A DNA stretch of 64,000 bases from Zygnema circumcarinatum SAG 698-1b. Taxonomy: Eukaryota; Plantae; Zygnematophyceae. The notes under the pieces are model-generated. The model had not been told where the DNA came from. It saw nothing but the letters and a program-made list of their open reading frames with translations, and ran no database searches. The stretch lies in contig CM074806.1 in assembly GCA_037447605.1 (NCBI GenBank), positions 1,674,001 through 1,738,000 of the forward strand. Reading direction: 5' to 3'. The position numbers and the translations under genes were made by a program. Position 1 is the first letter of the stretch. Every line of letters begins with the position of its first letter. This document shows, piece after piece, positions 1 through 64,000 of this stretch.

Positions 1-1781
1 AGTTTGGCATCTTCGCATAACCTGGAAAGTAGTTGATATCTACAATGAAAAAATAACTGGACGCGCGACTATCACGGATAAGGTCGTAATTAAATAGGCG
101 CAGGCCTAGCTTTCTCCTTAAACGCTCAGAGATGGCCACTACAAGGTTATTGGGCGGAAGTGGGGTGGAAGCTAAGCTCTTATCAATGGCTTCTCCTGAA
201 CCCCCTTTAGTGGTGTTGGAGATGTGAGAAAAGGATTGAAGGCCGTCTTTATCGGTGAGGTCTGCTTCCAGTACATCTGCACAAAGTGGGGGGAGTGGGG
301 GGGGAGAGGAAAAAGGATAAGGCTTGAGTGGCAAACTGAGGAGAGCAGATGCCTGAGGTGACTGGCCTTACCCAAAGAAAACGCTGTCACACTTTATGAC
401 CATCGAATCGAATTTAACCTCCCTAAAGCAGGCCTGAGAATGAAAGCAGTTCAATATGAGGAAAGACTATGCAGAACATTGTCAATGTTCTCTGCACTTG
501 CAGCTGTTGGAGTTTAGGCGGTCTGCGTACTTAACGCCAACATGCTTGACATGAAAAACCCCCTAGCTCTGAAAATCATCAGAACCATGTCTGGTTTTCA
601 TCCTGAGAGCAGATTGCACTATAGCCGGATAATTCGTTTCTGAATTCCAGAACTTATAAAATGGGTAACCTTCATGTAATTTTTATACAAAAATGCGTAA
701 ACTATACATGAAGCAAAGATTTTGCAGAAATTTCAGAAAATTCTAAAGCTTATTTCGGGTTGGTTAACGTTGCCAAGAAAGTCAGCCACAAATCCTCTCA
801 GTGGAACCAAAACTGCAATATTTGATGTTTAACCAAGGGAAGTGGTTGAAAGGAGGTTTCAGCCAAACAAGGTTCCTTTAAACGGGGCCATATTCGCGAG
901 TTAGCCAGATGCTTGAGTGGAATCGTCCCACAGTTACTGCAAGTGAACTACCGGCATCCTCTACCTTTCTAGGTTAACAAGTGAAGCTCCACTGTTCATT
1001 TATGCCACTGCTTACGTTCGTACGCGTTCAGATTCGTCTTCTGCTCTGCAGATAAGCCACTTAGGACTCCTCCATCATCAAAATGGCTTACCACTTCGCA
1101 CTGAGGACGGGCATAAAAAACGCCTTATTCCAGAGTTTGCGAAAACGAGAGCCATGTGGGATCACCTGGAAGCGATTTCCTCCGGCAGCACTTGACGTAC
1201 TCGCCTACTACATAGACCTTGAAGATAACTCCACCGTGATTCACAAACTGCTGCAACAGAAAGGGTGGCGCAAGCTTTTCCAGGCCACTTTTATTGTAAA
1301 CGAGCGACATCAGATGGGAGATTGCGGTTCCATCCGCTACTAAAGGCTTAGCAATAACAGGAAACCGTAACCCCGATGCCTCAAACTGGTGGAACAGCGC
1401 ACCACTGCCTTGCTTTTCTGTAATTATCAGCTGCTTCGGAATGCCAACCCAGCCATAAGAATCGTATGACTTCTCTTGTTCAAACACCTGCAGCATAGAC
1501 ACCCTATTATGGAGTCGCTGAATAGCTTCAGGCGGATCCAAGATGATTACGTCGGGGTGGAGAGCCTGATACTCTTCCAGTTGGCTGTACCAGTCCTTGC
1601 CGGTCTGTTTGTGCAGAATCGCATCAAAGAGCCCCTGCTCTTTCAGCGGCTTCCCGAGGTCGACGGCTACAAGTTCCACCCCCTTCTCCTTCGACTGCAG
1701 CAGCAGCGACTCCTTCAAGAAGCTATTGATCTTTTTCTCGGCCAGCGCATAGCCGATCCTGAACTTACATTCCCCGGCCAT
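1..1781 (-). CDS. ITPK: Inositol 1,3,4-trisphosphate 5/6-kinase (ATP-grasp), 3' end runs off the window
   Basis: Exon 1 is 1781-1166 (MAGECKFRIGYALAEKK...FDAILHK...PLVADGTAISH...QQFVNHGGVIFKVYVVG...RRKSLP). A phase-1 GT-AG intron spans 1165-277. Exon 2 from 276 reads DVLEAD...SFSHISN...LGLRLFNYDLIRD...IVDINYFPGYAKMP, the typical ITPK C-terminal motifs. Confidence 0.95.
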
Positions 1782-1881
1782 GAATCTCGTGCATGGACTC
1801 AAGCACAGGCGCCTCCTGCTCTCTCTGTGCCCTGCCTCTCCTCTCCCATCCTCCCTCGCCCTTCCTCTTCCCTCTCCCTTT

Positions 1882-1929
1882 CCCTCGCCCTCGCCCTCGC
1901 CCTCGCCCTCGCCCTCGCCCTCGCCCTCG
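1882..1929. repeat. (CCCTCG)8 hexanucleotide microsatellite upstream of the ITPK start
   Basis: Eight exact units, followed by a short (GCCA)n tract. Confidence 0.95.
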
Positions 1930-2104
1930 CTTGCAAGCCAGCCAGCCAGCCAGCCAGCCTGATCTTTCTCGCTGGCCGCCCCCCCTGGCACCCAGTCACC
2001 CACCAGCGGCGGCGATCGTACGAACGTCCGTACGGACGGACGGTACCTCTCCCGCCCGGACTTGTTGACTTGGCGCCCTCGGCCTCGGCCTCGGCCTCGC
2101 CTTC

Positions 2105-2212
2105 AAGCCGTTTGATGCGCAATTGGCCAATTGCATTCGGTATCCTCCAGGTAACAAAATTTTGTGGGTCGTGCCATGATTGTCAGCCTGAAGTTACATG
2201 TTGTTACGAAGC
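2105..2212 (+). repeat. Copy A of a ~110-bp dispersed direct repeat
   Basis: aagccgtttgatgcgcaatt...caggtaac(a/g)aaattttgtgggtcgtgccatg(a/t)ttgtcagcctga...acgaagc is shared with 3351-3462. Confidence 0.9.
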
Positions 2213-2260
2213 CACATACATACATACATGCATATATGGCCACAGCCAGCCAGCCATGGA

Positions 2261-2320
2261 TGGGATGGGATGGGATGGGATGGGATGGGATGGGATGGGA
2301 TGGGATGGGATGGGATGGGA
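2261..2320. repeat. (TGGGA)12 pentanucleotide microsatellite
   Basis: Twelve exact units; a (TGGCA)n tract lies nearby at ~2383-2408. Confidence 0.95.
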
Positions 2321-2885
2321 TGGAATGGATGGTCGCAGCGGGCCTCCCGCCCCCTGCCTGGCTGGCTGCCTGCCTGCTCCCGGCATGGCATGGCATGGCA
2401 TGGCATGGCGCCTCGCTGGTTCCGCACGCGAGCATGGCCCACCCACATATTGCGACATCGCCGGCGCATCGGCGGGACCGACCGACCGACAGAGAGGGAG
2501 CGGCTGCCTCCCAGTTGGTCGGCGACGCTCACTGTCTGTGACTAACCGCGCGCTGACCAAACTACGCGAGGAACTAACCGCCGTTAGTCGAGGGCTGCGC
2601 GGCCCCCCGGACACCAAGCGATGGTGCGGAACGCTGAGGACAGAGGGAGGGAGGAAGTGAGAGAGGGAGGGAGGAAGGGAGAGAGGAGGAAGGGAGAGAG
2701 GGAGGGAAGGACTCTGGAGGGAGAGAGGGGGAGGAGGCGGCGCAATGCACGTCCCTGCCTGCCCCTCCTTCACGAGGGGCACTGTGGAGGCCGGCTGGCA
2801 ACTGCCGAGGCAGACCTGCCCCGGCTCTGCAATTCTTTCTCGAGTTTCTCTCATCGACGGGCTTCAGGGTGCGGTGCTGCGGAGC

Positions 2886-4938
2886 ATGGACCGAATTTCT
2901 GAAGGTTCATCGCCGAACGGGTCGGAGTGTCCGAGGAATCTCAAGCAGGGAGCTTCAGGGAGCTATGAAGGGTGTAGGTTGTGGGAGAAGGAACCAAGTG
3001 ATGGCTTGCCAGTTGCGCGTGCTTCACACATAGTAAGCTTCCAGGATGTGTCAAGTTGGAGGCCACGCCGAGGGAGCTATATGTCAGGAAGGAGACAATC
3101 GCAGTATGGTTGGAGAAGGAGGATAAGGCCAGGATCGCTCGGTAGGCCGGCAGTCTGTTGTGCCGCAGCGGCTAACGGGAGTGCTGTAGAGAGGTTGGAG
3201 ACATCTCGGGGCGGTTCGGACTTAAGACCGGATGACAAGGCTCCCGAGGTAAGCGGAGTGATGAGGCTACTGGTGATGCATGCTGCGAACGCCTTCATAG
3301 TTCCAGCATTAATTATGCCAACTGTTGATTGCTCAATAAGTTGCAACTCGAAGCCGTTTGATGCGCAATTGCATTCTGTATCCTCCTCCAGGTAACGAAA
3401 TTTTGTGGGTCGTGCCATGTTTGTCAGCCTGACGATACATGTTTTTATCGTTGCTACGAAGCTACATGCATTACCCACTTTCGTTGGGGTGAAATACTTG
3501 ACTGTTTCAATCACGTACGGGAAATTGCCCAGTTCTTTATTGTATGCCACTAACAAATGCAGGAGACATGCGTGGTGTTGCAGGAGCCCCTTTGGAAGGA
3601 GATACAGGAGGAAGCTCGTCTTCAGTCCGTGGCCGAGCCATATCTGGCCAGCTTCCTATACGCCACTATTTTAGCGCACTCATCACTTGAGAAAGCCCTC
3701 GCTTTTCACGTGGCCAACAAGCTTGCTGATGCGACGCTGCTCAGCACCCAGCTGTTCGCACTGTTCTCTGAAATCTTTTTGCAGGATGCAGAGATTAAGG
3801 TGAGTAAAAATACAACTTGTATTGACATGAACTTGCAGTGGGAATTTCGAAGAAACCAGAAGGCTTTTTTTTCATTTCGATTATGGAAAAGCTCTTCAAG
3901 GTTTCTTTTTGTACATTTTGACGCTTCCGATTCTCGCACGGTTGCAGGCAGCCATACGAGCAGATATGCAAGCTTTCAAGGAGCGCGACCCCGCCTGCTC
4001 GGGCTATGTTCATGGCATGCTTTACTTTAAGGGCTTCCTAGCCTGTCAGATTCATCGTGCCTCACATAAACTCTGGCATCAAAGCCGGATTTCTCTCGCA
4101 CTGGCGTTGCAGAACCGCGTCTCCGAGGTGTTTCAGGTCGACATCCATCCAGGTGAGGGCAATGATTCAACTGGGCCACAATGAAATATTGACAGGTGCT
4201 TCTTGTGGTGGTAGTGGTTTAGTAGGCGAAGAGAATTTTGATAATAGTGACTACGGATCCATTTGCTTCTGCAGTACGCATATTCTTAATCGTGTTTGAT
4301 GATGCCAAAGCACATGGTGTAAGGTCGGTTTTTTATTTCTTTGTCTGGGCTTTACTGGAAGCCACGCCTGGATTGAACTCTAACTAGGCATGCTACGACT
4401 TATTCATTCAGATTAGCTGACTAATTAGCTGTCTTAGCTGACTGAATCAGTTCATCAGAAGGAACTAATGAGTTATGAAGTGAGATGCTGCACATAGCCT
4501 GCTAGTTGAAAATCACAAACTGACTTCAGGATCAGATTTTGGTTGATTGCAGGCGCTACCTTGGGCCACGGCCTTCTCTTCGACCACGCGACGGGTGTTG
4601 TGATCGGTGAAACTGCAGTCGTCGGAAACAATGTCTCCATCCTCCACCATGTGACCCTTGGAGGGACAGGAGCAGCTGCAGGAGACCGCCATCCGAAGAT
4701 TCGCGATGGTGTATTGATTGGCGCGGGTGCCACTCTGTTGGGGCCCATTGTGGTCGGTGAGGGGGCGCAGATTGGAGCGTCCTCCCTTGTGCTCTCGGAG
4801 GTGCCGCCATTCAGCACGGCTGTGGGAGTGCCCGCGCGAATCATTGAGCCCAAAGGGACGAAGGCGCCTGAGAAGCGCGACATGCCTGGGCAGTCCATGG
4901 ACCACTGCTCCACCATCATCGACGACTATCAGATCTGA
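2886..4938 (+). CDS. SERAT: Serine O-acetyltransferase with N-terminal extension
   Basis: Exons are ~2886-3248 (start uncertain; donor GAG|GTAAGC), 3563-3799, 3948-4152 and 4553-4938, and the phases are consistent. Motifs include EPYLASFLYATIL, ERDPAC, FKGFLACQIHR, VDIHPGA, DHATGVVIGETAVVG, LGGTG, DRHPKI, a hexapeptide-repeat region and a C-terminal DYQI. Confidence 0.95.
3351..3462 (+). repeat. Copy B of the ~110-bp dispersed direct repeat, in SERAT intron 1
   Basis: Aligns to 2105-2212 with a few substitutions and three short indels. Confidence 0.9.
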
Positions 4939-5880
4939 ACTCCGCTTTTCCTTCACCTGCGACTCTCGGCTTGGTGTACTTGTTGATTACTTAAGCTGGG
5001 AAATCGAGATTGTTTTTTGAGCCTGAACTCGAATTGTAGTCTGTCGCCTTTCACTAGGTATGGGGTGGAAAAATGTCAATGTCAAAATGTCAATGGACAC
5101 CTTGACTTTTAAACGAATTGGTGGGGCTGGGGAATACTGTACGGTTGGGCTGGAGCACATGGGTTGAAGGCTCTATGTGTGTTTGCTACACCTCGGTATT
5201 GGGTAGTGCACTTCACACCAAATTGGAATTTCGCCCTGACTTCCTCATCAAAGTTCCCAAATCGGGCCCATTCCCACTCCGCTCTCTTTGGCCTTAATGA
5301 GGGAGACCGCGGCAAGCAGAGACAGGAGACTGCGGGCTACGTCGGCACTCGCGAAGATGTCCTCTTTAGCCCTTTGACAGTGTTGAGGCATCCTTTTTGC
5401 TGTCATTCTTCTTCGATGAGTTCATTTCTTAAACTTACTTGCACCCCTCAAATTTTTCTTTCTATACGTTTCAGGCAATTCTCAGAGCACACACTCTTGC
5501 TAGGTTCCACGACAGAATGGGACCTTGCAGGCCACCTCTACAGCTTGAGACAAGGCAGCGCTGTTCCTTGTCAACCAATCCCTGTGACACATCAGTAAAA
5601 GTGACTTAGAACAAGCCACAAGCTACAAAGAAAGGCGAATGCCTGCAGCCAATACCTGAACGCCTCCTCAACGGAGTGTCAACTTCAGCTTCAGCTATGA
5701 AGCAGAACGAGCATAGACACGGGCATGGCGATGAGCAAGGGCCTGTTGAATCCGCACGCGGAGCACATGCGAGCCCCTATGTCCAATGATGTGAGACGTT
5801 ATCAGCTCTACACCAGTACAAAAATGAGGCACTAATGCGCTTCAAACCTGCTCTTATGCCTATCCTCTACGATGAAGCCG

Positions 5881-8800
5881 TTATCCAAAGCTGTGCCGAG
5901 CCTTAATCATCCGCTTCAAGGCCACGAGCCACATTCCACATTCGTCCCAGTCCGTCGTTGTGAGCCCAACCTGCCATTGCCCCACACATGATTCCCTCCA
6001 GCATCTATTAAGGCCGAGCCATGCAGTCTGCATGGAATGTACTTCCAAGGGAGCTTCCATTCAGACAGAAGGCGCGCAGGGCCATGGCTAACAGGTGCAA
6101 GCAATTCACATTACTATTCAAAACATATTTCTAAAAAAAAAGAGGAATATACCCACAAGCATGCTGTGAGCACAATGGAATATCCTTCTATAATGCATCT
6201 TGCCCCTGCACCAGGAAGGGCGCAACCAATGTCTCCTAAATAGCTCACAACCTCGCACCTGTAATTTCATTGCCGTGTCATAGTCTCCACTGGCCACGGC
6301 ATGACTTAGCTGCTGCAGCTTGGAAGCAACTTGAGGCGAGACATCCCCAACATTAAGCTTTGCAAAGAGAGCGCCCAACTTCTTGGAGTTGTCATCCATT
6401 TCCCTCCTCTTTGGCACGGTTGCCCGAGGTCCGCCTGCCTGATCTGACGTTTCTTGGAACAATCTTGTCAGGGTTGCTACTACAGGTTTCAACTCCGCTG
6501 CAGAGCAAGAGAAACTGCAGTCAGGTATGGGACCACATATTGAATTGCAGAGAGAACAGAAAAGTAGTAGCCACCAAACAAGCAGGTATAGGGACTTCAT
6601 CCATACATCTTGTACTGATGCAGTCTATCCACGTGTTTCTAACATTGTATGTCTGGCAATTCGGAAATGCATACGAGACCTGAGAATGTTATTTCAGGAA
6701 GGATCATTAATACTAAGAAGAGATCTAAACCAGCACTAACTCTCCTGTGAGTGATGACCCAGTGAATGCACACACAAAATCTGTGGCTCCATGGAAAATC
6801 GCGCATCCTGAAATTAGCAGGTGTGCCTCTAACAACGAGATACAAACTTACCCACTCCTGCAGATCTTCTTGCATTCACTAACTCCGTGGCAGTCAGCAC
6901 AGGGATCTTACCTGCTACGTTTGATGTGTCCACTGTGTGGACTGTTGGCGGAGGAGCTGCAACAGGCAGAGGCTCAGGAGGGGGTGCACGAGAGGGGGCG
7001 GCAGCCGGCGGGGGCAGTACAGCGGCTGCTCCGGGAGTCACACTTGGTGGCCCTAATGAAGGGGGCGGTAGAGGCACAAAGGAGGGGGGACGAGCAATTG
7101 GAGTCGCATTTCGAACTGGGGAGGGCATTGATGGAACCATCACACTCGCCGGCTGCTGATTCTGGTATGGTGGTGGTGCCGGCTGAGCAGGTGTCATAGG
7201 CTGCAATCAACCAAAATAGGTGATTCCCAAGCAATTCAACTAACTTTGTAAAATGGGCAGGCGACATTGACAGGCTAGTGGCATAGATCCTCGTCCAAAA
7301 CGATCAATATGTCAGATTGAAATAAAGAACCTAAAGACGCTGTATTTCCGCGCATACAGGGTATTCTAAAGAATACTATCGACTGTCCGTCAACATGTCA
7401 AGTCGATACAAATCAGCCATAGTCAGTTGATGTGCCTGAGTAGCATGACCTAGACAGAAGTGCAGTTCCCAAAGCTGCCGAATCAAATTACTGAAGAGAT
7501 ATATGTTATAGAAACATGGAGATGTCAAAATGAATTTCAGAATACACTTAACAAGGAACGTAGAAACAACACACAGAGGACAAAAGATCGACATGTGAAG
7601 CTAAATGCGTGAGCATACCAAAGGTTGAGAAGGCACAGCAGCAGGGGCGGGAGGCTGAAACGGCTGCACAGGAGGTGGTACAACTGGATAAGGGACTGTT
7701 GGCTGCTGATACTTCTCCATGTTAGGGACCATGGGAGAAGCCTTCGGAACGAACACAGGCTGAGTTGGCTGCGCAGGTCACATCAGCGGTCTCAGTCTCT
7801 GAGTTGAGGTATCAGCATTTGTGGAGTGTTACTATCAAGGAGGCAAAACACATGCTTTTGAATGCATCGGGGAGATCAACCCGAAACGGGGATTTTGAAA
7901 CTTACAACTTGGAGAGAGGAAAAGGTGTACCTGGTGTTGTCTAGTAGGCTGCAGTTGCTGTTGTATGGGTGGTGGGACTTGGGGGGGGGGCGGCTGGTAA
8001 ACTGGTTGCAATGGCTGGGTAGGGGCAGAGAAAGAAGGGCGGCTGGGAGGGGGGGGGGCTTGGTACGTGAAGGCAGATGAAGCAGTGGGAAGGGAAGGGG
8101 GGGGGTAGGCCGGCTGCTGCTGCTGCTGCTGCTGCTGAGGGGCAGCCGTATAGGCAGGCTGAGGTTGGTAAGGATTGACTGCAGCTGCTGACGATAATGG
8201 AAGAGGTTGCTGACCAACAATCAACTCTTGTGCTTGGAAAGGGAATGGGGGAGTCGGGATTGCTCCCACAGACACTGCACAGGGGAAAAGCTTGGTAGAA
8301 CAACATCAAATGATAGTAAGTTGCCAAAGCCTCACAAGAAGAGAAGGTTAAAAGTCGCATTCGGATGTCTGCAGAAATACGGGTCAAAAAACAAAACGAC
8401 ACCACAGAGAACCTGAAGCTTACGACAAAAATCCAACACAAGGACTTATTCTGGATCTGCTCGCTTGAGGGGACGGAGGACCACCACACAGACGAACTCT
8501 GTCACTAGTATAGAAACTATGAAAAGTCAAAATTCGGATCATCACAGATGATTGAATACAATTCGAGTAATCCAAACGTTTCTGCCAGCTTTCCACTTAC
8601 AGGAATGACTACTTTAATGTCTACAAAGACTGCGACTACACTACGTTCGTCAAGTTTTCTGAATTTGGACGAGGAGGGAATAACTTCGAAACCAAAAAAA
8701 AAAAAATGAGGTTTAAAAATCTGAGAGCATTACATCCTCATTCATTCAAAGCCGCAGAGCAAATAAGTCTTCGGATAAAGTAGCCATGCTTACCTTTTCC

Positions 8801-11800
8801 GCTGTGATAGACACGATCCCTTAAGATATTGAGCTCTGTGCTGGAGTCATCGGCAGAGACGAGTTTGAGATACTCCAAAGCAGTTGAAAGAAGCCCTTGA
8901 CTTGCAAGCAATTCCACGTACTCGCTCACTAGTTTTGCCATCCCCGAGCTCATCCTTCGCTCACCGGAGGCCATACTGAGCACTACTGCCTTCTCCATAA
9001 CGTCCTGTCACAACAAATTGAACGCATACCAGCACGTTGTTCAACAGGTTCACCAGTCAGCTTAACTTTGAGCACTTGGTTCAGGCGAACTTTCTTACTT
9101 CTATGTTGTGGATGGCAAAACATGCAATGGACAACGCACTCTCAGTTCAGAAGCAGACAAGGCCATTCCGACAATACCTGCAAAGCCAAGACTGAGGGAT
9201 GGGCCTTGAGGAAGGCAGGGAATGACTGCAGCCATATGTCTACGACCCTCTCCACGTTCCCTGCACATATGTAGCAGAGAGTGGCGGACTGCCTGTCTCC
9301 GCCACTCTCGAGCTTCACAGCGAGCGCATCGCAAAGGCTCGCCCATTCACCGCTCGCCGCGTACTGCAGGCACCCACAAATTCCATGTAAACAAGGAATC
9401 AAGAGACAGCGAAATCAAGGTCAAGGGGGTAGGGCAACCATTCTGAACTGCAAAACAACACAGCAAATGACTCTCTTGCTTTAAGTGGAATGCATCAAAC
9501 TCTGAAATCGTAACTGAATATAAAGGATTAAAATAAAGACACTTCAATCGTTCCAGTGACAAGCTATGCATGCTGCGATGAAAGTGAGAACTTCAACAAT
9601 GAAATCACCTGCCCCTGTTGGTGCCTGCCACTGACTCTGGCTTTGTAGTCTGAAGTAAGCACAGCTTCATCGACGAGAACAAGCAAAGTCAATCAGCAAG
9701 CATGCAGCTTCATAGAGTATGGTTCCGCTGGGCATGAGCCCTAAGAAAGGCAGTTGAACAGCATAAGAGACAGGCCTCTCTTATAGGTCGATGTGAATAA
9801 AGAAGATACCGTGCAAAGCAAAGCCAAAGTCTCCTTCCACTGCTCCGCAGGCCGAGTGTCCACCAAGCCTCTGAGATCGTTGTTCACAACACATTCAATC
9901 ACCTGCACACAAGCCCAAACAATCTCTTAACGTTCACAAGATCCGAAACAGTTACTTTCTGGTTTCGGAAGACACCTATCCATGGCTTTCATATGTCAGG
10001 GCAAAGGAGACAAGAGGCATCCCAAAGTCACTTAATCAGTGGCACTTAATGACCACCTGGACAACGAATTATACAATTTGTCTAGCAAAAACAGCAAAGC
10101 ATTCCAATCTTGTCCAGTCCTTCCTTTGATGTTGAAACCTACAGCTTTGGCAAGCATTGAGTGTCCTCAAGTCCAGGACTAGGAGAAGAGTGCACTGTGT
10201 CCACTCTAACCAACCATTGCTTTATATAAATGCTTCCGCGGACATGCACTCTTCTCCAAAAAAACACAAGCAAAAATGCCACATGAAATTCCACAGTCCA
10301 TGCGTCCTCTAGTTACGAGTTTGTAATCTGCAAGGAATGAAAGGTCGGCGGTCCTTGCCGGGATGCACACAAAGTGATGTACACTTCAACACCTTCAAAC
10401 TCAATCTCAAAATGTAGTCCGAAACGGCGTGCATAGGATAGGTGCACAACACTAACCTTCATGTAGGGCCGCCTAATGGCCTTCATGTAGGCCTGCTGTG
10501 TCTTTATCCAGAGGTCTGCCCCGCCCACGGAAGCAATAACAAGGGCATCCGCCATGCGTCCTGCCGCCAAACATGCGTCCACAGCTCCCTCATAATTTCC
10601 AACGACCAGAGACCGCTGAATTGCTTCTTCTACATCAGGGTCCTCCTCCATCTCTTCAACCTCTGCCTCCTCCTCTTCCTCCTCCTCCTCCTCCTCCTCC
10701 TCCTCCTCCTCCTCCTCCACTTCCTCCTGTCCGCCATTGATTTCGGCAGCCGGAGCCTTTGCAATTGGAGGGGGGGCAGCGGCTGCTCGTGGAGTCAGAT
10801 TATCAAAAAAGTCCTCGTCGCCAACGAGTGCTGATCCATCTGATATAGAAACGGAGGGGGCACTACTCTGAGGTTGCTGAACATCATGAGCCACTAAAGT
10901 AGCTTTCTCAGCTATTTCTCCAGCAAGCTGATCCGCTCCATCCACTTGAACCTCAGCACTTGCAACCGGAATTTGGAAGTCGAGATGGCTCAGCAGTTTT
11001 GTACGAGCGTCATCCTCAAACAAAACCTTCAGGAAATTCCACGTTTCTTTCTCCACCTCAGTCCTGTCCAGATGCTCAACTTTAGAAGTTGATCGTCAGC
11101 AATCTTGAACCATTGTTTCTCCAATAACAAGGAAGCCAAGTACCAAATCGATTGGGAGAAGCAACCGAAGCTTTCAAAGCGACATATCCAATTTAAGAAT
11201 CGTGGCAAACTCTGCGTGTTAGTCAGGACAGTCCTTGTATGCCTGTACAAGCTTACCCTGCTGCAGCCGCTTTTGTTTCACAAAATGATTTCAAAGTAGG
11301 TTTGTCTCCTCCCGCAACCGCAACTTCAAACGACGTAGAACGTGCCACCAGTTCTTCCTCAGTAACTATATGATGAATCGCCAACTGAAAAAAATATCCG
11401 CAATAACATAACAATTAGCATGTTGCTAATATCGTTCAGAAAGCAGTTGTGACCCTTTCGCGAATTCATTCATCATAAACATAAAAAAGCAGTAGGTGAC
11501 TTGCAGTAAGCCAGATAAGTTAACCAGGCCAAACTGCTCAGAAGTAGCACCCCTAATATTGTGTAGATTCCCTGGGAACAGCTTCATTGCCTTTCGAAGA
11601 AACTCAGCGACGCATGATGAGAAGCCTACTTTAATGCAAGTGCTACAAACGAGGGCGCAGTCTAACGAAAAGCTTACCTCTGAACCACCTGGTTTCTTCA
11701 GCGAGAAGGACGCTAGCTTGCCTCCAAATCCAAAGCTCACCCCACTTGGTCTTTTGAGCCATTGTGGTGCTCTGCTCAGTCCTGTAGCGCAGCGAAGGGA

Positions 11801-14800
11801 ACACAACATCCAGTTACAATCAAGATTAGCAAAAAGCCTCGAAGATTTCACACACCAGATCGACAAATCACTTGCAAGCCTTTGCCCCCATAGTACGTCT
11901 GTTTAGGAGTAAGAATGATAATTAATGAAGTCGTGTCAAGGAAGTTGCTTGCATATATATTCGCAAAGTTCAAACGGCGCTGAAAGATAATCAGTTTCCC
12001 TCTCATTACATATTCTCTAATAGAATCAGTACAGCATCTGGCCAGCTGCATGCATCCATCCCATTCATGTGTAGAAGCCATGCACGAGAAACAGAGCTTT
12101 ACATCGTCTAACCTAGGTGGGTCCATGTGAGTGCAAAAGGAGAGCACAGTGAAACTAACCCGGAGCAGCCTGATTGGTGATGACCGCAAAATCATCCACA
12201 GCGGTCGCAATTCTTCCCGCCGACTGTGTTTGCAACACGCAAACAGCAGACAACAATGCTGATCATGGCCGGAACTAATGCTTCTGTTCCATTTCTATGG
12301 GCATGCTTTCTTCAATCCAGAAAGTTCACTATATTCAAGTTCATATTTAGAAGACTCAAGCCATGGAGGATAGTTGATGTTCAAATATCATCTTACAGTG
12401 GAACCATGTTTTGAATAACTATGCTGCAACAATACGAAAGACCTACTTTAGGCTGACATGTTACAAATTCAATTAAAAACGTACGACCTCACACTACCAA
12501 GCTGCACAATCATTGGGGCAGCAATAGAAAACCCATTGCAGTGGACATAGGCTTCATTCACATCTACATCCCTTCGGCATTCAGGCATTGTTATGTACCT
12601 CAATGTTGTAAAGACTGATTTGCCCATCGAATGAGGAAGTGGATAGTAACCCACGACTACAAGGAGACCACTGCAGATCAAAATTCCAGTTACTTCCAGC
12701 AGGAAGCTCGTATAATACCTGCACAAGCAAGGCGATTCAAAAGCTGAAAAAGATGAGCAAGAATCGGCAAACATTAGAGCCGCTACAGACTTTTGAACCA
12801 AACGGCCATCATTTCTAACAATGAAGGCCTCCAGACCCTGAAAATGCAGCAATATAACTCCACCAACCAACGTCCTAAACCAGCTTTCGAGGTTATATTC
12901 CAGCCCCTCCTAAAGTGACTTGAAGGGAGCCACTGTGGTACAAACCATAAGGCACTGAAAACTCATGCATGACAAGTTGAGCTTTACAAAACAGGTTTCT
13001 CAAACAAGAAAGGAGAAGGCGAGCGATACAAAAGGACATCAAGGATTGCGCGGTGTAATGTGCAATCTTTGACAGATTTGAATGCTTCATAAACATGTGG
13101 GTGAAGGCATTGCTTCACCAAAGCACATCACTGACCTCGCCAGATATAGTGTCCCAGCAGAGAGTCCGGTTATCTTTAGCACACGTGAGGAGTAAGCCGC
13201 TGTCGTGGGGGCACCAGGCCATGGCCAGAACTCCTGTAAGAAGGAGCAATCAGGTTTGATGCACTATGCAATGATGGCTTTCTTTCTAAAGCCTAATTCT
13301 ATTCAACCCAAGGAGAGGCTCAAATGCCCGCCCAGCTCCACAGTGACAGCCTTACAATGCCCCTGATATGTTGAAGCCTATGAAAAGTGATGTTAATCCG
13401 AGCATATCAACCTTCCGATCTTGAAAAACAGGCGCAAACTGAAGATACCTTTAGTATGTGACACGAGCTCTTTGACTGGTGAAATTGAATTTCTCAAATC
13501 CCAAACCTGCACCCAGAGAAACATAAACGGCGTAAGCTTTCTCCTTTGTGGTTCAACTAAAGTAAATAAGTAGGTCTAAGACAATAGAAGCCTCGACGAT
13601 AGAAGCTCAAGGATACAGCCTGAGTTTTTGTTCACGTCTTGGCCATCCTGCTTTTCTTTGTTTGCAATCATAAGCCAATGCATGTGCTATCTGCTAGATT
13701 TAAACAAGCATCCGCACGCGCAGAGGGCAAGGCAAGGGCAAGAGGAATAAGATTAATACATGTGCACGTCCTCTCATTGTGCCACATGGTCCGGTCAGGA
13801 AACAATTGAGCATCGGTGCAATGCATTGCAGAGCAAAATCGCAATTGAAAGGACCTTATCCGCTACGAACCCCCCCTTACGACTCTTCACATATCGGAAT
13901 ACCTGAAGGCTGGGTGACTTGTCCTCATCTGAAGCCACGATAAGTTGAGTGGTCTGATCAGGATTCCATTGCAGCGTCGAGCACCTCCTCCGACTGACCG
14001 GGTCTGTGAAACTGCACCAAAATAAAACAAAAATAATAGTATCATAGTCCAAGCATATGAAGCGTCCTGGGTTTAGCATAAAAAGTGGAGGACAGCCAAG
14101 ATAACGCATACAATGAGAGTGCCATTCTTCCAATTGACCTGACAAAAGGTTCTAAGACAAACATAAGGGTGCACCCGGCAGGAGACTCGATTAGACCACT
14201 AAGGCTGAGAGGTACCTGATCACTTGCTTCTGCTTCCTAAGATCCCATATCACTGCAGACAGAGTACGTTTGAAAACAGGAGTGTCAGAGGGTAGTCCAT
14301 ACAAAATGAGGCCACCACAAAAGAATCTCCCCTGATTTAGGCTGGGATATCCATGCTGAACTCCAATACAATCTCGACAAGATATATTTAAAGAAAAACG
14401 CGAAAGTTGCGAAGGTTTCGGCCCGTGCAAAGAAGTACCTGAATTTCCATTGTAGGAAGTTGAAGCCAGAATGTGGGCAACCTTTGGGTTCCAAGACAAG
14501 TATGAGATCTCTCCACCCCCTCCACTCTGCATGCCCCAAGCTAGGCTATATCAGAATAAAGTGGAGGAGCCCTTACTCCTGGATAGCAGTATACATCCAT
14601 GTCAAAGTTTCATGACACTTTCGCCCTTCACTTCTTAACCTGTTGAAAAAGAAATAGCTTATACACTAAGCGACTGAAGGAAAATTTGAAGTTTCTAAGT
14701 GGCGATGTCGACAGCATATAAAGGAACCCTTACCCGCAAGGGTGCATATTGTGATGGCTCAGAAGGATTCTCTATATTCCAAATCTTAATCTCGCCATCT

Positions 14801-15878
14801 TCTCCACCAGAAGCTAACATGTTGAGGTTATAGATGTTGAACTCCAATCCTCGAACCTGCCCAAAAGTCCCCATTATCAGGATCGCTGCATTTCTGATTT
14901 CTTTATCGACTTGCACTGTTATCCCATCCTCTCTTTCCAATGAAGAACACTTTTGAACCCCAAGGCCCACTTTCTGCAGCCATGCCAAAATTGCCTGTCT
15001 TCATAGCTTTTTCTAAGCATTCTCTAGTCAAACACCTAGATATTCAGAATTGAGGACGGCGAGATGGCCTCCAGAGACTTACTGCCACCTCGGCTCATAT
15101 AGCTAGATTCTTTAGAGGGACAAACTTGGAAAAGATAGCCAATTTTCGTAGCCATAAAACCTAGGTAACCTTTTGGCATGTCTTCCTCTGCCATAATCAA
15201 TCCGACTGCCAACAGGAATCAAAGGGATTGAGAGAATACCGCTCCGCTGTGTGCTTGCAGTTTCTTTATGAGTGAGTTTGACGAGTCCTCTGAATTTCCA
15301 CTGCATAAAGGCCGGAAAAGGGTTCATTATAGATCGGACGTTAAAATGCTTTTCGAGTCGAGATGAACACTAAGTCATCCCATGGACGATCCAAATTGAG
15401 GCTTCGCAACTTATTTGGCTACTGATGAAGACGGCCAAACTGATCCTACAAACCAATGGGCACGTCACCAATACCTTTCAACGGGGCTAATTATCGATTT
15501 GACTCAAATAGGAAGTCCATAAGACGAAGGCCAACACACTGTTATAGTTCCCAAAGCTGCATACCTCATAAGTCTTGCAGGATTCCATAAATTAACGGTT
15601 CCGTCTGTAAGGCCACCAGCAAGAATTCCGTAAGGAAATGCAGCTGTTTCTGATCCAAATTTTCCCCAAGTCAGCCGATTAAACCGATCGCTGGTCTGCG
15701 CACTTCCCAGCAGTTTAAGCTCTTGTTCTTGACTCGTGACATCAACTCCAAACAGCTCTATGCAGGCTGAGGAGCTGAAAGATAGGTCAATAGCTCCGGC
15801 CATTGTGCCTGCAGCAAAGACCTGAGTCATTGGCGCAAAGGCCACAGTGGCAGACCGGGACACCTGTTTGAGAGCCAT
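5881..15878 (-). CDS. SEC31: COPII outer-coat protein SEC31 (WD40 + ACE1 + Pro-rich + C-terminal helical domain), 21 exons
   Basis: The N-terminus reads [16 protein letters not shown]...[17 protein letters not shown]...DRFNRLTW...AGGLTDG. Further exons give VRGLEFN...[54 protein letters not shown] and [10 protein letters not shown] Pro/Gln-rich region follows, and the protein ends [10 protein letters not shown]...[21 protein letters not shown] with TAA at 5883-5881. All introns I traced are GT-AG. Confidence 0.96.
10668..10718. repeat. (GAG)n coding microsatellite giving a 17-Glu run in SEC31
   Basis: Plus-strand (CCT)n tract inside the long SEC31 exon. Confidence 0.9.
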
Positions 15879-16278
15879 CTTGGAATCAAAACTAAAACTG
15901 TGGCTCCTATAAAACTCCTAACACTCGCACTCCCAAAGGAAGTAAACGATAAAAGAGAAGATCTAAGATTAACCAAACTCCCTCCCTCCTTCGGCAAGTG
16001 AATATGTCCGACTGATCACTCCCTACGAGAACTCCCTGGAGTCTCTGCAGTCTTCATTCAAAAGCCAACGGCAGCCATCAGCCATGAACTGAAGTCTGCC
16101 GCAGTGGCGGGTGCAGCGGCGTGAGCGTGTAGAAGGTGCCGGTGCAGGCCGAGGCGCCACGTGACTCCGGCCATGGCAGGGAGGGCGGAGTGAGGACGTT
16201 GAGAGGGCCCCTTTTTCTTTGTCGCGCCCTCCGTCCGTCGTCCGCACGTGCGGGGGCGCCAGCTGGGCGAGCGCGGCC

Positions 16279-19200
16279 ATGGCGGGCGAGGCGCGCTGGA
16301 GGAGCGCCGAGTTCATCTTCTACTACGTCTACGCTGCCGCCTTCTACACCACCCTCGCATGGCGCGCTGTCTCCCTCTCTGCAAGTGCGCTCAGCAGCCA
16401 CACTGGCGCTTCCCTCCTTCACGTTACATCATCTTAATTGACTTTCTTACTGGGTTGAATGTGCCTGAAATCGTTTATGCGTCAATTATCCTTTGATGTC
16501 TAGAACTGCGAGACGGGCAATGAAGCGCGGGTAGGAGTCCTGGCTTCTGAATTGCGGTTGCTTTAGCACAGTTGCCGCACACATGCCCTTTGGAGGTGCA
16601 AATTTAGCTGCAGAATACCTTGAAGCATAGATGACGGGTATTGAAGACATAAACCACAACGTGCGTGCATTTTAAGAGGAGTGAACGTGGGCAAGCACAT
16701 TATGTTCCCTCTCAATGTTCGGTGTTGCACGTATGACGCATAGAGCCGATGAACACAGTTCAGCATTGAAAATTGCGAACAGAGATTGTTCAAGAATTGT
16801 TGGACTGCTCATAGGCCAAGATGTCAACCCATGAATTTATGCGTAGTTGACGATAGTAACTGAGCCTTCAGTCTTGCAGTTGGGGAGTGTGTCGACATCG
16901 CTCATTACGATTCTTAGGCTAAATGGGCTTTTAGCTTTCCTAGTTTTTTCACAACATTTGAATCAATGACATCTCCTTACACTAGTTGAAACACAGTGAT
17001 TTCAGAAAAGAATTTGACTTCTTTTTTTGAAAGGCTTCAACCTCATCTTTTGCTTTCCTTTGGACCAGCTCCCTTCTGCGAGCTTCCCGTATCTGATTCT
17101 GCAGGGAGTGGGTTTGAGCAGCCTATGGAGAGGCACACTGGCGGCCATGGCTTCCGGGTCTGGCGCGTGGCTGGTTACCTGCACACCCCAGTGTGGTACG
17201 TCTCCTGCACAAATGGACCAGGCTGTTTACTTTCCAGTATATGCATTCACACTGCTTTTTGCCTACTTGAAGTACTAAATTGATGCTCTCCGACTGAATG
17301 CCTCGCCACCTGGCAACTGGCTGCTTCCCTCACTCCTGCATTACTCATCTTCAATTAGTCCAGCATGAGTGGGGCCCAGCATCTGTTCTCTTCTGCTTGC
17401 AAGCCACACTGTTTGGGGAGTGCCGTTAGTTGTAGGCCCCAGTATTCATCATCGTAACAGCAGTTCACCACCAGTGGGGGGGTGGCTTCTGCCCTCATGT
17501 CTCACGTTTCGTGAGTCTTTAGCTTCAAGCATCACAGTTAGCATTCTGCCAGAGCAGTGGCTCTGTTGTGATGTCTATTTGCTTGCACCCGAACGGATTC
17601 CAGTCGTTGTACCAAATCTTCATGCAGTTCTACAGGTGTAGCCTGCCATCTGGAGATGATTGTTTGCTCTACTGTTTGATGCTTGTCCTTCCTGCTACAT
17701 GCAAACGTTTGACAGCCGTTGACATTCTACTGATACAGGATTTATCGGACAGCCAATGGCAAAACTTCCGTGGGCAGTTGCCGCTGCTCACAGCAGTGAT
17801 GACTGCAATGGCGGTTATTGCCAATGCTTTGAAACTGCTGCTCCGGCAACAGAAGTATTTGAGAACCATTCTCGCTTTCTACTGGCTGCTGGCTTCACTG
17901 GCATATATCGCTTACCTTCATGGCGCCTGGTAAGTCAACCTTTTTCAATTTGAACTCGACAAACCACGACTGCTTCAAGGTGCAGCTGGGTATGTTAGAA
18001 TTGGTGGTTGGTTATCGTCACAACATATTGAGGTGTTTCCTCATTTCAACGGCTGCATTCCAGATGTAGGGCTTTGCATCACAAGAAGTGAAACGTTATG
18101 TGGTTGAGTTGAAGGCCACTATAGCAGATGATTCTCTGAGTGTTGGAATTAATGTTCTCTTCTTTGAATTTCTGATCCACACCAAAATGAATGATTTCTT
18201 ACGATAAGCATGTCTTATGAATCGTGAGGCTAAGAGCACGGAAGCAAGGGGTGAAATAATTTCTTAGCCACTCAAACGCATGGCAGTGAGAAGCTGGGAC
18301 TCTAATGGATTGTGTTAAAGACAAGCTAGAGCTAGCGAATGTTAAAGGTAATAGGTAGATTCTTAGTTCCCATGTCAATCATACCCGTTTTGAGACAGCA
18401 GATGCAGGCTGTAGGGTGTGACAGGAGAAGGAGAATGAGCCTAGGTGCCCCTGTTAGCTTTGCTTAACGCCGGGATTTGCCGGTGGCAGTGTTGCGTTCA
18501 TCATCACCATTGCCACGCTTAATTATGCCCTTGTGAAGGTACTTAGTTTCCTATGGCTCTAAACATGTGGCAGGCATGTGGTTTCCCTGGAAAACTCTTA
18601 ATTTATGTGGACTTCCCTTAGCAATTTTGCTGCCCCTTCTGAAATACTGGTTGGAATAGAGATGCCTGAATGTCAATTTGTTAAGCCTCAAAGCATACGC
18701 AAGATGCTGCGTAAAGTTAGACCATACATTTTCTGGCAAAAACCAAACCGATCCGAAAAGCAGCTCTGAAGTTGTTAGTATACTTTTGTGCAGGGAATGG
18801 CAGGGCTGCCTCAGTTTCCTGCCCTCCTATGGGCCTTCAACTGTGCCGCACTGATCTGCAACCGCCACTTTGATGGCTACTCCTTTGCAGCCATGGGGTA
18901 AAAGCGCAATGCAGTGAGGAGAGGTTGTGCCACTGCCTTAGCACAGATCCCGTCTTCCAAGATAGTGAAAAGGAGAGGTTGTTGGCTGTGAGGAGACCAG
19001 CAGGGGGGGTGCGTTCAATAGAAAAAATCAGGTTGATCTGTATGGGTCATTTCCTGAGTCGATGAAGCAGAGCTTTTCCGAAGTGATAGAGCCTACAGCC
19101 CTACTTGCCGAGGGAGAGGGAGGCCGTCTTATTTCCTTTGGCGCGTGGTTGTGGCTGCTGCCAGATCGCATTTGGCCTTTTTGGACAAGCACAGAGGGGT

Positions 19201-22200
19201 CTTTCGATGGCAGATATGCTTCAACCTCGGTACTGCACTTCGTTCTCCGTCTTCTATTGCTTCTTTCTGCATGCTTCATTGAGAAAGAACTTGTGCACTT
19301 CAACTGTTGCATGTGAACTTTGTCCAGCAATCATGGCCCACCAAAAGTAGATCTAGCTTCTTCTTTGCTTTCCCAGCATCAATGGCTTATGAGAGGGGAT
19401 TCCAAATTTACATATGCACCGCATAAAAGCGTTGCTAAAAATAATTTTCTATGGAACCTGATTTCGTTTAAGTGCACCGTATTGGCTAATTGTGCAGTTG
19501 CTGAATATGATAGTGCCTTGATGCATTCCCTTTTGCATTCTCCTTCTCATTCTCCTTCAATGCAACCCTTATCTTCCAAGTGCTGGGTTGCAGTGATGCT
19601 GAGAATGGTGAGCTTTGGGTTGGACTGCCACTGGACGCGCTGCCGGAAGCCAATGAAACTGCGCCAGGTGGACCTCGCCCCCATTCTGGGTTCTGGGTTT
19701 AGCATGGCACGCACTGGACCATTTTCTTCACTTTCTTCCATCCATGGCTGTTGGCTTCAACCCGGGCTCCATGTTCTTGGTTAGGCTAGCTATGCTAGAC
19801 ACTGGGTTCGGTTCAGCCACTTTGCCCCCTCACCTTCTTGATGAGGCAATTGGCAATCGAGCATCTGTCCATACAAATTTGCTTCTTCCTTCCTTTTTTG
19901 TTTAGCGTGTTTAATTTTTTCAAGTTGTAAGTTCTTAATTACCCGTTCTTGATAAGCCACAACAATCCCGCTCCTTTTGGATGGCGAATGTTCTCATTCT
20001 GTTTCAGAGCACGTTGACCGGAAGCTTGATGCAAGTGGAACTGGTTTTTGTATTGATGGCAGAAGGGTTCTTTCGCTGAATCGAGCTTTTGATTGATGCA
20101 CTGGACCTTTCTTGAGCTGTTCATATGTGTTCTCTTCCCATTGACTGTAACATTGGTCTGCTCTCCCTCTCACAATGTCACTCCGATGCACTATCTGTAA
20201 CTGCCAATGCAGACCCATGTGAGAAGCTGCGATGCCTGCCTGCATGGCCGGCTCTGCTATACCCAGCGTCAGGTTGTGCCCTCACCTCTTTTTCTGTAAT
20301 GCAGTCTGTAGTCTGTCCTGGTTTCTCAGTGCATTTTAGGGTAGTTAGGGCCTTTTGACGCGCTGTTTTTTAGCTTCTCCATTGGTGGAGGAAGTGGAGT
20401 GGAGGTTGGAGTGCTTGTAGGTTGCCGCTTCTTTGCAAGGAGGCAGTTTGGGAGCTGTGAGTTTGTAGCTATGGCTTGTCTCTCTCTCTCTCTTTCTCTC
20501 TCTGCCCTCGCACTGAGAGGGTCTGGCCCCTCTTTGGTGGTTAGGAGGCAGGCCTGGAGGAGAAGGCTTACAACTGGCTGCTCTACATGTGCTACCTGCT
20601 CTTTCCTCCTCTCTATATTGCCGGACCTATCATCACCTTCAATGCCTTCGCCTCACAGGTGCGGACAAAAACTCTTAGGAGTCATCTGACAGCGCATTAC
20701 AGATTGTTGAAGTGCAAAGGGATGATTGCGTGAAGCACGATGTGTCCCGTGCGTAGATGACAGCTTAGGGCTTATCTGCTTGTGCTGTACTGCACGTCTT
20801 AAAGGTAATTCTGTAATTCTGTTCAGCGTCGCTCGTTTCGCTTCGGGCCATGTCCCTCCGTGAGATTCTGTGTAGCCCCTTTGTTCAAAGAATAGTCTGA
20901 GAAGTTTGGAAGTTTGAAACGAATCTCAACTGGCATTTGCAACATTTTTCTTAGTTCAGTTCTTGAACTTCGTCAGCGCTAACCGCCAATCCAAGTCCAC
21001 TGCTTTGGCTGTGCGCGATGAAGCAGGACCTGAGGCCCTTACCAAAGAAGCTGAGTCGGACAAGTTCCTTTTTTTAATGTGTGAATCCAAGAATAGGAGT
21101 TTGAATTGTACGAATTGTCAAATATGAAATTCTTCTGTTTCAAATGTTGTCGTGATTCCGTGTATGTTCTGGTTGAGGAGGGAGCAGCTGGAAGTGTCCC
21201 AGCAGACCTACACTTGGCGGAAAATTGCTCTCTATGGCCTCCGTTGGCTGGGCTGCCTGCTGCTCATGGAGCTTCTCTCACACTATTGCTTCTTCCTAGC
21301 CCTTGCCAGAAGGTGCAGCCCTCCTTCCATAGTTCACTCTTTGCTCATTGTTCCATTAGCCTTCAAGGCACATTCATCCAAGTGGAATGGCCTTGTTCCA
21401 AGGAATGCTTCCATTTGCGAACTTTTCCTTGTGAGAAAGCCACCGTTTCCTCGTCTGTGCTTGCCTGTGTTGGCTACAGATAGGGGCGGTGCGAGTAAAG
21501 ATGAAGATAAAGATAAAGATAAAGATAAAGATGAAAGATAAATATGATAAGGTAAAGATGTGGTCGCTTTGACCTTCAGCGTCTGTTAATGGGTCGCCTT
21601 CGGCTTGTTGCAGTGGCTTATGGACGCTGTTCTCTCCCCTTGACGTCTTTATTGTTGGTTATGGGGTATGTTTCCCAGTCTCTCAACTTTTGTGGCATGT
21701 TTTCCGTAGAACAATCTCTTAGGAGGCCTTCATGATTGAAAAATTGCAATAACTTAAGTTGAAGGAGCACTCGTAGGCTGTGGCTTGATGGACTTATCAT
21801 ACATCATACTTATGTTCCATTATATGTTGTGCTGATGGCGATAAGAGAGCTTCAACAGAGGGCTGTGTGGCGGGAGGGTATCCATGCAGGCACTCAATGT
21901 GATGTGGCTCAAGTTCCTCATAATTTGGCGTTACTTCCGGTTCTGGGCTCTGGTCAGCGCTACTCCATTGCTCAAAAAAAGCTGTCCATTGTTGTCACCT
22001 GAACAATGCATATCGAAAGGAAGTGGGCCAACTAATTGCTCTAGAAAATTAATTCGAGGTGCTCTGAGTGGTTCATTCTCTTTTTTCAATGTTTTCGTCA
22101 CTTATTCGCCAAGAGAGACCTTGGCAACACACTTTATTTCTTGCTATTTTTTATCCTCAAGGAGGACGTCATTCTCTGTGGTATCTCCAAACGTAATGAT

Positions 22201-24101
22201 CGGAATAACCCTGACGTTGAGTAACGAAAACCAAAGAATTGGAAGCGTATCACACGATGTTTTCAATTGCCAACCCACTTGGATGCTTGTGGGAGATGGC
22301 CTGTAGATAAGTGGCGTAGAAGCTCCGGAAAACATGCTTCGATGTGTGAACAATAGCTTTGACATTGAGAGCTTTTGGAAGGGATGGCACGCTTCGTACA
22401 ATCGTTGGCTTGTCAGGTGCGCCAAGCAGACCCTGTCAAACCTCGTTCAGCAGAGGCTCAGTGGAGATATTTGGCTGTGCACGAATACAGTAGTGAATAA
22501 TCCACCCCTGCCTACTGAATAGCAGTCAATCGATCTCGATGGGGATGATTGCCTGCAGATATTTGTATATTCCGTTAGGAGGTGCTAAGTGGCGGGCTGT
22601 CAACATGTGGATCATCTTCACGTTTGTGGCACTATGGCATGACCTTGAATGGTACGTACTATGCTCGTCATTCTGAACCTGTGGATGACGAAAGTAACCA
22701 AGCCTGACCCGTTTGCCCCAGTGGCTCAGACCAGTCTTTGAGAACATCTCATTTGCATGTGAGGAAGTAGCCAGTTCGCTTTCCTTTCCAGTGCTTAGCG
22801 TTATTAGGAGAAGGTTTTGGCACCATGCAGGAAGATGCTGTGGTGGGCATGGCTCACCTGCCTGCTTGGACTGCCTGAGCTCGTGGCGAAGGCAGCCATG
22901 CGCAGCAAGCGAGTGAGCTGCTGGTTGCTCTTGCAGCCTTTCTTTTGCCCGTCCTGGTTATATCTCATGCGTGCTTAATGTGATTGTATAATGTGACTTA
23001 AGTTCCAACACTGTTGATCCAAGGAGGGTCATGTCTTTTCACAGGTAGACAAGCAACTCGTCCCAAAAGGCATTTTTTCAGCTAGTGCTGCTTAAAGCCA
23101 CCTTTAAAAATACATCCTTACGTTGACCTATGAAGCCCGGAGTTAGAGAGTCTTGGGTCCAAGTTTCTCTGAAAGTACCGCCAGCTATTCTCGCCTCAAG
23201 GGCATAGGCTCTGTTGTAGAACTCGTGTAGCTTTGGGAATATGAATTAGTGTGAAAACGTGCATGCAGATGGAGGTTATCCGCGGGTCGTGGTTGGAGCG
23301 TGAACTCTGCGCTGCAGGGGGGGCCTTGACAATTACAGGGCTCATGGTGAGCCTTCTTCCTTCCCTCTCCTTTATGTTTTGGTGTGCTCTGAAGTTTGTG
23401 CAGGAGTGTTTCGCAGCCTCTTCCTTGTTCTCGGGAAGCTCCGCTTTTCATTTCCTTCTTTTGTGTTTGTCAGCCGCGGAGCTCACGGGGTTGCTTTCCT
23501 AAGGAGCGGTGGAATGTGCTGATGGTTTATGAGGATGGGCCATGCAGGTTGCTAATCTTGTGGGCTTCGTCATTGGATTAAAGGATATGCGGACATTTGG
23601 CCAGCGTCTGTTTTCAGGAAATAGTGAGATTTTGCATGACGTGCACCTATACACGGTCGTTGGCAATGTTTAAGCTCTGTTCAATCTTTTATTGTATCTG
23701 GCAAAACTCCTAGTAGTGAGTGCCCTTGCAACTCCGTCCTTCTCCAGTCTGTTCTAACACAATCTCCCGTCTGTCGATGCAGATGGTTGGCTTATCGCGG
23801 CAGTGTTGTTATCATTCTATGTAGGGACAAAGGTAGGCACTTTCAGATGCGAGCCGTTAACTGCAAACTTGTTTAGGAAACGGGAAACCTGTGGTTCAAG
23901 TTTTCCCTTCGCCGGTTCGAATTTAGTTGCTTTGAAACGGGTTTCATGTGCTGCGCGTTCAGTTCTACTTGCCTGACATGTAATGTGTTAAGCTCATTCT
24001 GGCTGCAGTTAATGTTGGAGATTCGAGCTATGGAGGACCGCAGAAGAATGCTGCAGCTAAAGTCAACCCCGGACTTGAAAGATCAACCTCATCAGGAATA
24101 G
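16279..24101 (+). CDS. Membrane-bound O-acyltransferase, GUP1/HHAT-like subfamily, 19 exons
   Basis: Spliced translation contains [114 protein letters not shown] and FTFVALWHD (catalytic His). The last exon is 24009-24101. Confidence 0.93.
21497..21546. repeat. (AAAGAT)n intronic hexanucleotide repeat
   Basis: aaagatgaagataaagataaagataaagataaagatgaaagataaa in an MBOAT intron; boundaries approximate. Confidence 0.85.
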
Positions 24102-24221
24102 CATATTTCTTTCTAATACATGACCCATCCAAACGTGGAGCAGGTTCTGCTTGCAAGCATCTCAACTTTGAAGTGATAGTTTTTTTTTTTTTTTTTTTTT
24201 TTGCCGTTCTTTCCTGTGTTC

Positions 24222-24279
24222 TGCGGGTGTCACCTCCTGAGCTCTGCTGTGCGGGTGTCACCTCCTGAGCTCTGCTGTG
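24222..24279. repeat. Exact 28-bp tandem duplication next to a long poly-T, downstream of the MBOAT stop
   Basis: tgcgggtgtcacctcctgagctctgctg occurs at 24222 and 24250. Confidence 0.95.
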
Positions 24280-25189
24280 AGTAACAGAAACAGGGTTTGA
24301 GCTACCCTCCCTGGCACTTCATATAAGATTGGATGTGGGGAGGCAATTGTCTCGGCAAAGTGAATCGACTTTTACTGCATCGCTCGCCAAAAGCCTTTTT
24401 TTCTTCACAAGTTTAGTATTTTACGATCTCTCTTAACGCCCGTTTCAGCATGCGCGCTTTTTTGGCATACGAACTAGTCCCCTCGTGATATCAAACGGCT
24501 ACTTGTTAAAGTCATCAAGGCGCGGATAGGTTGTAAAGAAAACAACGCAGAAGCAGCGAGGGGGTCAAAAAGGACTGGTCACAGCTGGCGGGAACCTCTC
24601 GGCCCAGTCACCTCGTCTTGTTCTGCTCAGTGAGATTTTCAATACCGATGTTTCCGGAAGCAAGCTTTGCACAACAATCTGGATAGTTAAAAAAGCCAAC
24701 TGATCGTCCCCCATGGCGACATAGCAACATTCACCCGCTCCTTAAGATAGTGTCAACCTTAGGGGTGAGAATTCCATGTGGAGATGATGTTCCTATGTGG
24801 AAGCAAACAGTGCCATCTGAATGCAACGGAGAAACATTCATTCGACCAATTCCCGCCCACACGAAGAACCCCTTTACCCCTTTTCTTCTTGTGTGTATAG
24901 CGAAATTCCCCTTTCGCTTTACACACAAAAAATGTAGCCATCTTGTGAGATTGAAGTCTTTATTAAACGGAACATCAGAACATGCCTACAAGGGACATTC
25001 TCCTCTGACGACGCGCCACCGCACGGATCAACATGCCAAAAGTGTAATGTCCCCGCATTACCAGCCATTCTCCACTATCTGTACAAGTAGTGATATTCAG
25101 CTTCAAAAGTTGTGCTCTCTCCGAAGAGCCAGCGAGACATGTACAGCTTACTACGGAGGTTGAGATGCATCCAATCCTTTGATTCGCAC

Positions 25190-27706
25190 TCAGTCGTTGT
25201 GGGATCCACCAAGTACCGATGAGGTGACGTTCTTCACACTCTCCACGGCGTGCTTCGCTGTCGCACGTCCCTCGGCATGGGCTTGCTTCACGTCAGCTGG
25301 GAGATCAATCCAAGTCGTCGCCTGTCCTGCGGCATTGCCACCGCCCTGCACAGCCACACAAACAGCAATGTAAACCTAGCCCAAGGCGATCGAGCAATAA
25401 AAAAGTGCTCAACTGCTCACCACTTCCACTAGTAAAAACGAGAGATACACCATATTGGCATTATAAAGAAAGGATAGATAAAGGACAATGACGCATCAAG
25501 GGGGATTTTTTACCGTAGTAATATCGATTCCACGCTCCTTCGCGGTTCCAGTAGCATCCATGGCCTTTTCAGACGTTATACCGACTGCATGAGACACGAC
25601 TTCATATGCCTTCTTCGGTGCAAGTGAAGTCGCCTCCAAAGTTTTAGAAAGGGTGTCAACAACAGCATCCGCCGTGGCCGCCACAGCATCATGAACTTTC
25701 ACGTTCGTTACGTGAGCAGCCTGTTTAGCCGTGTCGAACGTGTGTGCAGCAGTATCAACTGTGGCGTCAGCCGCTTTCGCGACCACGCCATGCACTTTTA
25801 TGTTGGCCTCGTGCGCTGCTGCCTCTGCTGCATCCTTGGTCTCCAGGGCCAATTCTGTCGCAAATCCCGTCGTTTTCGCTGCAGTTTGAACGAGTGTGTC
25901 GGCAGTCTTGGCTATGGGAGAGTGAACTGAAACATTGACTGTGTGGGCTGCGTGCTGGACTCCCTCAACAGTCTTCGAGCCGACATCTGCCGCCTTGGAC
26001 GTTACGGTGGAAACCGTGTCAGTAATGGCATCGGACGTCCTCGCGATAGGGGGGTGCACCGTAACATTCACAGCGCGGGTTGCCGTCTGGAGTCCTTCAA
26101 CAGTCTTTGGCCCAACAGCTGCTGCTTTGGAAGCTACGGTCGAGACAGTGTCAGCAATGGCATCGGACGTCCTCGCAATAGGGGGGTGCACTGTTTCATG
26201 AACAGCGCGGGTTGCTGTCTGGAGTCCTCCAACAGTCGTTGACCCAACAGCAACTGCTTTGGAAGCTACTGTCGATACCGTGTCGGCAATGGCGTCGGAC
26301 GTCCTCGCAATAGGGGGGTGCACTGTTTCATGAGCAGAGCGGGTTGCTGTCTGGATTCCTCCAACAGTCTTTGACCCAACAGCTGCTGCTTTGGAAGCTA
26401 CGGTCGAGACCGTGTCAGCAATGGCATCGGAAGTCCTCGCAATAGGGGGGTGCACTGTTTCATGAACAGCGCGGGTTGCTGTCTGGAGTCCTCCAACAGT
26501 CGTTGACCCAACAGCTGCTACAGTTGTTGCAGTCCGTGCACTGGTGTCTTCCACAACCCCGATCACTGTCGCGCCCGCATGCAGAGCCTTTTCAACTCCA
26601 GCAGCTGCCATGCTGCACACAATATCGACCGACCAAGTGATAAGTTATTGAAGTGACATCTGATATTTTGATTTATTTTATTTGATTCATGATTTCGGTG
26701 TACACAGAAGGTTCCTCGCAAACCAGAAAATAGGGTCTGCGAAGTGCAAACACTAACGGAAGCAATTCTTAGACGCAGAGACATCTGAAGCCAAGCAACG
26801 AAAATAAAGAAATGAAAAACGAAGGGGAGCGAATGGTAACGTCCAGCAAACCATGATTTCAGCTTTATAAGCTTATAAAACTGCTAGAAATAATATCACT
26901 TGCAGTTCAAAACAAGTTGGAAAGGTAAAGGGTGCATAGTTTTAACGGAGATCACTTACTCTGCCGTCTTTTGTATGGTCTCCATACCAATATCATGATA
27001 TTTCTTGCCTGGCTCCTCCTCGCCAACCACTTGCTTAACAACTGCTTGCCCTGTCTTTGCCACTTTCGAAGTTGTGGTATTGACCGCCTTTGCAAGCCCC
27101 TCCGTAGGAGGCTGGATACGTACTTCTTCCTCTGCCACCCGGAGACAAACAAACAACAAGAACGTGCCAGTAAGAGCCGCTTACAACTAAACAAAAAAAG
27201 AAAAGCAGACCAGATTTCACGAGTGAAAATTACACGAGGAACTGCAGTATACTACCGACCTCCATCTGGAACAAAATCAGATGCAAGAATTTTAAGCTCA
27301 CAGGTTTCATACATAAAATTCAAAAAAGTTCGAAAAGGAATTTATTCTCAAATTTTCTCTTTTCCCATTGGATTTTTTCCGGATGCAGATCACAAGTTTG
27401 ATTTTTTGCATAGATTAATTGTCCGCTTGTCAAAAGAGATACAAGCAGCTCCTTTGCAGTACTCGGTAACATACAAATTATCTCTAACACATCAACAAGA
27501 AAAAACTTAAGACAGCATTCCTGGGAACACTCTTCTTTATTCCCATGTTCTGCTCGCAGCTACTACCAGCATACGTTCACAGGCAAGTTAGGCAACACAT
27601 ACTGTAGGCAGCATACAGTTAGCAGCTCTTCTTCCATCATGAAAGGAAAGAAAACAAGAAAACACCAACCTTGAACCTTACGTCCAGTCATGCTGGCTTG
27701 CGCCAT
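25190..27706 (-). CDS. 483-aa Thr/Ala/Val-rich protein with 44-aa tandem repeats; LEA-like or perilipin-like amphipathic-helix protein
   Basis: Four exons (27706-27682, 27131-26960, 26612-25514, 25345-25190) join in frame through GT-AG introns of phase 1, 2 and 0. Donors are GTAAGG, GTAAGT and GTAAAA. The product is MAQASMTGQEEVRIQPP...GSHND*. The gene model is well supported, but the functional label is inferred from composition. Confidence 0.75.
25940..26530. repeat. Coding tandem repeat, 132-bp (44-aa) unit, four full copies plus a degenerate fifth
   Basis: The unit AVGSTTVGGLQTATRAVHETVHPPIARTSDAIADTVSTVASKAA recurs. The DNA anchor 'gacgtcctcgc(a/g)atagggggg' recurs at 132-bp spacing. 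Boundaries are approximate. Confidence 0.9.
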
Positions 27707-27954
27707 AGCTTCAACTTCACTATTTTCTGGGCTGGTCCACCCTCTGCGAGATGCACAGGCTGCCTCTGCAAACTCTCCTGCTCAAGACTCCGGGAACCCT
27801 CTGGAAGGCACCTAACAACCTCGGTCTGCAAATCCTTGCAACTACTGCTTTGCGCCTGCCTGCCTGCCCACCTGCTGCAGTCGAGCTCCTGCAATAATCT
27901 GCAACAAGCTTGCAAGAGGCCGAGCCGCGGTCCCCACAACAAGCACAAAAGCGC

Positions 27955-28226
27955 GCCACGCGCTGCGGGCTGACGCCACGTCACACAGAGCCATGCCACG
28001 CGGCGCGCGCACATGCGTCAGGCGCGCCGCATCTTCTGTGCATGCGCCACTTGCCACGTGCCGCGCTCCGCCGCTATTGGTGGCGCCGACTAGTCTGAAA
28101 AAAACCTGAACCTGGAACGTTCCAGGGCTCGCTCATGCGACGGATTCTCGAGCGTCAGATTGGCTGGAATAGTCGCAGGCTCTTGTGCGACGTCGCCTTG
28201 AGTGCTGCGCTGGCAGCGTGCATGCA
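27955..28226 (-). promoter_or_regulatory. ABRE / CE3 / RY cis-element cluster upstream of the repeat-protein gene
   Basis: On the gene's strand: CACGTGGC (28053-28060), GACGTGGC (27975-27982), CGCGTGGC twice (27955-27962, 27995-28002), CAAGTGGC (28046-28053), and an RY-type CATGCA within gtgcatgcat (~28218-28227). Confidence 0.6.
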
Positions 28227-28734
28227 TCGAATTCCAGGAGTCTGGGAGATCCCTCCGGCCGCCCGCCACCTGGCACGCCCAGAAGCGGGCGGGGGCGTCA
28301 GGGCGGCGGCGGGCGCCACAAGAGGGCGTCAGGGTTGTTGCCATTCCCATTGTTTTGTGAAGTCGAGCCATGAAACGGCTAGGAACTGCCAAGTGCAACC
28401 ATGTTGGGTTGGGGAACAAGTACCGGACTATGAGCTATGGTTGATCATTCGACTCGGGCAATTTTTTTCTGCTCGTTGTTGCACAACTCATTGGTGTTGT
28501 TATGCGGCAGTCTTACGAGAAAGGATGCGTTATAATTCATGGGGTCGGCCATATCGAACATTACCAATTCATCACCGAGATGAATAGATTTTTGTTAGCG
28601 TGTTCCAAAGCTCATTTCATGGAGCAGTTTCAAGAAGGAGGCTCAAGAAATACATGATGCTGGTACCCCAATAAACAATTTTGTGCCTGCAAGTTCCATT
28701 GCGCATGAAATGCCAACGAACAACCAGCCGTAGA

Positions 28735-30370
28735 CACGAAAGCAGTGCCCTGCCGACCGACGGACTGACACCGCTGCGGTTGCATATTCCATGTTCCCAG
28801 AGCGTGGCCCGCCCCAAATTGGAGTTGGTCACGCCCGTGTCGGAGGCCACGTCACACACACACGATCCACGCCATTGGCGGGCGCATGCGCGACGCGTGC
28901 GACGATTGGCCAGGACGAGGAGGCGCCGCGCGCGCGCGTGCTCACGCTCTTGCGCTCAGACAAGGCTCCGGGAGCAGGAAGCCAGGCGGTTCGCAAAAAC
29001 CAGAAACCTTCAGGGACAGGCGGAGACAGACAGAGGCCGGCGTGCGAACAGAGGGTGTGGTCGATGTGAATAAATTTCGCCCTGTCTCTCTCTCTCTCAC
29101 GATCTCTCCATGGCAGAGAAAGAGAGTGAGGGCGAGGGGGAGAGAGGAAGAGGGAGAGTGGGAGTGGGCGAGGGTGAGGGCGAGGGTGAGGGCGAGAGTG
29201 GACGACGAAGGGCGAGGGAGAGAGAGTTGCCAAATGGAAGGGGAGGGTGGGGATAGAGATGTCACTCTCTCTTTTTAATCTGCTCTCACTCCCGCTCTCT
29301 TCCTTCTTGTTGTTTTCTCCCACGGCAGGCTGCCTCGCTCTCTCCTCTCACGGCACGCTGCAACTCTCTCTTCTCTCCGCCCTTCTCCGCAAGTGAGAGC
29401 GAGAGAGAGAGATAAGGATGTCAGATGAAAGAGGAAGGAAGAAAAGGAGATGCATCTCGTTCCCTCTTTCTCTCTCACTTCTTCTCCCTCCCACTCGCTC
29501 TCGCACACATCCTCTCACTCTCTCGTCTCACAGACGACACTCATCCTGTGTCTCCCTCGGGAGTGTGTTTGCGGGAGAAAGAGAGAGAAAAGGCTGCCAA
29601 GACGACGGGAAGGGAGAGGAGAAGATACCTCGAAATGCCTCTAGCTCTCCCACTCACTTCCCTCACCCTCCCTCTCGGTTTCTCTCACAGCAACCTCTCC
29701 CTCTCTCTCCTCTCACGCCAGGCTTTTCCCCTCTCTCCCATACGGGGGGAAGAGAGCGAGAGAGACGGAGAGGGAGAGAGAGAGAGTGAGAGAGGGCTTC
29801 CTGCTCACTTGCTCTTATTGTTTTCGTTTGAAGCGATCTTACAAATTGTCAAAGTAACTTGTTGCTCGCTAGGCAAAGAGGCCAAGCGGCGCTTGCTGGG
29901 TAGAACTCAGCGTTTGAAGGCTGCTGGCAATAGCTTCAGTGTTCAACACATCTCCTCTCGGAGGCCCCTTCCGAACACCCCGAACTTGTGGAAGTTCCCT
30001 CGTTACATCCTCTTTTGAATAATGACTAGCGCTCCCTGGGTTACCTGAGATATCCTTTTCGGGGTGAGGGAGAGAGAGGGGGGGGGTGAGGGGGGGGAAG
30101 GGAGCGGGAGGGGGGGGGAAGAGGGAGGGCGAGGGAGCGAGGGCGCACAGTCGAGAGTGCGGCACGACTCGCTCATGCGCTGTCCGCCGCACTCCGAAAG
30201 CGACGTCGCTTTTACGGCCGATACGCTCGATACGGTAACTTAATTGAGTACACCTCTGGCCCACTGCTTAGTCAAGTTCGAGTACACTAAAAAAGAGAGA
30301 TGTACTTGTTCCAGAGAGGGAGAGCCTGCGCACGAGCCAACAGGGCCCGAGCTCCCCTGCTGAGGTGGCG
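28735..30370. repeat. Copy 1 of a 1.64-kb direct duplication (GC-rich head, alternating CT-rich and GA-rich blocks)
   Basis: Starts cacgaaagcagtgccc and ends tgaggtggcg immediately before an N gap. It matches 30381-32020 at offset 1646, changing to 1650 after the divergent patch. Confidence 0.95.
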
Positions 30371-30380
30371 NNNNNNNNNN
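30371..30380. other. Assembly gap (10 N)
   Basis: Run of n characters. Confidence 1.
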
Positions 30381-32020
30381 CACGAAAGCAGTGCCCTGCC
30401 GACCGACGGACTGACACCGCTGCGGTTGCATATTCCATGTTCCCAGAGCGTGGCCCGCCCCAAATTGGAGTTGGTCACGCCCGTGTCGGAGGCCACGTCA
30501 CACACACACGATCCACGCCATTGGCGGGCGCATGCGCGACGCGTGCGACGATTGGCCAGGACGAGGAGGCGCCGCGCGCGCGCGTGCTCACGCTCTTGCG
30601 CTCAGACAAGGCTCCGGGAGCAGGAAGCCAGGCGGTTCGCAAAAACCAGAAACCTTCAGGGACAGGCGGAGACAGACAGAGGCCGGCGTGCGAACAGAGG
30701 GTGTGGTCGATGTGAATAAATTTCGCCCTGTCTCTCTCTCTCTCACGATCTCTCCATGGCAGAGAAAGAGAGTGAGGGCGAGGGGGAGAGAGGAAGAGGG
30801 AGAGTGGGAGTGGGCGAGGGTGAGGGCGAGGGTGAGGGCGAGAGTGGACGACGAAGGGCGAGGGAGAGAGAGTTGCCAAATGGAAGGGGAGGGTGGGGAT
30901 AGAGATGTCACTCTCTCTTTTTAATCTGCTCTCACTCCCGCTCTCTTCCTTCTTGTTGTTTTCTCCCACGGCAGGCTGCCTCGCTCTCTCCTCTCACGGC
31001 ACGCTGCAACTCTCTCTTCTCTCCGCCCTTCTCCGCAAGTGAGAGCGAGAGAGAGAGATAAGGATGTCAGATGAAAGAGGAAGGAAGAAAAGGAGATGCA
31101 TCTCGTTCCCTCTTTCTCTCTCACTTCTTCTCCCTCCCACTCGCTCTCGCACACATCCTCTCACTCTCTCGTCTCACAGACGACACTCATCCTGTGTCTC
31201 CCTCGGGAGTGTGTTTGCGGGAGAAAGAGAGAGAAAAGGCTGCCAAGACGACGGGAAGGGAGAGGAGAAGATACCTCGAAATGCCTCTAGCTCTCCCACT
31301 CACTTCCCTCACCCTCCCTCTCGGTTTCTCTCACAGCAACCTCTCCCTCTCTCTCCTCTCACGCCAGGCTTTTCCCCTCTCTCCCATACGGGGGGAAGAG
31401 AGCGAGAGAGACGGAGAGGGAGAGAGAGAGAGTGAGAGAGGGCTTCCTGCTCGCTTGCTCGTATTGTATTCCTTTGAAGCGAACTTACAAATTGTTAAAT
31501 TAACTGGTCGCTCGCTAAGCCAAGTATGCCAATCGGGTGCTTGTTGGGTAACACTCAACGTTTGAAGGCTGCTGGTAATAGTTTGATAGTTTTCAACACA
31601 TCGCCGCTCAGAGGCACCTTCCGTATACCCCGAACTTGTGGAAGTTCCCTCGTTACATCCTCTTTTGAATAATGACTAGCGCTCCCTGGGTTACCTGAGA
31701 TATCCTTTTCGGGGTGAGGGAGAGAGAGGGGGGGGGTGAGGGGGGGGAAGGGAGCGGGAGGGGGGGGGAAGAGGGAGGGCGAGGGAGCGAGGGCGCACAG
31801 TCGAGAGTGCGGCACGACTCGCTCATGCGCTGTCCGCCGCACTCCGAAAGCGACGTCGCTTTTACGGCCGATACGCTCGATACGGTAACTTAATTGAGTA
31901 CACCTCTGGCCCACTGCTTAGTCAAGTTCGAGTACACTAAAAAAGAGAGATGTACTTGTTCCAGAGAGGGAGAGCCTGCGCACGAGCCAACAGGGCCCGA
32001 GCTCCCCTGCTGAGGTGGCG
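30381..32020. repeat. Copy 2 of the 1.64-kb duplication; an entire gap-bounded contig, probably a haplotig or assembly bubble
   Basis: N gaps flank it on both sides and it ends at the same base as copy 1. It appears identical to copy 1 by eye and by matching ORF translations, except at 31453-31626. Confidence 0.9.
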
Positions 32021-32030
32021 NNNNNNNNNN
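32021..32030. other. Assembly gap (10 N), followed by poly-C
   Basis: Run of n characters. Confidence 1.
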
Positions 32031-32144
32031 CCCCCCCCCCCCCCCCTCCAGCGCCAGCGACGCTCCGCGCTTGTGCAGGGCCATGGCGGCCCGCGCAGCC
32101 CCGCCCGCTCGCCCTCCTGCCCGCCTGCCTGCCCGCCTGCCGCC

Positions 32145-35034
32145 ATGCCGCGCTTACCGTTCGCGCTTGTCTGCCGCGTCACTGCTCGGGCCTGCCCGCC
32201 CGCCGCTTCTGCCCTCCTCGGTGGGTGGAGGAGCCTGCAGAGCGGCGCTGCTGCCGGGCATGGCTCCCTGGAGCTGGCCGTGCCGGAGATGGACGAGCAC
32301 ACGCGATTGCTCAGCGAGCAGGTGCTGGGAGGGCGCATGGCGGCGCTCAGCCGCGCCATCACGCTGTGTGAGTCCGAGCGCTCGCATCACCGCACGCAGG
32401 CGGCGGCCCTTCTGCAGGATGTCACGCAGCGCAGCGCGGCAGTGACTGCCCACGCGATGTTTCGAATTGGAGTCACGGGCCCGCCAGGCGCTGGAAAATC
32501 CTCTTTGATTGAAAGTAGGTCGTCTATGGTTTTTTTTTCCAAGCTGCACTGACACTCGGCGTTCAGCTTACGACTCGATGCGAAAACATGGTGTTGCGAA
32601 GTTGTTTGCATTTCTCATCTGATGCTGTACGGAGGTTTTTCTTTCATGTTTGGTTTCTATTCCTTCGAGCTTTACACTCCGACTGGCATATCTGCAGAGC
32701 TTACAACTTTTCTGACACAGCTTCTTTTATGGCAAATTGGCGATGCAAGACAGGACAGGGGCCTGTAGGAATTTCGCTGTTTGAAATGAAATTGTCTGTA
32801 TCGAATTCTAATGAATAGTGCATAGGCGTCAGAGCTGGGCCTGCGTGCTGTGGAGTCAGGGGAGCAAGTTGCAGTGCTGGCAATCGACCCCTCCTCCCAG
32901 CGCAGCGGAGGGTCCATCCTGGGCGACAAGACTCGCATGGAGGAACTTTCTAAAACCGAGCGTGCATTTGTGAGACCGTCACCCTCCAGAGGCCACATTG
33001 GCGGGCTCACACGAACTACTGCTGATGCCGCTCTTTTATGCGAGGTAAGGCCCCGTCTCGAACAGTCGCGCAACGGCCACCTTCTGTTCAACTTTTCGCA
33101 ATCGACATACAAGCTCTCAAACTTTTTCTTTCCTGTCTGTAAAAGTGAAACATTCTCTGAATTCGTGCAAGAAGTAAGGGTTGTTGATGCAGTTGGTGGT
33201 ATAAAAGAGATACAATTTCTTTCCATTACGTCCTCACTCGTTTGCGTGAGTAGTCGTAGTGATGTAGGTAGTCAAAACTCGTCGGTTGGTGATATCGTAG
33301 GCCAGAATGAAAGACGGAGGGCCCTCGTGTGGGCAGGATGATCCATGAGGGTGCAGGCTGCAGGCTGCACTCTGCTGCTGGTGGAGACGGTGGGTGGCGG
33401 CCAAGCCGATACGGCGGTAGCCGATATAGTGGACCTCGTGTTGCTTGTCCTGCCCCCAGCTGGCGGAGACGAACTGCAGGGAATAAAGAAGGGTGAGAAT
33501 TCATTTTGCTAAAAGAATGAACTTATTTGCTTAGTCACAGGCTTGTTGTTTGGGACGGAATGCGCAATCGAATGAACGTAGCAAAGGCTGAGGTGATGAT
33601 CAGACCTTCACCGTCGTCGTTTAATGCATGACAACAAGTAGTGTCTGATAAGCGTGGCTTGAGTTTTCGTTGCCTTCACTGACATCATTTGACAACTTGC
33701 TGAATCTTTTCTCCACTAATCTTACTTTTCATCTTACTATGCATTTGATATCATTATGTAGTGGTGAGTTGCTGCTGTATGGCGACAAACTTACATCGCG
33801 TATAAACTTTGAGTTTCACTGCCCACGAAGGACATATACCTGCTCCGGAAACTAAAACACAGTCTTCATTCGGATACAGGGCTTGTGTTCGTTACACTGG
33901 GATGAGAACGTAAGGTGCAACTTCGTCTGACTCACAAGCTGTTCAAGTTATGAGGGTGTTACTGGGAAGCAGGAATTATAGAAGTTGCAGACATTGTCGT
34001 TATAAACAAAGCAGATGGACACCTAAAAGACGCAGCCATGGCAGCTGTATCTGAATATCGGGCAGCCCTGCAATTTTCCCATCCTCGCTCCCCTGCATGG
34101 AGCCCGCCTGTGAGTCCCTTTCTCTTCTGCCGGCTGTTGGCAGATGCTGCCTTTGTGCTTGTGCATGAGAGCAGCTAGGAGGTCGCTTTGGCTTCTTCAG
34201 TATTCGAATGTCCTGAATAGCTATGAGGATTTAAAAGGTTATTAAGTGAAATTGTATAGTAGCAAGAATCTGTAAGAATTTGAAGACAGCAGGATTTAAA
34301 TTCGAGGAAGTCAGTCAATTGTATATGCCTCGTACATGGATGCACATGATCCATATGATGCGCATTTCAATCTCATTCCTCCTCCACTCTAGCGCACTTC
34401 TTGCACAGCTTGAGATGTCCGTCCTCCCGCTGAATACCTCCGTGACTTTCAGTAGTTGAAAAGATACTTATTTTATTAGACCACCTCGAGCAGCCTCTCA
34501 CATCAGCAGTGCCATTGCAGGTGTTGGCTTGCAGCTCGCGGACTGGTCTAGGCATGTCAGACCTTTGGCAACAGATGCTGACTTATGAGCGGGTCATGGG
34601 AACTGCTGGAGACCTTCAAACTCGACGTTCTGAACAGAGCCAAGGCCTGCTTTGGAGCAACGTGCAGAATGAGCTTCTCGACAGGTGAACAGGGTTTGGA
34701 TGGTTTGGTCGGTTAGAACTTGGCGTCGTTAAGTCTATGCCCTGTCAAGAGAGACCGAACTCCATGAAAATGATCTACCTTTGAACGTGAGAGGGGTTAA
34801 TGGGAAACACCATTCGCCTTTGCCAGTGGTTTGACGACTCACTGGCTGGCTGGTGGTTTCGTTTTGGTTTTCATCTAATCAGAGCCGGGCTTTGTGTACA
34901 GGTTTTATCGAGATAAAAAGCTGAAAGGAACTTTCAAACTCTGGGAGCAAAGTGTGGCGGAGGGCAAACTTGCGTCTCGCACGGCTGCGTACTGCATTAT
35001 TGAATCCTTCTTCCGCATCCCTGATACTCATTGA
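32145..35034 (+). CDS. MMAA: Methylmalonic aciduria type A / MeaB (ArgK-like) GTPase, chaperone of B12-dependent methylmalonyl-CoA mutase, with a probable mitochondrial presequence; 6 exons
   Basis: Spliced translation: [11 protein letters not shown]; [17 protein letters not shown] (P-loop, 32477-32500); [28 protein letters not shown]; [14 protein letters not shown]; LVETVGGGQ; [29 protein letters not shown]; TGLGMSDLW; RRSEQ...LWS. The stop TGA is at 35032-35034. The N-terminus is Arg/Ala-rich and lacks acidic residues. Confidence 0.93.
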
Positions 35035-35454
35035 CTGTCCATCTGGCAGCAGCCTGCCATATTTCCCGTAAGGGTCAGCTTTGAAATGGTCAACTCGTGA
35101 TGTACAGAGTTCATCGGTGGTTTTGGCCCGGCTAAATATGTTAAGGTGGTGTCAAGCACTGACTCTTTGCTGCAAGGTCAAATTGCTCATATATTAATAG
35201 ACGGATGGTATTAAGCCACCTTGTAAGTATATCAGTCCACCAGCAACTACAGACTGGCAGGGCATGGAGCCTTTGTAAGCTTAGTGAGATTTTACCCTTT
35301 TGTTTCACAGGAAATTTGGATTTTTATTTCTGTATGCAAGGACGCAGTTCAATACCAACAAGTTTTCTCCATGCTTGCACATGCGGCCACATTGGCCGAA
35401 CCCTACTGTCCTGTAAGCCCCGCAGTAGCCATAGCCAGCGCCAGCGCCAGCGCC

Positions 35455-35591
35455 GTACAATCAGCAGAGCAGCGGCCGACCGTACCGTCGCCGACCGACA
35501 CTGGCGGGCGTCAGCGCTCCACCCCAATGGTCACGTCATGGCCGGCCACGGTACGGTCGAGTAGAGGTACCGTACGGCGGAGGTACCGTAC
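35455..35591. promoter_or_regulatory. Cluster of seven GTAC cores (SBP/SPL-type binding sites) upstream of PGAP1
   Basis: GTAC occurs at 35455, 35482, 35551, 35567, 35572, 35583 and 35588. The cluster includes CCGTACAA and two copies of AGGTACCGTACGG. Confidence 0.5.
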
Positions 35592-35756
35592 GGTGGCTGG
35601 CGCCGCAGCGCAGGGCCGGGCGCGGCCTGAGGCTGCCTGCGACTGCCTGCCTGCAGCACACGGGCTGCACGGCGCGGAGGACAGGCTCGCTGCTGCTGCA
35701 GCTGCTGCTGCCGCGCGCATGCTGCTCCGCCAGCTGTGCCTTCCGCACTCTGCCTC

Positions 35757-38700
35757 ATGGCCCTGTCGAGGCCGCTGCATCTGCTCGCCTTGTCTTCTGT
35801 CGTTCTCTGCACTATCTACGCCTGCATTTTAGCTCGCAAGACTGCAAAAGAAGATGAACAAAACGACTGCTTGATGACGTACATGTATCCAAACTACGTT
35901 CCAATAGCCATCGACGCACCACCTGGCAGGATATTAAACGAAACTTTGGCTTTTGACGAGGTACAAAAGAAAGCAAACTTGTTGTCATTGTCACGCTTTT
36001 ATGTACTTTCAGCCAGCTTTGAGCTATTATGGGATTTATGGGCTTTTTACTAGCAGTGGAATAGTATCGCATTCGCTTTGTGAATGCTTCCATTGTTGCT
36101 TGGCTTCTTGATTCTGGATAAATTACCGAATGAGTAGAAACAACCGAGTCGCGCAGCAGAGCTATACTCTTGACGTTTCTTTCTTGCATTCCCCTCTTCA
36201 GCATTCCTTAGGCACGGCACTTTGCAGTGTGGAGCAGTGATCAGAGCGATAAGTTTCACAAATTAGCATTGCATGCTAGGTAAAATTAAAAGTGAACTTG
36301 AACAATATTGTGGAATGAATTGTAAAGTTTCACGAACATGTGTTCCTCGTGTTGTAGTACACACGCCTTCATGCTATTGCTTACATCAAGAACTTTTCCA
36401 CTCCTGCTTCCACGGTGATACAGGACGACAAAGATGAACGAGGAAAGACTGGAGTAAAAGGAAGGAGTTTTGCTAGTACGTCAACTTCTCCCTCCGCCTA
36501 TGGGCATGAAATAGCAGATTTCTTTATTTGTTTTGTCTTTAATCACGTATAATGGTAGTAGTGGAGCGGTTGTCTAATTCAGGGCCGCATGTGGCTGTAG
36601 AGGCATGTCCCGCCTTTTTTCCATGCAGCTGTTTAGAATTCTTCACCTTATTTGAAGTGCCTTTGGAAGGCAGATTCACATGTTATTATCGCCTCACGCC
36701 TCAAGCAGTGACAATTCTTTTCGAGGCGTTGCAACTCTTACATTTGAAAGTCCTTTGCTGCGATATTTAAAATTATGTTTACCTTATACAGTTTTTTCAG
36801 CATTCGTCCTTTATCCAAATGTATCCGGAGAAGGTGTTATCTAGAGTTGAACCAATAACGTATACTCAAAATCTCCCGGCAACTGCACTGAATCTTTTAG
36901 AAATGTTTTAATTTAAGAGATTTGGAGCACCTGCTTTTCGACCTCTATCAACTTTGTGTATAACTTGAAATTCACTCAAAATCTCCGTCACGATTTCTGC
37001 ATTTATCGCTAAACTCGGCTTTGCTCTGTCTCATTCTATAAGTTATCGTACATCTGGACATAGGGATACATGCTTTTATCCTATCCTCGGTATTTCCTAC
37101 GATGTGTGGCGTGCATATATCTGGAACCCTGTCTGCCCTATGTTTGTCAATGTGTACTTCGGTCTGGTTCTCTTTATTTCGTTAAAATGGAATGGTTGTG
37201 GTCTTCTTGATTGGCAACCACGGAGTTGTTTGACTAGCGACACTAAAAGACTTTTGCAAGCAATGTATGCTTATACATGTGCCCTCACCATTAGCTCATT
37301 GTTGATCAACTACCCCCTTTTTTTTGTAGGGAAGTATGGTTTGTATTTCTATCGAGAAGGCTGGAAGCATGCGAATATCAAGGAATCTCTGCGACGCCTT
37401 TCAGGCGTGCCAGTGCTGTTTATTCCTGGCAACGGAGGAAGCTATCGCCAGGTAGGTGTCTAACTTGAAGGATTTCAAAAGTAGGACACGAAGGTGTTGA
37501 CCTGCCGAGTACAAGCATTGCCGACTTATCATCGAATCAGTCACCTGAGCGGCGAGTCTTTGCGAGATAATTACTCATTGGTCCTAGGCTGCAGTCAAAG
37601 TCTCTGCTGCATTGTTCCATAGTTTTTGTGTGAATGCTTTTCTTGCCGTGTGAATCTTGAATGCTGCTGGTTTTGCAGGCCCGCTCCCTTGCAGCTGAAT
37701 CAGATCGCCTCTTTTCCAGCGGTCCCCAGGATGCATCAACTTACAAGCTGGCAACTCTAACACCTGAGGAGGGTGCTTATTTAAGTGTTCTTGATTCTAG
37801 AAGTGGCAGTCTTTTGTCATCCCAACAAAGTAATTGGAGTGCCTTGGCAGAATGGAGAGCAGCTATGGGACAAAACAAAACTGCAGAGTTTCCGAACAGG
37901 CTTGACTGGTTCATGGTGGATTTTCATGAGGAATTCTCAGCTTTGGATGCCAAAATTTCTATGCAGCACACAGAATTCGTGGTGACGGCCATTCACAAGG
38001 TAAGACCTTGCAGCGTGCTTCAGTTGACATCAGTTTTGTAAAGTCTGAGCTGTATAAGCGAATTTCAGAGGCAGCATGCTTTATTTGGCGAATAATGTGC
38101 CTGAAAGGCTGCTGATGTTTATTGACTGATTCGCTGAGTTTTGTTGACTTGTATCATGGCCTAATGAGCTTTTCATTCGACTGCATACCATTGGAACCTG
38201 ACGATTCTTTATAGTCCTGGATTCAAATGCACATGGGACGTGATCTATGTATAGTATAACACAGTCATGTCATATATTGTGTAAATAAGTAGTAAAAATT
38301 CGACTATGATTCATTTGTAACCACGCTAAATGTACTCCATTTGTCGTACTGTGCTGGCTCAAGTTTTCATGATAGCTTAGACTTCCCATTTGTTGGAGCC
38401 AACAGGCCCACAACATGTGTATGACATCCAGCATTATTGGTAAAGTTTGTCGTTACGTGTTAAATATTGCAGATTTTGGAACTATACCAAGAAGTGGTTG
38501 CCGAGCGAAGGGCACAACAGCAGCTTAGCAACATAAAGAGCCTGAACAGGCTGAAGAGATTCACGGATGACGCTCCCGAGCCAGAACAACCATCAAGTGT
38601 ATTGCTTGTAGGCCACTCAATGGGAGGAGCCATTGCCCGTGCTGCTGTTGTCCATCCACAACTGAAGCCAAAGAGCGTGAATACTGTCATCACACTTTCC

Positions 38701-41700
38701 AGCCCTCATGTGTGAGTGAGCGGCGTAGCTTTGCTCCGAACAGGTCCTGCCAGTCTCAACCATACTGCTACAGGTGAACTGCATTTGGGAGTGTCTAATA
38801 AAAGTTCTGGCATGTGTTGCGCATCGACGCGTGGCAATCATGGCACGCCTTTCACCATAAGCTGTGTGCTCTATGACCGGGCCCATTATTCTTTGTGTGC
38901 CGACAGGTAATAGAATTTTATAGTGGTTGGAGGCCTGGCCGTCCCAGCTGTGATACCTTATGAAGGCTCTGCCTTCCATATTCGTGTACATGTTTTGATA
39001 GCACATGTGAGCCTGAGCTGATATTTGATTATTGTTTTGATCACAGAGCACCTCCAATTGCCAGTCAACCGGCCCTTGTTCAGTGGCTTAGTGGAGTGAA
39101 TAAGTCTTGGCGGCAGCTTTTACAACCTAATCGGGATGGAACAGCTCCAGATCTCGCAAATTTGTTGGTTGCTTCTATTGCTGGAGGAACGAAGGACAAC
39201 CAGGCAAGCATCTAGCCCATCACATCGTGTAAGTCTCGCAAAAGGGAATGAGCATCTGCTCATCTCATTTGCAAGTGTGGCAAGTGTGTTTTATTACGAA
39301 CATCTTTATAGATAAAAAACTGTTATTATCACCTCTTCTTGAGTTAGTTTTCGGTTAATGAAGAATGACACAATAAGCAGTTACAGACCGTGGGAAAGTC
39401 GTACCGTGCTACGTGCTAACACCTTGCGACAAGGTCATGGTCTAAACATTTCCACTGATTAGCATAAGTGAAGGCCTCCAACTGGAGTAGTTTCTGAGTC
39501 ATTATCTAAGCTTCGCTAGCCGTTCAAACACTTTTTCGGTATGGTTGGGTTTCCTCAAAGTGCAATTATGTATGGAGCACGCCTTTATTCCCTAGGTCAC
39601 TTTTCACTTTACTGCAGAAGATGGACTGATAGTGGCCTTCCGAAGACTAAACATGACGTGAAACCTAGAAGCTGGCCATTTGGATTTTTACCCTGCTGTG
39701 CCTCTCTTGTTTAGGTTCAGGCAGTCACGAAATTCTTCTTGTAAATCACTCTCAATTGAGATCTTACTTTTTCTGTGCCTGAGTGAGGGCAAATTGGAAG
39801 TCCTTAGCCAGCCACTTCTTGAACACTGTTGCAGGTTCGATCGGCGCTGTCTCACCTGGACGACCTCGGACCGTCCGGTTTCTTTGTGACAGCGGGGACA
39901 ACCAGCATGCCTTCTGTCTGGCTCTCCACGGATCATCTGTGCATCATGTGGTGTAACCAGCTCGTAGTCCAGGTGTGGAAGCCGCTCTAACCGTTCTGAC
40001 GACATACTCATGGTCCTCCTTACCTACTGAATAAAAATGCTCCGAGTGCATGTTCACCAAACTCAAGTTCATGTTTAGCAGTTGATGTTGAGGTTTTTGG
40101 CCGGTTGTTTGCCATAGCCCAAATGTTTGTGACATTTTGACATTGAAGCAACCTACACACAGCCAGGCGAGCAATTCAACCGATAGTCACTGCAGTAGTT
40201 GTATCCTTGAAGTTCACGATAAAGGTAAGGGAATGCTATCCAAATAGGTGAACACTTCCGTCGAAGATATCCGGAAAATGAGACTTGGAGGGTTGGCAGA
40301 CCAAGGAGGGACGTGCTTAATTATATGCATCAGATTACTGTGGTTCTGAGCTTTATAGGGCATTTTCTTATACATGCTAACTAATGCAAAGAGTTCAGTC
40401 TTGCTTGCTTGAATTGTGCTTTGTTTCTTTTGGCGCTTACAGGTGGCAACCGCTATCCTTAATTTAGTCGATCCGAAAAGCAGACAGCTGCATGCAGACC
40501 CTGTACATCGGCATGCCATTTTGGCAAGTCATTTTCGGAGCGCCATACCACAGTCCTTCGGATGGCTTCCTACGGCTTCATCTGTACTTTCAGATCGTCG
40601 TCAAAACAGCTTACTTCTAGGTACTGATTCTACCCGTCAGTAGTCCTTGCCAATTGACGAGGCTATTCTATGCCTGTTGAATGAAGGTTGTCGAGACTGA
40701 AAGCTGCCACTGTATTTTGCCTCGTGCTTTTCATTTAATTGTGTGCATCCGGATGTCATGAAAACTGGATCTGGGGAACGATGGTAGACACTTGGGTAGA
40801 CACTTAGGACAGGGCGGTGGAACGAACTTCAGAATTTTATCATAATGCTGAAAACTTTTTCTTGGTTTTCCATTTGCGATCCAACTTTGTAGCCTTTTTC
40901 CTTTGTTTCTATTGCACAGGTAGCGACACAGAAATCAATCGCAGCTCAAGATCATCTGCATTCAACGGCTCGGAGGAGGTTTTTGCTGCAACAGGAGAGT
41001 GTCCACCAATCCCAAGTTGGATCATTGAACCGCAGGTGAGTAATGTCCATGCTCATAGTACGGGAGATGGATGCCTTGAGGTGCACACTGCATGCGATTT
41101 GGACTTATAATTTTGGCGGTTATCTATTCCATGTTGTTGTTCATTTGACACACCCTTTCTTTGTTACGCCTTTAGCTTTGACGTAATTTAACTATGCCTA
41201 TGTGGCTGGGGCTGTAGCAAACAGATATTTTTGCTGAGACGTCCATGGTAACTGTTACCGCTCGAGATGGTCGAAGGCGCTGGATGAATATCCAAGCATG
41301 GGTAGGTCCTCGAATTTTCCACTGTGCCTCGCTGACTGCCTCTGTTGGCAGACCTTTAGCGGCAGTTCCTCTTTACTGAAGGTTGAGTACAACATTCTTG
41401 CAACTTTACTCGTTTCTTTTGTTTTTCTTGGGGTGAGGATGTCTGGTTAAGTGAGAGATGACACGTGAGGAGGATGCCATAATGTGTGATAGGACGGGCT
41501 GGCTCACTGTCCAGAGCCGTTGGTTTTCATTTTCCTCCTTTCATTATCTACTTCAGTATTTGCCTCCACCTTAGCTCGTCGGTTCGACTTTAGAAGGATA
41601 CACGCTGTCCCCGGCGAGTTGAAAAGGCGAATGCTTGAAAACAGACATGGGGTCATACTTCTGCTGCTGTTACAGGCTTCCACCTGATTAATCCTTGGAA

Positions 41701-44700
41701 GCAGATACTTATTGCAAGCTATATTTCTATGGCTTGCAGGCAAGCAAAGGAAAAGACCATTTGGTGGTTGTGACTAGTCTGGTACCCTGCCAAACCATTC
41801 GCATTCACTTGTGGCGAGCCAGTGTGGCCGGCTCTCAGTCTTCCCCTGTGGAGATTACGCGGCACTTGCTGCCCCTTCCGTCGGGCAGCCACCGTGTCAT
41901 GGTCAGCCACCATCCCCGTTTAGTTGTCTGTGGGTTGGCACCTTGCTTAGCTTTACTTCTGTCGTTGAATAAAGAAGCTCCCCAATATGCATGCACCTCT
42001 ACCTGGAGGCCCTGCCGTACACTTCCGATATATCGATCATATCCAGGAGCTAGCTTGCTAATTTGTAGCTTTCAGTCTGAAATGTACGTTTCAATGAGTT
42101 TCACTGGCAAAGTTGCACTTCAATCTATCATTGATAAGCATGATTCTACTTCTGAAGCTGTGATGACGAATCTAAAGGTCATTGAGGTCGACTCAAGCTT
42201 TTGATGCCAACCTCGTGTTCTTTCTCTCGCTCACAACCATAAAAGCGTAACACTTGGTGAGCTTTGTTTCAGAATAAGCATGGGAAACTCAGAAACCAAC
42301 CAGGCCCAACGGGCTTGTTGCTGCTTTCTCCAGCCGCAATGAAGGACTTTCGGTTTCTCACGCTATCAATTGCTCCTCCACCGGTATTTTTTCCACACCA
42401 TTTGTTTTAGACACTGTTCTGCAAGCCCACGAAATGCTTCACAGAAGTTGCTGACTTGTGATATTCTGAAAGTGTATTTCTCAATCCTGTTCAGGTGAGA
42501 AAATAATGAGAGAATAATATAGTCTCTAAATCTTGCTTGTTACGCTACAAATTTTATGTCTGGGTTCCCAAGTGCTTCATCCATGGGCAATTGGTTTTTT
42601 GTGCCTTTCATTCTCTCAAGGCTTGCATACTTTCGTCCGCCAGGGATTCTCAACAAGCACCCCCTTGTTTGAATTCCGTTTCTGTTTTGCAGGCAGGCTC
42701 TGGTGGCCGCTCAACAATTGCAGCCATGGCCATCGCTCAGTTTTACAGAGGGACCGATGCAGTTATCCCTATTTCTGCCATGTGGCTCCTATCCACTTTA
42801 TTCAAGCATCGTGTATGTATACATAAGCTGGCATAACCCTTTTGGCAGAAATTATTGAATTGATTTCTGTCCTGACTGTTTTGTTTGTCTGTCTGTCTGT
42901 CAGCTTCTCGACCTCATATCTGACGAATTGCTCGTTCTGTATTCTATCAATTGCAACCTGTTTAATCATTTCCGAGGCCTGGTTTGAAAGTTTCTTGCAG
43001 TCATTTTCTATTGCTAACCAATTGACCAGATGTGTTCCATGGTGAATAAAGATTTGCCTCGGCTGCCCTCTAGAGTCTTGAGCCCGGATAAAAAATCTCC
43101 TAAATGTTGGTGCAGAAATGTTTCACGTATATAAACAGTGCGACTGAACGACTGCGAATTGTTTTTCAATTGGCATTGTAGTCTATGGTGATTGTCGTTT
43201 AGTGCGTAATTCCCTTTAAGGAATTTTGTTTGGCAGGAAGTTGAGGTGGAGGAGGGCCATGCTTTAATGTTGAAGATGGACCTTCGCGTAAGTCCGGGCT
43301 TGCTCCCTCTGCGATTGCGATGCAATGCCACACAGTGTGGGCAGGCCGAGGGCTACAAGTTGGATCCACAGATCGACTCTTCAGGTCTGGCATTGGCCGA
43401 AATGGCCACCCTTCATTGCCCGCTTTTAGAGTTGTTCACTTGTATCTCATCCACTCGTTGTTTTTTTTTCCAAACTAGCAGCATAAGTCCATGCTACCTG
43501 AAACAAGGTTCCCTACGGTAGAAGCTGGTTTTCTTTGCCATGTGGTGCACGGTCAGTACTGCATCTGAAGGCATTTTGAAAAACGATTGCAATCGAGGAC
43601 GTCTAAGTTATTTAATCATTGTAGATTACACTTTATTTGCAATTGTTTGATAAAACACATGCATTCTATAGTACAGATTGTTAATAAGTGGTCAGCGGAA
43701 GGATTACCAAGTTGTTGGATTTTGAATAGGGATGTTAGATTTGATGGTGATGACTATGCTGTTGGATTGAGCATTGTTATTTCGAGCCTATGCTGTATGT
43801 ACAAAGGTGCTTTGTTCTGGGTCTTAGGCACTCAAGCTGGCTTGGACTAAGTATTTGCTTTTTCCCACCCGATTGGCATTATCTCGTTCTCATATTTCGT
43901 TGGATGAAGTGAACAGCTTCACCGTCTGCCACCGTGTGATATGATCCTCTATTTTGTCGCACTGTTTCATATGGCTTCTATCTGTGACTGTGTGCAGGCG
44001 AATCCTGGTCTGCCCACTCGTGCAGAGTAGGCTGCTTTCCTCCAACGGCCATTCTGTGGGATCCCCATGCGGAGCACGAGGTCATTGTCCCGGCTCTGCG
44101 CTCAGAGCTGCTGGTGACTGATTCCCCTCCAGCAGTGTGGAGAAAGCCGAGCGCCTGGAAACAATCAACATCGCAACTTATTATTCTTGTGAGTTAACCT
44201 TGCCATCCTTGTGCTTTCACTGGCGCTGAGACTGTTGTTTTGGACTTGGAAAAGTGGAATTAAGCGACTGACCTGAATACCATGATAGTCAATACAGAGC
44301 TATGGAGTTATTTGAAGTTGGAGAAAGCTTTAGCATGCAGCAGCTTAATAAGATGAAACAATCTTGAGCAGCAACCAACGTTTAATCTTGTCAGCAAACG
44401 AGAGTGACAGTCAAAGCTTATGGCTGTCATTTTTTTTTTCTGGAATGGTTGAAGCGGCTGCTTGTCCACACGAGATGTAACGTGGGGTGGGGTTGTGGTT
44501 GACATGCCAGCTGGACCCCCATTGTTCATACAACCTAACCATAAGGGCTTCTTTGGAACATGCGACACTTCGATTCTTTGTCAGCCATGCCCCACAAGTG
44601 AGCGATTGGCTCTCTTCGCCCTTCTTATTTTCTGTGTTCCTGATTTCATTTTCCACACTGGAATATACTTAGGGATTTTATGCACCTAAACCATCTCTGC

Positions 44701-47290
44701 AGTCAGCTTTGAAACGGCTTTTGACTGGCCTTTGATTGATTGATTGCCTTTGTTGGCCTGAAAGGGAATCACTATCTGAAGAGTTGGAAGGCCATTCAAA
44801 CGATGTGGCAATGATGCTGAGTCTCAGCCCGAAAGAAATGCAAACGTTCTTTAGACCCTGCATTCTGCTACGTAGAAGCTCGTCACTTTGCTGCCAAGTG
44901 GCTGTCATAATTTGAGCTGGCACAACTGCAGTGCCGCCTCTTCGTAACCTTTTTGGTCTGCGGATGATGACAAGGATCTGTCCCGTAAAGCGCACGTTTT
45001 GATCCGCGTGCTTACCACCTCTAAAATCAATGGCGTGCTTGACAGATCGCTGCCTTGGCAGCTTCGGCCCTGCTTTTCGCTATCTTTCAGCAAACTACTG
45101 CCTGGGAGCTGGCCCAACCTCTGCCTTCCCTCCTCTCATCATTAGCATGGACGCTCGGCTTCCCATATCCCCTCCTTTTTGAGTGTCTGGGCCCATTGGC
45201 CATTTATCTCACCACAGGCATTTTGAGGGGCAAAACTCCTGATTCATTTGAAGCAGTGGTAGTGGAGGCGTTGGTAACATTTATTATTGCCACGGCAGCC
45301 GTGACCATATTGGCGGTGGGGATTTTATGCATCCTCAACATTGTCTTGGGAGCTTCTTCATTGGCCAAGAGGTAAGGAGGCCAAACTATAGAGACCGAAG
45401 TGTATCCACATAGCAGCAGGGCCAAAGGAGAAAGCTAGAGAAATCAAATGCGCTTGCTCTGCCTTGTAGAACCCAGGCGAGCGCAAGTCTAGGCTGAAGG
45501 GCAGGCAGGCGAACAGGGCTCTCTTTGGCGGAACTACCATGGCTCGTCTGAGTCTAACCTCTGCTCTTTCTTTGCTTGTTTCGCAGATCAAGCTGGGGGC
45601 TGAGTAGGCAGGTGAGATCCTCTGACATCACTGCATTCTTGCCAGATCTAGATGCCCTTTAAACAGAAGGTGCTGAAGGCTGTCTGTAAGCTCCAATGAC
45701 GAGCTACCAACCAAAGGCTTGATCTTGTAAAGTTCAAGCTGCTGGTGTCTTGGCCTTTTGCATTTTGCACGACCAGTTAAGTTCTGATCGTGAATTTGTG
45801 TAAGCTTAAATAAGTTCAAGCTATTGGAGTCAGTTATCATAATTGTCGTCAGGAGTGGCATCGTCATGTGACCGGCGGTCATGTGAGCGTCCAGACTGTT
45901 TGGCCATAGAAGCTGTATGAGCCAAGCTTTTGTGGTGCTCATTTTCTATTTTATATTTCTAGTCTATGGGCTATTTCATTATAATCTGAAATTATGTTTA
46001 ACATTAAGACATTGCTTGCTCCAGAGTACAGTTGAATTGGCACGGATATGTCCTTGGCCTCTTTGTGGCGCAATCTTCCATCCAACACCTTGCACTGCTG
46101 CTTGTAGTTTGCTCCATTTCTTGTAGGCCGCCTCCCAAATGTGTCTGCTGTGTTGGACAGGTATCGCAGGTGTCCAACTTGCCTCAGAGAAGGTTAGGAA
46201 TGGGAGCAGCAAGCCTGTTCTTCACTTTTTTCGTCCATCCCTGTCTTGGACTTCTCATTCTCCTCTTCTTGGAGGCTTCCGTGACGATTGCCTCTCTGCA
46301 GAGGTGTGTTCTTTTTGGAGGCCCTGTCCCATAATCACCCTGTTGTTAGACTCCGCAGTCTACTGCATTGACATGCAGTGGCCAATACTGCTAGTTAGTG
46401 CACTTCAGTTCTTTGCATTCCATTCAACATGCAACTCTTTCCTTGCATGTGCGTTTCTGTATTAACTCGTGTCCCTTTGTCTGCCATACCCGTGTGTTAA
46501 GCTGCCATTTCTGTGCTCACCCTTCAACGGATCAGTTCCTCTTATGCAGGTTTCATTCAGCACAGATTGGAACCATGAAAGAGGGGGCTGAGATTTGGGC
46601 CGCCAGTCAAAGAGATGGCGGCATCAAGGGCTCAGGTAGCGATGTGTTGAGGAAAAGCAAGAATGAGTTCGTGGAGGTTGATGTGCTAGGGAGTGAGCAC
46701 TTGGATGTATTTCGTCACCGCCACGCGATCCTTGTTCTACATTTCCTCGCATGTTCATTTCTTCTTCCATCACTTGTCGCATGGATGAGGGTGAGTGACA
46801 GATTTCCTCAAATGACTCTTGTGGCATGTTTTGCGGAAGACTTGTGCTTAATGGGAGGACTCATGTTTATTTCAAACGGCTCTATGTTGGATTGACTCAA
46901 TTCTTTTCTGACTCAACTGGGACTTATTTTTCTATGCAGAGACCGATGTTTCATTTCGCCATTCCCTCTCTCGTAGATTCTTTACCTGTTTCCCTGATCC
47001 TGGCTCACGGCTTCCTTTCTTTCAATGTTGAAACGAATTCGTCACCACTCCCTTCGACTTCCGCATCTTCTTTCCTATCCTCCAAAACGAGCTTTGGCAT
47101 CAGCGCCATCTATGCAGTAGCGGGCCTGGCGTCCTTTCTTGCTAGTTTGTCAATGGCCCTCTCCACCGTCCTCTACTCAATAGCAGCCGTTGGAGGCTCA
47201 ACGCTAGCCCTTTATGTGCTGGACATCAGAAGAGAAGGCGGCACAAGGGCAGGCTGGCTGCTTAAGGGGAGGCACGAGCACCATCACTAG
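35757..47290 (+). CDS. PGAP1: GPI inositol-deacylase (PGAP1/BST1 family alpha/beta hydrolase), ~20 exons, two GC-AG introns
   Basis: N-terminal TM segment, then [72 protein letters not shown] (nucleophile motif), TVITLSSPH, GGTKDNQVRS and WLSTDHLCIMWCNQLV. Later exons give RDGRRRW, DPHCSY and multiple C-terminal TM helices ending HEHHH*. Confidence 0.94.
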
Positions 47291-47935
47291 GTCAGCATAT
47301 CCCCTATTGTGTCCACTCCGTTGGTTCAAATGGGGCCTCGGAAGTGGGTGAAGTTGATGATGGGGAGAGATCATGTGATATTATCGCTGCTACTGAAATG
47401 AAATTCCCTTTTTCTTTTGAAGCGTGAGGTTTGGTCCTTTCAACGCTATCTGCAGATTTTTTTTTCGTGAGCCACTCATTAAGCTACTTGCAAACAGTGC
47501 CGTATGGCGCGGGTCAATCCCACACACTCACGCAGAGGCAGGGGTCCCATCCCCTCAGTAATCTTATCAAGACCGAGTTGTCCCAACCGCACCAGAATGT
47601 GATTCTTTCAGACACGTTCTTTGTTAACACGAATGTTCTCATAACACATGGCATACATTTACAAGATGGTCAGTGAATCCAAGAACAAGGTCTATGTAGA
47701 AGAAGCCAGTAGTCGGTCAAGAACTAAGCCCATATAGCAAACTAGACTATGCTCAGTGGGGTACATAAAATCGGAAGATGACCTCCAATGCGGATAAAAT
47801 TTGAAAAAGAAAACTACGATCCAGTTTGAGGAACCATTTGAGAGGCTGCCGACTGTCCCGAATTCACCTCGGCAGCCATCCGCGGGCAGAAAGAAAGCCC
47901 CTTTTGCAGTCAGTGCGGTGTGGGCACAGCTCAAA

Positions 47936-50900
47936 TCAGTCCACGCGGAGGAGCGCTTGGAGGTCCGCCCGCAGGAGTTCAATGATCTCCTCCGGGTTCT
48001 CCCGAACGTACCAGTGGCCTCCTGCATGCTCAGCATTCCTCCCTTTAGGAAGACAAAAATATTCAAGTATTCACCTCCTTTAGAATAACATGTTTTACGA
48101 GGCAACTAAAGCGTGAAAACTAACAAGGAATGAATGGACCAATGGAGAACAGAGACAGAATGGCCATATCTGCTTGTTTTACATGATTTCTTCAATTGAC
48201 AAGCAAGTTTGCGGCATCAGAAACAATAAGCTCTGCTGTCTGTTAATCCCTGCACTGCCAAGCCTAGATGTATACATCCGTTTAGCATGACTCCCGTTGG
48301 TGCCTCACCTGAGACCCAATGCTCTTCAAACAGCCCTTGCGTGTGCATACGCCAAGCACTTATCTGCGCCTCCCACCGAGGTACCCTAACGTTCATATTC
48401 TACAATCAAGAAGTCAACCTTCCAAAAACAACATACTCAAGTTACCATGGCTCAACATGGCTTAACATGGCTCCTCAAGTTACCATGTATAATGTGAAGG
48501 GCTTCACCTTACCTTTTGAGTTCATTGAAGATCCTCTCTATGCATGAGTCATCTTTTGTGTGCCATGAACACCCTGTCGACAAAGCTATCGGATATGGAA
48601 AGGCATGCAGTCACGGCAACAGCTCAGGGTAGCCTACCTGCTCCTTTGTATAACGCTGGTCGTTGATGGCCCCAATAGCTACAAGCGGACATTGCAATGG
48701 GCGCAGCACAGGCTGGTAAGTCTCCAACGCTGAGCACCCAAACAAAGACCCAAAAAAAGTTCCATCGTAAGTTTGGTGTATGGGACAAAACTAGCCATAA
48801 CGACCCACATCCAAAAAGTTGTTTGATTGACTAGTGAAGGCCGACAAGTCAACAAATTTCCAAACACGTCCGCAAAATCTGCACAGGCAGGCCCTCGAAC
48901 ACGCTGTATCTTTGCCCTCTCTATTCCTCTCTCAACACGTGTCCTGCAAATGTTTTTACAACACACCTTGGAAATCGGCTTTCAGAAGTGGCAAGACATA
49001 ACGCCGGCTGGCCTCTGCCTGTTCCTTCCGCCCACAAAAAAAAATTTCTGCCCTATTGGCCCACCAGAACAATGTACTAGAGCCTAATGAACCTGCAAAC
49101 ATGCCTGAAAGGCCAACAAAATCAATCTTACTGCCACAGAGGCGATGATCCAAACGTTACGTTAGTGAGCACAGACGTCTCACCTTCAAGTGCTCCACTG
49201 AGGGCTAGTTTCCTACAGTGCATTGTCAAGGGAGATAACGCAGCTTCTGCAATTTTGTGTTGCATGTTGGATATTGACGAGGAAACGAACCTGCAGTGCT
49301 GGAACTCGGCCATAACGTCGGAAGAAACATCGCCAAAACTCTTCATCGGTCAGAGTGTGGAAGGTGGTGGGGTCCACATCGTGTTCCACTGCTGCCAGTG
49401 CGGGAGCTCTGCCACATGTGCTCCAAGCCCATCCCAGCAATTCCACGTTTTTGAACTGCACTGAGCTACCCTGCAACCAGCAGCATACGAAGGAAGCGTT
49501 GTGTGGGTCATAACACTCCTAAATGCTTAAGTACGGCAGTCATGAAAGTAGACTACACTATCAAAATAACGAAATAAACGGTCCTTCTGAAATGAGAAAG
49601 AATGCTCCGGCATGGTCCGGCACCTGTTGCCTGATGCATACAGCTTGAGTGGGCCCAGGGAGCCCCCTGGGTGAGGCAGAATCTCCGTTTTTATTCGCTC
49701 GTCCATAGCCATGAGACGGTGAGCAATCTCGTATGCAACCCAGGAGCCCATGCTGTGCCCAAAGAGGGCAAAAGGCTGCATGAAAAAATCCCAGGTCAGT
49801 AAACCAAGCATGTTAGCTGCATGGCTTTGTTGTACACTTACATCACTTTCCAAAAACCTCCAGCGGAATGTCATGTCTTCGGAAAGGGTAGAATTGTCTT
49901 CCATTTTTGCTACAATAGTACCACTACTAAGTTGATATTTTCAGTCCCTCAGACTTGCATGGCGTAAAAACCATATGTGCAAACTTGCAGCAGATGGCAG
50001 AATGCAAGAAATTCATGTTGCGGATATGCAAGCAACACCTATGGTAGTGCAAACATTTGATTGTCTGCAGAGCTTTCTGGCCCTTTCGAATATTTCAAGG
50101 AATAACACTCTAGGTGTTGAATGGAGAATTTCACAGATTATCTGAGGAGTAACAAAAGCCGAAATTGGTGGACGGACAAAGAACGAATATCTAACTTGAG
50201 AGGAACTTAATTAAATCAATTAATTAAATTACTGCATTTGCTTACAGCTCGTGAGTATGCTGGTCAGGCATGTAAAATATGCAATACCCCTCACGCATTC
50301 ATCAAGGTTAAATATCTCCATGTTGCAGTAGCCCTTGAAGTTGTAGAAAGCAAAAAATGTCGACGATCGTCATGTGGAAAAACTATCACATCAAGAGAAG
50401 AGTTCCACCTTTTCACGAAAAAGAGGGAGCAGATTCTCAAGACAGTCTGTCACGAGCTCATCCATAGATACAGGACGCCGCTCAAGCCCTCGGGCCCCTT
50501 GCCCCGGCATCTCCACTGCCAGCACCTGCATATGTCACAGACAATGCCGGCCCTCTCACATCTTCGTACTGCCTTTCAGCGTTAAGAAGAACTGCTAAGA
50601 GAAGCGCGAATGCACACATGTTGCATGCACTTCTTACCTCCACATGCGGCGCCAACGCCCGCGCCCACGCGTGGTATATCCATGCTCCCGTGGCGGCCTG
50701 CAATCCCTCCCTCTCTCCCTCTCACCTCTTTCTGCTGCCTCCTTTCATACAGCCAACTTCCAACCTGCGGAGTTCACATCCTCCAATCGTAATGCAATGT
50801 TCAAAGCGGAGTCCAAGTCCAAGACCCGAGCTGCAGGTGGAGCCATCTGCTCCTAAAACAGTGCAGGCGATTATGCGTACAACAGAACACATCTCCATTA

Positions 50901-51043
50901 CTAGGATAGAAGGAGAGCTCCTCTCCCGCGAGGACGCAAGAGAGACTTCCGAGAGAGCCCACCGGCGGGAAGCAGAAGAGGCGGAGCGGCGCGGCGGCGG
51001 CTGGAGAGGCTTTGCTCCACTCCGGAGGCGCTGTGACCGCCAT
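47936..51043 (-). CDS. Stand-alone type II thioesterase (TEII; GrsT/OLAH-like), 9 exons; alternative in-frame start at 51097
   Basis: Spliced translation: MAVTAPPEWSK...LRLFCFPP|AATGAWIYHAWARALAPHVE|VLAVEMPGQGAR...LLPLFREK|PFALFGHSMGSWVAYEIA (49760-49746)...LYASGNR|APAL...|YVLPLLKADFQ|ALETYQP...CPLVAIGAIND|...W...|GGHWYVRENPEEII...RVD*. All canonical TEII blocks occur in order, including the Ser and His motifs. Confidence 0.9.
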
Positions 51044-51095
51044 GGCTGCCCCTCCCTGCGGGAGGCTGCCGCTGCTCCCTTGCGCGGAGGCCGCC

Positions 51096-54000
51096 ATGGC
51101 CGCCGCCTCAGCACGATGCGGCGGAGGCGCCCTCGGCGGAGCCGCTCTCTGCGGGAGCGCCCGGCGGCAGCGGAAGAGCGTCCAGGTCCTCCCTCAGCGA
51201 GCACACTTTGCGCCTCCTGCTGTGAGGAGAGCGCTCTGCAGAGCTGCTCAGGATGCAGGCAAACGCGGCTCTTCTGACAATGGAGCCTCTGCAAGTGATT
51301 TATCCTCTGCAGCATCCGGGTCGAATTCCCAGGCAACAAGTCAAGAGATTGATTGTGTGGGAACAGGCAGTAACGTGGAGTGTGTCGTGGCGCCGAGTGT
51401 GCAAGCAACTTCTCAGGAGCTTGATTGTGTGGGGACAGGCAGTGACGTAGAGTGTTTTGTGGCGGACATTGATAGAGGACCACCTCAGCGTTATGAAGGA
51501 ATTTCAAAGGAGACGGCTTCTGACGTCCTTCCAGATATTATTGACACACTTATCCTGATTTCTCCTTTCTTCTTCTGGGGCACAGCAATGGTCGCTATGA
51601 AGGTGCATTACTTCAACCGTTAGCAGCTTCCCATTTGAAGCGAGTGTTGTTAAAGCCATGTGAGTCCGTTTGCTGTCCGTTGAGAAACGACCCCATTGGT
51701 GAACGCACGCCAGCCGTCTAACTGTTGAAGTTGCCACTCTTCTCGTGGCTTAGATTTTAATATGCGCTAAAAACTGTCTGGCCCCAGACAATGGATCATC
51801 AGCTGCTGGGCCTGAGCTTCACCAAAGCTTGTCTGCATGTTACAGGAAGTCCTGCCGAAGGCTGGTCCGGCATTTGTTGCGGCAGTGCGCTTGATTCCTG
51901 CAGGCGCCTTATTGGTCGCCTTTGCTGCCGCCAGAGGGCGAAAGCTCCCTGATACTGGCATAGCATGGCTGGCCATTTCAGTCTTTGCCCTCGTAGATGG
52001 GACTTGTTTCCAGGTGCAATTTTCGTTCTGGTTCCACCACGCAGCACGAACTCACAAAACTTTGTCTAGCAATTGTGGAGTTGCTTGTAACTTCTCAAGC
52101 ACCACCAGTCTTAACAGAGAACATGTTATTCATTTGATGGGGACAAGCTTTTTTAATTTTTTTGAGGAGCAAGAAATTTTAATAACGTACTGATGTCGAC
52201 CTGGCCAAGTTTCCGCCCTTTTCTGAGCTGTGGCTGATCACTCTAGCGGTTTTACAAATATTGGCAGCTTTTGACATTCTAGTAAGGGTTTGAGGTGCTT
52301 GTCGGAGCCTTTATTTTTAATTGACATTTTGAAAACCTGATGCTGAATCGCGAGAATTTTTATCCTTACTCTTGGTTGCAAATCACATCCATACGTCTAT
52401 GAGGTGCTTGTCGCAGCTTTTCTGCAGTTCATGAATTTCTCCACTTTGTGTCCGTTCGTACAGGGTTGCCTTTCTGAGGGCCTGCGGCGGACAAGCGCTG
52501 GTCTGGGCAGTGTAAGTGATCATGCACTCTTGCGTTGCCTCTCGTTCTCTCTCTCTCTCTTTTTCTTCCTCTCGAGCTGGAAGTTAGTAAACAACTTTTG
52601 TAGATTTTGGAGGTGGCACTTTTGGACCCAAGCCATAGGTGAAGGGTGCATCACAAGGAAATGCCTGTTCCTGTGGTCTTGAACTGAACATAAACGCGTC
52701 TGCGGTTTTGCTTGTTTGGCTTCAACCTGATGTGCTGGAAGAATTCCTCTGAATGGATTGCTTGAGGAGTGAACAGCTGCATAGTTGACGACCTTACTGA
52801 CACCAAGTAATGAGTTTGAAGGAGGACCACTAGAAATGTGCTTAATTCTGATGCGATACTTCAGCTTCTTGTTAATCATCAGCTCTGAGTCCCAAGTTCC
52901 TTTTCTCTCTTCAGGTCATCATCGACTCTCAGCCCCTTACTGTGGCAGTTCTGGCAGCCCTGCTGTTTGGAGAGACCATCGGCAAGTTGGGCGTCGCGGG
53001 TCTTTTCTTGGGAGTGCTGGGACTGTGCCTTTTGGAGGTAAGCACTTGCCCCCAGATTGTCGACAGTTGAGCACGTTTTAGTTTAACTTATCTCGCACAT
53101 GCCGCCTTTCTCTTTGAAATTAGTTTTATGCGTTTTCCTTATTCATATGTTGCATTAGCTTCAGACAGTTACATTTTCAGTTTCAGTTCAGTCACCACTT
53201 CCAGACACTGTGCACTCGTTTAGGTTCATTTTGCTGAATCTGCTTTGGTATGCCACGTTACATAGACTTCCCTTTTGCCTTCGCCATTTGTGTCTTCAAG
53301 TGAAACTTGTCGCGTCGCTTGCATGAATGACAGATTCCAGTAGAGGCGGTTCAATCCCTTGTCAGCTCGGACAGCTTGGCACATATGTTTCAACAATTTT
53401 CTGTGACTGGCGGAGATTCGGAGTCCGTCGTCCCATTTTCGTTGTGGGATAGTGGGGAATGGTGGATGCTCTTGGCAGCACAAAGCATGGGTAAGAGAGA
53501 GTCTGCTTGTTCTTCTCTGTATACATGCTGGGAATCGCAAAGATGCCCTCAATTAGCTCTCCACCTCCCTCCGCTTGCTTCCCTCAGATACGTGAATCGA
53601 GAAGGCTGATACAGCTCTCTTTGGGTGGATGACAGCTGTTGGCACAGTCCTGGTCCGTTGGGTCTGTCGCTATAGCGACCCTGTGATGGCGACCGGCTTG
53701 GTACGCCCGTCGGCAATGGTTGAAGTTGTGAAGTTCATTTCTTTCATTTTCGCTTAGAGATCATATGATGCAGTCAATTCCTTGTTCTTATTTACTTGCT
53801 GGAAGTGGTATGTTGAGCAACTTTGTAAATTTACTGGTCTGAACTGCCCTGTTTGTCTGAGGGCTGCAGCACATGATTCTGGGCGGCGTACCGCTCCTGC
53901 TTCTGTCTATACAACAGGGGGATCCGGTTTTCACAGGCCACGTAGGTGAACTCTCTGCATTAGATTGGTCGGCCCTCGTCTACACATCAATCTTTGGGAG

Positions 54001-54787
54001 TGCAATCAGTTATGGAGTATTCTTCTATAATGCCAACAAAGGTACACTTATTTATTCACTTTCCTACATAGAAATTAAGTGGTCGAATTCAAAGTGATCA
54101 CCAAGTATCAAGGCCTCTTCCCGTCATTCTGGGGGTCTTTTGACTAGACGGCTTATTATTTGTGTGCGTTACTCAGATTGACGTGGAAGTAAATGTGCAG
54201 ACACCTTTCTTTTCTTTCCTGCAGAGTTTTCTCCTTGTTGTGACAGACTGAAGGTCCTGACTTCAAAATTACTGTGCTATGATGCGTTTTGGGTTGATTG
54301 CAGGCAACTTGACCAAACTCAGTTCACTGACGTTTCTCACACCCATGTTTGCAGCTTTCTTCGGGTGAGTGTAATCAGGTTGGAATTTGTCAGCAATAAT
54401 TGTTCATATGCAGTTTCTTGCGAAACACAAGAGTCAGACTTGTGTGGCTGTCAAGCATTCTGGGCATCCAAGCGTGCAGGAAAACACTTGAATGTCTGGA
54501 TAGTAGGATTCCAGTAGGTTGGAGTAACTCTGCATACTAGTTGTCTGCTTTACTAAGTAATCGAATTAGGTTCAAGGTCCGTCGTCGCAAATTCCGTATC
54601 AGTTCGTTTGCAGGTTCCGAAGGCCATTCACCCTCACAAGGATGTGGGCTATCTTCACCGCAGGTACATTTATTTGGGAGAGACCTTGTCACCATGGCAG
54701 TTAGTAGGAGCTTTGGTCACTGTTGTGGCCATCACATTAGTCAATGTGAAGGTCGAGGACGCACCTGCTGACAAGAAGTTGCCGTGA
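51096..54787 (+). CDS. EamA/DMT-family transporter, plastid WAT1-related type (At3g02690-like), 9 exons; alternative in-frame start at 51042
   Basis: A transit-peptide-like N-terminus and the DCVGTGSDVEC motif precede ISPFFFWGTAMVAMKEVLPKAGPAFVAAVRLIPAG. Later blocks are VDGTCFQG, TSAGLGSVIIDSQPLTVAVLA, SGEWWMLLAAQSMAVGTV, SDPVMATG, SIFGSAISYGVFFYNANKGNLTKLSSLTFLTPMFA and YLGETLSPWQLVGA. Confidence 0.93.
51330..51473 (+). repeat. Coding tandem duplication, 72 bp (24 aa), each unit with a C-x8-C motif
   Basis: QATSQEIDCVGTGSNVECVVAPSV followed by QATSQELDCVGTGSDVECFVADID; units start at 51330 and 51402. Confidence 0.9.
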
Positions 54788-55847
54788 TTATCCTCTTGTT
54801 CCAATCGACACCATGCACTTGATAAGCCTGAGCGCGCTGCCAGGTCGTCCGATTGACGTATGTTGTTCACCTTACAGGATTGATATATGCTGAATTCTGC
54901 CTTCTCAGGGCCCTTGTCTCCTCCGTAGGTGTCACACTGTTGTAAGTGAGGCCGTTATTGCAGGCCAGAAGTAATGCCTGCTATGGGGGCAGTCAGAAGC
55001 AAGAAAAGTCTTGCGGGCAGGATCGACCACTTGCTTTGGGTTAGTATACGGGTCAACTTCCTCGCAAATGCTGTACGTATTTGTGTTAGATTATGTCCAG
55101 GCGTTCTAAATGAAACGAAGGTTTTGGTCAGAAGGCCTTTAGTCGAGCAGGTTTGGTTGGCGTCTGGGGGGGACGAACGAAACATGCAATGGTTGTTCGT
55201 ATTAAGTCCGAAATTTTTAAGCAAAATGAATAAATGCAATCAATTCTTGGCATTGAGGCCTGAAAAAATGCTGTATGAGAAAATAGGGGAAAAGGTTTCG
55301 TTTGCGGGCATATGGTGCTTAGATGGGCCTTATCCCTTTTCCGTATGCGCATTCAACTTTAACTTGGAAATCTCAGTGTCATGATCTCATGAATATATTT
55401 GACATATGCTCCTCTTTGCCTGATTATGCTCAAACAAAAGCACAGAGTCCAAACGCTATCACTCGTGTCTGTGAGGATGTGAACTATTTTAGTAAATATT
55501 TGACGAGGAATTGACTTCCAGGCCTAGTGTAGAAGAATATAAATATGCTTCTTTCCGACAGAAGCACACTCTGCAGGGTCCACTCTTAGGGAGCAGCAGG
55601 GCGACGTGCCACCCCCTTGGTCTTGACACAAGCAAGTACAGATTGCACACCAATGTGACCGGTAAAGTTAACCTGAGAACTTCACATATCAACAGACGTG
55701 CTGTTATAAAGAATGTGATGTACAACATAACCCGGCAACCCCTTGTACGAGTTACCTCAGTTACAGACCGCAGCATGCGAGAATAAACATTTACACGGAA
55801 CAGCTCGAGAATGCCCACAATGCCTACACGTTTCGCACGAGAAGAAA

Positions 55848-58395
55848 CTAAGGTTCAAAAGTGGGAGCTTGTCGTTTTCCTCCCCATGACGCTTCGTACA
55901 GCAGACGGGGAAGCAGCTCCTTGTACGGATCCTCCTCACGCTTGGTCAGCAGATACTGGAGACCTTCCTCCACTTCACTTTTCACATGTCGGTAAAGCTC
56001 AAGAGTCTTCTCCTTGTCCTTCAACAACTCCTCCATTCCTGTAAAACAACCGATTCCGGGCCATATTCTCGCATGAATGAGCATGCACTTATCGTATCTC
56101 AGAAGAAGCAACGAGCAGTAAAAACTTCTATCGCCCCTTTGTCGATCTGTTGAAAGCTAAAATCCATGTACGAGGAAACAGTGTCACTTGCCTTTTGTCC
56201 GGATGGGTTTTCTGAACAAAAAGTAGAGTCGTTTGGGTGATCCCGGCGCAATGAGAGGGGCTATGAAGGTCTCATCCGGGTCGCCTTCGACACCTTCCGC
56301 TCTGTTCAAGCAGACAGAAATTGACTGCCATGTGTGAGGGCTGTCTGTTAGGGGATGCGTGAGACAGCCGCATTCACCCTTCTGCCTGCCTGCATTCAGC
56401 TCAGTGAGAGAGCCCATAGGATCGCTGTTCTTCTCACCTCACTCTCGGCACATTCTTCATGGCGTCACGTATCCGATCAGACCAAAATGGTAATCTCTTC
56501 TGCTCGTCTGCGTCCAGCAATATCTGCACGAAAGCAGTAACGAAACATTCCAAGTATAGAGGTTATAGTGCACATTGGTGGCGGACCTCTTCAAACGATG
56601 CGGAGTATATGAAGGGGTTGGCAGCGCGAGGCATGTGCCGCTACCTGCAGCCCGTCGTCTACTCCAACTGCGGCGTATGGGATGATGGTGGCGCCATGCT
56701 TCACCTGCCACAGCAGGTCCGCAAGATCGCCCATTTTAATGAAGCTCTGATGGGTGTCCCTTCTCCCTACTCCTTCAGCAATGCCATCTGAGACGGACAG
56801 TAATAGTTGGATCTGCATTGCCGACCAATCCTCTCCCCGCCCTGCCAGAGGAGGGGGGGGGTGCTCTCTCCTCCCATAAGACCACGTGGCTGCTGAGTGT
56901 GAGAGGAAGGGCCTTCGGCTGAACTCACCGCCATACGCACAAACTCCGCCCGGTCAGGCCAGAAAAGTTTGTACTCCTCTCCCTGCAGACAACCCGAGCC
57001 AGCAAAGAAGCAGCAGGTGTAAAACTCGAAGTCCTCACTCGATGACAAAGACTTGGGAGAACATACAGCCTTCAACGTCCTTCCGTTCTCCACGTCTTCG
57101 TGGAAAAATCTCATCTTCAAACACTACAGCCGAATGGCAATTCGGCGAGCAGCTTGCCTGCTAGCAGAAGAGAGTCCTTTCCAGCTCCATCGCGTGCGAC
57201 CCAAAAAAAAAAAAAAAAACCCCCAACAAAAACAACAAAAAAAATAGGTAGAGAAGTGACGAGAAACGAAAGTGAGGGCTTCCTCACCTTTCGCCTGAGA
57301 GCCTCTCGCACCCCCCCTGGAAAGAGCAGCACGACCTCCCCCCTCGCCATGAGCTTGTACAGTGCTCCCCCGGTTACTGGCACCGCCCCAAAGAGACGGA
57401 AAGTGTCCCCCATGGCCTCCGAGCCCTCCCCTCCCTGCCCTGCCCCCCCCAGGGCCATGGGGTGGGCCAACCCCCTTGCCAGCAGGCCCGCCCCCTCAAG
57501 AAGCTCCTCCACGACCACCCCCAGGTCCGGGGCAAAGGTCTGATGGTTTCCCACCAGCAGCAGCGGCCGCTCCCCTTTAGGGAGATTGGCCAGGCCAAGC
57601 TGCACCTCTCCCTCCTCGCTGGTGGAGAATGCCACGGGACTGCTCAGCCATCGGATGAAACTGCACACACAGACAACGAACAGCATCAAAGGGTCAGGAT
57701 ATATCTCTGATCCGACTCGTAGTTCAAACGTATTCACGAAGTATGGGCAAATGCATCTCGTAGGGGAGCAGGTCTGTTGGGGCAGCATGAAGGGAGGGGT
57801 ATGCTGTTGGCCTTTAGTGGGGCCCACCTGAGCAGGCCGCCCTGTGCGCGTTCCACATCGTCCTGAGAGGGCGGCACGAAGCTGTCGAGGAATGGATCCT
57901 CCCGTCCGCTCGTCCTTCTATAGAAATTGCTGCCTTTGATCACGGCTGCCAAATCCAACCCCTCCTCCTGCAACCCTCCAAGCCACCTTCCTCGTTAAGG
58001 TGAACAGATCGAACACCTACCCAGCGAGAAGTCTAAAGCGTGGAGACACACGCTGTGGACAAACAAGAGGATAGGGAGCCGGGGCAGGGAGTGCAAAAGG
58101 AAAGGAGGAAAGGAGCGCAGGATAGGATGGACAGGAGGGAGAAACGAGCAGTGCGGGAGTAACTACCAGCAGCAGGCAGTGGCCCGAGTCGGGGTAGTTC
58201 CGAACAATGCAGTCAGGAAGGATTTTCTTTAGCCGCTTTGCCTCCTCCTTGCTGGGCAGCAGATTGTCCTCCCCACTGCCCCCTCTCCCACACCCTCCTC
58301 CAGCATTGAGCATTGAGCTCACCACGCCCTCAGCAGCACGGCAGCAGACCTTTGAGCAAGAGGGGGGGGGGGGGGGGGCTGCACCNNNNNNNNNN

Positions 58396-58427
<32 letters not shown>

Positions 58428-60972
58428 AGAGTCAGAGGTAGCTTGTGGGGGGGGGCTCACCGGGAGCTGTGGGAGGAGCTCAAAGAGCGCGTCCCTGAGC
58501 CTGCCCGGCCTCTCCCAGGGAGCCACGTCAGCGGGTACGCCCGTCCCGGCGAGGCGGAGGGGGCTGCCTGCAAGGAGGCACTCATTCTTCAACTGTTCAA
58601 GGTCGCACCTGTTCTGTAGTACAACACTCTGCGTCTCCTTCCTCTCCAAGACGCAAAGACTGTTCTCCAGAAGCAACCTTTCCATGCACTAATCCTATGC
58701 GTAGCGATGAAAGATGCTCTTTCGGAGGCCGACGATGCGGACCACACAGCATGTGGCTCTGAAGCGTGCATACACTTTGACTCGTCCAGGCTAAAAAGAC
58801 TCCACGTACTGACATTCTCGAACCTCCCACGATAAAAAATTCTTCCAGTCACCTCTCTGTCGTGCCAGGGCGAAAGATAGTCAACTTACTGATGGTAGTG
58901 CTGAGAAGAAAAGGCACTAAGGAATAAAACGGATCAGGAAGAGTGCGCAACAATGGCAGGTATGGTTGCAACGGCGAGCGCTGGAAACTGGTGGCTGCAG
59001 CAATTCACTCAACACACATAAGAAATATGACCGCTGTACAGTCGTTGCACAACAGTCTACTTATTCATTTACTTGTTTTCCCTCCTTCAACGTCGTCACT
59101 CTTGACCCGCCCCCTCCCCAGCCACCTGGAGAACCCCTCTGAAATACTGACCAGGGTTTATGAGCACGAGTCGCAGGGGGAGGTCGGGGTTTTGCGCAGC
59201 GACTGCAAGTGCGAGAAGGGAACCGAAGGACTCGCTGACCACAAAGAGCGCGCGGTCGGGCTCGCGCTCGTGCTCCTCCCGCAGGTGCTGCGCTGCCAAC
59301 CCTACCAGAGCTGCGGGAGAGGGGAGGCAGAGGGAGGCAGAAGGGAGGGAAGAGAGTGTAAGGAGATAACTTTTTCTCGGTTCTACAAAAAGCCATACGG
59401 GTCTTGAATCGGCTATCCCTATCAGGTTTCTGCTTTTACAGGTTACAGGGGTCACAACGATGGGTTCAGCAGTGGCTGAGCATACTTCTGAAACATTAGC
59501 GAGCGCATAGGACCAGTGTTTCCAACACTATTGAGTCTTAAATAAAGTTCCGTCGTACCTTGAAAGGGAGTGCGATCAGTGAGTGGCACAAGCAGACATG
59601 TTATGTCGAAGAGGCTGAATGAGAGCCCCCCTCAACCACCACTCGGAAAGCCAACGTCAGTATCGTCCTCGCCAGCAACTACAGCTCAGTATTTTTGAAA
59701 AATGCTGGCCTTGTGAGTTGAACATTTCTCTTTGTATATCTCTGCCGAATTTTCCTACCTGCTGGCCTTTTTAGAGAGTCCCTTTAGCCCCAAGTCATTC
59801 TTAAATATGTGCATACATAACAATCAGTTTGACATTTTCCAAGCCATTTTCAAGTGCACACTTCGCTTGGCAGCACGCGATATTTTCAGTTGTGCCTTAC
59901 GTAGCCAATTTACGGACTTTGTGTTCCTGGTGTTGCACAAGCTGGTCATTCCAAATGGACGGATTTGTGACCCCTGCATCTCCATGAGGCTCATTTGTAA
60001 GCCTTTATGGAAACTTGAAATGTTTCGAGCTCATAGTCCACGTCCACACGATAGGGTGCATGGATCACTTCAGCTTTATTGCAAGCAATATTTTTTTGTA
60101 ATATTACAAAATTGTGAATTGTACTAATTACCGAGGTCTGGGCACGCAGCAGAAGGACCTACCGAGCCAGACCGCGATGGTGCAGGCCCATTCCCATTCC
60201 CGTTCCCTCGATTCCTGGTTCAACACGATAAGAAAAATAAACTTTTCCATAATTTGCTCACTCAACTTCAACAAACCCCAGCTCACTTTCAACTTTTACA
60301 GGAACGGCCACTCCATCAAAATCCTGTAGACTTACCGCCTCTATCAGACACCCACCAGGGACTCTTCCAACCTCCATGTGAAGCCTCAACCAACCCTAGA
60401 GAAGAGCCATAACTATTCCTTAAACATCTTGCAACATGCAAACTTTCCGCAGCTCCAACATTCCCCTGTGGAATACCTGGTAAGAAGACGAGCTTCGGCC
60501 GCGGCTCGGGAGCGCAGCCCGCCTCCCCCGATCGCGGGCGCGCGTCAAGCGGACAGAGCCATCGGGGCGGGCCTCCGTCCCCTGCAGCCGCACTGCTCAG
60601 AGCGCTGATCTGCTCCACTACTGCAGCGGCCGTGAGAGGCGGCTCCGTTACTTTACGCAAAGGCCTGTATCCGGGAGGGCCAGTACTCTGGGAGGGCGCG
60701 CCGGTGGTGTCTCTGATGTAGTCACTTATTTTCTGGGACGTGGATTCACCCGCCTGTGCCTGCTGTTGCCCTTCTGTTGCCTGAGCGGCGCGCAAGATGA
60801 CATTTTTGTGAGGCGTGTGCTTATTCCGGGACAGCTCTATTCTGGAGGATCTGCTTTCAGGGAGCCTAGCGCCCTTGAAGACGCCGTCGCCTCTCAGAGG
60901 TGAGCCCTCTCTTCTAGACGCTGCCTGCACGTGGAGGCTTGCCGCTTGCTGCCGTGCGGCAGAGTGCAGCAT
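55848..60972 (-). CDS. PES: Phytyl ester synthase-like esterase/lipase/thioesterase-acyltransferase (plastoglobule PES1/PES2 family); one internal exon probably lost in the gap
   Basis: PPRWLCP, KLVFLPGIEGTG, LFDITCLLVPLTDRTPF, SESFG...LVLINPATSF, DNLLPSKEEAKRL, PDSGHCLLLEEG and LLLVGNHQ appear in order. They are followed by RGLAHP, FGAVPV, VLLFPGGVREALRRKGEEYKLFWP, GATIIPYAAVGVDD, RLYFLFRKPI and KREEDPY. Confidence 0.93.
58386..58395. other. Assembly gap (10 N) inside the PES gene
   Basis: Run of n characters between a G-run and a (CT)n tract. Confidence 1.
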
Positions 60973-61153
60973 GGCTGCGGGAGAGGGGGGGGAGAGAGGG
61001 AGGGATGGAGGGAGGGAGAGACCGCGAGAGGGAGGGGGTGGGCGGAGGGAGGGGAGGGTGAGAATGCCCTCTTCTCTTTCTCGCTCGCAGTGCCCGGCGC
61101 GGTCTGTTTGTCGGCGACGGCCTCAGATCTGGCTCTGCGCCGACCTCCGGACG

Positions 61154-61585
61154 GCCACGTGGCGCGCCGGGGGGCGGCCGCGTGGGGCCCTGTGCGGCCA
61201 CTGCCTCCTCGCACGTGTAGCGACCGCCCTTGACCCGCTGTGACCACACGCACGTGTAGGCGGGCGTGTCCGTACGTGCGTGACTTCGAGGGCGCAGGCA
61301 GCGACCGGCAGACGACAGCGCGCTCGCGTCAGAATGACGTCATCCGTGACGACGGGGACCGGGCGGGGCGGGGCAGGGCCTGCACACGTCATCGCACGTC
61401 AGGGGGCGGGCGGAACTGGGGGGCGGCAAACAACCATTGGATGGCAATGGTTGGCTGGCGAGCAATGGTTAGCAACCATTGAACCTGGTTGCGAGCATTG
61501 ACAATGATAGTCGTTCTTTCCCCATCATGGCAATCCTCGGCTCGGCTCGCGCCATGTCCAAGCTGCGCCCTTGAGGATGACGTGT
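61154..61585. promoter_or_regulatory. Cluster of eight ACGT-core (G-box/C-box/ABRE) elements upstream of PES
   Basis: GCCACGTGGC 61154-61163, CACGTG 61212 and 61251, TACGTG 61273, TGACGTCA 61335, CACGTCA 61385 and 61395, TGACGTGT 61578. Confidence 0.55.
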
Positions 61586-61960
61586 TGCACAAGGGAACAT
61601 AGTCAAAGCAAGATAATGCCTCGTGCTTTACGAGGCAAATTCTTCAACTGCCATAGACAAAATAGCTCTTACAAAAAAAACACGAACGAATTTTGCACTG
61701 TAATTGAACTCGATTCACAAGATCTTACAAAGGGGGGACCATGCTGGAACTGCTTTTCACACGTACGCATGCCCTTTACAGAGCTGAAAGAGAGGCTAAT
61801 TCTGCAGATTTTGCTACTTTGGCATTCCAAAATCTGACACATTTCAGCGACCCCCCCCTCCTGCAGAGCTGAATCCCTCCACTCGAAGCATTACTCTGAC
61901 CAGCAGGCTCGCCCACTCGCCCCCCAAAGCAGAGAGAGAGAGAGAGAGACTGTCTGTCTG

Positions 61961-63802
61961 TCAGGCTCTGTTGGATGCCTTGCCCGCAGCCGCATTCTGG
62001 GCGCCCTGAGCACCGCCGCCACTGCTCTCTGCCGCCCCTCCGTTGGCCTTCTGCCTCTTCCTCGTCTGCAACACGAAGCACACGAGAACAGGCACTTGAA
62101 CATCACACAGGCTGCAGAACAAACTTCGAGGTTCTGCAGAACCCCTGATAAACCCTTCGGGAACCGCAAGCGAATGGAAAACACCTTTCATATGTGAAAC
62201 AGGTCCTGAGCATAACGACGCAGTGGGTCCCACAGACTGAGCTCTTCAAAGAGCACTCACAGGTTTGGCCTTTTTCCGTTTGGCACGCGCAATTGCTTCT
62301 CTGATGCCCGCGTTGTCCATCCACCCCTCCGGCCACAGACCTGCAAGCTGCAGCATCCCAGCACCCCTTCCGAAGACCCATATTCAGCTTGCATTGGGTG
62401 CGGCATAGCTTCCCGACTTTCCAATGAAGATTCAGAGTTGGTAGAGAAAGGTAGGTCCTGTCCTTTGGTGCCTCCGTCCTAAGGATTGGTCCGAGGAGTT
62501 CATGAACTGTCTACACAGCGGTCAAGCTTTTCCTATTTTCTGTAGGGAAAACATTGTAGAGAGACTGTCTCACATTGTTATAGTCTCACAGCAAAAATGA
62601 CTTCAAGAAACGAACGAGTTCACCTCGACGGTGGCCTAAAAATCTGAATTACTTCACTGAAGACTGCGAAGTCAGAGGAATGACTGTGTATCCAATGAAG
62701 CAAGCTGTGAATACCTCTTTGTACAGCTTTCTCAACTGGAAGGGCTTGCGATCGTCATCGAGATCCTTTGTTGGAGAAGAAAGTTCAACACAGAAGGCAA
62801 GTTAATTGCTGCGTCAGTAAATCCAAGGAAGATTCACATGGAGTATTTGCTGATGCCAAAGGACAAACCAAGCAAAAGAAGTCATTACACACATGTAAAC
62901 TGAGATCGCGGCAGGCAAACATAAATACTTCCACGTAACAACCATGCTGTGAATACCGGCGACCTGACATGCGTCAGGGCTGTTCAGATAACTCTACAAT
63001 TTTTTTGCAGTTTTGTTATGTTTCCAAACATAAAGCTCAGCCAGAGTACAGGAGTCTTACCTCAACATATCTTTCATATACAAGGCAGAGGTGGTCTTCT
63101 AAACCCGCATCCCACTGAAATGACTGCGACCCCCCCCCCCCCTCCTTACTGCTCGCCGCTCCTCCCCCTGCAGCCCCTAAGCTTGCCGCAACGCCGCCCT
63201 GGAAGCATGGAAAGACCACGGCACATTTCTCCAGCTCAAAACAGGAGATACTTATAAGGATTCACTTTTTAAGGAACCGGACCATGAGCAGAGCCATGAA
63301 CAAATTTGGAAGACAGTAAACTTCCCAATAATGCCCTATGGATGCCAACAGCTCCAATGAATTTATAATTCAAACCTGTTTCTAACAGCTGCCTAGCGTG
63401 GTCTATGCCCTGTTTAACTCACATACACAACATCAGAAAATGCATTTCAAGGACTCATAGCTGGCAGATTTGATCTGAACCAGCAAAATGTTGCTGAAAA
63501 GCTGAACATCCAGAAAAGCAGCCAAGCACATTAGTGTTCAACAATGTTCATGTCAAGCACTCGCAAACCAGAAAAGTGGACTTGTCCACGTTACATAGTG
63601 ATCGTTCTGTTGTCATCATATGATGCATGCATGGGCAGCAGACTACAAGCGAGCTTCAAGATTGTACGGATGCAATTCGCACCTTGACGTTCTCCATTCG
63701 AGCGGCCACAAGCTCCTTTAGCCCTTTCTTTCCGACCTCCAGCAGCTGCTCCCTTGCCTCTCTTGCTGTCTGCCCCTTCTCCACCATAGACTTGAGGTGC
63801 TT
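61961..63802 (-). CDS. UBN: Ubinuclein (HIRA-complex histone chaperone), last five exons; 5' part lies beyond the window
   Basis: Exons join in phase 0 to give KHLKSMVEKGQTAREAREQ...|...FQWDAGLEDHLCLVYERYVE|DLDDDRKPFQLRKLYKE|LAGLWPEGWMDNAGIREAIARAKRKK...|TRKRQK...NRA*. This matches the plant UBN middle-domain motif as I recall it (WD..LED..C.LY...D.D.....KLY..LA.LWP...MD..GI..AI.RAK). Confidence 0.85.
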
Positions 63803-64000
63803 CTGCTTTTCCAAGATAAAACATGGAAATCCCCAAAACAGAAGGAAAACACAGACTTTAGAAACAAATACAACTAATCATTCGAAACAGGTACACTGCC
63901 TGACAAATATGTTCACTTGACCAAAGAAAGGAAGGTTCCTTCTTTGATGGAATGACCATCAAAATTTTGAAATCTTAGAAGCCAATTGCCAGAAACAAAA

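Follow-up and report, generated by a model that had tools for sequence, protein, structure and literature searches.

A predicted MMAA/MeaB-type adenosylcobalamin chaperone gene in the nuclear genome of the streptophyte alga Zygnema circumcarinatum

The streptophyte alga Zygnema circumcarinatum SAG 698-1b carries an intact, spliced and transcribed gene that, judged by its sequence, is a genuine MMAA/MeaB orthologue residing in the nuclear genome of a member of the plant lineage. The MMAA/MeaB proteins are G3E P-loop GTPases that act as gatekeepers when an acyl-CoA mutase is loaded with adenosylcobalamin and when damaged cofactor is removed from it, and land plants are the textbook example of B12-free organisms. 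The gene lies on the forward strand at positions 32145 to 35034 of the window, i.e. the whole stretch of 64,000 nucleotides that was analysed (contig CM074806.1 of assembly GCA_037447605.1, positions 1,674,001 to 1,738,000), and has orthologues in other zygnematophycean algae and in two species of the liverwort Riccia. The nuclear-encoded product is probably a working G-protein chaperone of the MMAA/MeaB type.

Results

Gene model and family assignment

The gene consists of six exons with 1152 coding nucleotides, corresponding to 383 codons in the in-frame translation, and the frame is open across all six exons up to a TGA stop codon at positions 35032 to 35034. The five introns are of phase 1, 0, 1, 0 and 2, in this order. 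The features of the locus are compiled in Table 1.

Table 1 Features of the MMAA/MeaB locus and its surroundings, in positions of the window.
Feature	Position	Strand	Content and evidence
ITPK exon	1128..2003	-	neighbouring gene
Assembly gap and poly-C run	32021..32047		10 N at 32021-32030; 115 nt 5' of the MMAA gene
Out-of-frame upstream ATG (32083-85)	32083..32445	+	120-codon ORF spanning the main start codon
Exon 1	32145..32514	+	370 nt, phase-1 end, provisional start codon; presequence-like N-terminus, N-terminal helical region and Walker A GPPGAGKSS (translation); Pfam MeaB 1-51, E 1.4e-10
Junction of exons 1 and 2	32514/32833	+	contigs of X1, X2, X6
Exon 2	32833..33044	+	212 nt; switch I, Mg ligands (D180, D193, R196 equivalents), B12-domain contacts G187, R209, P210, R214; Pfam MeaB 54-122, E 3.9e-26
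Junction of exons 2 and 3	33044/33357	+	contigs of X2, X6
Alternative 3' splice site	33337..33356	+	acceptor 20 nt 5' of exon 3; joint 33044/33337
Exon 3	33357..33492	+	136 nt, phase-1 end; Walker B/switch II ETVGGGQ and switch III GDELQGIKK (aligned to MMAA and MeaB); Pfam MeaB 123-167
Junction of exons 3 and 4	33492/33973	+	contigs of X1, X2, X6
Exon 4	33973..34109	+	137 nt; guanine-specificity motif NKAD; Pfam MeaB 169-212; PDB MeaB match
Junction of exons 4 and 5	34109/34521	+	contigs of three runs
Exon 5	34521..34684	+	164 nt, phase-2 end; G5 region and first part of a putative C-terminal helical dimerisation arm (aligned to MMAA chain residues 257-307); Pfam MeaB 214-265
Junction of exons 5 and 6	34684/34902	+	contigs of three runs
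Exon 6	34902..35034	+	133 nt, stop included; putative C-terminal helices
Optional 3' UTR intron, GT..AG	35068..35310	+	begins 33 nt past the stop codon

Profile and structure searches were run exon by exon, with the full-length relatives P0269 and P0002 as stand-ins for the complete protein. Exons 1 to 5 tile the Pfam family MeaB (PF03308) in order from position 1 to 265 of 273, each with a score between 26.5 and 92.1 bits compared to a cut-off of 23.1, and matched no other Pfam family. The same five exons also tile, in order, the NCBIfam model MeaB (NF006958; positions 9 to 290 of 333), and TIGR00750 is tiled as well. Summed over the separately scored pieces, the exon scores amount to about 289 bits versus a cut-off of 329 for NF006958 and about 209 bits versus 240.75 for TIGR00750. 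We read this shortfall as an effect of the piecewise scoring, because full-length relatives with 60 to 76% identity to the window exceed both equivalog cut-offs (385/289 bits for P0269, 389/294 bits for Riccia and 366/281 bits for Closterium), as does bovine MMAA. Exon 6 alone gave no Pfam or other profile match; its translation shares 62% identity with the C-terminal end of P0269 (residues 369 to 408) and matches streptophyte relatives only.

The solved structures matched by exons 1 to 5 at E < 0.2 were all MMAA, MeaB, ArgK or the G-domain of IcmF, with human MMAA as the top structure for exons 2, 3 and 5 (E 6.3e-22 for exon 2 against 2WWW). Other G3E GTPases, i.e. UreG, HypB and CobW/ZNG1, were not matched by the exons of the window, and the UreG model reached 26 to 30 bits on the full-length relatives compared to a cut-off of 204 bits. 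The fused mutase-GTPase IcmF was likewise rejected: its G-domain is a homologous G3E domain to which the exons show a weak match of 16 to 31 bits, but IcmF carries this domain in fusion with a B12-binding domain and the TIM barrel of a mutase, whereas the algal gene encodes the GTPase by itself, in 383 codons, and the IcmF model gave at most 31 bits compared to a cut-off of 1500 bits. The MMAA/MeaB identity proposed in the preliminary description thus holds, with the protein grouping with the B12-type MeaB/MMAA proteins and apart from other SIMIBI GTPases.

Conserved motifs and residues

For the comparison of individual residues, the exons of the window were added to an alignment as separate fragments and numbered according to human MMAA; the roles of the residues were taken from the publication on the human MMUT-MMAA complex (PMC10356863). 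The G motifs found comprise a stretch running into GDKTRM, ETVGGGQ, NKAD and switch III. The Walker A motif GxxGxGKS is present as GPPGAGKSS at the end of exon 1, with the equivalents of K156 and of the Mg-binding S157 conserved, and the switch I motif retains the equivalents of all three of D180, D193 and R196. The Walker B/switch II motif reads ETVGGGQ instead of ETVGVGQ; it keeps the equivalent of E242 and carries a V246G exchange that is common to the clade of Zygnematophyceae and Riccia. In exon 4, the motif NKAD provides the equivalents of N289, K290 and D292. With Walker A, switches I to III and NKAD all located, the complete set of G-motifs announced from the first reading of the DNA is accounted for. 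The presequence-like N-terminus noted at the same time is in keeping with the composition of the first 42 residues, which include four Arg and lack both Asp and Glu, counted from a start codon that is provisional.

Switch III is a subfamily-specific loop that relays signals between mutase and chaperone. It is present in the alga, with D270, E271 and K276 conserved; at position 277 the alga shares Lys with bacterial MeaB, where human MMAA has Arg. Also conserved are most of the contacts to the B12 domain of the mutase, namely G187, R209, P210 and R214, the last of which represents the eukaryotic state and is Gly in four alphaproteobacteria. The contacts of the human protein to the substrate domain (R300, R301, D340 and D344) are lost in the alga; these positions are variable outside animals, bacteria included. 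As read from this alignment, the alga retains all residues that bind nucleotide and Mg, together with the strand of switch I and the loop of switch III, which couple GTP hydrolysis to the B12 domain of the mutase.

Compared to human MMAA (the cblA protein; PDB 2WWW, and 8GJU with MMUT), the predicted algal protein agrees in domain order, P-loop, Mg ligands and switch I, and has an identical 12-residue switch III stretch, a presequence-like N-terminus and R214. It differs in having NKAD instead of TKSD, in the exchanges T198E, R202K, Y207F and V246G, and in the substrate-domain contacts mentioned above. MeaB of Methylobacterium extorquens (PDB 2QM7 and 8DPB) aligned over the whole length of exons 1, 3 and 4. 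The equivalents of its K188 and K189 are both Lys, as in the algal protein, and the Phe at the position of Tyr-207 is of the bacterial type. Bacterial MeaB, in contrast, has neither presequence nor introns and is usually encoded in an operon with the mutase, whereas the algal gene stands alone amid unrelated nuclear genes.

Orthologues and descent

Homologues were searched among 1.84 billion representatives, with exon 2 and then with the best full-length match, P0002. Orthologues ranking above every bacterial match listed came from several Closterium strains, from Spirogloea muscicola with three copies, from both Riccia fluitans and R. sorocarpa, and from two further transcripts, P0269 and P0002. 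Identities to the pieces of the window were 76% for P0151 and P0269, 66% for P0002 and 58 to 62% for Closterium, Spirogloea and Riccia, compared to about 50% for the MMAA of Chlorella and 51 to 54% for MeaB of Rhodospirillales. The streptophyte orthologues (58 to 76% identity) agree with the algal gene in having six exons, introns of phases 1/0/1/0/2, internal exons of the same length and the motif ETVGGGQ. For Closterium and the two Riccia species, mapping on the genomic loci gave intron positions and phases and internal exon lengths (212/136/137/164) identical to those in the window, and the orthologues of Riccia and Closterium are nuclear genes on chromosome-scale contigs. The streptophyte orthologues differ from the algal gene in an N-terminus that is 25 to 40 residues longer before the conserved core, and Riccia differs in retaining R300 and R301. 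In the databases, these orthologues are annotated merely as hypothetical proteins.

A tree was calculated with IQ-TREE under the LG+C20 model using a quick search, with SH-aLRT as the only support measure and with the exon pieces of the window as separate rows. It contained a eukaryote-only MMAA clade of 26 rows (SH-aLRT 99) with no bacteria within. Inside this clade, a green-lineage grouping (SH-aLRT 90) included the Zygnematophyceae and Riccia as a subclade (SH-aLRT 98), and the exon pieces of the window were placed in the streptophyte subclade (SH-aLRT 99), beside P0269. The MMAA proteins of Chlorella variabilis, Chlorella sp. A99 and [Myrmecia] bisecta belong to the same green-lineage grouping and are also encoded by intron-bearing nuclear genes; the Chlorella gene, however, differs in its identity of about 50% and in sharing none of the four intron positions with the gene in the window.

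The ratio dN/dS was about 0.21 in both pairs of orthologues that were compared, i.e. the two Riccia species and two Closterium strains. Since the gene and its orthologues fall in the eukaryote-only MMAA clade, vertical inheritance within the streptophytes, under purifying selection, is well supported by these sequence comparisons. This tree also decides for vertical descent the alternative between descent and horizontal transfer that the preliminary description had referred to a phylogeny. The same description had placed the gene among plant-type genes, and the neighbouring ITPK gene is indeed of the streptophyte type: its exon had Closterium as best named match (64%), followed by land plants, with no chlorophyte in the best 120 matches.

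Transcription and splicing

For the RNA evidence, three public runs (X1, X2 and X6), each from a separate study, supplied contigs that were placed on positions 32040 to 35300 of the window. All five introns of the MMAA gene were seen in spliced RNA contigs as GT..AG joints exactly at the modelled positions. Together with the open frame, these junctions bear out the earlier description of a complete, spliced six-exon gene.

Besides the canonical joints, an acceptor at 33337 was used, which inserts the codons for D-D-P followed by a TGA. The resulting isoform is unproductive, because this stop codon enters the frame. It was the sole form in the X1 contigs, had a depth of 33.6 compared to 69.1 for the canonical form in X2, and was absent from X6; the canonical junction between exons 2 and 3 was dominant in X2 and X6. 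In addition, an unspliced unitig of intron 1 had a depth comparable to the exons. A search of Rfam for intron-borne RNA was negative, both for the window at the gathering score and for the region from 31700 to 35400 at E values up to 1. Downstream of the stop codon, a loose end in X2 at 35068, from which the letters continue at 35312 onwards, indicates a 3' UTR intron of optional use, and the contigs of X1 and X6 are unspliced there.

The true 5' end and the start codon of the gene are uncertain due to the assembly gap and poly-C run just upstream. RNA contigs reach 92 to 394 letters upstream past position 32146. The out-of-frame upstream ATG at 32083 has a good context, with G at -3 and +4. 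It may be an assembly artefact, since the 5' region adjoins the assembly gap; positions 32040 to 32145 are masked as repeat, and the sequence around this ATG hence lies outside the read verification. The upstream ATG and the stop-introducing splice variant could limit the output of protein.

Discussion

Neither within the 64-kb window nor beside the MMAA gene on the contigs of Riccia, Closterium, Chlorella and two metagenomic eukaryotes was a mutase gene found. We consider it probable that the algal MMAA works with a methylmalonyl-CoA mutase (MCM) encoded elsewhere in the genome. Judging from its composition, the Arg-rich and acid-free N-terminus would take the protein into the mitochondria, where it would most likely serve such a mutase. 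The two proteins would complete a B12-dependent route from propionyl-CoA to succinyl-CoA, for which the alga would take up bacterial B12. MMAA co-occurs with the mutase in chlorophytes, as described for Picochlorum tauri (PMC12458973), and in fungi (PMC8085122), and the green algae of the same grouping in our tree, i.e. the two Chlorella species and [Myrmecia] bisecta, are reported, together with P. tauri (PMC12458973), to have MUT.

The literature on B12 enzymes in the plant branch is at variance with parts of this picture. In the most comprehensive survey to date, which covered 1,663 plant and algal libraries, Dorrell et al. (preprint 2023; paper 2024) detected neither MCM nor RNR-II in streptophytes, and their preprint describes CblA (MMAA) as absent "from the streptophytes", while the adenosyltransferase CblB persists in hornworts and liverworts; why these lineages keep CblB was left open there. 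A literature search on methylmalonyl, MCM and PCC in Klebsormidium, Zygnema, Closterium, Mesostigma and streptophytes gave nothing beyond this survey. The orthologues described here contradict the survey with regard to the absence of CblA. The expectation that the novelty of the gene would depend on the species proved apt, as the host is a streptophyte alga, i.e. a member of a lineage with reported absence of MMAA.

The negative finding on MCM can also be taken at face value. The streptophytes concerned, i.e. this alga, Closterium, Spirogloea and Riccia, would then have lost methylmalonyl-CoA mutase and kept MMAA, whose client may be another protein with a B12-binding domain, e.g. an undescribed adenosylcobalamin enzyme, or which may have a general role as cobalamin or metal escort. 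The reported persistence of CblB in hornworts and liverworts despite the lack of both MCM and RNR-II in the streptophytes surveyed would agree with such a role, and so would the purifying selection on MMAA in Riccia and Closterium, the conservation of the B12-domain interface with loss of the substrate-domain contacts, and the clade-specific V246G in switch II. However, the same survey missed the streptophyte CblA, and its negative result on MCM is therefore less secure and not a reliable basis for this explanation. Moreover, the substrate-domain contacts vary also in lineages that have MCM, and MMAA closely tracks MUT elsewhere (PMC12458973, PMC8085122). We therefore regard an MMAA retained without the mutase as possible, although rather unlikely. 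That zygnematophycean algae and Riccia keep an MMAA/MMAB pair under purifying selection despite a loss of methylmalonyl-CoA mutase in the plant branch is, in our estimate, doubtful.

The irregularities in the transcripts raise the question of whether the gene is a decaying relic that is transcribed but yields no useful protein, owing to the upstream ATG, the stop-introducing splice variant and the retention of intron 1. The strong context of the ATG at 32083, the 33337 acceptor as the sole form in the X1 contigs and the depth of the intron 1 unitig on par with the exons would all fit such a decay. Yet the six exons are open with all catalytic residues intact, the canonical junction prevails in X2 and X6, the orthologues evolve at a dN/dS of 0.21, and the upstream ATG adjoins the assembly gap and is perhaps an artefact, all of which makes a relic very improbable. 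Although the best matches of Rhodospirillales (51 to 54%) score about level with Chlorella MMAA (about 50%), contamination with bacterial DNA, which the preliminary description had already called unlikely, and a recent acquisition of bacterial meaB by horizontal transfer are excluded for practical purposes by the five RNA-confirmed spliceosomal introns at positions common to nuclear genes of a liverwort and a desmid on chromosome-scale contigs, by the bacteria falling outside the eukaryote clade in the tree and by the streptophyte-type ITPK gene nearby.

The MMAA/MeaB family as such is already known; what is new is that the plant branch, with some liverworts among its members, holds an adenosylcobalamin chaperone of this family. 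Together with the gene described here, the orthologues in Mesostigma, Closterium, Spirogloea and two Riccia species show that the chaperone reached the plant branch by vertical inheritance and that it remains under constraint in this branch. If the mutase is present, as we consider probable, the propionate shunt would survive in streptophyte algae and some liverworts, overturning the early loss inferred for green plants. If it is absent, there would be an unknown adenosylcobalamin-dependent function in the plant lineage, and if MMAA and MMAB are kept without it, the lineage from which land plants arose, along with some of their living members, would hold an undescribed client or another use of adenosylcobalamin. 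The use of adenosylcobalamin near the origin of land plants thus becomes a question that can be answered by a genome-wide search for the mutase.

Structure and transcripts of the MMAA gene

The transcripts of the MMAA/MeaB-type GTPase gene were assessed on contigs assembled from X1, X2 and X6, public RNA runs from three different studies. An alternative acceptor of exon 3 (33337) adds three codons followed by a stop; it was the sole form in the contigs of X1 and a minority form in those of X2, and was not found in those of X6. Use of this acceptor may represent regulated unproductive splicing. One contig, 32485-32862, covers intron 1 in full and extends 30 nt into either flanking exon; no Rfam match was obtained for it. 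Since its depth, 42-70 in three runs, is similar to that of the exons and above that of exon 1, the coverage suggests either strong retention of intron 1 or an internal transcript.

At the 5' end of the gene, an ATG at 32083 lies in a strong context and begins an ORF of 120 codons that is out of frame with MMAA. If the gap and repeat region preceding the start codon contained a one-base error, this ATG would be in frame and the presequence-like N-terminus would become about 21 residues longer. Among the neighbouring genes, the ITPK exon has its closest relatives in Closterium and land plants, among the matches listed.

Features of the MMAA gene and its neighbours in the window
Feature	Position	Strand	Remarks
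ITPK (inositol-tetrakisphosphate 1-kinase) exon	1128-2003	-	neighbour of MMAA gene
Serine acetyltransferase N-terminal domain	3557-4027	+	neighbour of MMAA gene
Sec16-like TPR segment	10313-11053	-	neighbour of MMAA gene
10-N assembly gap, poly-C run and GC-rich repeat (gcccgcctgcc units)	32021-32145		directly before MMAA start codon
Alternative 3' acceptor, MMAA gene	33337-33356	+	20 nt upstream of exon 3; contigs of runs X1, X2, X6
Optional GT..AG intron, MMAA 3' UTR	35068-35310		spliced out in one contig of X2; unspliced in those of X1 and X6

Orthologous loci and distribution among streptophytes

The deposited models of Closterium sp. Naga37s-1 and Yama58-4 (proteins P0001 and P0005) join the MMAA gene to an upstream KDPG-aldolase gene, and one deposited Closterium model also joins it to a downstream AP2 gene. 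Exon 2 is present twice in one deposited gene model of this genus, and an intron of the Closterium NIES-68 locus carries a partial additional copy of exon 4 (L002 12684-12743). In both Riccia genomes (L001 13928-19342; L006 7370-8589), the same ABC1-kinase gene lies after MMAA on the opposite strand, and the locus is therefore syntenic between the two species.

In the alignment, the switch II position corresponding to Val-246 of human MMAA is Gly (ETVGGGQ) in all orthologues of Zygnematophyceae and Riccia, and Val is kept in Mesostigma, chlorophytes, fungi, animals and bacteria. The copy of Mesostigma viride groups with chlorophytes. Among the matches listed, the only land-plant orthologues were those of the two Riccia species. 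Since neither Marchantia, mosses, hornworts and vascular plants nor Klebsormidium and Chara gave a match above the bacterial ones among these matches, MMAA looks patchily retained.
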